Positions 1 to 43,672 of a DNA stretch of 43,672 bases are shown one piece after another. The translations under genes and the position numbers were made by a program. Below the pieces are notes generated by a model. The model had not been told where the DNA came from. It worked only from the letters and a program-made list of their open reading frames with translations, and ran no database searches. Every line of letters begins with the position of its first letter. Position 1 is the stretch's first letter. The stretch is from a virus (taxonomy: Duplodnaviria; Caudoviricetes), in the IMG/VR virus record IMGVR_UViG_3300032327_000475, positions 1 through 43,672 of that record; one strand, given 5' to 3'.

Positions 1-2418
1 AAAATTAGTTAGTTCTACGATATATGGTTCTAATTCCTGCTGTACTTCGTTATAGCTTGGTGTGGTCTGTATAGGACTGTCTGCTGGTTCTCCGGTTGAA
101 TATAAGACTTCGTTTAAATTTTCTTTTACTGGTCTGTATCCTGAACCATATGGTATAGCAGATCCTGCTTCCGGGTTAGGTGCTTCAAAAAGGTCAGGGT
201 CATTATTGTGTCCGCATACACTACCGCCTGGTAATGTGTTATGGCAGGTATATGGATCATCTCCGCCGTCTGCTATTTTCCATGTCCATCCGCACTTATC
301 ACAAATAACTTCTGTATCTGTTACTAGTTCGTTAAGGGTATCAGGCAAAATAGCTGCTATAAAGTTTACATTTTTTTCAAATTTTACTCCCGGTATAGCT
401 TTAGAAATAAATACTCTGTACAGCTGATCTCTTTGAGTACCAAAATCTTCCTCATCTGATTTTTTAGCCGGTGAATATATGATGGCTTTAGCTTCGTAGT
501 GTTTTACGTAATGTTTAACTATATCTGCTATAGTAGACATCACTTTGTAGAGTTCTCCTTTATTAACTACTATTTTAGCAGATGAACCTTCAGCTCCTTT
601 AGGTTTAGCAGTAAATTCAATTTCTAAGGCTTTAAGATTATTAAAATCATCATCAACATACTTAGTAACTGTTAAATTTACATCGTATTGGGTTTCACTA
701 TCTGTTACAAAACGAGCAAAAACTACATAATCCTTCATATCTAATTCTTGCCATTTATATGGTGTTAAATTTGCTTCACCTACTTCGTTTAAGTTCTCAT
801 TCTTAGAATGAAAATTGATAAACCAGTTAGCCTGCTGCTTATCTAATGCAGTTGCATTTTCTCTATTTTTAAACTTCTTAGCTTTTTCAATAGTTACATC
901 ACCGCCGTATGCTTTTGTGATCTTTGCTTTGAAAGTTCCAGGTGCCCCGTTATTAGTTCTTTTTCCTTTATATGCTTCAGTAAGGTCTTCTTTTTTTCCT
1001 TTAGAAAGAGCCTGAATATATTCTTTAGCTGTTACTCCTTTGGGTAAGAAAGTCTCAATTGCTTGTAAGTCTTTATCCTTAATAGCAGTTCTTAATCCGC
1101 TGGCAGATAATCCTTTTAGGTTACCAATATTGACCGGGGTTACGTGTCCGTATTTTTCTCTGTTCTTCTCAACACTCTTCCAACGATCCTCTTCATCTTT
1201 TCCGAAAACGGCAAGGTACTTGTTTTCCGGATGTGCTTCCATTTCTTGATATGCATCTAAAACCGGAGTTGCATTTTGTGCTAATTTAATTTCAACGTTG
1301 TCTGGGACAAGGCCTTTTTGCTTATAGAGCTCCCAAACTGCCATTGCCTGACTTGCATCAACGGGTATTTGACCTTCTTTTACTCTTGGCTGTTTTGAAA
1401 CATAGACATAAACCTTATCAACCTTCGGTGCAATTACCTGAATTGCTTTTAGGTGACTGGCATGAGGCGGTTTGAATGCTCCAGGAAATACTGCAATGGT
1501 TTGTTTCCCTATTTCAGCTTCTAAGATTGGTCTTATAAGATCTACAATAAATGAACCGTATTTTTCTTCTAAGGTTGCAACCGTATCTAAAGCCATTTGT
1601 TTATTATCACCTTTAGGAGTATTAACCTCCCCGGATTTAATTGATACCATCGATTTAAAAATGCCTTTAATTCTATTTTTAGATCTAGGATTTTTTAGTT
1701 TTTTAAGATCAGAAACTAAATCCTTGAATGATTGGTCAATATTATAATCAGAAAGTAGTTTCTTTACATCCGTCCAGTTGCTTGATTTCCAAACTTCTGT
1801 TCTATCAAGTTGTTTATAGTCTTCGTCTAAGGTTACAATTCTGAGAGTTAAACCTGCTGATGATAAATTAAATTCATATTCCTGATTCGGTTCTAATGTA
1901 GGGATATTCTTGATACCCATCTTAGCGAGTACTTTATTAGGATCTTCCTCTAAAGTAACTACCTTAACTAAACCTAAAATTAAACCTTGAATCTCTGCCG
2001 GATAATCTAAGAAAGTCTTTTTAAAGTCACCTTCTTCTTCCGATAAAGCAATTATGTTATCGACTTGAACGAATTCACCAGGCATTCCTGCAATCGGATA
2101 TAAGATTGTTACAATCTCTCCAGTATTCATGGTTTTTTTGCCTTTATACTTTTCACTCTTAAAAGGAACGATTATGTCATCCGGAAGTGATTCTAAGTAC
2201 TTAGCAAGCTGCTTTTTAAATTCTTTCTTGTCTTCTCCTTCAAAAGAAGTAATTAAATCAATATCACCAAAGTCTTCCTTAGCAGAAGTATTATATGAGC
2301 CAGAAACCTTAGCAGATTTAAAGCCAGGTACTTTACTTAATACCTTATCAATATATTCTTGAACCGTCTTCTCGACAGCTGATCTTGGTATGCGATTACC
2401 TCCTGCTGAACCTGACAT
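1..2418 (-). CDS. Multidomain protein (>=806 aa, runs off the left edge): Pol-beta-like nucleotidyltransferase + HxxH cytidylyltransferase-like domain + further domains including a Cys-rich Zn-ribbon; absent from the ORF track
   Basis: ATG at 2418-2416 overlaps the upstream TAA, and I found no in-frame stop down to base 1. Motifs: MSGSAGGNRI, SGSYNTSAKEDFGDIDL...QVD (GS/DxD/D), FPGAFKPPHASH...LSASGLR, CDKCGW...TCH...CGH. Confidence 0.85.
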   Translation of the reverse strand, partial: MSGSAGGNRIPRSAVEKTVQEYIDKVLSKVPGFKSAKVSGSYNTSAKEDFGDIDLITSFEGEDKKEFKKQLAKYLESLPDDIIVPFKSEKYKGKKTMNTGEIVTILYPIAGMPGEFVQVDNIIALSEEEGDFKKTFLDYPAEIQGLILGLVKVVTLEEDPNKVLAKMGIKNIPTLEPNQEYEFNLSSAGLTLRIVTLDEDYKQLDRTEVWKSSNWTDVKKLLSDYNIDQSFKDLVSDLKKLKNPRSKNRIKGIFKSMVSIKSGEVNTPKGDNKQMALDTVATLEEKYGSFIVDLIRPILEAEIGKQTIAVFPGAFKPPHASHLKAIQVIAPKVDKVYVYVSKQPRVKEGQIPVDASQAMAVWELYKQKGLVPDNVEIKLAQNATPVLDAYQEMEAHPENKYLAVFGKDEEDRWKSVEKNREKYGHVTPVNIGNLKGLSASGLRTAIKDKDLQAIETFLPKGVTAKEYIQALSKGKKEDLTEAYKGKRTNNGAPGTFKAKITKAYGGDVTIEKAKKFKNRENATALDKQQANWFINFHSKNENLNEVGEANLTPYKWQELDMKDYVVFARFVTDSETQYDVNLTVTKYVDDDFNNLKALEIEFTAKPKGAEGSSAKIVVNKGELYKVMSTIADIVKHYVKHYEAKAIIYSPAKKSDEEDFGTQRDQLYRVFISKAIPGVKFEKNVNFIAAILPDTLNELVTDTEVICDKCGWTWKIADGGDDPYTCHNTLPGGSVCGHNNDPDLFEAPNPEAGSAIPYGSGYRPVKENLNEVLYSTGEPADSPIQTTPSYNEVQQELEPYIVELTNF

Positions 2419-3383
2419 TATGCTGTTTTATATTTTGTTAAATTAGAATCTTCTGGTAAGAATTTACCTTTTAAACCTAACCGGTTCTGGTTTTTAATCC
2501 AGTAATCTTGTAAGTCTTCAGGAATATCTGCTCTAGTTGAGTCTAGTATTTTTAAGTATGTATCGTAGATGTTATTTAAATCTTCCTTAGATAAATTAGA
2601 TTTTAAATAATCTATTAATTCAAAATAATCATTAAGAATGTCTTGAGTGATATTAGTTCCGTAGAGCTTGTTCATTAACTCTAAAGTTTGTTTAGGGGTT
2701 TCTGCTTCTACTTCTCTAGTTTCTTTATCTAAGATTCCTTGTCCATGTTTGAATACTTTACCTTTGTTTGTAAATAAAGCTACAAGTAATTGTGTTCTAT
2801 GTAAACCCTTAACATTTCCTTTATATAGATTTGAATAGTAACTGAATCTTAGCCACTCTGGATTTCCTACATTAATATCGATTTGAACGCTTTCTGGTAG
2901 TTCTTGTCCTGTTTCATTATACTGCGGAAAGGCAAAGAATAGAGAACCGTTAGCTGCAGATTTAGGATCTGATTCAATTGTTGCGGTTGCTTCGTTAACT
3001 TTATTTGATATAAGTTCCAGCATTGCTCTTAATGCAACCTGAGCTGGAGTAGCTGTTCTTGCTCTCTTAGCAATCTTCTCAGATAATGCGTTAAATTCCG
3101 TTGGATCAATACCCCAACCTTCAAAGTCTGGTTTATCATTATTTATGAAGTTTTTTACATCATAAGATAAATCAATGTCTCCAGAGATATCTTTTTTTCC
3201 TGCTGAACCTAATTTTTCAAAGGATTTAAATGTAGAGGCTTTCTTAGGAAAAATATTCCCAAGCACCTCCACAAATTTCTCCATTGTAGGTTCTATGTTT
3301 TCTTTTTTAATTGATGCGGTTGTTCCAAAAACATTACCGCCCTCGTTTAAGATTTGTTTTAAAAGAGAGGTAAGCTTGATCAT
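2418..3383 (-). CDS. Pol-beta/PolX-like nucleotidyltransferase, probably head-packaged
   Basis: LGSAGKKDISGDIDL...QIDI motif; N-terminus MIKLTSLLKQILNE/GGN. Confidence 0.7.
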   Translation of the reverse strand: MIKLTSLLKQILNEGGNVFGTTASIKKENIEPTMEKFVEVLGNIFPKKASTFKSFEKLGSAGKKDISGDIDLSYDVKNFINNDKPDFEGWGIDPTEFNALSEKIAKRARTATPAQVALRAMLELISNKVNEATATIESDPKSAANGSLFFAFPQYNETGQELPESVQIDINVGNPEWLRFSYYSNLYKGNVKGLHRTQLLVALFTNKGKVFKHGQGILDKETREVEAETPKQTLELMNKLYGTNITQDILNDYFELIDYLKSNLSKEDLNNIYDTYLKILDSTRADIPEDLQDYWIKNQNRLGLKGKFLPEDSNLTKYKTA

Positions 3384-3387
3384 ATGT

Positions 3388-3395
3388 TATAAATA
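3388..3395 (-). promoter_or_regulatory. Putative phage late promoter TATTTATA
   Basis: 4 nt upstream of ATG 3383; recurs before other late genes. Confidence 0.55.
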
Positions 3396-4187
3396 TCACC
3401 CTTTCAGTTTGATGCTGGTAGGTAATACTTCTGTGTGTGGCTTAAGCTCTGGATGCTTTATTTTAAAGATTTCATATAAATGTTTGAAGATTCTTTTGTT
3501 TTCTTCTAGAGGTTCTGTTGTTTCTCTAACTTCCCATCCTTTACCTTGCATCTTATCTGCTTTCTTGCTTTCACCTCTAGTCATTGCTTTCAGCCATAAA
3601 ATGCCCATACGGTCAATTGGTCTATCAAAGCATTCATTCCAGCCGCTTGCATAACAGGCAAGTTGTAAGTCAAAAGTATCATGAATAGCATTTGAAGTTT
3701 TAATATCAAGTAACCAAAGTTCACCTTCAATCTCAACAATTAAATCGGCAGTACCTGCAATCATTAATTCGTCAGAGAAAATATGAACCTCAGATTCTAC
3801 TAAAGTTGGTTTGTAAGTTTCCCAGAATTCAACAAATTTTAAAATCATCTGCCAAACTTTAAGACTGTATTTAGTAGTTCCCCATTCATTTAACCAATGA
3901 ACTTCCTCACCTTTTAAATAAGATTCGATAGCAGTATGAACCTGTGTACCTTCTTCTCCGGCACGTCTCATAATGATATCAGCGTTTGTTCCTACTTCTT
4001 TTAACCAAGTTTCAAAGAATTTATCTTTAGGAAAATAAGATAATACAGTAGTTACAGAGGGATAAAAAATTCCTTCTTTTCTCTGATAGTATCTAGAGTC
4101 CTGTAGAGTGATTTGGCGAGCGGTTGAATCTGGATGGATTAACCTTTGAACTCTTTTGTCTTTTACGTTTTCGTTTTTTTCAATCAT
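3396..4187 (-). CDS. PD-(D/E)XK exonuclease (lambda-exo/Cas4-like, T4-like phage exonuclease A type)
   Basis: YPSVTTVL, GTQVH, E, AGTADL...LLDIKTS, QLACY. Confidence 0.85.
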   Translation of the reverse strand: MIEKNENVKDKRVQRLIHPDSTARQITLQDSRYYQRKEGIFYPSVTTVLSYFPKDKFFETWLKEVGTNADIIMRRAGEEGTQVHTAIESYLKGEEVHWLNEWGTTKYSLKVWQMILKFVEFWETYKPTLVESEVHIFSDELMIAGTADLIVEIEGELWLLDIKTSNAIHDTFDLQLACYASGWNECFDRPIDRMGILWLKAMTRGESKKADKMQGKGWEVRETTEPLEENKRIFKHLYEIFKIKHPELKPHTEVLPTSIKLKG

Positions 4188-5110
4188 AATTGAAACTTTT
4201 TTTCCATCAATACTCTAAAAGTAAGTGGAAGGCTTTTATGTAATAATTTAGTGAATTCAGTGAAGCCAAGCTCGGAAGGATCTTTTTGATTGAGATCAAC
4301 TAGAAACACTTCTTTACCGTGGTTTAATAAGGTTTGACAATACTCTAATGCCTGTTTTAATGCGTCATTATCTAATGCAATAAAAACTTGTTTAACACTA
4401 GAAGATACTATTTTTTTCATTAGTTTCTCCGGTAATGTTTTACCTAAGAGTGGTATTGCATTTCGCTTGATTGCCATTGCATCAAAGGTTCCTTCACATA
4501 ATACAATTGGACTATCCCAGTTGATTAGTAAATCGAAACCAATAATATTTTTAGATGCTTGAGGGTTTTTGTATTTAATGTCTGTAGGTCCGAAGTTACG
4601 GCCTACAAAATAATTTAAGCTTCCATGTTCATCATAACTAGGAATGATAATCATATCTTTGTATCGACCTGATTCACAATATCCTAAGTTGTAACGCTTA
4701 ATATCAGTCGGTGTTATGTTTCTCTCCTTTAGGTAACGTAGTGCCTGTCTGACAGTAACATCCTTAGTATCAGCATCATATAATGCTTTATATTCTTTAG
4801 GTAATGCTAATGCTTCAGTTTTAACTCCGTGCTCTTCCTGAAAGGAAATCTTAACGTACGACTTAAGTTCTTGAATTTTGTGATCAGGAGCAGAAACAGC
4901 TTTAAATAAACTAACTAATTTTTTACCCTTCTTATTGCAGACCCAGCAATGCCAGTGGTTAATGCCTTCCTCATTCTCCTTAAAGTTAACTTCTAACTTC
5001 GGTTTGTAATGATTACAGAAAGGACATGGATACGAATAATTATCCCCCGATGTAGCTTTTCCTGCTCCTAAAACACTATTTACTAGGTTTACTAGTAGAT
5101 GATTGATCAT
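4184..5110 (-). CDS. DNA primase (T4 gp61/DnaG-like)
   Basis: Zn finger CPFC...HCWVC; IIIP; KYKN; TOPRIM VLCEGTFD...ALDND. Confidence 0.9.
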   Translation of the reverse strand: MINHLLVNLVNSVLGAGKATSGDNYSYPCPFCNHYKPKLEVNFKENEEGINHWHCWVCNKKGKKLVSLFKAVSAPDHKIQELKSYVKISFQEEHGVKTEALALPKEYKALYDADTKDVTVRQALRYLKERNITPTDIKRYNLGYCESGRYKDMIIIPSYDEHGSLNYFVGRNFGPTDIKYKNPQASKNIIGFDLLINWDSPIVLCEGTFDAMAIKRNAIPLLGKTLPEKLMKKIVSSSVKQVFIALDNDALKQALEYCQTLLNHGKEVFLVDLNQKDPSELGFTEFTKLLHKSLPLTFRVLMEKKFQL

Positions 5111-5114
5111 TAAT

Positions 5115-5146
5115 TAAATATACGAACTTATTCCGGTAAGAGCAAG
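5115..5146 (-). promoter_or_regulatory. Host sigma-A-type promoter for primase
   Basis: CTTG-N20-TATATTTA, 4 nt before ATG 5110. Confidence 0.65.
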
Positions 5147-5577
5147 TCTTTTCGAAAAATTCTCGACATTACATTATCATTGTATGAATTAACTTCAAGT
5201 ACGTCATATTTACATTGGTATGCAATTTCATAATAAGTTAATTGTTTTTTAGTGAAACACAACTTTAAAATATTTCTTTTAAATTTATCTTCTCCGATCT
5301 CCTTAACTTCTGCAAGTAGTGGTTTACAGGACCCCCAATATTCTCTCCAGTTAGATTCTTTGCTAACTTTTTTCTTGGTTGGTTTTCTTCCTGGGCCGGA
5401 TTGTTCTGAGATTTCTTTCTTTGTTAATTTTTTAGTAAGGGTGTTGGTGAATACTTTCCTGCCAATATAAAACTTACCAGTCTCAATATTTGTTATCATA
5501 TAAACAAACCCGACTGCTTTTTCATCAAATTGATATTCTTCTACAACCTCTTTATCTTCGTAAATCCAATTGGGCAT
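5128..5577 (-). CDS. GIY-YIG nuclease (T4 endonuclease II-like)
   Basis: GFVYMITN...FYIGRK, WREYWGS, E...YN. Confidence 0.8.
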   Translation of the reverse strand: MPNWIYEDKEVVEEYQFDEKAVGFVYMITNIETGKFYIGRKVFTNTLTKKLTKKEISEQSGPGRKPTKKKVSKESNWREYWGSCKPLLAEVKEIGEDKFKRNILKLCFTKKQLTYYEIAYQCKYDVLEVNSYNDNVMSRIFRKDLLLPE

Positions 5578-5581
5578 ATTT

Positions 5582-6550
5582 TTATCTGTCGATGTTAATT
5601 AAAATTGTTAAATCTGTAGTATTGTTAGTTGGTAAAGGTTGTGCAAGCTTACCCACTGCTATTAAATCTTGTGCTTCATTATAAAGTCCTACTGTTGTAA
5701 CGTATGGATTAAAATAAGATGCTGTTACAAAACCGTAGAGTGTACCGTCTGTAGATCCTGATATTAAACTAGGGTTTAGGCTAAAATTAAATTCAGAAGT
5801 TTCTACTGTACACTTATATTGTGTTTCAAAAATAGTATATGAACTAGAGAAGGAACAGGTAACGTTAGGTGCAGATATAAAACTAGTTACAAAATTAGTA
5901 TCATTACCTCCGTAGGTATCTACTCCATAATTTGCAAATCCGTAAAGTGATCCTGAGGATGCATCTGAGGTTATAACTGCTAGACCATGTTGGTATGTGA
6001 TAATACCGCAAATTTCATTTCCAATTGTCATTAGATTTCCGTTTCCGTCATCCGTAATACTACCGGAGGGTCCTTGTATTTTAAAAGAACCTGGTTGTAT
6101 TTTTTCTCCAAATAACTTACTTGGTATCGAAATAACACCAATAATTGCATTAGAAGCTGTTGGGAAGTATCTAGCATATGTTAATGTATTTTCTAGATAA
6201 TTCTCATACCTTCCTGCACTTGAAGTTGAACCTACTAAAACATTACCTGCTGCATCATTACCCGGTATTGTGAATGGTACTGATACTGGATCTCCGTAGC
6301 TTGCACTAAGGTAATTAGAGAAATAGAGTTCCTTAATAGAATTGTAAATTAACCTCCTGTATTCAGAAGTTACTTGTCCGGTTGTACTTTCGCTTAAGGA
6401 GAATAAACCCTGTATATTCTGTCCAAGAAATCTATCAATACCAACATCTGACCCTGTAAATGCAGCAGCACCTCTAAAAGTGAAGCTTTTATTTACTTCA
6501 AAGGGAGTAACTATTATATCTGAAGCTAGTAATTGTTTGTATGCACTCAT
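5582..6550 (-). CDS. Virion structural protein (baseplate/tail), paralog of 6556..7548
   Basis: S/T/G-rich; C-terminal EFNFSLNPS...YVTTVGLYN...LIAVGKLAQPL shared with neighbour. Confidence 0.6.
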   Translation of the reverse strand: MSAYKQLLASDIIVTPFEVNKSFTFRGAAAFTGSDVGIDRFLGQNIQGLFSLSESTTGQVTSEYRRLIYNSIKELYFSNYLSASYGDPVSVPFTIPGNDAAGNVLVGSTSSAGRYENYLENTLTYARYFPTASNAIIGVISIPSKLFGEKIQPGSFKIQGPSGSITDDGNGNLMTIGNEICGIITYQHGLAVITSDASSGSLYGFANYGVDTYGGNDTNFVTSFISAPNVTCSFSSSYTIFETQYKCTVETSEFNFSLNPSLISGSTDGTLYGFVTASYFNPYVTTVGLYNEAQDLIAVGKLAQPLPTNNTTDLTILINIDR

Positions 6551-6555
6551 TCATT

Positions 6556-7548
6556 TTAGAAATCAAGCTTAACTCTAACTAGAGATTCTTTTGTAAAGTC
6601 TTTAGTTAAAGGTTTAGACAATTTAGCTACTGCTAATAAATCGTTAGTATCGTTATAAAATCCTACAGTTGTAATATAGGTTTGTGGTGAATTAATGAAT
6701 GCACTGTATAAAACATCCCCAGTTGATCCTGAAATGAAAGATGGATTTTCTGAGTAGTTGAATTCTGCATTTCTTGATCTCACAAATACAAAATCAGATG
6801 TTACTGTCTCTTCACTGTTTAGTTGAAAAGAAGCTGCACTAGATCCTGAGATTGCTCTAAATAATCTACCAATATTATCTTCGTTGATATCAGATGATCC
6901 TGTAGGTACTAGATTGATTGACTGTGATAACGCTAAGGGATTTAGTAGGATAGTTGCGATATCCGGTAAAAATAATCCGTATGATCCTGAAGAAGCAGAA
7001 TATCCAGTTCCCGTAAATGCTACTCCGTTTGAACCTGAGATGATTTGATATACTCTTCCGCAATCCAAGTAAGTATCTGTTGATACCATTCCGGAATTAT
7101 CTGTTAACTGTAAGTTATAAGATCCTGATAATTTTAAATTAAAAGTGCCTTTTAAAAGATGCTCTTTATATCTTGCTCTATCAATATTAATCGCCCAGAA
7201 ATCGGATGCTGTTACTGTTCCAAAAATAAAGTTTGCATTTTCATCTCCGTAAACTAAGTTACGATACTGACCGTAAACCGTTCTAGTCGGCGTGATACCT
7301 ACTACTAAATCATTAAAGTTTGCACTTCCTGATCCTTGTTTATTTCCGTAAGCGATTGCAAACTGAACTGCTGATCCTGATGCTGTAGATGCGGTTTGGA
7401 ATACATTCTTATAATATACATCATTGGTTGATGTTACTGAGGATGTAAAAAAGGTGCTCAGGATTGGTGAATTTGTTGACCAAGCTGTTGCGGTTACTGA
7501 ATCTATGCTTACCAAGAAATCTTCTGGGTCTAGTCTTTTATATGACAT
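6556..7548 (-). CDS. Virion structural protein (baseplate/tail)
   Basis: C-terminal EFNYSENPS...YITTVGFYN...LLAVAKLSKPL; tail-module context. Confidence 0.6.
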   Translation of the reverse strand: MSYKRLDPEDFLVSIDSVTATAWSTNSPILSTFFTSSVTSTNDVYYKNVFQTASTASGSAVQFAIAYGNKQGSGSANFNDLVVGITPTRTVYGQYRNLVYGDENANFIFGTVTASDFWAINIDRARYKEHLLKGTFNLKLSGSYNLQLTDNSGMVSTDTYLDCGRVYQIISGSNGVAFTGTGYSASSGSYGLFLPDIATILLNPLALSQSINLVPTGSSDINEDNIGRLFRAISGSSAASFQLNSEETVTSDFVFVRSRNAEFNYSENPSFISGSTGDVLYSAFINSPQTYITTVGFYNDTNDLLAVAKLSKPLTKDFTKESLVRVKLDF

Positions 7549-7558
7549 CTTTTATATC

Positions 7559-8215
7559 TTAGTTTGTTTTAACAATTGTTACTGGGATTTGCAATCTTGC
7601 TCCAGAGTCTCTACCGATTACTTGCAAGGTTGCAGATAATGAAGTATTACCTCCAAATAATGTATTGACTGTTGTTGCACTTATATTCAAGGTAGTTCCA
7701 ATTACTGTCTTAGATACATTAGTACCTACTGTAGTAGTTGAATTCGCAGCTACAACGTCTGGTGTATTAATACCTACTGCTGTAAAGTTATTGAATATCC
7801 TTACATCGGAGATTGTGAATGTATATCCTGAAGCTTCATATAATGAAGTTTGTGAAAGATAATTCAAAGTCTGCGGAGTAATCGATAAACCAGCACCTTG
7901 CTTTAAAGTAATTGAAGAATAACCTAAATTTAAAACCGGCATTCTAGCTGTACCTCTTGGAAGAGTTACAAGTTTATATTTCATTATTTGAGTCTCATCA
8001 GGAAATGCTTCTAAAAGAGGCATATTTTCAATTGCTTCTCCGTAGAATGCTGAACCGGATGGTTGTAATGGATTATAGAGTGTATAATCGATTTCATCAT
8101 CTGATAATGCGAACTGTGTAATTCTAAAAGAACCATCGCCTCTGGCAAGAAGTTCTCTTCCTTTCTTTGTTAAGATTGCATCAACTGTGACTGCTGTATT
8201 ATTTAGGTATGCCAT
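7559..8215 (-). CDS. Virion structural protein (tail-collar/baseplate-like N-terminus)
   Basis: ILTKKGRELLA...ITQFALSD resembles tail-collar fibre N-termini. Confidence 0.5.
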   Translation of the reverse strand: MAYLNNTAVTVDAILTKKGRELLARGDGSFRITQFALSDDEIDYTLYNPLQPSGSAFYGEAIENMPLLEAFPDETQIMKYKLVTLPRGTARMPVLNLGYSSITLKQGAGLSITPQTLNYLSQTSLYEASGYTFTISDVRIFNNFTAVGINTPDVVAANSTTTVGTNVSKTVIGTTLNISATTVNTLFGGNTSLSATLQVIGRDSGARLQIPVTIVKTN

Positions 8216-8222
8216 AATATAT

Positions 8223-8230
8223 TATAAATA
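8223..8230 (-). promoter_or_regulatory. Putative late promoter TATTTATA
   Basis: 7 nt upstream of ATG 8215. Confidence 0.55.
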
Positions 8231-8247
8231 TGTGAATGTATGAACTT

Positions 8248-11200
8248 TTATGAAATAAGGCCAGCTGCTTTGGCTATACTTATCGGATCGTAGTTTGGAT
8301 TAAAGTTTTCTGGTATTAAAATACCTACCTCTCCTGAGGTAATGTTTATTTGAGGGTTGGTAGAGACTACTACTGATGTTTCGTCTGGTACTCTTCTGAA
8401 GATTCTATAGTTTTGTCTTGCAGTTACCGGTATGGAGTTTAGGTTCAAAATTCCTAAAATACTAGTTTGATTATAATCTGATCCTGTGGTGATGCTTTTT
8501 ATTTGTGTTAAAGTTCCAGTATTAAATGCCCCATCAACACCATAAGGGCTATCTGGCTCATATCCGAAACGCACAAAGTCATTAGGTTGCAGAGGGAAAT
8601 ATGTGTCTTGTTGACTAATACTTGAAGATAAAGCTCCATCAACGAAAGGATATGGAGAAGCAGTTATGTACTGCCCTGTCCTTTTGTTATAAATACCTAC
8701 ATTACTACCCAAAGGTATACCGTAGGATCTAATAGGATCTAAAGCTCCTAGTGATGATGTATTATTATTTAAACTGTAGATCCACCCTATATTCGCAGTA
8801 CCGGTATCTCTTAAGCTAGGTCCACTTACAAGAGCTAAGGATGCTGTATAGGCTGGTTGACTAGAAGAGTAGTTTGCAATAAATCCTTCATTGCTACTAT
8901 TAGACCCGGATTTATACAGAATTGTATTATATACAGCTCCACCTTCTATTATAGTTAAGTTAGTTGCTGTATTTTGATTACTCACATCCTTAGCATAAGC
9001 AATTGCTGAGGTTCCTTTTTTAAATATATTGGATACAAACCCTAAGTATTGGTTATCCCCTGTTAAGGAGTATATCTGCCCAGTTGTATCTAGGATAGCG
9101 ATTAATTTAAAGTTACTACCCTCTGGGTATTCAGGGTATGCTGAGGCATTGTTTGAGAATACTGCGAAGTAATCTGAGTAGTTATCAATTACTGCTTTCT
9201 GTCCGTAGGAGATATCTCCTGTTGTAAATTTGTTGTAGGTAGCACTTGTCAACTTAGTTCCAGAGTATCTTGCTTTTCCCCATGCGCTTCCAAGAATATA
9301 ATTTGAATCTTGTACTTGTGCGTAGAGTGCTGACTGACTTATGATTGATTTAAAGTTTACTGGGTTTGTCAAGTCGTTACTATAATCAACATCGTAATAT
9401 TTATTTGATACTCTATTAGAATAAACGTTATTTAATAAACTATTATAGTCTGAATATTCATTAATATTTCCTGGGAAGTTCTGCTGAGTAAATATTGTAG
9501 GATCTAAATAGTAGGTTGATTGTGCGAAAGTATTTGTTGTTGATAGAGTCCAGCTTGAGAGAATGTTTAATGAAGAACTAACATTTGTATTTCCTCCATT
9601 GTAAATATATTTTACTGAATAACTACCACTTTCTAGAGGTAGACTACTAATAGTTAATTTAGGGTTAAATTGAGACCCAATTCCTATACTCCACTGAGTA
9701 AAAGCTAATGTTGTTCCATCTTTATCTAAGTAAATAGTTAAAACATCAGTTCCAGAAGAATTAATTGTACTTCCCGATACGCTAATATTTATATCAACTA
9801 GATTGTAAAAACCAGGGGAATATGAGTACGTACCTGTGTTATAATAAGAGGATGCTTTAGTTAACGTATCGAATTTAATAGTCCCGGAGCCAAACCCTCC
9901 TCCCAAAAATGGAGTGCTAGCTGATATTATTTGAGAACTTGCTTTAACTGTGAAGTCTTGTAGATCACCAATTGATGCTTGATATTGTATACCTAACAGT
10001 GGATTGTCTTGTAATTTACCTCTAATTACATCAATAGTTGATCCAGAGTATTCTCCATTATAAAATTCATACTCTGAAGAATTAATTTGATTTACTATCC
10101 CTGCCTTAGTGTTTAAGGAAGAAGACCATGATTGTGATGTATTGATTAAGGTGTTAACTGATCCTCCGGCACCGCCTGTGAAAACCTCAATAGCACCTGG
10201 TTGATAGTCTCTAGCTGCAGACGTAACAGATGCGGTATATTCCGGCTGAGTATAAGATGCTTGAGCAGGTCTTAATCTGTTTCTCTCAAGTAAATGTTGT
10301 TTGATTACGAGTCCAGCAGATACCCCTGCTCTTGCAGGAATAAAATCTTTAATCATTCTAAAGACTGCATTATCAAAATACTTAGCTAATCTGTTATAAT
10401 CATTCCAGTTATAATTGCCTGTATACTTTAAGAAGTAATTTTTTGAGAATGTATCTAAATCTACGTAGTATGGAATATCTGAAGATATAAATCTTGGATC
10501 TCCGATATACTCCCCTATGTTAAAGAATCCTAAAGATGAGTTAATATCTTCATTGATTTCATTCTGTGGTGATAGAGCAATTTCAACATAATTAACATCT
10601 CTAGTAACTGTTTCTTGAGCAGTAGTTTTTTGCTGTATTGATCTGAAAGGAGATAAAACAGTCTCTGCCGGTATGTTTGTAGATCCTGAAGGAGGTAGTA
10701 TTATTCTACCTATTTTAATCTTATCAGATATTGGATTTTGAATACCTGCCGGTACTTGATCATAATATACTATTTCTGTATTTGTAACAAAAGTAGGTGT
10801 CGTTTTAAAGTAGAAGTTACTATTAGAAGCAAAAGATGAAGTTGTAATCCAACCTCCTGCAGCTTTTGGATGCACTGAGATAGAAGCTGTATAAAGCTCC
10901 CCTCCTAGTGTTGCTCTAAATGCTAATTCAGTAGAACCGCTATTTAAACTGTTACCTTCTATTGAGGAAGGATTCATTACGTATGCATTAAAAGCATCCT
11001 CTATCAAAGCGTTTTTATAATACCTTAATTCCTGTAAAGAACCAGAAAAGATACTTGCTGGGAAAGAAGATGATGCGAAGTAGGATGTTGCAGCAGTAGC
11101 CCAGTTATTTGCTTTTGTGACTGATCCGCTTGCTTGAAATCCTAAAGTATTGCCGTCTACTCCTTCGTAAATTTTATCTTTAGCGTAAACTGTAAAGACA

Positions 11201-13290
11201 TTACTCCCTTGATTATTTATTAAAATAGACCACCAACCTCCATCAAAGAATGGCAGAAAGATGCTCGCAGTTGTTGTTAGGTCTGCGGTATCAGGGTAGA
11301 ATTCTAATACGCCATACTTGTTGTACTTATTTACTACTGAACCCGAGTAAGAACCTGAGAGATTCGCAGAGCCTGTGTATTTAAGTACTAGTGCGGTCCC
11401 TGTATCTGTGGACCATAAGCTCTGAGTGTATCTATTGGATGCTGGTATTCCTGTTGTTTTAAATCTAAATTCAACTGCTTGAGGTCTATTGTTAGTAGCT
11501 CCCCAGCTTGAATTCAATACAAAAGAAGATGTAACGAAATTAGAACCTGAGGTATCAAAAGCGTAACTAAATTCATTCTGCCAGTTATCCCAAGTGCTTG
11601 AATTCTCATCTTTACCCCCAAATTCATTTATTCTAATGATGGTATCTGAGATACCGAAGCAATTTAATAGTACTCTTAAACCTGCAACCGTTCCTTTTTT
11701 CTTTAAAAGATAAGGTAAATTGTGGTATAGTCTTTTATAAATTAATTTTTGAGCATCATTATAGGGAGTCATCTCTGCAGACGCAGTGACGTAGTTTGTA
11801 ATTAATTCACTACCTGTTGGCGGCAAGGTAGAACCTCCTGGTGTGATTCCTAAGAAAGAAGTATAAAGATCACTATTTGTAAAATTACTCTCGTAAAGTT
11901 CAACACCGTAAGATCTTAAAGCATCTGCAACTAAATCTACAGAAATACCCCCTCCTAAACTATTATCACCATCCTGTCTATTTTCTAGAGCTTTTGTGTA
12001 TAACCAAATTTGGTCAAACATTTGAGCTACTTCATCGTTAAATAATTTAAACTGGTCGTTATCAGGGTCTTCTACGATATAGTTTGGATAAATATTGTAG
12101 ATATAATTCTGATTGAATTCATCATATAGAGATGCGGAATCTGCTTGATTATTATACCAAGTTGTTACTTGAGCAGAACCTGTTGAATAAAGAATGTAGG
12201 GCTGTGTTGAGTTTGATTTTGGCCAAGTTGTTGAACTCGATTCGAAATATAGGTGATAATCATACCCGTCAAAGTTTGTAATTATAGAACTTATCTGTCT
12301 TTGATATGTTACAATACTGCTTGAAACTTCCGTTGTAAGTGGTACGGTATTTAGTATTGCTATCTGATTATTATAATTTTGAATCTGAGAAGCTTTATAA
12401 TAAAAGTTTGCAAGTCTCTGTTCAGCAGAACTAAAGAATACAAAATTAGAATAATTAGAATAATCTGTATTTAATTCTGCTCTTTTTTCTACAAGTATAC
12501 TCTGTAATTGATTTGTAAGTGCTGCGGTAGAAGCATTTAGTAATGTTCCTGCAGATTGAAAATCGGTAGAGTTGTTTACTTTATTTTGTATGTTTATATT
12601 TAGGTTAGGACCTCTTAAGGTTTCACTATTAGTTATAATAATTTCTTCTTGAGGGAATTCTAAACTATAAGCTTGCGGTTCTGATATTTTCTCTATAAAA
12701 GAGAAATTAGATTTAACTACTAAATTAAAAGGTAAAGCTTCATATAGTTTTAATACGATACTACCTTGTATGTACTCAACATTGACAACTAGTAAAATAG
12801 TGTCAGATCCAAAGTCTAAGTAAAAGCCTTTAAATAATTCGCCGGTATTTAATATCGACTGTAAGGTAGTTACCAGTGCTTGATTTTGTGCATCAGTGTA
12901 AGATGTATTTTGTATTCTTAATTCCGTTCTATCGGAGGATATTTGAGTAATATTAAATAAAGGCCCTCCTTGAATGATATTTCTTAGGAAGTTATAGTTA
13001 ATTTTATACTTGCCCTGTGTATAACCATTACCTGTTAAATCAGTAGCAGGATCTATAACCAACTGCGATACTAGTGTATCTGATACAATCCCGCTTGTTA
13101 CTGAATATTTGGTTGTGATTCTTGATATAAAATTATCGTTGCTATCATAAAGATAAGCCTCTATTATATCTGTACTAGTATCGAATGCACTCTCTAAAGA
13201 TATGCTTGATACAGTGCTTGCATCTACTGGAGCTAAATCTTGTCCGGTTAAATTTAGTGGTAATACGGGGAGTATATTAGGAGTAGACAT
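8248..13290 (-). CDS. Large baseplate/tail structural protein (1680 aa) with a gpI/gp7-like motif and a LamG-like segment
   Basis: LPYLLKKKGTVAGLRVLLNCFG; GWWSIL...SGSLQELRYY; lies downstream of the wedge genes. Confidence 0.65.
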   Translation of the reverse strand: MSTPNILPVLPLNLTGQDLAPVDASTVSSISLESAFDTSTDIIEAYLYDSNDNFISRITTKYSVTSGIVSDTLVSQLVIDPATDLTGNGYTQGKYKINYNFLRNIIQGGPLFNITQISSDRTELRIQNTSYTDAQNQALVTTLQSILNTGELFKGFYLDFGSDTILLVVNVEYIQGSIVLKLYEALPFNLVVKSNFSFIEKISEPQAYSLEFPQEEIIITNSETLRGPNLNINIQNKVNNSTDFQSAGTLLNASTAALTNQLQSILVEKRAELNTDYSNYSNFVFFSSAEQRLANFYYKASQIQNYNNQIAILNTVPLTTEVSSSIVTYQRQISSIITNFDGYDYHLYFESSSTTWPKSNSTQPYILYSTGSAQVTTWYNNQADSASLYDEFNQNYIYNIYPNYIVEDPDNDQFKLFNDEVAQMFDQIWLYTKALENRQDGDNSLGGGISVDLVADALRSYGVELYESNFTNSDLYTSFLGITPGGSTLPPTGSELITNYVTASAEMTPYNDAQKLIYKRLYHNLPYLLKKKGTVAGLRVLLNCFGISDTIIRINEFGGKDENSSTWDNWQNEFSYAFDTSGSNFVTSSFVLNSSWGATNNRPQAVEFRFKTTGIPASNRYTQSLWSTDTGTALVLKYTGSANLSGSYSGSVVNKYNKYGVLEFYPDTADLTTTASIFLPFFDGGWWSILINNQGSNVFTVYAKDKIYEGVDGNTLGFQASGSVTKANNWATAATSYFASSSFPASIFSGSLQELRYYKNALIEDAFNAYVMNPSSIEGNSLNSGSTELAFRATLGGELYTASISVHPKAAGGWITTSSFASNSNFYFKTTPTFVTNTEIVYYDQVPAGIQNPISDKIKIGRIILPPSGSTNIPAETVLSPFRSIQQKTTAQETVTRDVNYVEIALSPQNEINEDINSSLGFFNIGEYIGDPRFISSDIPYYVDLDTFSKNYFLKYTGNYNWNDYNRLAKYFDNAVFRMIKDFIPARAGVSAGLVIKQHLLERNRLRPAQASYTQPEYTASVTSAARDYQPGAIEVFTGGAGGSVNTLINTSQSWSSSLNTKAGIVNQINSSEYEFYNGEYSGSTIDVIRGKLQDNPLLGIQYQASIGDLQDFTVKASSQIISASTPFLGGGFGSGTIKFDTLTKASSYYNTGTYSYSPGFYNLVDINISVSGSTINSSGTDVLTIYLDKDGTTLAFTQWSIGIGSQFNPKLTISSLPLESGSYSVKYIYNGGNTNVSSSLNILSSWTLSTTNTFAQSTYYLDPTIFTQQNFPGNINEYSDYNSLLNNVYSNRVSNKYYDVDYSNDLTNPVNFKSIISQSALYAQVQDSNYILGSAWGKARYSGTKLTSATYNKFTTGDISYGQKAVIDNYSDYFAVFSNNASAYPEYPEGSNFKLIAILDTTGQIYSLTGDNQYLGFVSNIFKKGTSAIAYAKDVSNQNTATNLTIIEGGAVYNTILYKSGSNSSNEGFIANYSSSQPAYTASLALVSGPSLRDTGTANIGWIYSLNNNTSSLGALDPIRSYGIPLGSNVGIYNKRTGQYITASPYPFVDGALSSSISQQDTYFPLQPNDFVRFGYEPDSPYGVDGAFNTGTLTQIKSITTGSDYNQTSILGILNLNSIPVTARQNYRIFRRVPDETSVVVSTNPQINITSGEVGILIPENFNPNYDPISIAKAAGLIS

Positions 13291-13637
13291 TATTTAGGTG
13301 TTTGTAAGTTATTAATATATTGTTGTAATTGCAAGTTCTCTTGTCTTAAATTTGTTATCTCTGCTTGTAAAGCTTCAATATCACCGTTTATTGCTGCACC
13401 TCCAATATACTCTGAGCTTTGCTTTACTAGATATTCGTGTGAGTTTATATCCCCTGTTTTAGGTATATCGTAAAAAAGAGTAGAGTAGTCTGTGAAAAAC
13501 TCAGAGACTGTTGGTACTGCTATATTTGCTGTTTGTGTAGTAGTTGTAGGTGCAAACTCACTGAAAGAGGTATTGATTGTTTTACCTAATTCTACTCTAT
13601 TATAACCTGTTACTTCTATACTTATTGTTTCTGCCAT
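13290..13637 (-). CDS. Hypothetical structural-module protein with C-terminal coiled coil
   Basis: Stop/start overlaps on both sides. Confidence 0.7.
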   Translation of the reverse strand: MAETISIEVTGYNRVELGKTINTSFSEFAPTTTTQTANIAVPTVSEFFTDYSTLFYDIPKTGDINSHEYLVKQSSEYIGGAAINGDIEALQAEITNLRQENLQLQQYINNLQTPK

Positions 13638-14764
13638 TATCCATTTACTACTTTAAAAATATAATCATTATCGAATACTGTTGTAGTTGCTCCTACAGTA
13701 CTGCGAATTAATATTTTGTAATATCTTTCAGGTTCTAAACCATTCATGTAGAGTGTAAAATAGTTACCAATTGAATCACAGCTCACTTTTGTATAATTAG
13801 AATCGAAATCAATTACGAACTCGTCTGTATCTAAGTCTTTGATTGCGTAATAAGTCGTCTGCGGTAATGCATAATTTATAGTGAATAAAGATGCAGTCTG
13901 CCAGATTTTTGGCGGGTTAGTAGGTCTAGCGTTTACTCTAAATGTATTTACACTGTCTGAATAGAATACTCCTAAGTTATTATCAACTGCAACAGTTGTT
14001 GGTGTGCTTGTGATAGCAGGTAGAGAACCTGTAGTATAGGCTGAATCATCCCATTTTAATTCTAAACACGGAGGGTAGATTGTATGAGTATCTCTTGAAA
14101 AATACCTTATTACATTCTGCTGTAGTATATTGCTTATAAACTCTTGTGAACTACTCTGTCTTACTATTACTCCGTAATTTGTAAAAGCACTAGAAGACCA
14201 CCTAGTTACTATCGATGTGATATTAGTATCGATATCTAAATCAGAATAGTATGAGAAACTTTGACTTGCCTGTGATCCTGTGTACCAAACCCCTCCTCCT
14301 CTTGAATTTGGATTAAGTGTTAGGTTATAAGAACCTGTTGTTCCGGCTACAAAGCTTGATGTTGTCCAAGCATTACTGCCTGAAAAAGATCTAAAGATCC
14401 AAGATACTCCTGTACTATTCTCTGGTGAATCTAAAAACTTACCAGTACCCATTGCCCAATCTTCTGCAAGAGCGTTTACATTTAGTGTAGTTGTATTATT
14501 GATTCCAGTAACATTTGCTACAAAGCACTTAAGGTTTGCTTGCCAGCTTTTTATTCCTATTAGACTACTAAATGTGTTTTGTATTTCTGATTGATCAAAT
14601 TTAATTAAGAATCTAGAGGCTTGTGGGTAGCTTCCTTCAACCTGTAGTTGAGTAACTTTATAATTACTTGAAGCATCTAAGATTTCATCTAACCCTGTGT
14701 TCATCGTAGGGTATCCAGAATAGATAGTTGCATCTGCTGTCGGGAATAGTTTATATACTGCCAT
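13637..14764 (-). CDS. Structural protein with DNRLRE-like N-terminal domain
   Basis: ADATIYSGYPTMNTG...SRFLIKFD...W.MGTG. Confidence 0.55.
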   Translation of the reverse strand: MAVYKLFPTADATIYSGYPTMNTGLDEILDASSNYKVTQLQVEGSYPQASRFLIKFDQSEIQNTFSSLIGIKSWQANLKCFVANVTGINNTTTLNVNALAEDWAMGTGKFLDSPENSTGVSWIFRSFSGSNAWTTSSFVAGTTGSYNLTLNPNSRGGGVWYTGSQASQSFSYYSDLDIDTNITSIVTRWSSSAFTNYGVIVRQSSSQEFISNILQQNVIRYFSRDTHTIYPPCLELKWDDSAYTTGSLPAITSTPTTVAVDNNLGVFYSDSVNTFRVNARPTNPPKIWQTASLFTINYALPQTTYYAIKDLDTDEFVIDFDSNYTKVSCDSIGNYFTLYMNGLEPERYYKILIRSTVGATTTVFDNDYIFKVVNG

Positions 14765-14774
14765 TTAATTTTTA

Positions 14775-16634
14775 TTATAAGGGTACAACTTTACCTCTGA
14801 TATCGCTATCTGGATATTTAACTTCAAAAATACTTGGATCTAAAGAAGGATATATTACACTACTTTGAGTTGCAGGCCCTATATCGTATGAGTATTTGGA
14901 GTAGCCTGAAGCTTCTCCTGATTTATTACTGATGCTTATATTCTTGACTGTCTGAACTCCTGCTACTTGGTCTAGTAGTATGTAAAGATCTTTTAACATA
15001 ATAGGCTGGTTAAACTGCCAATTATCTATTTTAAAATATGTTTTTAATTGGTTAATACAGTTAAGGATTACTTCATTACTATTGTAATTTGGTCTAACTA
15101 CAATTTCAAAATCTGCTGCTATATTAATGATAAAGCCATCTTTTATAGTTACACTATCCCCCACCATTCTATATTCAGACAAGTAGGTAGCTAGATTTTG
15201 TTTTATTGTATTAGAAACTGTTCTTAAATTTTTGTTTGTATCATAACCTAATGTATACAAGGTTAAGGTACTTGGAATTTCACCGGGCAGTGTAGAGGTA
15301 CTTGCTTTAGTTGGTTCAATAAATGCTTTAGCAACTGAGCCGTAAGTAGATGGCATTGATAATGCTCTAACTAAATAATCATTAGGAGTTACGTTTCTTA
15401 ATTGAGATTGATAAGCTACTAGTGTATTTTGTCTGATTTCCTCTAAAGTATCTCCATCAGATCCTCCATCTGCTGCTACTGGGTTATTAATAGCGATTGT
15501 GCTAAAAATATAGTTTGCAGTTGCAGTATTTAGGTTGCTATTAGTAAAAGCGATACCTGTAGTTGTACTTATTGTATTTAAGGTGCTTGCTTCTATATTA
15601 GCTGCTACACCTCCTCCTGTCAAGTATCTAACTGTTAGAGTTGTGTTAGAAGGTGCAATACCGTAAGTATCTGTATAAAGGAAGTTGGTTGGGTCAAATG
15701 CTGTTGTTAGTTTAGATTGCTCATAAGGTAATCCTAAACCTACATTATTACCGTTTGGTGTTATAACTTCATCAACTGCGTTAGTTGTTCCGGCTCCAAA
15801 TTGAATATCTAAATTAGTATTAGATCTAAAACGAGTTACAAAACGTCTAGCTTTTTTCTCCAGTTGTAATAAGTAGGGTGCATCTGTACCAAGGGTATTG
15901 TTAGGGTCATTTTCATTAGTATTCTTTAGTGATTTAAATACCATTTCTTGACCTAAGTAAGGAACTTCGTACCAAATATTACCTTCAGAATCAGTTACAT
16001 CTAGTATTTCAATTATACTAGGAGTTGTAAGAGTGACTGTTGAGAATGATTGTGGTGCACCGAAACTAAATGTTTCTGATTGTATTTGAGCAGATATTGC
16101 TTTCCTGGTTTTCTTTAATAAAAAGTATTGTGGATTTCCTGCAGATATCTGGTATACTGTTATTTCAGTTGGATCTAGAGAGCTAGATACTGTAAAATCT
16201 ACGCTATCTTGAACTAAAAATGTTGAATCACCTAATGAATCTCTTACTTGTGTATTTTCCGGGAAGTATAGTGCATAATCAAAATCTGGAATGTATACTG
16301 AGCCTGATAGTTTAGCTGGTAGTTGTTGGTAGAAATCTACATTCACTGTAGCAGCTTTAGTAACCTTAGGTTTATATCCAAGCATATAAGCGAGGTTGTA
16401 GATACTACTATCCTGTCTCGCATACTGTACAAAGGTTTCCTGTATTTGATTATCTAAATAAAAAGATAGTACATCTCCTACGTATGCAGATGTTTCCATA
16501 AACATCATACCCGGTGAAGAAGGGCTAAAATCGTTATAAGTGTTTGGGAAATAGGTCTTAGTAAAATCTATTAACAGGTTCTTCAATCCTGCAAAATCCC
16601 TGTTGAAGTATTTTATGTCTCTATTTTCAGCCAT
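14775..16634 (-). CDS. Baseplate wedge subunit (T4 gp6/baseplate J-like)
   Basis: RDFAGLK...DFSPSSPGMM...AYVGDVLSFYLD...LAYMLGY; IQFG; GGSDGDTLEEIR...RNVTPNDY. Confidence 0.9.
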   Translation of the reverse strand: MAENRDIKYFNRDFAGLKNLLIDFTKTYFPNTYNDFSPSSPGMMFMETSAYVGDVLSFYLDNQIQETFVQYARQDSSIYNLAYMLGYKPKVTKAATVNVDFYQQLPAKLSGSVYIPDFDYALYFPENTQVRDSLGDSTFLVQDSVDFTVSSSLDPTEITVYQISAGNPQYFLLKKTRKAISAQIQSETFSFGAPQSFSTVTLTTPSIIEILDVTDSEGNIWYEVPYLGQEMVFKSLKNTNENDPNNTLGTDAPYLLQLEKKARRFVTRFRSNTNLDIQFGAGTTNAVDEVITPNGNNVGLGLPYEQSKLTTAFDPTNFLYTDTYGIAPSNTTLTVRYLTGGGVAANIEASTLNTISTTTGIAFTNSNLNTATANYIFSTIAINNPVAADGGSDGDTLEEIRQNTLVAYQSQLRNVTPNDYLVRALSMPSTYGSVAKAFIEPTKASTSTLPGEIPSTLTLYTLGYDTNKNLRTVSNTIKQNLATYLSEYRMVGDSVTIKDGFIINIAADFEIVVRPNYNSNEVILNCINQLKTYFKIDNWQFNQPIMLKDLYILLDQVAGVQTVKNISISNKSGEASGYSKYSYDIGPATQSSVIYPSLDPSIFEVKYPDSDIRGKVVPL

Positions 16635-17037
16635 TGTTTATATTTAATTGTATTGTATCATTTATTCCAGTATCAATTATACTGTATGTGATTGTGATAA
16701 AAAAAGTATTGTAGTCAGAACTAGCTGCTAATTCTACAACTGCTTGTATGTTCGGGAAGTATTTAGTGATTATGGATTCTATGTAGTTTTGGATTTCCGC
16801 AACTGAGTTTTGGTTAGATTGTTCAAAAACATACTTCTGTATACCTCCTCCTAAGTTAGGATTAAAAACTCTCTCCCCTTGTCCTGTCAGTAAAAAATTA
16901 ATTAAATTATTTCTAATAGCATCTTTAGTTGTATATGTAGGTTTGAAGACTGCGTTAGCGCTAAAAGGCAAAGATATTCCAACTGCTTTTCTAGCATTTA
17001 AATCTATAGGATATATTCTCTTTGCACCAAATGCCAT
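16627..17037 (-). CDS. Baseplate wedge protein (gp25/GPW-like)
   Basis: IRNNLINFLLTGQGERVFNPNLG; precedes the gp6-like gene. Confidence 0.9.
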   Translation of the reverse strand: MAFGAKRIYPIDLNARKAVGISLPFSANAVFKPTYTTKDAIRNNLINFLLTGQGERVFNPNLGGGIQKYVFEQSNQNSVAEIQNYIESIITKYFPNIQAVVELAASSDYNTFFITITYSIIDTGINDTIQLNINNG

Positions 17038-17438
17038 TATCTTTTAGTCATTAGACCCATTATTTGGTTTAGGTTTACTTCACCTGCTGGTAAAGAAGAT
17101 CCTTCTGCAGCTGTATTAGCAGCTACTGGTGGTCTATATTCTTGAGAAGCTCCAAAGTTTAGAGCGTCATTTGACCCTACGTTGATGTTTCCGTTTCTAG
17201 AATCTAACATACCGTTTAGTAGTGTTGCATACTTTTCTCTAGTATTAACAACAGGTGCCGTTGGTATTGGCTGTACGTGCGGTTGTGTGTATGTCTCCGT
17301 AACTTGTCCATAACCGCCTACACCTACAGGAACTGCTTTTGAAGACCTTAAGGCTTCCAGTAGAACGTCTTTCAATTCTTCTTGAATTGCTTCTTTAACA
17401 GTTTCTTTGATTAGTTTTTTTAATGTTTTGATATCCAT
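17037..17438 (-). CDS. Hypothetical late protein
   Basis: Clean ORF; N-terminal LKKLIKETVKEAIQEE; late motif upstream. Confidence 0.7.
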   Translation of the reverse strand: MDIKTLKKLIKETVKEAIQEELKDVLLEALRSSKAVPVGVGGYGQVTETYTQPHVQPIPTAPVVNTREKYATLLNGMLDSRNGNINVGSNDALNFGASQEYRPPVAANTAAEGSSLPAGEVNLNQIMGLMTKR

Positions 17439-17442
17439 CTTT

Positions 17443-17450
17443 TATAAATA
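17443..17450 (-). promoter_or_regulatory. Putative late promoter TATTTATA
   Basis: 4 nt upstream of ATG 17438. Confidence 0.55.
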
Positions 17451-17454
17451 TTTC

Positions 17455-18405
17455 TTAATTGGCTTTTAGATTATCTCTGTTTATTATTAATTTTAACTCC
17501 TCTATTAATACTTGAGGGTCTTGAGTGAATGAAGGTTCTGTCTGTAGAAGTACAATTCCTTGACTATTTTTAGCTTGTCCGATCTTTTGATTTAGATTAC
17601 TATTAAACGGTTTCTCTACTATGGCAAACGTGAATCCTTGATAGGTTGATTGTATATTAGAGGTCTCAGCAAGTTTAATTGTACTAAGTAGTGTATCTAC
17701 ATCAGCTCCTAGTTTGTTTGGTTGTTTACCGCATTTTTCAAGTACTAAATCTATAGCCTTAAGTAATGCTAAGATTGACTGTAGTATCAAAGCAGCACTG
17801 GAAGTATATTGAGATCCTAGTTGTATTGCTCTTTTAATCTCCGGCAGTCTAGGTGTTCCATCTGTCTTAAAGGTAAGTTTAGTTCTTAAATCATCTAAAT
17901 CACTTATTAAGGAGCCTACTGCTCCTGGTATTGGAAATACAAATTTACTAGCTACCGATGTTGCGGTTTTTAATAAATCTACTACATCTAAGGTTTCTAC
18001 AGTTGTGTTGATGATTGGTGATAGAGTCTGAAGTGAAGTGTTTACTATGTTGATATACTTTGCTGTATTTTCAATATCAGTGCCTAATGCATTCCTAACT
18101 GCTAATACTTGATCTAAGATTGCTTGAGATGGACAAAGGTCTGGTAATTGTGGATTTCCTGTCTCAAGTCCTGTTATCCCTAGCTTAGCAGCTTGGCTTG
18201 ATAAAGTAGAAATTGCTTTTGATTTTAAATCTTCAATCTTTACATTGATTGTTTGATTTATTCTATCAAGAGGGAGAAAAGCAGCTGCAGCAGTTACTGC
18301 TACTGCTCCTACAGCTAAAGCGCCTCGTAGAGCTGCTTCACGTTTCTCTGCTGATCTTACCTCAGCTTCCTGCTGTCTTTGTTGTTCTAATTCTTGAGGT
18401 GTCAT
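17455..18405 (-). CDS. Hypothetical helical protein in the baseplate module
   Basis: 316-aa ORF coupled to the upstream gene. Confidence 0.7.
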   Translation of the reverse strand: MTPQELEQQRQQEAEVRSAEKREAALRGALAVGAVAVTAAAAFLPLDRINQTINVKIEDLKSKAISTLSSQAAKLGITGLETGNPQLPDLCPSQAILDQVLAVRNALGTDIENTAKYINIVNTSLQTLSPIINTTVETLDVVDLLKTATSVASKFVFPIPGAVGSLISDLDDLRTKLTFKTDGTPRLPEIKRAIQLGSQYTSSAALILQSILALLKAIDLVLEKCGKQPNKLGADVDTLLSTIKLAETSNIQSTYQGFTFAIVEKPFNSNLNQKIGQAKNSQGIVLLQTEPSFTQDPQVLIEELKLIINRDNLKAN

Positions 18406-19556
18406 TAAGCTGTAAAATTGTATTTTGATTTGATAAGTGGTATACTTGTGCTCTTTAACTTTGTTAAAGTTTTAATCCATCCTGGTGCTTTTTGATTTAA
18501 AGTCGGTATTGGACCTCCAGAATTTGCTGCAGTTAATGATTGTTTTGAAATATCTAATAATACGTTTACGATGTCTGTAAGTAATGTTTCTAAGGCATTT
18601 CCGAGCACTAGAGGTTCTGTTGCTGATTTTGTACCTAAGTAAATATTCTGAGTTTGAAAGATCACCAGACTTGTATCAATATTCAATCCAGAATTTGAAC
18701 TTAAGCTGATAGTCTTTGCAGAGCTTAACATTAAATGATCTTCAGAACTATTAAAGATTAACCTGCCTGAGTTAATTAATATCTGTTTTCCTGAATATTG
18801 ATCCGGAAGTGTTGGTGTGTTTTCTTTGTAGGAGAAGTAATTTGTACTTGCAGCTTGAAACGGGATCTTCTGAGTGGTTGTTAAGTAAATTGAAGATGGA
18901 TCTTGATTTATATTTTCCTCTGTAGGTAAGAATCCTACTGATCCTGTATCACCTTGCCCGTTTCGTAATATTAAGATTGGATCTCCTGCAGAACCTTCTG
19001 CGGACCAGTTATTTAATGGTTTTGAATTAAGTTGATTAGTGGAGCCTAATCTAATAGAGTTCCCTAATCGTCCTTCAAGTACAACATCTCCTTCAAACTT
19101 CTTAACCGGTTTGATATTTGATTTTTCCTCAAAAGTGGTTCCTAGATCTATATTAGGACTGTCATCCTCTACTCTACTAACTGCTCCTAAAGTTGTCTGT
19201 TTATAATCTCTTCTCTGAGAGTCTGGTAGATCCTTATTCTCAAAAATAGTGGGTATCCCGTTGTGATGATTACTATTCCAGATATTAATAGGTGCAATGT
19301 AGTAATAAATCTCTTGGTAATTATTTGATTGTATATCTGGTGAAGGTAAGGCGAAGATGTAAATCAATTCATTTTTTAAAGGGAAGTTTGATAGGTTTGG
19401 GAAGTAGGGTTTTGCAAAGCCTCTAGAGTTGTAGTTAGCACCTTTAACTTTCTTAAAAGCTACTGTACCTACCCCATTCCATTCCCCTGCATTACTGAAG
19501 TACTTACTTGTTTGGTCTAAGACTATATCTTCTACTATTGCAACTTCAAATTTCAT
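18405..19556 (-). CDS. Baseplate hub/central spike-like protein (gp5/gpV-like)
   Basis: OB-like FPLKNELIYI...YYI, EGDVVLEGRLGNSIRLG, beta-rich repeats, ATEPLVLGN. Confidence 0.55.
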   Translation of the reverse strand: MKFEVAIVEDIVLDQTSKYFSNAGEWNGVGTVAFKKVKGANYNSRGFAKPYFPNLSNFPLKNELIYIFALPSPDIQSNNYQEIYYYIAPINIWNSNHHNGIPTIFENKDLPDSQRRDYKQTTLGAVSRVEDDSPNIDLGTTFEEKSNIKPVKKFEGDVVLEGRLGNSIRLGSTNQLNSKPLNNWSAEGSAGDPILILRNGQGDTGSVGFLPTEENINQDPSSIYLTTTQKIPFQAASTNYFSYKENTPTLPDQYSGKQILINSGRLIFNSSEDHLMLSSAKTISLSSNSGLNIDTSLVIFQTQNIYLGTKSATEPLVLGNALETLLTDIVNVLLDISKQSLTAANSGGPIPTLNQKAPGWIKTLTKLKSTSIPLIKSKYNFTA

Positions 19557-19891
19557 TATTCTATTGCTTTAATGTTGTTGATCTCTTTCATCAACTGTTC
19601 TCTTTCTTCTTCTGAAATACCAAAAGAGTCTGTTGCAGACTCCTGGTTTTGTATTATGCGTTGAATGATCGTAGCTAGTTTAACTAACTGATCATCGTTC
19701 TTAACTCCGATCTCCAAGTACTCCTTAATCATAGGTACGATCAAAGTAGCATCTCCAGTATCTTGTATTAAAGGTCTTAGTTCAGAGATCAAAGTTGAAA
19801 TCTGCTTTTCCTTCTTTTTTTGATTATCGTAAATCTCTTCTAAAAGATCTCCGAACTTCTTATTTTTAAAAATTAATTTATCTAAACTCAT
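19556..19891 (-). CDS. Hypothetical protein
   Basis: 111-aa helical ORF with late motif upstream. Confidence 0.7.
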   Translation of the reverse strand: MSLDKLIFKNKKFGDLLEEIYDNQKKKEKQISTLISELRPLIQDTGDATLIVPMIKEYLEIGVKNDDQLVKLATIIQRIIQNQESATDSFGISEEEREQLMKEINNIKAIE

Positions 19892-19906
19892 AATTAGTCT
19901 ATTTTT

Positions 19907-19914
19907 TATAAATA
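19907..19914 (-). promoter_or_regulatory. Putative late promoter TATTTATA
   Basis: 15 nt upstream of ATG 19891, at the head of the baseplate operon. Confidence 0.55.
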
Positions 19915-19928
19915 GAAAGCGGTACGGT

Positions 19929-20660
19929 TTAGAAGTTTGTGTATCCGTTCTCTAGGTAGAAAGCATACTGTTGTTTGTAGATTTCACCTAGATCACTTGC
20001 AACTTTAGTTATTCTAGGGGTCTTAATATCAATCTGCTCTCTGATATAGATGTATAAAGCTTTCTTATTGAAGATAGTTATATGCTCTCTCTTTCTAAAT
20101 AAATCTAAAATAGCATCTGCAATCTTTGCATCATCATCTTTAGGAAATAGTTCATAAATATTTTCTGTACAATACTCTACGAATAATTCTAAGAATTCAG
20201 AGATTTCATCTACTGGATGTATTATAACAGAGTCTGCTCGTTCACCGTTTGCGTCTAAAACATCACCGTAAACATATTCACCATCCTCCTGTTCACTGTT
20301 TAAGTTATCAAGAGATAGTAACTCCATCCTCTTTTTATAATTCTTCTGGTTAGAAGCAATCAAGTATCTCTTAGCAATCGTACCAAAGTATGAATAAGCC
20401 TTAGCTCCGTTTGCAGGGTTAAATTTACCTAGTTTGGTTAAGATAAAGGTTATTACTTCATGCTGAAGGTCTTCTAGGTTTGTCTCTTCCGTATAGTAGA
20501 ATTTAAAAGTATGAATTAAGTTCTGAGTTAATTTAAAGAGTGCATAGTGAATCTCTTCCCTATATATCTTATTTCTCTCTGCTTGATCCTCTGACAGAGT
20601 ATATCTTATGATAGCTAGTTCAGTATCATGAGTGAAGTAATTTTTATTCTTTGTCTCCAT
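19929..20660 (-). CDS. Phage late-transcription sigma factor (T4 gp55-like)
   Basis: Region-2-like EDLQHEVITFILTKLGKFNPANGAKAYSYFGTIAKRYL. Confidence 0.8.
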   Translation of the reverse strand: METKNKNYFTHDTELAIIRYTLSEDQAERNKIYREEIHYALFKLTQNLIHTFKFYYTEETNLEDLQHEVITFILTKLGKFNPANGAKAYSYFGTIAKRYLIASNQKNYKKRMELLSLDNLNSEQEDGEYVYGDVLDANGERADSVIIHPVDEISEFLELFVEYCTENIYELFPKDDDAKIADAILDLFRKREHITIFNKKALYIYIREQIDIKTPRITKVASDLGEIYKQQYAFYLENGYTNF

Positions 20661-20928
20661 CGATTATTTTAAAGTTATTTAAACGTTCTTGAATAACCTT
20701 AATTTGTTCGAAAAACCAACCAATCTCATCATCACTTTCGAAAGATCCTTTAGTGTCTAAGGTTTTTAAACGCTTATCGCTGTGTTCGATAATCTTAGAG
20801 AGTTTATCCATATAAAGGAAGTAACTTGCTAAAACATCTTCCTGCTTTTCGTTTTTACGTAATAAGTTGTAAGTCGTATAACTTAGAACTAAGACTGCGA
20901 TGATGAGAAAGGTGATTAATACTGTCAT
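20644..20928 (-). CDS. Small membrane-anchored protein
   Basis: N-terminal hydrophobic helix. Confidence 0.7.
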   Translation of the reverse strand: MTVLITFLIIAVLVLSYTTYNLLRKNEKQEDVLASYFLYMDKLSKIIEHSDKRLKTLDTKGSFESDDEIGWFFEQIKVIQERLNNFKIIDGDKE

Positions 20929-20930
20929 AA

Positions 20931-21716
20931 TTAATTGAATAAATTGTCCATAGCACCTTTCAAGCCTTCACTTCCTATATTTGAGAGTGCTTTATTTTTA
21001 GTAGCTTGCTGGTGTGTTGCAGGATTCTTCGCTGTTGTTTCTTTTGAAAGTCCGAATTGTTTTGACTTAGGTTGTTCCACTGGATTGACTGTCAACTCTA
21101 CTACTGAAGCCATTAAGTCTGCTTGATGTAAAATATAAACGATTGCAGACTTAGGTTTACTTTCTGGCATTCTAGAAATCAAATAAGGCTTATTAGCGTC
21201 ATCATACAAACCATCATGAGTCCTGATAGCGATCATTTCATTTAAAGTATATTTAATTCCTGCATCCTGAAGTAAGAATAAAGAACGATCTGGTACTGTC
21301 ATAAAACCTACTGCTGTATTGTAAGTATAAACTTCACCTAAGTTCTTCCTTCTCCATTCATCTTGACCTGGAAGATAAAGATCGTTTTCAGAGTCTCCTA
21401 CTTTACCTAAGTCATGATTGATAGCTGCGAAAACTAATTCCTCAATTGTGAATGTAGTCATATCGCATCCAAATTTTTCCCATAGTTTTGCAAAATGCAA
21501 AGATGCTTTGATAACACGATTAACGTGCTCGATATAACCTCCAGGAAAACAATTGTGATACTTAGTAGTATGAGCAGCAGGCATTATAATAAACCTATCT
21601 ACTCTATCTTTATAAAAAGATCTTAATGATTCTTTTCTAGGGGAAGAAATGTAACGGTCAATATAACCTAAAAATTCCTCCCAATTTGCTTGGAGTTGTT
21701 CTGCGGATAGATTCAT
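20931..21716 (-). CDS. HD-domain phosphohydrolase (YhaM-like)
   Basis: PAA...YH...GGYIEH, HDLGK, HDG, HQAD. Confidence 0.85.
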   Translation of the reverse strand: MNLSAEQLQANWEEFLGYIDRYISSPRKESLRSFYKDRVDRFIIMPAAHTTKYHNCFPGGYIEHVNRVIKASLHFAKLWEKFGCDMTTFTIEELVFAAINHDLGKVGDSENDLYLPGQDEWRRKNLGEVYTYNTAVGFMTVPDRSLFLLQDAGIKYTLNEMIAIRTHDGLYDDANKPYLISRMPESKPKSAIVYILHQADLMASVVELTVNPVEQPKSKQFGLSKETTAKNPATHQQATKNKALSNIGSEGLKGAMDNLFN

Positions 21717-21718
21717 GA

Positions 21719-21913
21719 TTAAGCCGAAATTTCTTGATTAGAGATTGGTTCAATACTAATAAGTCCTTTAACTCTTTCAAGAACATCTTTAGTTCTTTGA
21801 ATAGTATCTAAATAATCTTTAATTGGTTGTTGTGTTTGAACAATCTGTTCTAATGATCTTAAATTATTTTCCAATATGTCTAATTGGATATTTACTTGGT
21901 CTCTATATCTCAT
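21719..21913 (-). CDS. Hypothetical protein
   Basis: 64-aa ORF; GTTG-N20-TATATTAA upstream. Confidence 0.65.
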   Translation of the reverse strand: MRYRDQVNIQLDILENNLRSLEQIVQTQQPIKDYLDTIQRTKDVLERVKGLISIEPISNQEISA

Positions 21914-22010
21914 ATACTTAATATAATAACTATTCTTTAAATAACCAACTTATTCTTGTCCTCTTGTCTTTTTTTCCCAAACCCCATGTATGTAAGGTAG
22001 GAGTTAAAAA

Positions 22011-22457
22011 CTACAAAGGCAACTTATTTTGAGAAAAGTTTGTGAAGTCACTGAATTTCTTTATCAATGCACACTTTTCATAATCCTCCCTGCTTTGAAA
22101 GAACTGAATTGCTTTACCACAAGCAGTTAAAAAATCTGCTCCTGCTTTTTCGAGAAGTACATCCTGATGAAAAGGATCCTCTAAAGATAGTTTAGATAAG
22201 TGGTTAAAGCCAGCTGTATATAGCATATACCTACTCAATTCAGTATTAGCTTCAAAATCAAAATGACCATCTATACCTATAACCCCTAAGAATTGAATAG
22301 TATTTTGTATAGATTCTTCCCCTCTTATGATCATTCTAGTAAATAGACCCATAAGTACATAAGGATGCTCGGAGAGATTTGTAATCTCTTTCGTAGATTC
22401 TTTTCCCTGGTTCTCAGGTTCAGAATCAAAAAGACTAAATATAGTATTCGGATCCAT
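22011..22457 (-). CDS. Hypothetical protein with C-terminal UVR (UvrB/UvrC)-like motif
   Basis: AIQFFQSREDYEKCALIK. Confidence 0.55.
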   Translation of the reverse strand: MDPNTIFSLFDSEPENQGKESTKEITNLSEHPYVLMGLFTRMIIRGEESIQNTIQFLGVIGIDGHFDFEANTELSRYMLYTAGFNHLSKLSLEDPFHQDVLLEKAGADFLTACGKAIQFFQSREDYEKCALIKKFSDFTNFSQNKLPL

Positions 22458-22481
22458 GTAAAAGTATCATATAACCTATAT

Positions 22482-22509
22482 AAAAAAGGGATACCCTAAG
22501 ATACCCCTT
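22482..22509 (-). terminator. Intrinsic terminator
   Basis: AAGGGGTATC TTAG GGTATCCC TTTTTT after stop 22532. Confidence 0.7.
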
Positions 22510-22531
22510 CTAGTATGTATTGGAGTTAAGC

Positions 22532-23458
22532 TTATCCTTGACTTAGGATAATATTTTTATTGAAGTATGTAATTGTGTTTGCAATTTGACGAATCAATTT
22601 CTCATCACCTAATTCCTTAGCTGCACGATAAGCGTCCGTCAATTCACTGAATGCTTTTTTAGATTCTGAAGAGCCAGCATCAACATCACCAGCAGTATCC
22701 ATATTCATATCTACTTGAGTATCGTCCATTCCTTCTTCTCCATCAAGATTTAAATCAATGTTTTCACCATCAGTTCCAAGATCAATATCTACATCTTCCT
22801 CTTCAGGAGCTTCTTCTTCTTTTTTCTTTTTAGCTTCTGATATTGAACCAGCAGGAGGATCGATTAGGAGTTCTGATAAGTAATTAATAATATCATCATA
22901 ATCAAAACCTTCCTTATGTAGTTGTGTCATGATTCTATCAGCAATGCTAAGGAAAGCTCGTATATCATTCTGATTTACAAGGCCGTCCATTCTCTCCATA
23001 CCTTCATAAGAAGTCTCATCCAAGTTATCCATATCAGCAGCAGCAGCCATAGTAGCAGCATTATCACCACCTAAGTTACTTGAATCTAAATCAAAATCTT
23101 CCTTTAAAGCTTTCTCAGCAAGAATTGCTTCCTTAATCTTCTTTTTGAATTCTGATTTTTTCATTTTACCTTTCTCAGATCCCATCATAGCAGCCTTCTT
23201 AGGCTTCTTATCCATATTTTCAGTAAGACCTAGATTATCTTTAATATCTGAAATGTAGTCTTCAACTTCCTTAGCGGTTGTAAATTCAGTGAATCTATCC
23301 CAAGAATTCTCATCCATTTCATCAATTTCATGATGGATCTTTAAAGCCATTTCTTTACCGTATTTTTGTTCTAAATACTCAGGAGCATAAAATTGTCCTT
23401 GGAAACCTTCGGTAAGGATACCGGCAAGTTTCTGCATTCTTCTAAATTCTTTATTCAT
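22532..23458 (-). CDS. Acidic, probably head-packaged polyprotein
   Basis: RMQKLAGILTE N-terminus; repeated L/I-x-E sites; late motif upstream. Confidence 0.55.
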   Translation of the reverse strand: MNKEFRRMQKLAGILTEGFQGQFYAPEYLEQKYGKEMALKIHHEIDEMDENSWDRFTEFTTAKEVEDYISDIKDNLGLTENMDKKPKKAAMMGSEKGKMKKSEFKKKIKEAILAEKALKEDFDLDSSNLGGDNAATMAAAADMDNLDETSYEGMERMDGLVNQNDIRAFLSIADRIMTQLHKEGFDYDDIINYLSELLIDPPAGSISEAKKKKEEEAPEEEDVDIDLGTDGENIDLNLDGEEGMDDTQVDMNMDTAGDVDAGSSESKKAFSELTDAYRAAKELGDEKLIRQIANTITYFNKNIILSQG

Positions 23459-23476
23459 CTTAAAAAGCGCTTTAAT

Positions 23477-23484
23477 AATAAATA
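23477..23484 (-). promoter_or_regulatory. Putative late promoter TATTTATT
   Basis: 18 nt upstream of ATG 23458. Confidence 0.45.
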
Positions 23485-23493
23485 GTAAGGTTT

Positions 23494-23724
23494 TTAGGAA
23501 AGTTCATGTAAAAATAGTAAGGTCATATGAGACAGTTCCGGTATACCATGTCGTCTAGCTCTACCGCATTTAACTAACATAGATCCTTTATTAACCTCAA
23601 ATCCCACTATAGGACCATGTGGTGTAGTATCACCAATATGAAATTTTTTATCATCCGATAGTCTCCAAACCCCTCCGATTTGTTTTTCAGGGTTTAAGGC
23701 TATAATTCTCCATACACTATTCAT
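23494..23724 (-). CDS. Hypothetical protein
   Basis: CTTG-N20-TACATTCA promoter 4 nt before the ATG. Confidence 0.65.
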   Translation of the reverse strand: MNSVWRIIALNPEKQIGGVWRLSDDKKFHIGDTTPHGPIVGFEVNKGSMLVKCGRARRHGIPELSHMTLLFLHELS

Positions 23725-23762
23725 TTGCTGAATGTACGAACTAAAACCGAGGAAAGCAAGAA

Positions 23763-23915
23763 TTAACCCTGCCCTCTAGACACCTTACAGTAATTTTTTG
23801 AATTTTTATTTTTAGACATTTTAGTCTTAGCATGAATGCCTTTTCTTGAAACCTTCGGTTTTGCAAACTTTACAATAACAGAGGCGGTCTTAGTTTTTCC
23901 TTTTGCTGGTGCCAT
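23763..23915 (-). CDS. 50-aa basic protein ending RGQG (not in ORF track)
   Basis: MAPAKGKTKTASVIVKFAKPKVSRKGIHAKTKMSKNKNSKNYCKVSRGQG; TATTTATC motif 7 nt upstream. Confidence 0.7.
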   Translation of the reverse strand: MAPAKGKTKTASVIVKFAKPKVSRKGIHAKTKMSKNKNSKNYCKVSRGQG

Positions 23916-23940
23916 AATTACTGATAAATATCCGTAGGGT

Positions 23941-25035
23941 TTAATCTAGGAAGTAATCAATGTAATTTTCTGTAGCGTAAAGCTGATTGCCTGTTGGTAA
24001 AGCACCCCTAACTATAAGCTGGTAGATTTTACCACCGTACGGAGTTGTAACACCGCTATTAGATCCTATATAAAGAGGGAGGTTACTAAAGTTACCTGTG
24101 CCGGCATCTGTACCAGTCCAGGTAATTTGAGAACCGGTAAGTTGTACGTAGTTTAACCTAGGAATCAATTCAAGTTCTTTAGTAGCTTGAGATATATCAA
24201 AAATACCGGTTAGAATATCATCACCATCGACAACGTTATTAACTGCCGCTCTAATAGTAGTAGTACCTCTTAAATATAAACTATGATCCGCTACTGCAGA
24301 GGGAGCACCTATTAAGAATGATCCATTAACTGAATTAATATCTGAACCTAAAGCTGCTACCACACCAGCAGAACTTGAATCCTCAACATTAATACCAGCA
24401 CATACAAACATTTGAGCAGTAGCTGTAAAATCAATTGAAGGAGTGACTAATTGTCGACCAGCTTTAATGAATGTAACATTATAGTAACCATCACTATCAA
24501 TCTGCCAAGTTGGTCTAAGACCTGCAGTTACTTGTGTGGCATGATTACCGTTACCTGACTTATCCAACCACCTACCGACTGGTTGACCCAAAGCTGTTAC
24601 AGGAACCGTACCTGCAGCATCTTGAAATAATGTTGTTATATCTGAAGCATCAAACCAAACCCCTTTTTGACCAGAAGAAAATAAAGTAGTAGGATCGTAA
24701 ATATCTAGATTATAACCCCCAGTACCTCTTAATTTATAATTTGAACCAGAGATAACATTAAGCCCGGGCCTAAATACAAAAGAAGAAGTTCCCGGTTGAA
24801 CAACCACAGAAGCAATGTAAGATGATGTGATTAAACCTTGAGATGCAGTTGTATTATAAGATCCTGAAAAATTAACCGGAGTAGTAGAATCATACGCTCC
24901 ATTGTTATTACGGTTAGTTTCCATAGTAAAGTATGAAGAACCATCTGGATTAGTGAATAAAAATAATTTAGAACCTGAGATATTCTCTCCTACTGAACCA
25001 GTTCCATATAGTTGCTGAGGTGTGTATGAAGCCAT
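23941..25035 (-). CDS. Virion structural/fibre protein with a LamG-like domain
   Basis: WFDASDITTLFQDAAGT...VGRWLDKSGNGNHATQ...YGGKIYQLIV. Confidence 0.65.
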   Translation of the reverse strand: MASYTPQQLYGTGSVGENISGSKLFLFTNPDGSSYFTMETNRNNNGAYDSTTPVNFSGSYNTTASQGLITSSYIASVVVQPGTSSFVFRPGLNVISGSNYKLRGTGGYNLDIYDPTTLFSSGQKGVWFDASDITTLFQDAAGTVPVTALGQPVGRWLDKSGNGNHATQVTAGLRPTWQIDSDGYYNVTFIKAGRQLVTPSIDFTATAQMFVCAGINVEDSSSAGVVAALGSDINSVNGSFLIGAPSAVADHSLYLRGTTTIRAAVNNVVDGDDILTGIFDISQATKELELIPRLNYVQLTGSQITWTGTDAGTGNFSNLPLYIGSNSGVTTPYGGKIYQLIVRGALPTGNQLYATENYIDYFLD

Positions 25036-25039
25036 ATAT

Positions 25040-25047
25040 TATAAATA
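25040..25047 (-). promoter_or_regulatory. Putative late promoter TATTTATA
   Basis: 4 nt upstream of ATG 25035. Confidence 0.55.
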
Positions 25048-25072
25048 GTAGACATTCTTTAACTATAAATTG

Positions 25073-25384
25073 TTAGCCTTTTAATACCTCCTTCTTGGCT
25101 TGAAGTTTATCAATTCTTGAATCGACATGAGAAATAATTTCTCGTTTTTGTTCTTCTGAATAGCGCTGTGCATGTCGCATCATCTCTTCGATACTGTTGT
25201 GCATGCCTCTAGTTTCATCATTAATTATTCTATAAAAATCTGATCTAGATAGCTCTAAAACCTCTTCTAAGCTTTTGTATTTTTTATTCAAACCGTGTAT
25301 CTTAACCATACCCACAACTACCAGCGTAACAACTGCTACACCAATAACTGAAAGTACACCTAAAATGAATGATGTTGTTCCCAT
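25073..25384 (-). CDS. Membrane-anchored coiled-coil protein
   Basis: N-terminal TM helix. Confidence 0.7.
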   Translation of the reverse strand: MGTTSFILGVLSVIGVAVVTLVVVGMVKIHGLNKKYKSLEEVLELSRSDFYRIINDETRGMHNSIEEMMRHAQRYSEEQKREIISHVDSRIDKLQAKKEVLKG

Positions 25385-25439
25385 ATTGTTTTTCCTTTCT
25401 GTTTTTTTAAGTTAAAGAATGTCAAAGAACGTCTACTAG

Positions 25440-25513
25440 TGGACCATACAGGACTTGAACCTGTGACCTTCTCATTATGAGTGAGCTGCTCTAACCAACT
25501 GAGCTAAAGGTCC
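25440..25513 (-). tRNA. tRNA with CAT anticodon, probably tRNA-Ile2
   Basis: GGACCTTTAGCTCAGTTGGTTAGAGC...CT CAT AA...GTTCAAGT; body resembles Ile2 rather than Met; no encoded CCA. Confidence 0.85.
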
Positions 25514-25519
25514 ATTTTG

Positions 25520-25591
25520 TACTCCCAACGGGATTCGAACCCGTGACTTGTCCGTGAAAGGGACATGACTTAACCACTTGTCGATAGGAGC
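25520..25591 (-). tRNA. tRNA-Glu(TTC)
   Basis: TGTCC CT TTC AC GGACA; full cloverleaf. Confidence 0.9.
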
Positions 25592-25595
25592 AAAT

Positions 25596-25697
25596 AAAGT
25601 AAGATGGTGAGGTGTTAGGGGCTTTGACCCACTCGGCTTTCCTCTCCACCCATAACCTTAACTAGTATTGGATGACGGCTACATACCACCTTACTTT
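25596..25697 (-). ncRNA. Putative structured RNA between tRNA-Gln and tRNA-Glu
   Basis: 13-bp terminal stem AAAGTAAGGTGGT/ACCATCTTACTTT with one G-U pair. Confidence 0.5.
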
Positions 25698-25698
25698 G

Positions 25699-25769
25699 TT
25701 ACCTCCTAAGGATTCGAACCTCAATTAATTGGACCAAAACCAATTGTCCTGCCGTTAGACGAGGAGGTA
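25699..25769 (-). tRNA. tRNA-Gln(TTG)
   Basis: ATTGG TT TTG GT CCAAT; U1-A72. Confidence 0.9.
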
Positions 25770-25840
25770 GTTTGTAGGACATCGCTTAACCTACGGTGAT
25801 TGTACTTCTCACCTTAAACCCATAAGGTACGATTTTTTTG

Positions 25841-25925
25841 CGGAAGATGTAGGATTCGAACCTACGGAACCTTTCGGTTCAACAGTTTTCAAGACTGCCG
25901 CATTCGACCACTCTGCCAATCTTCC
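25841..25925 (-). tRNA. tRNA-Ser(TGA)
   Basis: GCAGT CT TGA AA ACTGT; long variable arm; G73. Confidence 0.92.
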
Positions 25926-25995
25926 ATGTCTCCTGTGGTAGTCATCCACTACATTTGCCTGGAGTGTGAGGCTAGCTGAGACTAATCAGCACGTG

Positions 25996-26110
25996 TAGTC
26001 AGGACAGGATTTGAACCTGTAGGTGTTTTACATTTCTTCCCAACACTAATCGTGTTAAGTAATAGCGTCTACCACGTCAGGGGACACCCCTAACCTTCCG
26101 CCACCTGACT
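25996..26110 (-). ncRNA. tRNA-like RNA copy 1
   Basis: AGTCAGG/CCTGACT-A acceptor; ACAGG TTCAAAT CCTGT; hairpin inserted in the D-loop; no canonical anticodon arm. Confidence 0.75.
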
Positions 26111-26119
26111 AATTTTAAA

Positions 26120-26312
26120 CCAAAGTAGAGTAGAGTTAAACTTTTGCTGAAAAGTTTTAAGTGTTGAGTTTTTCTGTTTTTGAATCTTGAATTTTGAATC
26201 TTAAGGCATTCATCAATATCAATATCAAAGCATCACGTTATCGTTAGATAGTAATCTCTATCAGAGACGTCCGAGGACGGTGCTACTCATTCAACCCTAC
26301 TCTTTAAATTGG
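26120..26312 (-). ncRNA. Putative structured RNA downstream of the DIP1984-like gene, with 6- and 7-nt repeats
   Basis: 14-bp closing stem AGAGTAGGGTTGAA/TTTAACTCTACTCT (2 G-U); internal hairpins; ATTCAA(A/G) repeats. Confidence 0.6.
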
Positions 26313-26738
26313 TTATATCATTGTGAGAGCATTATATGCCTCAATTTCTTCTTGAAGAGTTTCAATCTGCTCTTCTATTTCTTTTATTTTAGAATCCTTA
26401 GTGAATAAGTTCATATGAACTACATATTCATTTGTATTGTCACTGTAACGATCCTTAATGCTCCCTTCCTGGGTTGATACATTACGAAGCTTTGTAGCCA
26501 TGTTTTTTAATTCTCCTAATTTAAAAATTTTATTAGCAATACCTACATTAGCAATATGAATCTTAGTTTTTAAATTAACCAACTGGTCTGTTAAATTAAT
26601 CCAATTTTCAAATGCTTCGCCTGCATCGTACCCTACACTTCCCTTTTCTGTCGAGTTAAATTTGCTAAAACGGATGTACATTTCATCGATTTGCTTTACA
26701 AGTTTCTTTTTGTGCTTTAGTGCTTTTGTTAAGTTCAT
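26313..26738 (-). CDS. DIP1984-like (septicolysin-annotated family) helical protein
   Basis: MNLTKAL...L..QI, L..LK.KI..AN, C-terminal LQEEIEAYNALT resemble that family as I recall it. Confidence 0.6.
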   Translation of the reverse strand: MNLTKALKHKKKLVKQIDEMYIRFSKFNSTEKGSVGYDAGEAFENWINLTDQLVNLKTKIHIANVGIANKIFKLGELKNMATKLRNVSTQEGSIKDRYSDNTNEYVVHMNLFTKDSKIKEIEEQIETLQEEIEAYNALTMI

Positions 26739-26758
26739 ACTTTATTATTATTATTTAG

Positions 26759-26864
26759 TAGTCAAGGCCGGACTCGAACCGGATACCGTTCTAGACGGAG
26801 TAGACAACCTTACCTCCTAAGAGTTGGGGGCTTGGGAACCATCCCGCATTACGTCCACTTGACT
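26759..26864 (-). ncRNA. tRNA-like RNA copy 2
   Basis: AGTCAAG/CTTGACT-A (compensatory change); CCGG TTCGAGT CCGG. Confidence 0.7.
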
Positions 26865-26870
26865 ATTTTT

Positions 26871-26945
26871 GCTCTTTATTCTAATACCCTTTTATATCAG
26901 AGCTAACCTGCTTTACTTAAACGAGTTTTTCAAGGGTACAGGTTA
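26871..26945 (-). ncRNA. Putative two-hairpin RNA with complementary loops
   Basis: TAACCTG/CAGGTTA and GCTCT/AGAGC stems; TACCCTT and AAGGGTA in the loops. Confidence 0.35.
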
Positions 26946-26949
26946 TTTG

Positions 26950-27042
26950 TAGTCAGGAGAGGAATTGAACCTCTCTACAGGGAGCTACCCGACATCCATG
27001 ACCTGCCATCGGACTCGAACCGACCTTGTATCCAACCTAACT
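26950..27042 (-). ncRNA. tRNA-like RNA copy 3 (two T-arms)
   Basis: AGTTAGG/CCTGACT-A; AGAGG TTCAATT CCTCT; internal TCGG TTCGAGT CCGA. Confidence 0.7.
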
Positions 27043-27048
27043 ATTTTG

Positions 27049-27117
27049 TTGCGGACCACGACTCGAACGTGAATTTAAGGTTATGAGCCTTATGTGTTAC
27101 CATTACACTAACCCGCC
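27049..27117 (-). tRNA. Atypical short tRNA-Met(CAT)
   Basis: TAAGG CT CAT AA CCTTA; G1:A72 mismatch; 69 nt. Confidence 0.7.
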
Positions 27118-27161
27118 ATATAAGGTGAGAACTGTTGTTTACTTGTTCGCTACCTAGCATA

Positions 27162-27195
27162 TATAAATATAAGAATATCCTTCTAAACAGGCAAC
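27162..27195 (-). promoter_or_regulatory. Promoter of the tRNA operon (sigma-A type overlapping the late motif)
   Basis: GTTG-N20-TATATTTA (27164-27195) overlapping TATTTATA (27162-27169). Confidence 0.65.
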
Positions 27196-27196
27196 T

Positions 27197-27517
27197 TTAT
27201 TTTTTGATTAATGTAAGTCCTAATAGAACACCCCCTAAGAAACTAAAAAGAACTCCGATAACGCCTATAATAAAGAACCCTACTATAAAGCAGACAATTG
27301 AAATCACTAGGTATCTTTTACGAACCCTCTCAAAGTATTCAGTACTTTTTTCAGATAGCATTAGAAGAGAATGATAAGCAGCACCAACGACCATAGATGT
27401 AAAGAATAGACATCCGATAAATAACGGATACATACTTTTGATATAAGCCGTAAGCCCGATGAGGAGTAAGAATCCTGCCAGGATCAAATCTTTTTTAAAT
27501 TCTCTTTTGTTTTCCAT
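27197..27517 (-). CDS. Multi-pass membrane protein
   Basis: Several hydrophobic helices; own promoter at ~27545. Confidence 0.7.
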   Translation of the reverse strand: MENKREFKKDLILAGFLLLIGLTAYIKSMYPLFIGCLFFTSMVVGAAYHSLLMLSEKSTEYFERVRKRYLVISIVCFIVGFFIIGVIGVLFSFLGGVLLGLTLIKK

Positions 27518-27578
27518 AACCTTAATTGTTTTTTATTATAATCTAAAGATACGAACTATTCTGATAAAAAGCAAGCCT

Positions 27579-27731
27579 TTAGTTAAAATCTTTTTTATTA
27601 TTTTTTCTATTATATACCTTACCGGAAGGCTTTATTCGGCTTATCATGTTCCGGCGGATGATCTGGCGGACTTGACCTCTAGAAAGTCCTTTCAGGACTT
27701 CATCTGAATTATTTACTGTACCTTGGTTCAT
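27579..27731 (-). CDS. 50-aa basic protein (not in ORF track)
   Basis: MNQGTVNNSDEVLKGLSRGQVRQIIRRNMISRIKPSGKVYNRKNNKKDFN; own promoter at ~27756. Confidence 0.7.
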   Translation of the reverse strand: MNQGTVNNSDEVLKGLSRGQVRQIIRRNMISRIKPSGKVYNRKNNKKDFN

Positions 27732-27793
27732 AATCTTATATCTTATAACTATACCTAAAGATACGAATAATAATTTGAATAAACAACTGTTTT

Positions 27794-28423
27794 TTAGTAA
27801 TATAAAGGTTCTCCGTTAAAATAATCCTTGCCGTAGTACAAGACAGCATCTACCGCTTGATCTAAAGAGACCTCAAAGAATTCCCTTGAAGACCCTTGTA
27901 TAGAACCCTTTCTTTTATCTTCAAAATGACGATGTACTAGGTTTTCAACCTTATAGTCATTCAAGACCGGAAGAGCAAATTTTAAGTCCCATTCCGAGAC
28001 TGTGCCCGCACCGTTGATGGCATGTATTCTATCTGTAGGACTAACAGCCTTTCCGATCTTACATAAGTCCGGATATTCACTATTAGTTAATACATAAACG
28101 TACTTTCCTTTTGACTGCGTTAATTCATAGTCATGTAACTTCTGTTTATCCTTTGCATACAAGTATATCCAAGTGATAGACCTAGTTTCATCGTCAACTG
28201 ATATCATTACATCACAGATGTATTCACAATCGATAAAATCCAAGACTTTCTCAACAGAAACCTTCCTGTATTTAAATAATAAGTCTTGATAGTTCTTAGA
28301 CCATCTAAGGAGGTTATTCTTCGGATCACTATAAGAAAGAAGATGACCGGGGTAGTAGACTTCTACGTACCCCTTCTCCTCCATCTCTATCAAAGATTCG
28401 ATATCGATTGTTTTTCTTTTCAT
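27794..28423 (-). CDS. T5orf172-type GIY-YIG domain protein
   Basis: YVYVLTN...CKIG...R...VENLVH...REFF. Confidence 0.8.
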   Translation of the reverse strand: MKRKTIDIESLIEMEEKGYVEVYYPGHLLSYSDPKNNLLRWSKNYQDLLFKYRKVSVEKVLDFIDCEYICDVMISVDDETRSITWIYLYAKDKQKLHDYELTQSKGKYVYVLTNSEYPDLCKIGKAVSPTDRIHAINGAGTVSEWDLKFALPVLNDYKVENLVHRHFEDKRKGSIQGSSREFFEVSLDQAVDAVLYYGKDYFNGEPLYY

Positions 28424-28431
28424 ACGAAAAG

Positions 28432-28716
28432 TTAATCCGGCTTAGTAATTAAATAATCCTCCGTACCAAACATTCCGATATAAGAACTAGATACATCTCT
28501 ACAAAATTCTTCTGTAAGAACTTTTTCATTAGACTGCTGAAAGTTCCATCGGATATCCCTACGGGCATACTTCTGAAGTTCTTCTAAGTTCTTAGGAGAA
28601 TCATCTTCTCCATCTTCTACAACCTCTTTAATAAATTCATAAACGTTTTCTCCGAAAGCCTCAACTAATACATTAATGTAAGCTTCTACAAATTCTGATT
28701 TAATTTTCTTTTCCAT
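28432..28716 (-). CDS. Hypothetical early protein
   Basis: Own promoter immediately upstream. Confidence 0.7.
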   Translation of the reverse strand: MEKKIKSEFVEAYINVLVEAFGENVYEFIKEVVEDGEDDSPKNLEELQKYARRDIRWNFQQSNEKVLTEEFCRDVSSSYIGMFGTEDYLITKPD

Positions 28717-28739
28717 AACCTAAAGATACGAACTTTATT

Positions 28740-29195
28740 TTAAACTTCCAACCCTTTTCTTTCTTCATGCATCTTTTCTATTGCATGAAATAGTTCAAGA
28801 TCTAACTCGTACGCCGTACGCATCACTAACTTAGGACCACCTGCCTTCTCTACCGGGGATCTATACAATTCATATATATCAAACTTCCTCTTATTTGAAT
28901 TAACAAAATCATACATAAAGTTTTCATCCACTCTATACTTCTCCCAATAACCGTAAGACGTTGTCTGATGAACAAACTGAGAACCGTCTTCATTATAAGT
29001 TCTTTCCCATTTAACCCAATAAGGCTGGAGATTTCTATCTCCTAATCCTTCCTCAAGTATGCAGTTATTACGTTCATCATAAGAACGGTTGTTGTACCAA
29101 CCCGCCTTCTCGTTCTTAAATTGAATTAAATTTCCATTTACATCATAGGTCGATTCTAGACCCGATTGTTTGATAACCTTGATTTCTTTTTCCAT
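28740..29195 (-). CDS. Hypothetical early protein with YD-like repeats
   Basis: YDVNGNLI, YDERNNCI, YNEDGS. Confidence 0.65.
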   Translation of the reverse strand: MEKEIKVIKQSGLESTYDVNGNLIQFKNEKAGWYNNRSYDERNNCILEEGLGDRNLQPYWVKWERTYNEDGSQFVHQTTSYGYWEKYRVDENFMYDFVNSNKRKFDIYELYRSPVEKAGGPKLVMRTAYELDLELFHAIEKMHEERKGLEV

Positions 29196-29385
29196 AATCT
29201 AAAGATACGAACATATATTCATATAATCAACTAAAGACTAAAATTTTTCCGAAAAAATTCCTCGAGTGTCTAAGGGCTGGGCATAAAGTCACTTTTTGGA
29301 AATCTAGGCAGGGTCCTGGGTAGTACAAGGTATAAATATATACTCTTATAGTAGGATTTCTTCCGGAAGAATGACTGCAGCTTTA

Positions 29386-29545
29386 GCGTAGTAGGCCGTA
29401 GATAAGTACTATAGTGATATTAAGTACACTTGTATTGAGTATGTGCTAGCTACCTACACCGTACTATATACGTACGTAGTATGGTGGTCGTAAAACCGTA
29501 GCACCGTTTCTAGGAAACCGTAGACACAAAAAGAGCCGACCGTAG
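29386..29545 (-). repeat. Loose cluster of CTACGG-type hexamers (plus-strand CCGTAG)
   Basis: CCGTAG at 29396, 29496, 29518, 29540 plus variants in a non-coding gap. Confidence 0.45.
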
Positions 29546-29553
29546 CCGACTCC
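29528..29553 (-). terminator. Intrinsic terminator
   Basis: GAGTCGGC TACG GTCGGCTC TTTTT. Confidence 0.75.
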
Positions 29554-29564
29554 TTCTTAGATTC

Positions 29565-29816
29565 TTAACTAGGCCAGACAAGCATAGTCCCGGCGTCATA
29601 CCATTCAAAGTGCCATCCGTTCTTATCAAGGACTTTACTTAGTAATGGATCAACTCCAAAGGTATCTACCCATCTTTCTGAATAGTAATCAAAGAGGCTT
29701 GTATTACTATCTGCTGCTATCCAGATTCCTCCGGTACTACTATCAAACTCTTCAGAGGTTCCTCTTACTTTTACTCCTAAGGTCTTTAGGACGTCTATCA
29801 TTTGTTCTCTGTTCAT
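29565..29816 (-). CDS. Hypothetical early protein
   Basis: Coupled to the upstream ORF; GWHFEWYDAGT C-terminus. Confidence 0.7.
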   Translation of the reverse strand: MNREQMIDVLKTLGVKVRGTSEEFDSSTGGIWIAADSNTSLFDYYSERWVDTFGVDPLLSKVLDKNGWHFEWYDAGTMLVWPS

Positions 29817-30076
29817 AACTTCTCTATCTCCTCCCTAACATCTTCCCAAAAGGAATAATACATTTCTTTATCTTCATCTGTAATAAGGTAAAAACCTAGT
29901 TTAAGACTTAGCTTATAGATTTCTTCTACTGCAACTAAAGCACATTGTTTAGCAGTATAAGAACTGCTCGTAATGTCTTCAATTCGACAATCGAAATCTG
30001 TTGGTTCCATTGAGTGATAAAGTTCAACCTTCTTAAACTTTTCAACTAACTCTTTTGCTTTTTCTTTTGTTGTCAT
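29813..30076 (-). CDS. Hypothetical early protein
   Basis: KEKAKELV...AKQCALVAVEEI...FWEDVREEIEKL; own promoter. Confidence 0.75.
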   Translation of the reverse strand: MTTKEKAKELVEKFKKVELYHSMEPTDFDCRIEDITSSSYTAKQCALVAVEEIYKLSLKLGFYLITDEDKEMYYSFWEDVREEIEKL

Positions 30077-30132
30077 AACCTTTTTTATTATACCTAAAGA
30101 TACGAAAAAGCCCCCGAAGGGGCAACTGTTAT

Positions 30133-30474
30133 TTATTTGATACCTCCGTAGGTTTCAATATAGTATTGTTCGCCAGTTGTATTTATCTCATTAGGCATAG
30201 TTGATTCTATTTTACCTATTCTATAAGCATTAATAATGCTTTCTTTCTCTATTTCTTTGGCTTCTCTGATTTCTTCTTGATGGTCTATGTAAAAAGTAAT
30301 TGCTTGTGGTATTCCTAACTTCATTGCTAACTTTTCACATAGAATCTCTACTGCCGTTTGTTGTTTATTGTTTGTCATTTGTTTGTTTTTTGGATTTGCA
30401 TAACATTCATCATCTGATTGCCAAGTTTCTGCTTTACACCATTTACAGATATGGGTTTCTTGTTCGTTGCTCAT
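30133..30474 (-). CDS. QTAV-family hypothetical protein
   Basis: KQQTAVE...AKEIEKE...YYIETYGG. Confidence 0.7.
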   Translation of the reverse strand: MSNEQETHICKWCKAETWQSDDECYANPKNKQMTNNKQQTAVEILCEKLAMKLGIPQAITFYIDHQEEIREAKEIEKESIINAYRIGKIESTMPNEINTTGEQYYIETYGGIK

Positions 30475-30731
30475 TGCTCACCTCCTCCGTATATTAGGTT
30501 ATAGTATTCATATGCATCTTCCTCTCTTATATTATCACCATCATACTGACCTTGTGTATAAGCATTTATAATTTGCGCCTCCTCTCTTTCTTTGGCTTGT
30601 TTTAATAAAAATAAAACTTCATTTAATGCTTTTTGATAACCACATTGCCATTCTGTTACTCCTTGAAATCTAAGTTTTTCAATTTGACTTTCTAACTTAT
30701 CTACTGCCGTTTGTTTTGTTTCGTTGCTCAT
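30471..30731 (-). CDS. QTAV-family hypothetical protein
   Basis: MSNETKQTAVDKL...AKERE...YYNLIYGG. Confidence 0.7.
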   Translation of the reverse strand: MSNETKQTAVDKLESQIEKLRFQGVTEWQCGYQKALNEVLFLLKQAKEREEAQIINAYTQGQYDGDNIREEDAYEYYNLIYGGGEQ

Positions 30732-30732
30732 A

Positions 30733-30906
30733 TTACTTCTTTAAGATGTCTTCAAGTTCTAAGATAGTAGCTCTAATAGTCCCGATGTAAAGTCCTGCTT
30801 CATAAGCATGGCTAATCTCTTTACCTTTCTTGTCACCCTCTACAAGCATATAGCTTAAGGTGTTCTTAATTGCTGTTAGTTGGTTTTTAATTTCTGTTTG
30901 TGTCAT
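30733..30906 (-). CDS. 57-aa hypothetical protein (not in ORF track)
   Basis: MTQTEIKNQL...LEDILKK; promoter and AAAAGGTT leader. Confidence 0.7.
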   Translation of the reverse strand: MTQTEIKNQLTAIKNTLSYMLVEGDKKGKEISHAYEAGLYIGTIRATILELEDILKK

Positions 30907-30964
30907 AACCTTTTTTTTATTATACCTAAAGATACGAATTTAATTGATAGGAGGCAACTGTTAT

Positions 30965-31084
30965 TTAGATTAATTTTGCTAACTCAAATACAACTCTTAA
31001 AATAGCTACTGCTGCTACTAATGATACAATCCCGATTCCTAATCCGATTGCTAATACTGTGATTGCTTTTTGTAATTTTTCCAT
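30965..31084 (-). CDS. 39-aa single-TM peptide (not in ORF track)
   Basis: MEKLQKAITVLAIGLGIGIVSLVAAVAILRVVFELAKLI; AAAGGTT leader. Confidence 0.65.
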   Translation of the reverse strand: MEKLQKAITVLAIGLGIGIVSLVAAVAILRVVFELAKLI

Positions 31085-31089
31085 AACCT

Positions 31090-31281
31090 TTATTTGTTAT
31101 CAAATTTTTTAAATTGTTCATAAACCCAATCAACTATAATTAGTTGTTGTGTGTCGGAATAGTGATGAACTAAATACTTTACAAAACGTAAACGTTTTTG
31201 TGCTGATTCGGGGTTGGATTCCATTTCAACCATGGCATCACTTAAATTACTTTGAATTACTAATCTTACTCTTGTTTCCAT
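31090..31281 (-). CDS. Hypothetical early protein (start corrected to METRV)
   Basis: Track start lies inside the promoter; AAAGGTTATG at 31281. Confidence 0.7.
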   Translation of the reverse strand: METRVRLVIQSNLSDAMVEMESNPESAQKRLRFVKYLVHHYSDTQQLIIVDWVYEQFKKFDNK

Positions 31282-31357
31282 AACCTTTATTTGTTTTTTT
31301 CTATACCTAAAGATACGAAGAAGCCTCCGAAGAGGCAACTTCTTTTTTAATTATTTT

Positions 31358-31612
31358 TTAGAGTCCTTGCTCCCTTCTTAAGTCCATCTCTTCTTTGTCA
31401 GCCTCAGAATATGTATTGAGGTTTAAGTAAGTATTGTTCCATTCAATATGAAACATTGCTTCAGCTGCTTGAGGATCCCACTCTTTAACAAACTCATATT
31501 CTTCTTGAGTAAGAGTGTTAGCTTTCAATACTAAGTTCGCATAACGAGCATAGTCCTGCTCTGCTTGGTAAATATCTTCTTGATTCATCATAACCTTATT
31601 ATTTATTTCCAT
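31358..31612 (-). CDS. Hypothetical early protein
   Basis: ATG directly after the -7 box. Confidence 0.7.
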   Translation of the reverse strand: MEINNKVMMNQEDIYQAEQDYARYANLVLKANTLTQEEYEFVKEWDPQAAEAMFHIEWNNTYLNLNTYSEADKEEMDLRREQGL

Positions 31613-31687
31613 ACCTAAAGATACGAAAAATAAAGAAGGGGACCAACTAGGCCCCCAACTTTTATGAAAAATAAATAAATAAAGGTT

Positions 31688-32419
31688 TTAGATTAATTGG
31701 TCAATCAAATACTTAGTTTGAATATCTTCTTTCGTATGAACTGTCTCCTGATCTGTATCATAAGATAAGCAGGTAAATTCAACTGTTACTTTTTTTCCTG
31801 AAGTATTTCTATTAATACATTTCAATTTTGTTACTCTACTAATACTCTCATATCTTCCTCTCCCATAGTTAATAGTTTGTAAATTATCTAAAACTACTTC
31901 CCCTCCTGTATAAAAATTTTCTAATGCTTTTGCTTTTTTCATATCTGCTTCTTCTCTATTCAACCTATCAATCTCAGATCCTAAAGCTCTATCTTCAGTA
32001 TGCAATTGACTTGTCTGCTCTTTATAAACTTTAAGTAAACCATCTTCTACAAAAATAGTATTAATACATTCATTCATTCCTCCTTTATAAAGAATCCCTG
32101 CAATCCTTCCGTTGAAGATTAGTCTTTTATATTCAAATTCTGAATCGATAGTAGTTGCATAAGTATTTAAGTAATGATTAGAATTACCTACCCAGCTTCT
32201 TGAGTTAATAGAAAGAATCTCTTTTCTATCTATATTGAAGTAGACCGTATCTCCGTAAGAGATTCCTAAGTTAACTTGTGGAAAGTCTTTCAATACTTCC
32301 TTGAATAATTCTTCTGCTCTTTTAGAAATCAATTCATTCTTTTGAGCTCCTAAGATCTGTAATTCTTCTGAGATTACTGTTCTTCTGTCGATTAATGTCT
32401 GTTTAATAATGTTTGTCAT
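31688..32419 (-). CDS. Hypothetical early protein (243 aa)
   Basis: Own promoter; clean ORF. Confidence 0.75.
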   Translation of the reverse strand: MTNIIKQTLIDRRTVISEELQILGAQKNELISKRAEELFKEVLKDFPQVNLGISYGDTVYFNIDRKEILSINSRSWVGNSNHYLNTYATTIDSEFEYKRLIFNGRIAGILYKGGMNECINTIFVEDGLLKVYKEQTSQLHTEDRALGSEIDRLNREEADMKKAKALENFYTGGEVVLDNLQTINYGRGRYESISRVTKLKCINRNTSGKKVTVEFTCLSYDTDQETVHTKEDIQTKYLIDQLI

Positions 32420-32496
32420 AACCTTTATTTCTTTTTTTCTATACCTAAAGATACGAACTTAGTTGTTAGGAGGCAACTATTATTTTTATTTCTTTG

Positions 32497-32609
32497 TAGT
32501 CAGGACAGGATTCGAACCTGTAACTAATGAAACCATTTCATCGATTGGAGTCGAACCAATACTTCCTCTACCAATTGGGTAGGGCGTCTAACCGTTTCGC
32601 CACCTGACT
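32497..32609 (-). ncRNA. tRNA-like RNA copy 4 (two T-arms, own promoter)
   Basis: AGTCAGG/CCTGACT-A; D-arm GCG...CGC; internal ATTGG TTCGACT CCAAT; terminal ACAGG TTCGAAT CCTGT. Confidence 0.8.
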
Positions 32610-32638
32610 AATTTTTTACTATACCTAAAGATACGAAC

Positions 32639-32932
32639 TTAGTTCTCAGAAAGCCACTGTTTTTCTAAAAAAGTTTCACCTTCAGATCTTAAAACATAAA
32701 GAAATCTTGCTTGCCCGATATCCTCTCTGCATTGAACGACTCTATTATCAACCCTACCAATAAACTTTTTACCTAAACCCCTTCTCAACATATCAGCATA
32801 TTTTTTATTTGCTTCATTTGAACTACTTCTGTCATAACCAAAAGATAACTTAAAGATTTCATTTTCTGTTAAGAATTCAAAATCTGATAACGTTTGTAAA
32901 ATCTGCTTGATTGAATTGTTTTTCTTTTTCAT
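32639..32932 (-). CDS. Hypothetical early protein (possible winged helix)
   Basis: Own promoter; ILQTL...LTENEI...RFLY pattern. Confidence 0.65.
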   Translation of the reverse strand: MKKKNNSIKQILQTLSDFEFLTENEIFKLSFGYDRSSSNEANKKYADMLRRGLGKKFIGRVDNRVVQCREDIGQARFLYVLRSEGETFLEKQWLSEN

Positions 32933-32968
32933 AACCTTTTATTTTTTATTATACCTAAAGATACGAAC

Positions 32969-33205
32969 TTAGTCTTCGGGAGGCAACTCTAACCCTAATA
33001 TTTTTGCAATTTCTTTTGCTGTCTCAAACTGCTTGGGGGTTATATCTTCTGACCAACCGAGATTGAAAAGCCTCTCATGAACGCCCTGTAGCTGCTGCTC
33101 TGTTGGTGAACCCCAGAAAGCCTCTTCACCTATCCATAACTCACCGTATAGCTCTTCAGCGATCTGAAATAGTATTTGTCTGTGCTCTAATAGTTCCTCT
33201 ATCAC
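32969..33205 (-). CDS. Hypothetical early protein
   Basis: Third ORF of a short operon. Confidence 0.6.
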   Translation of the reverse strand: MIEELLEHRQILFQIAEELYGELWIGEEAFWGSPTEQQLQGVHERLFNLGWSEDITPKQFETAKEIAKILGLELPPED

Positions 33206-33210
33206 AGTTC

Positions 33211-33414
33211 TTATTTTCTAAATGCAACTTTATTTTGTAGATCTTCTACCGACCCTTCAAGCCCAGGAGGGTCCATTCTTAACTTACACTCCTTAAGAGT
33301 GCCTGTGAAGATGATGCTGCTATAGTTCCTGGGCATAGCATTGACGGCTGCGATAGCAAACATTCGTAAGCCGTAATGGTTGGTATAGTCATAATAGTTA
33401 AATTGATTAGGCAT
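33211..33414 (-). CDS. Hypothetical early protein
   Basis: Overlaps the upstream stop. Confidence 0.6.
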   Translation of the reverse strand: MPNQFNYYDYTNHYGLRMFAIAAVNAMPRNYSSIIFTGTLKECKLRMDPPGLEGSVEDLQNKVAFRK

Positions 33415-33619
33415 TAGGTAGTTCCCTTCTTTCCATAACGAGCTGAACTAATACTTCGGTATCTGCTTGTAACAAAAGCTGCCTAAGCATTTGATCTTCC
33501 ATATTCGTATTCTTGAGAATGTGCTGCATCGTCTCTCCATCGACTTCGATGCTATTAAGCATACTGATCACCTGATCAGCTACTAATTCTTTCTGCGGGA
33601 TTTCTGTGATTTTTAACAT
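33407..33619 (-). CDS. Hypothetical early protein
   Basis: Own promoter. Confidence 0.7.
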   Translation of the reverse strand: MLKITEIPQKELVADQVISMLNSIEVDGETMQHILKNTNMEDQMLRQLLLQADTEVLVQLVMERRELPNA

Positions 33620-33677
33620 AACCTTTTTTTATTATACCTAAAGATACGAAAAAGCCCCCGAAGGGGCAACTCTTTTT

Positions 33678-33887
33678 TTAGTTTTCTTTGATGTCGAAGT
33701 TTCTGAATTCAAAATAGATTCTTTCCTGTCTCTCTTGAATGTATTTCTTTACATCCTCGACGGTGAATTCTTCTTCTGTTAATTCAATCATAAAGCTTCT
33801 AATTGCATTATCGAATGCTTCTGCTTGTTTAGTAACTACTAAACCGTTCATGTAGTCAAATTGTCTTATTGATAATTGCTGTGCCAT
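33678..33887 (-). CDS. Small early protein homologous to an internal segment of 22532..23458
   Basis: MxGLV-x6-AF-x7-M-xx-L-xx-E-x-F-x3-D-x3-Y shared. Confidence 0.7.
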   Translation of the reverse strand: MAQQLSIRQFDYMNGLVVTKQAEAFDNAIRSFMIELTEEEFTVEDVKKYIQERQERIYFEFRNFDIKEN

Positions 33888-33944
33888 AACCTTTTTTTAT
33901 TATACCTAAAGATACGAAGAAGCCCCCGAAGGGGCAACTCTTTT

Positions 33945-34196
33945 TTAATAATTTTTTAAGAAATTTATTAATTCGTTTAAATCGTGAAAACGTAATTCTT
34001 CGATATCGTCGTCGTTCGAAACTAAATAATTAATATCGATGCATAATTTTAAATCTTTAATTTCGATAATTAATAACGAGGATTCGTTAAAATCGACGTC
34101 GTAATCTTCGTCGTAACTTAAATTAAATTTAATTTCGTTTTTTAATAACTCGTTAATTAAGTTAAGTTCTTTTTCGTCTACTATAATATTTTTCAT
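33945..34196 (-). CDS. Small acidic early protein with extreme dinucleotide bias
   Basis: ATG directly after the -7 box; CG-rich, TG/CA- and GG/CC-poor. Confidence 0.75.
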   Translation of the reverse strand: MKNIIVDEKELNLINELLKNEIKFNLSYDEDYDVDFNESSLLIIEIKDLKLCIDINYLVSNDDDIEELRFHDLNELINFLKNY

Positions 34197-34212
34197 ACCT
34201 AAAGATAAGAAT

Positions 34213-34413
34213 TTATTTTTGAATTCCCAACCCTTCGTTAATATTTATAAATAATTTTTCTTCAGCTATTCTGTCCTGAAGCTCCACTATTTGGTCAGTC
34301 AAGTAGTCGTCAAGACCTTCTAAGATGTCTGCAAAAGTCTCATCAGACTCCAGAGTGCATAACGTAGCTTGAAACTTCTGAAGCATTGTAGCTAATTCTA
34401 TTTTCTTTTCCAT
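34213..34413 (-). CDS. Small acidic early protein
   Basis: ATG directly after the -7 box; paralog of 34892..35062. Confidence 0.7.
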   Translation of the reverse strand: MEKKIELATMLQKFQATLCTLESDETFADILEGLDDYLTDQIVELQDRIAEEKLFININEGLGIQK

Positions 34414-34465
34414 ACCTAAAGATAAGAATAAAAAGGGAGGGAACCAACCCTCCCCTAAATTTCTT

Positions 34466-34816
34466 TTAATTTTCTTTTGCAGCCTCCTCTAAACTATCCC
34501 AACTTGCTTCTAAAGCATCAACTGCTGCTCCTACTAAGAAATCTTCATCAATTGGAACATTATCAACTTCAATCCTATTACCATAACTAAGACTAAATTC
34601 AATTTCATCCGTATCAACAGCTCCATCAAATCTTTTATTTGAATAAACCTCCCTAAAGATATCTACTAAAGCATCTTTTTCTATTAATAATTTTGGAGAT
34701 TCTTCTTGCATTTCTGCATTTAAATCCGTTAACAACTTGATTACATCCTCTCTTGAGAATAGTGAAGGGAAGCTGTTTGAAACCTGCTCGATTGTTTTTT
34801 GAATGTTTTTGTTCAT
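34466..34816 (-). CDS. Acidic early protein (start corrected to MNKNI)
   Basis: AAAGGTTATG at 34816, downstream of the promoter. Confidence 0.7.
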   Translation of the reverse strand: MNKNIQKTIEQVSNSFPSLFSREDVIKLLTDLNAEMQEESPKLLIEKDALVDIFREVYSNKRFDGAVDTDEIEFSLSYGNRIEVDNVPIDEDFLVGAAVDALEASWDSLEEAAKEN

Positions 34817-34891
34817 AACCTTTATTTGTTTTTTATTATACCTAAATATAAGAATAAAAGAGGAGGGATCCAACCCTCCCCCAAACTTTTT

Positions 34892-35062
34892 TTAATCTTC
34901 TTCCTCCTCGTCTTCAATCTCCTCGGCTGTTTGAGTTATTAACTCATCCAACTCTTCACTCAAACCTTCAATGCTCCAAGTGTTAACAACATCTCCATCA
35001 AATGCATTCAAATCGTTTTGAAATTGCATAAGTAACTTTACTAATTCTTTTTTATCTTCCAT
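34892..35062 (-). CDS. 56-aa very acidic protein (not in ORF track)
   Basis: MEDKKELVKLLMQFQNDL...IEDEEEED. Confidence 0.7.
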   Translation of the reverse strand: MEDKKELVKLLMQFQNDLNAFDGDVVNTWSIEGLSEELDELITQTAEEIEDEEEED

Positions 35063-35099
35063 ACCTAAATATACGAATAAGCCCCCGAAGGGGCAACTG

Positions 35100-35405
35100 T
35101 TATTTTAAATCATTTATATCTCTCATATCGAAGGCCAATTCTTCTTCTGTTGCTTTTATGTTTGCAAACTCAACTGCTTCTGCAAAATTCATCAGCTTAT
35201 CTCCAAATCTAAACCCCGGTTTTAAACCAGCCTTATCACATTCCTTCAACACTCCTAAAACAGACATCCAGCCATAATTTGTTAAATCAGCTTCTACACT
35301 GCATAGGTCGAGGATTGGATCAATAGATATTGGTGTGAAATTTAATTTTTTATAAGCTTCCAAGGATGGAGCCTGACCTACAAATGCAAATATTTTCTTT
35401 TCCAT
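35100..35405 (-). CDS. MEKKIFAF paralog A (start corrected)
   Basis: ATG directly after the -7 box; similar to 35971..36246. Confidence 0.75.
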   Translation of the reverse strand: MEKKIFAFVGQAPSLEAYKKLNFTPISIDPILDLCSVEADLTNYGWMSVLGVLKECDKAGLKPGFRFGDKLMNFAEAVEFANIKATEEELAFDMRDINDLK

Positions 35406-35459
35406 ACCTAAAGATACGAATAAGCTTCTAATCAAACAACTAAAATATTTTTTTCTTTT

Positions 35460-35491
35460 GTTGGCTTTCCGGATTGTTTTTCGTATCTTTA
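35460..35491 (+). promoter_or_regulatory. Plus-strand early promoter 1
   Basis: GTTG-N20-TATCTTTA. Confidence 0.75.
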
Positions 35492-35494
35492 GGA

Positions 35495-35567
35495 TGTCGG
35501 AAAGATGGAGTACGGAGGGCGGCTGGCAAAGCTGAAGAGATCAAACGGAGGTTGTTCTTTTTTTTTT
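35495..35567 (+). ncRNA. Putative small RNA copy 1
   Basis: Begins 4 nt after the -7 box; TGTCGG/CTGGCA stem; 3' hairpin and T-run; repeated at 36348. Confidence 0.6.
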
Positions 35568-35578
35568 AAGATCAAAAT

Positions 35579-35604
35579 AAAAAAACCGACCCTTCCGGGC
35601 CGGC
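35579..35604 (-). terminator. Intrinsic terminator
   Basis: GCCGGCCC GGAA GGGTCGGT TTTTTT. Confidence 0.75.
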
Positions 35605-35612
35605 TCTTTCTC

Positions 35613-35897
35613 TTAATTCATTCTCCAAGGATAATCGTCCATTTGATTTTTCCATTCTGGATGCATATGCCAATAAGCACTTCTTAAGTAAATAATTTGG
35701 TACCCTGAATCATTCCCATCAATGCTGATAACCTCTTTCTTAATCAAACTGCTTAATACGCCTCTGATTGTTCTAGTATCGATTTTAGTAGCATGTGCAA
35801 GATCGTTTGCATCAACGTCTGAGAAGCCTGCTTCTGCATATAATCCATTGATCAATGCATCTAATACTGTCTGTTCTAGTTCTGTGAATTGTGTCAT
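35613..35897 (-). CDS. Winged-HTH early protein (start corrected to MTQFT)
   Basis: ANDLAHATKIDTRTIRGVLSSLIKKEVI. Confidence 0.7.
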   Translation of the reverse strand: MTQFTELEQTVLDALINGLYAEAGFSDVDANDLAHATKIDTRTIRGVLSSLIKKEVISIDGNDSGYQIIYLRSAYWHMHPEWKNQMDDYPWRMN

Positions 35898-35970
35898 AAC
35901 CTTTATTTCTTTTTTCATACCTAAAGATACGAGTAAAGGAGGAGGGGACCAACCCTCCCCCAAACTTTTT

Positions 35971-36246
35971 TTAATTTTTTTCCTCTTCTGCTGCTTTGGT
36001 ATCAGCAAATGCAATTGCATCTTCCCAATCAATAAGATCCTCTCCAAACTGTAGGGTAGGTTCCAAACCTAAATTCTGACAGTCTTCCAAAACGGCTAAA
36101 GTCGAAAGCCATCCATAATCAGATAAATCTGCTTCTACGTAAAAGACTCCGTTAATGGCATCATCTACTTCGATTGTGAAATTTAATTTCTCGTAAGCTG
36201 CTAAATTAGCAAAGCTGTCTTCGAATGCAAATATTTTCTTTTCCAT
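35971..36246 (-). CDS. MEKKIFAF paralog B (start corrected)
   Basis: AY.KLNFT, VEADL..YGW.S.L.VL..C...GL.P...FG shared with paralog A. Confidence 0.75.
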   Translation of the reverse strand: MEKKIFAFEDSFANLAAYEKLNFTIEVDDAINGVFYVEADLSDYGWLSTLAVLEDCQNLGLEPTLQFGEDLIDWEDAIAFADTKAAEEEKN

Positions 36247-36312
36247 GCCTAAAGATACGAAGAAGCTTCTCCGAAAGCAACTGAAATCTTTTTTATTTTT
36301 TTTCCACAAACA

Positions 36313-36344
36313 GTTGGTCCCCTGAAGTATGGTTCGTATCTTTA
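36313..36344 (+). promoter_or_regulatory. Plus-strand early promoter 2
   Basis: GTTG-N20-TATCTTTA. Confidence 0.75.
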
Positions 36345-36347
36345 TGT

Positions 36348-36417
36348 TGTCGGAAAGATAGTATCTAGTACGAAGGGCGGCTGACAAAGTTGAAGAGATC
36401 AGACGTAGTTTGTTCTG
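36348..36417 (+). ncRNA. Putative small RNA copy 2
   Basis: Homolog of 35495..35567 with a 5-nt insertion; TGTCGG/CTGACA stem. Confidence 0.6.
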
Positions 36418-36483
36418 GGGAGATTTTTGAAAGAAAAAAAGGGAACGTACCCTAAAGATACGAACCTCCCTTCAATAAAGCAA

Positions 36484-36753
36484 CTATAATTTTGAAATAA
36501 TTTCCATGTGGCTGGCTATCTGGTCCGGGGTCTGATGCCCTAGGACTGCTGTCCGTCCGTCCGGGACTATCACCCAGGCTCCGTCCTCAAAGGCTAACCA
36601 ATGCTCCTCCTTGGAATGCCAGACGGCTACTTCTGCCGTTGTCTGCCCTTGGTCTGAATAACTAAACTCACTGTAAGATACACTAATGGTATACCCACTA
36701 GAGAATGTCATCTGAAAGCCTTTACTAGTGCTACTGAATGATTTATCTACCAT
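36484..36753 (-). CDS. Hypothetical early protein
   Basis: GFQMTFSSGYTISV...AEVAVW; ATG directly after the -7 box. Confidence 0.7.
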   Translation of the reverse strand: MVDKSFSSTSKGFQMTFSSGYTISVSYSEFSYSDQGQTTAEVAVWHSKEEHWLAFEDGAWVIVPDGRTAVLGHQTPDQIASHMEIISKL

Positions 36754-36946
36754 ACACTAAAGATACGAACCAAAGTTCAGTTAGGCAAGCATTATTTTAC
36801 TTTCCAGACTATTTATTATAGAGGCAGGCTTTCACCCACCATCATTTGATACCGGGAGTTACGACGATTGAAACCAGCCTTAAAGACGTACTAGAATGCT
36901 TTCAACAGCACAGCCCCCCTAATACCCGGGTCAAATTTTTTTTTGT

Positions 36947-37450
36947 CTACGCCTTGCTCCTACGGCCGGCTCTACGGTTTACTCCTACGGTTCCCTAATG
37001 CTACAGTTGACTCTCCTACGGTTTACTATGTGCTACGGCTGTCTCCCTACGGTATTCTCTACGGTTATCTTGATCGATTCGATAAGGAACCCCCCTAAAA
37101 AACTTAATTTCTATAGAAAGTTGCTTTAAGGAGGCATTTATGCTACAATTCTCTATCCTACCCAGCATTCTTTCTTTCTATTCTTTCTACACATTATTCT
37201 ACATTCTTATATCTTATTCTATATTGTATACTATTGTTTAATACACATTACAGTTTTCTCCTACACTTCCCTACTTCCTATATTCTTTATTCTTTTATAC
37301 AATTTTAATATGTTTCTCTATGGTTTTCTTAGGGTCTATGATAGTCTCTACGGCCTACTGTACAGTTGGCTCTACAGTTGACTCCCTACGGTCGTCTACT
37401 ACGATCTTCTCTACGGTTTACTTACTCTACGTCTTTTTCTTATACAGTTG
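36947..37450 (+). repeat. Two arrays of CTACGG-type hexamers flanking a G-poor, T/C-skewed non-coding tract (candidate origin or packaging/terminus signal)
   Basis: CTACGG at 36960, 36972, 36985, 37016, 37033, 37047, 37059, 37348, 37386, 37411 plus CTACAG/CTACGN variants. Confidence 0.8.
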
Positions 37451-37484
37451 TCTATATTCTATTCTTATTCTATTTTATCTTAAT

Positions 37485-38000
37485 CTAATTTACTAATGAC
37501 TCTTTTACTATCTTCTCTCTCATATACTTCTCTATCCTATTATTATATTCTATATAGAACGCTGAAGTATTATTTATCTTATCATCACTCCTTTTCTCCT
37601 TAAGGCAAATTTCTATCAAGTTATCCCAGATCATTTGCTTTATATCAGAGTCTAAAAAAGGGTAATTACTTCTAAAGGACGCTTGTCTAAATTCTTCTAG
37701 CCTTTTATATTCTTCCTGTACAAGTTCTTCCTGTACTTTCATTATGCTTACCCTTGCTTTCTTAAAGGCTTGATCAATATTCTCTCTAATGGATTCATCC
37801 GTTATGCCTTTACTCTTACTCGTTACCCAGTACTCCTTAGTTCGTTTCTCCAGGCTCTTCCTTTGTTTGATTAAGTCGTTCTTAACGTCGTTAGGGTATT
37901 CAAAGTCCCCGTTCTCGATCTGCTTCTCAATGGAGAATTTAACTCCTAGCTTCTTATGTCTTGGACCTCTAACCCAGTATTGAAATCTATTGTAGCTCAT
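37485..38000 (-). CDS. Hypothetical protein
   Basis: Own promoter; IENGDFEY. Confidence 0.7.
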   Translation of the reverse strand: MSYNRFQYWVRGPRHKKLGVKFSIEKQIENGDFEYPNDVKNDLIKQRKSLEKRTKEYWVTSKSKGITDESIRENIDQAFKKARVSIMKVQEELVQEEYKRLEEFRQASFRSNYPFLDSDIKQMIWDNLIEICLKEKRSDDKINNTSAFYIEYNNRIEKYMREKIVKESLVN

Positions 38001-38043
38001 TACCTAAAGATACGAATAATGATTCAGATAAGCAACTGTTTTT

Positions 38044-38253
38044 TTATTGTCGTAGGTTTAGTATTCTGATCAGTTCATCTGCACACGATACTGCCTCTCC
38101 TGCTATGAGTGTTTCATTCCGCCCATGCTCATTTCTTGTTAATAATCCTTGCATTGCCATTGCTGCAAAGTATTCACGTTTAGTCAGACCATTATGTGGA
38201 TAGTTTGTACTATTGTAAACTGGATGGTATGGTTCTATTTTATTGTTGTTCAT
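38044..38253 (-). CDS. Common small phage protein (GLTKREYFAAMAMQG family)
   Basis: GLTKREYFAAMAMQGLL...AV..ADELI. Confidence 0.75.
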   Translation of the reverse strand: MNNNKIEPYHPVYNSTNYPHNGLTKREYFAAMAMQGLLTRNEHGRNETLIAGEAVSCADELIRILNLRQ

Positions 38254-38302
38254 TTGTTACCTCCGTATGTTTCGTTAAATTGTTTATCATTTGTTTGTTT
38301 TG

Positions 38303-38524
38303 TTATAGTAATCTACCATCTCCGCTTTCATACCATTTTTCAACACTTCCATATTTAGCGATGCTATTGTTTGAATTGGTTTCAACTTTGCGATATTGAG
38401 TTCTCCATTCTTGCCTAGTTTTATCATCAGCATCTTTACTATATGTGCCAGAAAAAATCGCTAATTCGTCAATTTCAATATCTGTTAATTGAAATGAATC
38501 TTTTACTTTAAAATTTGTTTTCAT
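38303..38524 (-). CDS. Hypothetical protein
   Basis: GGAGGTAACAAATG start. Confidence 0.6.
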   Translation of the reverse strand: MKTNFKVKDSFQLTDIEIDELAIFSGTYSKDADDKTRQEWRTQYRKVETNSNNSIAKYGSVEKWYESGDGRLL

Positions 38525-38564
38525 TTGTTACCTCCGTATGTTAATTAGTAATAATCATGGTTTT

Positions 38565-38855
38565 TTAATCTTCTTGTATTTCATCGTAAAAATCTTGTGC
38601 TGTTGCTAAAACTATTACGTTTCCATCTGTGCAACAATAGAGATAAGTATTCGCAAAATCAATCATTTGCTCCTTCTCCATTTCTTTGGCTTCAATAGCA
38701 TAAGTAAGAAAATATCTTGCTTGAGATAATCTTGCTTTTAGTTGTACTTTAGTTAATTCATCATTACAACAATCTAAAGATGATTCTAAATATGTAATAC
38801 TTTCTTTAAAATTAATAATTAATTTATCTACTGCTGTTTGTTTTTCGTTACTCAT
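38565..38855 (-). CDS. QTAV-family hypothetical protein
   Basis: MSNEKQTAVDKL...AKEMEKEQM. Confidence 0.7.
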   Translation of the reverse strand: MSNEKQTAVDKLIINFKESITYLESSLDCCNDELTKVQLKARLSQARYFLTYAIEAKEMEKEQMIDFANTYLYCCTDGNVIVLATAQDFYDEIQED

Positions 38856-39276
38856 TTGTTACCTCCTTTACTTCACTATCCTGTTCCTCTAATATGAATT
38901 TTAAATCTAATGCTATGATTTTAGTTTTAGCTTCATTGCAGTATGCTGTTGCTTGGAAGCCACCTGTACTATTAATAATTCCTTGCTCCCAATGTGATTC
39001 TAGATAGTCCTCTAATCTTAATTCAGCAGCACTTTTAAGTAAGTAAACAGCTGTTTCTTTTAATTGTTTAATTGATGGAACTCCTTTACTAGCCCACTGC
39101 CAATCTAAAGCCTCCATTGCCGTCTGTACTTTATCGAAGTCAAAATTATCCATGATGTCATCAATCATTTGATTCACAGGATCAAAATAAATTTTTGGTT
39201 TAGGCTGCTCCATTGCTTTACCTAATAATGCATGGAGTACTTTAATTTCTTCTTCTGATAGATTTTGTATATTCAT
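38848..39276 (-). CDS. Hypothetical protein
   Basis: IMDNFDFDKV...LDWQW...STGGF; own promoter. Confidence 0.75.
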   Translation of the reverse strand: MNIQNLSEEEIKVLHALLGKAMEQPKPKIYFDPVNQMIDDIMDNFDFDKVQTAMEALDWQWASKGVPSIKQLKETAVYLLKSAAELRLEDYLESHWEQGIINSTGGFQATAYCNEAKTKIIALDLKFILEEQDSEVKEVTNE

Positions 39277-39332
39277 AACTTGTTTATTTTTCTATACCTA
39301 AAGATACGAACTATTGCTTGAAGTTCCAACTA

Positions 39333-39899
39333 TTAATTCCACCAACCCTCAATCTTTTCTTCCAAGATTTTGAATAGGAGTTTACGAGCCTTTAAATGCC
39401 TTTCCAGGCCTACTGCTAAAGCAAATGCCATATCCTCCTGATAGCCTTTATACTTTGAATTGTTTTTTACAAGCTTATGAGTGCTGGGATACTTAGCAAG
39501 ATACTCTGCTATATTATCTCTATGGATTGTTTCTTGAAGTTCGAAAGAAGAACCTTCATTTGCTATTTTTAAATCTAAATCAACATAATCAAAGTATTCA
39601 TCCGGATAATAATTGTTTTGGAGTCTTTCAATCAGCTTCTTACAGATCTTCATATACCTAATATCTTCCTCACAGCCTTCAAACCTTTGGTTGGTCTGAA
39701 ATGCTTTGATCATATTATCAAGCTTGCTCTCCATCATCTCTAAAAGGAAATAGTAATCCCAATCTCGGTCTTTCCAGATAATAGGGAACCATTTCCAAAG
39801 GTTCTTAACCCCTGTACTTACTCTCCTAGGGAAGTGTTTAGCATCCCACATAAACCAGCGGTAGACCTTCCAATACCATTCATTATATTCTTTGTTCAT
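39333..39899 (-). CDS. Hypothetical phage protein
   Basis: WFPIIWKDRDWDY...IEGWWN. Confidence 0.75.
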   Translation of the reverse strand: MNKEYNEWYWKVYRWFMWDAKHFPRRVSTGVKNLWKWFPIIWKDRDWDYYFLLEMMESKLDNMIKAFQTNQRFEGCEEDIRYMKICKKLIERLQNNYYPDEYFDYVDLDLKIANEGSSFELQETIHRDNIAEYLAKYPSTHKLVKNNSKYKGYQEDMAFALAVGLERHLKARKLLFKILEEKIEGWWN

Positions 39900-40081
39900 T
39901 TGTCACCTCCTTCATATGTTTCGTTTTCTTTAATTCCAAACCATTCATTATATTTTTCACCACTAAGTAAAATCCATTCTTCACAAATAAATGTTTTGCA
40001 GTTTTTACCTAATTCTTCTACCTCATATAAAGTTTCAAATATCATTTGTTTACCTTGATTGTCTTGAATTATAATTTTCAT
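39896..40081 (-). CDS. Hypothetical protein
   Basis: ATGA-coupled on both sides; ends NETYEGGDK. Confidence 0.65.
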   Translation of the reverse strand: MKIIIQDNQGKQMIFETLYEVEELGKNCKTFICEEWILLSGEKYNEWFGIKENETYEGGDK

Positions 40082-40275
40082 TTGTTACCTCCTTGTTCTA
40101 CTCTAAAACCCCAACAAAAGAATGGATAATTTGCCATCCATTTTTTCCCGTACTTGTCTTGATACAAGTAAACTTCCTTACCTACAACTTTATCAATAAA
40201 TAAAAACCCTATTCTACGCATGGTTACTCTACTTATTAATGTTTTCATTGCCGTTTGTTTTGTTTCGTTGCTCAT
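40078..40275 (-). CDS. Hypothetical protein with QTA-type N-terminus (start corrected to MSNET)
   Basis: MSNETKQTAM...EQGGNK. Confidence 0.65.
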   Translation of the reverse strand: MSNETKQTAMKTLISRVTMRRIGFLFIDKVVGKEVYLYQDKYGKKWMANYPFFCWGFRVEQGGNK

Positions 40276-40339
40276 ATTTTTCAATACCTAAAGATAAGAA
40301 TAAAAAGGCGGGGAGGCAACTCCCCACCCTATTTTGTTT

Positions 40340-41125
40340 CTAGATATAAGATTCTGCTAATTGGTAAAGCTTCTCATTCAATTCAATATCCCTATTGAAG
40401 TTCTTGATTGATCTTGCAGTCTTATTTCTGCCTGTAGATGCTTTATATCTAAAACCTCCTCTAGACATTTTCTCCTGAATGACATTAAACACAACCCACA
40501 AATCATTTCCTTCATCTTCCTTACGGGTAGGTTTAAGAATCTCCTCCGGAGTTACTTCAGCTCCATTCTCTCCAAATCTAATTCCTAAAGCAGCTAAAGC
40601 AAATTCTGCTTTCTGCTCTTCAGTCAAAGTTACTTCTCTGAACTTATTCAAAGTTTCAATAGTAACCGGAAGTGCTTCTACAAGACCCATAACCGTCTGC
40701 TTTAAAGCATCAAAAGAATATCCTTTATGTCTGATAGACATTGCACCGAATTCCTTAGTAGCAATAATCAATCCATTGGTACAAACCAATCTAAATAATC
40801 CTGCTCTGAATTGGAATGAAGATAAACCATCATGAGAGTTACTTAAAAGGATCTGAGGATAAACTACCTCACCGTCTTCTGATGCAATAACCACGTTATC
40901 GTTTCTGAAGGTAATTAAATGCTTCTTATGGTCTGCAGTACCTTCTTTCTTAGAACGTACCTGCTTGGCATCGGTTACTCCCCATCCAAGTTTTGCCATA
41001 TCTTTGATAAGGTCCATGGTTGGAACGTGAACGTACTTTTCAGATACATTAGCAGCTGAGGTTGTACTTACTGCTGCTGGTGCAGCTTGAGCGATCTGGT
41101 CGAGGGTTAAAAATGTGTTTTTCAT
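40340..41125 (-). CDS. DUF932/DUF945-family protein
   Basis: NSHDGLSSFQFRAGLFRLVCTNGL; R.ED.GNDLW.VFNVIQE. Confidence 0.85.
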   Translation of the reverse strand: MKNTFLTLDQIAQAAPAAVSTTSAANVSEKYVHVPTMDLIKDMAKLGWGVTDAKQVRSKKEGTADHKKHLITFRNDNVVIASEDGEVVYPQILLSNSHDGLSSFQFRAGLFRLVCTNGLIIATKEFGAMSIRHKGYSFDALKQTVMGLVEALPVTIETLNKFREVTLTEEQKAEFALAALGIRFGENGAEVTPEEILKPTRKEDEGNDLWVVFNVIQEKMSRGGFRYKASTGRNKTARSIKNFNRDIELNEKLYQLAESYI

Positions 41126-41201
41126 AACTTTGATTTCTTATATCTATACCTAAAGATACGAACAATCGGCCGGGGAGGCAACTGTTATTTTATTTTTTTT
41201 G

Positions 41202-41295
41202 TAGTCAGGACAGGACTCGAACCTGTAAGCTTTTTGCCTTAACAAAGGTATCGGACAGAGAATCCAAAAGCGTTTACCAATTCCGCCACCTGACT
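41202..41295 (-). ncRNA. tRNA-like RNA copy 5
   Basis: AGTCAGGTGGCGGAATTGGTAAACGC...ACAGG TTCGAGT CCTGT CCTGACT-A. Confidence 0.8.
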
Positions 41296-41302
41296 ATATT
41301 AT

Positions 41303-41530
41303 TTAACCTGGCCAAAAACAATGTTTTGTTTTTATATTTATTTTCCAATCTGTAATCTCACCACTATCAATCTGTTTTTTTATTTCACTTATCATTACAT
41401 CAACATCCTGATTGGTTGGATAATCATCTTGTACTTCCACCTGTAATCCAGCTTCTCTAAGTGCCTTTACAATTACCTCTTTTGGATAAGCAATTGTTCC
41501 ACCAAGACCTGTTATTTCTACTGTTATCAT
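41303..41530 (-). CDS. Hypothetical protein between tRNA-like RNAs
   Basis: 75-aa ORF fills the gap. Confidence 0.7.
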   Translation of the reverse strand: MITVEITGLGGTIAYPKEVIVKALREAGLQVEVQDDYPTNQDVDVMISEIKKQIDSGEITDWKINIKTKHCFWPG

Positions 41531-41544
41531 AACTTATATTTTTG

Positions 41545-41646
41545 TAGTCAGGGCAAGAATCGAACTTGCAAGTGGTATATCCAAGTAATTGAGTTCCACC
41601 ATCTCAATGTATTTAGGGTATGCGTCTACCATTCCGCCACCTGACT
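41545..41646 (-). ncRNA. tRNA-like RNA copy 6
   Basis: AGTCAGGTGGCGGAATGGTAGACGC...GCAAG TTCGATT CTTGC CCTGACT-A; long irregular central stem. Confidence 0.8.
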
Positions 41647-41653
41647 ATTTTAT

Positions 41654-41932
41654 TTAGCTGTCAAAAACAACCATCATGCTTTCAATCCATGGATGTGCTT
41701 CAAAGAAAGTGGTGATCCATTTAACTTGCTCTTCATTATACTCCTCAGGAGTGTCAATTACATCTTGTTTTTTCCAAAATGCCGGTCCATATTCTCCACT
41801 TGTAATATCGTGTTTCCTAACAAAATCACATATGTCATTCCATTTCATAGTTGAATTTGATTCAATAAACCTAATCATATCACAATCATCTACATAATGA
41901 ACTTGTTGTGTTTGATCTAATACTTGTTTCAT
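41654..41932 (-). CDS. Hypothetical protein between tRNA-like RNAs
   Basis: 92-aa ORF fills the gap. Confidence 0.7.
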   Translation of the reverse strand: MKQVLDQTQQVHYVDDCDMIRFIESNSTMKWNDICDFVRKHDITSGEYGPAFWKKQDVIDTPEEYNEEQVKWITTFFEAHPWIESMMVVFDS

Positions 41933-41947
41933 ACTTATCTATTTTTG

Positions 41948-42088
41948 TAGTCAGGGCAAGAATCGAACTTGCTCCCGGGGACGATTCCCCTATCAGTTAC
42001 ACAGAGTTAATTACTTCCCTGCTTTACCTGCCGTATAACACTTCGTGGCCACTCCATGTTACCAAAGGTCTCCAAAGACCGCCTGACT
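41948..42088 (-). ncRNA. tRNA-like RNA copy 7 (141 nt, multi-hairpin interior)
   Basis: AGTCAGG/CCTGACT-A; GCAAG TTCGATT CTTGC; promoter at ~42107. Confidence 0.75.
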
Positions 42089-42155
42089 ATTTAATTTTAT
42101 TATACCTAAAGATAAGAACTAAAAGGGGAGTAAGCAACTACCCCCCTAATTATTT

Positions 42156-42401
42156 TTAGTCTTTTTTCGCTGCCGGACGACCACGTCTGCGCTTCTTAGC
42201 AGGCTTTGGTACACTTTGTTCTTCTTGGCTTTCAACCAACTGCTTAACTTCTGGTGCAGGAGCAGGGCATTCAGTAGTTAGTTCTTCATCAGCAAGTTCA
42301 TCTGCTAATTCTTCTTTAGCTTTCTTAGAGTGCTTCTCTAGTGCGAATCCAGCAATAACCACCGCTGCGATTACGAATACAATTAATAGTACGTCTGTCA
42401 T
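42156..42401 (-). CDS. Membrane-anchored protein with basic tail
   Basis: N-terminal TM helix; KKRRRGRPAAKK. Confidence 0.7.
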   Translation of the reverse strand: MTDVLLIVFVIAAVVIAGFALEKHSKKAKEELADELADEELTTECPAPAPEVKQLVESQEEQSVPKPAKKRRRGRPAAKKD

Positions 42402-42402
42402 T

Positions 42403-43320
42403 TTATTGTCTTAAAGTTTTTTTGTTTCTGTAATTAACGCTAGTAAACATGCCTGGTATTAAATCATGACTAGTTGCTCTAATTGGATTGATATCCAAGC
42501 CTCCTCTTCTGGTATACAAACAAGCAACCATTAGTTCTGAAGGATCGTAAGCTTCCATTAAGTGAACGTATATCATTTCACAAATTTCTTCATGAAAATG
42601 AGATACTTGTCTGTGAGATACAATGTACTTAGCGATTGATTCGAAATCCGGAGTCGTTGTACCAATCATATGAATATAAACATCACCCCAGTCTGGTTGA
42701 TTAGTTACTCTGCAATTTGATCTTAATAAGTTAGACTTGATCTTAGTTTCCGCATTAAATTCAGGCTCTAAAACACTAGCCTTTAACTGAGATGAATCTG
42801 AATGGAATGTATCAAATACAACCTCATCTAAGTTAACAAGCTGTGCAAGATCCATAAAGTCTGTTCCGAATTCAACCTCAGGAGTATTATCGTTCAAAAA
42901 GAATCTAACATTAACCTCACTACTCAAAGCTTCAGATAAATCCCTGGCAACAGTCTCTTGAACATACTTGCGGCATTCTTCTGCAGTCTGACCAGCCTTA
43001 GTCATATTAAATGAATTTAAGTAGAGCTTAATCGACTTTGACTCAACGTGTAAAGGAGAATCAGCACTATAGTAGATTTTCATCATACCAGATACCGGAA
43101 GTCCTTTCTCAGTCAGAGCTGAAACTTCATAAGCATTCCAAACATCCCCTCCTACAAAAGGAAGATCACCTTCTTTAATTCCATAAGACTCTCGATTAAA
43201 ATGACGAGGGATTGCTACTAGCAACGAAGGATCATAAAGGTCACTATAACCTTCCCCTCCTACTTTACCTAAGTGTTTTGATGCTATTCTAATAACATCG
43301 GCTTGTAAATTATTTTCCAT
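42403..43320 (-). CDS. queF: NADPH-dependent 7-cyano-7-deazaguanine (preQ0) reductase, bimodular type
   Basis: DVWNAYEVS, ESKSIKLYLNSF (QueF motif), LRSNC.VTNQPDWG, FHEE, YTRRGGLDINP. Confidence 0.93.
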   Translation of the reverse strand: MENNLQADVIRIASKHLGKVGGEGYSDLYDPSLLVAIPRHFNRESYGIKEGDLPFVGGDVWNAYEVSALTEKGLPVSGMMKIYYSADSPLHVESKSIKLYLNSFNMTKAGQTAEECRKYVQETVARDLSEALSSEVNVRFFLNDNTPEVEFGTDFMDLAQLVNLDEVVFDTFHSDSSQLKASVLEPEFNAETKIKSNLLRSNCRVTNQPDWGDVYIHMIGTTTPDFESIAKYIVSHRQVSHFHEEICEMIYVHLMEAYDPSELMVACLYTRRGGLDINPIRATSHDLIPGMFTSVNYRNKKTLRQ

Positions 43321-43672
43321 ATATTTTTTTAATTCTCTGTATTGTCATATAAGTAATTTTGTATTTCTCTTTAACCTTTTGCACACTACCTAGTGACTGT
43401 ATATCGTATAGTAGATTCTCAATAATAGGATCAAACCGTTCTTTGAGAAGTTTTAAATTTCTTTCAACATGTGTTGCTTTCATTTTTGCCCTGGTCTCCT
43501 CAGTTCTATAATAAGGTTCATTTAAACCCTTATTCCACGGTATGTGCCCTTTTTCAAAGGTTTTCATTTTTGCTTTCTGCTCCTCCGATTTAGGTTTCCC
43601 TTTTAACGCTAAACTCATTTTCTCTCGATACTCCGGGGTCGCTCTTTTTGTAAAGTCCGTATATTTTACTGG
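43310..43672 (-). CDS. C-terminus of a NUMOD3-motif protein (probable homing endonuclease), open to the window edge
   Basis: Frame stays open upstream of 43618; TPEYREKMS, KGKPKSEEQKAKM, IPWNKG, TEETRAKM. Confidence 0.65.
   Translation of the reverse strand, partial: PVKYTDFTKRATPEYREKMSLALKGKPKSEEQKAKMKTFEKGHIPWNKGLNEPYYRTEETRAKMKATHVERNLKLLKERFDPIIENLLYDIQSLGSVQKVKEKYKITYMTIQRIKKIYGK

Follow-up and report, generated by a model that had tools for sequence, protein, structure and literature searches.

The DIP1984/DUF6847 proteins form a large family with a crystal structure (PDB code 3kdq, which we take to be that of DIP1984) but no function, and no published function was found for the family in the literature searched. 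Among the systems in which protein subunits read short, regularly spaced RNA words, TRAP is a β-sheet 11-mer ring that binds eleven (G/U)AG triplets in 5′ leaders upstream of other genes. In VIPR, subunits of the Vipr protein are laid along short fixed words of the vrRNA, which is composed of 9–16 GGY/NN units at 5-nt spacing. The type III toxin-antitoxin systems (ToxIN, CptIN, TenpIN) are two-part units of a protein and a repeat-bearing RNA carried by mobile elements; as they are defined in the available part of PMC5086642, the antitoxin repeats lie upstream of the toxin gene, with a terminator between the two. Ro60 (Rsr/TROVE) is encoded next to its ncRNA, a Y RNA or YrlA of 80–130 nt, in which a long terminal stem encloses a large loop. 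Such systems occur in phages and near RNA repair genes, as far as the available text of PMC4201824 goes.

The locus described here consists of a gene followed at its stop codon by a closed-stem RNA (Table 1). It was found in a window of 43,672 bases that represents a whole virus record with a completeness estimate of 27% and that contains baseplate-like, primase and QueF genes according to HMM matches. The pair sits within a tRNA cluster on the minus strand, at 25.4–27.1 kb, and the record holds a single copy of the RNA. Seven of the ten genome-collection matches to the protein are titled Bacteroidota, which suggests that the record derives from a Bacteroidota phage. The QueF-like gene (42403–43320; 254 bits, under the cut-off) points to 7-deazaguanine chemistry in the phage.

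Table 1. Position of the gene, the RNA and its elements, and the adjacent tRNA-like RNAs in the window
Feature	Positions	Strand	Evidence
tRNA-like RNA immediately 5′ of the start codon (context), with acceptor stem AGUCAAG/CUUGACU and a T-arm-like end	26759..26864	-	
Gene; helical product of 141 aa, DIP1984/DUF6847 fold, in a divergent and mostly viral subfamily; antiparallel homodimer predicted	26313..26738	-	ORF, HMM, model
Closed-stem non-coding RNA, ~195 nt	26118..26314	-	Fold, covariation, motif model; RNA-library contigs
5′ arm: closing stem P1 (26303–26289) and outer 6-bp helix (26314–26309)	26289..26314	-	
AGUA and GC, opposite GC-AAA at 26147–26143; bulged-G/loop-E-like internal loop, subclade only	26282..26287	-	
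Two variable hairpins; insert region, not conserved among relatives	26247..26279	-	
GAU tract: 26234, 26226, 26220; fourth GAU at 26214 in subclade	26212..26234	-	
First UCAA tract: 26197, 26190, 26183; 7-nt period	26180..26197	-	
Second tract: UCAA 26167, UUAA 26160, then AACUUUU (consensus AACUCUU)	26150..26167	-	
3′ arm: P1 (26141–26127) and outer helix (26123–26118)	26118..26141	-	
tRNA-like RNA immediately 3′ of the closed-stem RNA, with acceptor stem and T arm; D loop and anticodon region enlarged; context, not constant	25996..26110	-	Rfam tRNA, 32 bits

By the features that define them, the locus is not a type III toxin-antitoxin, VIPR or Ro60–Y RNA system, and its repeats are not those of TRAP. 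With Ro60 it shares the adjacent gene and ncRNA and the long terminal stem around a large loop. By contrast, the RNA of the record is longer, at ~195 nt, carries periodic words and contains no internal tRNA-like domain. No TROVE domain was matched in the protein or in 91 scanned clusters of neighbouring genes, and YrlA gave no match over the RNA in Rfam at E ≤ 10. The T-loop word UUCGA never occurs among the 510 repeat units, 365 of which are not UUC, and the idea that the repeats are T-loop mimics was rejected. Like VIPR the locus is phage-encoded, but its protein is helical rather than of the RAMP type and its single closed-stem RNA bears 3+3+2 words at 6–8 nt, with letters between the words that are not hypervariable. 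It resembles the type III systems as a two-part protein and repeat-bearing RNA on mobile elements; however, its RNA lies downstream, its repeats are 3–4-nt words inside one stem rather than tandem pseudoknot units, and no terminator-like site is found between gene and RNA in the record. The type III-like module entertained in the original prediction is not supported in its layout. As in TRAP, an oligomer would read short, regularly spaced words, but here a predicted helical dimer faces 3–4 GAU and 5 UYAA words in a closed RNA behind its own gene.

The closing stem pairs positions 26303–26290 with 26127–26140 through 14 base pairs, including two G-U pairs (26296:26134 and 26292:26138), and an additional U-G pair extends it to 15. 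The outer 6-bp helix (26314–26309 with 26118–26123) starts within the stop codon. The segment has a folding energy of −46.9 kcal/mol (z = −3.56), and none of 200 shuffled sequences was as stable. The elements that the original prediction had read from the letters, namely the segment closed after the stop by a 14-bp stem with two G-U pairs, the hairpins CGTC-CTCG-GACG (26279–26268) and GATAG-AGATTA-CTATC (26262–26247), and the runs TTGATA TTGATA TTGATG and ATTCAAA ATTCAAG ATTCAAA ... ACTCAAC ACTTAAA, are all present as described. Rfam returned nothing over the RNA of the record at E ≤ 10 and nothing over the element in 15 related loci at the gathering score. A search for a promoter of its own between 25000 and 27900 yielded eight sigma-70-like sites versus 8.4 expected, which is the chance level.

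The stem is supported by covariation on the strand of the gene. The 18 named pairs make up the closing stem and two pairs inside it. In 18 close relatives, 14 of these have two-sided changes, a count that no shuffle among 500 reached, and the named pairs are 90% paired versus 40–52% in slid controls. RNAalifold recovers the same stem unaided and leaves the repeats and the interior open. In the cells of P1, G-U combinations far exceed A-C combinations (43 versus 6), indicating selection on RNA of the gene's strand; a DNA-level repeat or inverted repeat was rejected on this count. The AGUA just inside the stem is present in all 18 close relatives, opposite GAA in 14 of them and AAA in the other four, the record included. 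This internal loop resembles a motif of the bulged-G type.

Related loci were obtained from five collection scans and two family searches. These provided 262 records, 250 of them with a profile match, of which 13 were dropped for having less than 230 nt of downstream sequence. The 168 distinct downstream sequences comprise the record, four canonical loci and 163 others, and 104 representatives were retained under 85% identity. A duplex closing the 5′ end onto the 3′ end with z < −2 was found in 74 of the 104 representatives versus 8 of 100 upstream controls. In the same set, GAT recurs at 6 nt 78 times versus 2.4 in shuffled sequence, and TCAA at 7 nt 75 times versus 1.8. A conserved closing stem and a 7-nt period were the two features that the original prediction had named for testing in homologs.

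Because the alignment of 101 RNAs made globally with MAFFT proved too noisy to analyse stems, a motif-anchored model was used instead. The order of elements in this model is fixed: closing stem, variable hairpins, three GAU, three UCAA, two UYAA and closing stem again. The first two GAU words are separated by 7–8 nt and the last two by 6; a linker leads to the UCAA words, which follow each other at 7 and 7–8 nt, and 14–18 nt later come the two UYAA words, 7 nt apart, the last continuing into AACUCUU. The model fits the first 235–320 nt in 102 of the 104 representatives and in none of the 100 upstream controls, and, when 600 nt are allowed, all 163 distinct loci with enough downstream DNA. Since it was trained on the same loci, it was cross-checked by split training. 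Trained on 82 distant loci, it scores 9–34 in all 20 close loci and 33.5 on the RNA of the record, while none of the other 369 tiles of the record exceeds 0.7. With the 20 close loci as training set, 71 of the 82 distant ones score above zero. The gene–RNA pair, proposed in the original prediction as a protein–ncRNA pair, is real and strongly conserved.

Fourteen loci of canonical family members (one genome and thirteen plasmids) were examined by folding and by eye. Here, too, a closed-stem RNA follows the stop codon. Most of these RNAs have a GGCG/GA internal loop and several have a T-loop hairpin, neither of which is present in the phage RNA. All canonical RNAs are negative on the GAU/UYAA model. 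In 11 non-duplicate canonical loci, words of the type CA[C/A] are enriched at 7 nt (19 versus 2.4) and 14 nt (14 versus 2.1), and also at 2 and 5 nt. Because the canonical RNAs carry this periodicity yet fail the GAU/UYAA model, a periodic 3′ tract seems to be family-wide, with a word that differs by protein subfamily. On an Acinetobacter plasmid (NZ_CP098797.1, 81449–84871), a canonical gene and its RNA lie between rtcB and rtcA.

The DIP1984 profile NF038048 matches residues 3–137 of the protein (E = 1.3e-5; 25.4 bits, below the cut-off of 70). PF20935 (DUF6847) is absent from its Pfam matches at E ≤ 0.1, and no convincing Pfam family was found. Relatives tie the protein to the family, as 34 of 107 aligned sequences match PF20935 at E ≤ 0.001, and atlas clusters carry DUF6847 with scores of 0.92–0.96. 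In the nearest atlas clusters, 86–98% of the few members that have a record are viral. In a sample of 301 genomes from one phylum, PF20935 was found in just one. The AlphaFold model (mean pLDDT 94) consists of three long helices and one short β-hairpin. Its top Foldseek match is 3kdq (TM 0.77, E = 4.5e-3), which is also the top VIA match over the full length (Z 12.8, rmsd 3.3, 139 residues aligned); the runner-up VIA match reaches Z 9.4 over 64 residues only. Helical models can attain such VIA Z values by chance, and the HMM result agrees with 3kdq. A sequence search of solved structures with the protein gave nothing below E = 0.05, and the listed Foldseek and VIA matches contain no nuclease or TROVE fold and no full-length nuclease match.

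A profile search with a threshold of E ≤ 1e-10 collected 1,266 clusters defined at 50% identity. In a tree of 56 proteins, the 12 canonical sequences are split from the 44 of the phage-record type by a long branch with support of 100/100, a gap that may be overstated, as the two sets were gathered by different queries. Because of the NF038048 score under the cut-off, the fold of 3kdq and the separate branch, the protein is classified as a divergent subfamily with the DIP1984 fold and not as a family member by score. The DIP1984-like assignment of the original prediction holds in this form, and the likeness to the canonical proteins comprises the full-length fold, the weak HMM match and the downstream closed-stem RNA with periodic words.

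The label 'septicolysin' is often attached to the family. The maximum 19-residue hydropathy of the protein is 0.58 and a transmembrane segment is absent; a pore-forming function was rejected for want of a hydrophobic segment. Papers that use the label merely repeat it or speak of a hypothetical protein in the parts available (PMC10889530, PMC13141974, 10.1101/2023.09.04.556232). A known defence protein was likewise set aside, the matches to PADLOC defence models being weak and scattered, with no model matching more than 2 of the 21 members.

A prediction with four copies of the chain supports self-association, with a score of 0.78 versus 0.00 for the best control, a pLDDT of at least 89 and agreement between runs in at least 97% of contacts. 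Of 30 solved pairs, 20 pass the mark applied for self-association, as does 1 of 23 single chains; the likeness to 3kdq may account for the pass of the phage protein. The sole interface reported in the four-copy model is a two-chain, antiparallel one along helix 2. The oligomeric helical protein envisaged originally is therefore represented by a predicted homodimer, and the TRAP-like ring that had been proposed for it is not supported by the four-copy model. The residues K8, K10, K57 and K78 are lysine or arginine in 96–100% of 107 sequences, K12 in 88%, and the N-terminal part of the protein has a pI of 9.8. K57 and E76, two of the three invariant residues, fall within the predicted dimer interface, and their conservation may be structural. 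The conserved K8, K10, K12, K78, Q129 and N136 are not named in the predicted interface.

The words themselves are kept with little sign of pairing. Each GAU keeps its GA in 97–101 of 102 RNAs, and the second letter is preferentially a pyrimidine in all five UYAA words. No covariation was detected between the GAU and UCAA tracts in 12 registers across 102 RNAs, nor in the 18 close relatives, and the positions flanking the words pair between the tracts at chance level. These patterns look like those of sequence-specific protein sites, in keeping with the original proposal that the repeats are bound by the protein. As invariant columns cannot covary, the words may still form a short, protein-stabilised 2-bp pairing.

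It could be argued that the words are structural, with GAU and UCAA forming a beads-on-a-string hairpin of 2–4-bp helices, so that the RNA would act by its shape, for example as a decoy, and the protein would be a mere stabiliser. The minimum-energy fold of the record does make this hairpin, pairing UUGA with UCAA at −44.8 kcal/mol versus −34.6 kcal/mol with the repeats forced open; the GA/UY cores are complementary in 85–96% of loci, with a C-to-U variant that keeps a G-U pair, and arrays of this type with period 7 or 8 and no protein partner are described in the available part of 10.64898/2026.10.21.760802. However, two-sided changes are zero, the flanks pair at chance, nested G:Y pairs exceed a probability of 0.5 in just 5–9 of 101 RNAs, and five UYAA words stand against what are in most RNAs only three GAU. 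We consider a purely structural role improbable. Judging from the folding of the record, weak pairing of the words may occur in the protein-free RNA.

The spacing of fixed words also brings to mind a programmable guide, in which the words would anchor the subunits and the letters between them would specify a target. Phage encoding, alternating fixed and looser positions and an oligomeric protein are shared with VIPR as presented in the accessible portion of 10.64898/2026.04.26.720920. By contrast, between-word identity declines with that of the protein, from 0.91 at 90–100% protein identity through 79% at 80–90% to 0.37 at 40–50%; the letters thus track protein divergence and do not behave as a programmable guide. 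In addition, each locus has one RNA copy, the period is 6–8 rather than 5, and the protein lacks a RAMP/RRM fold. Such a guide is very unlikely indeed. Binding of predicted dimers to the repeated GAU/UYAA words in a protein–ncRNA complex, as suggested by the word pattern and the structural model, is the probable arrangement.

In 10 of the 163 loci the RNA remains intact although displaced 170–270 nt downstream. In two of these (L174 and L224, both at 1940–2128), a 62-aa cysteine-containing ORF with two CxxC motifs lies between gene and RNA; the other eight are further loci with displaced RNA. A stop-codon readthrough or recoding element is unlikely, as the RNA survives behind the inserted ORF. 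The same loci bear on a cis-acting 3′ element, whereby the protein would bind the 3′ end of its own transcript and set its stability or processing in an autoregulatory loop, the RNA being idle elsewhere. The start of the RNA at or just past the stop codon in nearly all loci, with the stop included in the outer helix here, and two RNA contigs that span the coding region into the RNA, are what such an element would look like. Yet it stays intact behind the 62-aa ORF, its eight conserved words and 195-nt frame exceed the needs of a stabilising hairpin, and a pure feedback loop would give the protein no other job. For these reasons, autoregulation in cis appears unlikely.

The expression of the RNA was examined in public sequence runs. 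Thirteen runs with a small share of the region were chosen by shared words, and eight RNA runs from eight studies were compared. Contigs cover the RNA in all eight RNA libraries; they are contigs of relatives and carry neither strand, level nor DNA control. In four studies a contig stops at 26291–26307, within the 5′ arm of the stem, with no loose end; two contigs run on into coding sequence and several reach the tRNA-like element downstream of the RNA. The coding region was not covered in any of four runs at 85% likeness and was partially covered in three of the four at 80%. A higher abundance of the RNA than of the mRNA was not counted from this cover, as conservation can be higher in the RNA than in the gene (96% versus 78% in one locus, L003). 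The contigs fit co-transcription followed by a stable RNA, which we take as a weak hint.

The original prediction had the pair flanked by tRNA-like RNAs that could excise it. Two such RNAs were found, of which the one at 26759–26864 flanks the gene rather than the RNA. Excision by flanking tRNAs does not extend to the family as a general feature, with a tRNA within 200 nt downstream of the RNA in only 14 of 103 representative loci, anywhere in the flanks in 32, and none in flanks of 1.5–2.5 kb in 71; a terminator-like hairpin follows the RNA directly in 41. Processing of the tRNA may make the 3′ end in the subclade of the record, but it is not required, because a downstream tRNA is present in so few loci.

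Several further RNAs were noted in the window. ARAGORN missed the tRNA-like RNAs at 25996–26110, 26759–26864 and 26950–27042 on the minus strand, as well as those at many related loci. They combine an acceptor stem of the AGUYAGG/CCUGACU type and a T arm with very variable interiors of 70–161 nt, and may represent mimics of tRNA or tRNA shells that carry a payload. Long tRNA matches, possibly with inserts, occur on the minus strand at 32497–32609 (113 nt, Rfam 37.6 bits) and 41201–41295 (a 95-nt tRNA-Glu call). A second closed-stem RNA, at 25592–25697 on the minus strand between tRNA-Gln and tRNA-Glu, has a 13-bp closing stem (z = −2.88; 0 of 200 shuffles) and no Rfam match.

The neighbouring genes of the pair are diverse and fall into 217 clusters, of which 91 were scanned. 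RNA-repair types among the scanned clusters are RtcB at one locus, Rnl1-type ligase at two and HAD_SAK_2 at three; a metallophosphoesterase (six loci) and an AAA_33 kinase (three loci) may belong with this set. The RtcB gene directly follows the RNA in a genome titled Akkermansiaceae (L104), where a tRNA array, the gene, the RNA and RtcB lie in series at 796–4117. In another locus (L041), the pair sits in a tRNA cluster with a freshwater-1 RNA (870–932) and a GOLLD RNA (2641–3075). According to the available part of PMC7824862, tRNAs and RNA-repair genes are common in large phages anyway. The link to RNA repair is suggestive, not strong.

This variety of neighbourhoods, and the many units that stand alone with a terminator-like hairpin, would suit an RNA-held effector akin to a toxin-antitoxin pair, in which the protein would be damaging or inhibitory in its free state, and the stable RNA downstream would keep it titrated on the repeated words as long as that RNA is neither cleaved nor diluted. 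The unit is compact and two-part, its RNA is never missing in the 163 loci, and canonical relatives are found on 368 plasmid records. However, the layout is the reverse of that of type III systems as outlined in the consulted portion of PMC5086642, no full-length nuclease structure was matched, the PADLOC matches are weak, and the protein has no transmembrane segment. An effector of this kind is therefore a doubtful explanation.

A protein–ncRNA complex assembled on the words would arise as follows. Gene and RNA would be transcribed together, in the record as part of a tRNA operon; in many relatives the pair would be transcribed on its own, up to a terminator-like hairpin. Shielded by its closed stem, the RNA would remain as a stable species, and several dimers would load onto the spaced words via K8, K10, K12 and K78, outside the predicted interface. 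We regard these three steps as probable on the strength of the sequence patterns and the model. In a fourth step, the complex would contribute in trans to RNA maintenance, whether as a scaffold, a store or a decoy, like Ro60–Y RNA in RNA repair operons. The statement as a whole, a ribonucleoprotein formed on the words and serving tRNA or RNA maintenance in the phage when its tRNAs and other RNAs are damaged, is put forward as a tentative proposal.

No description of the pair in print was found for either the phage or the canonical form, in a search that was light on subscription papers. The candidate list of 20,149 RNA–protein clusters in 10.64898/2026.10.21.760802, a preprint on intergenic mapping, may include it. 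We also suggest, with some reserve, that the pair represents an undescribed and widespread class of ribonucleoprotein, whose DIP1984-fold dimers would read periodic words, UYAA and GAU in phages and Bacteroidota and CA[C/A] in canonical bacteria. The class might serve large lytic phages as a counter to RNA-cleaving host defences and bacteria as a response to RNA damage.

The constant RNA partner and its word grammar make this family directly testable, with a protein of 141 residues, an RNA of 195 nt, eight words and two subfamilies that differ in their words. If the binding is true, the family would contribute a novel RNA-binding fold, together with a novel mode of particle assembly on periodic RNA words. 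The tRNA and ncRNA islands of large freshwater phages would likewise gain a new component.
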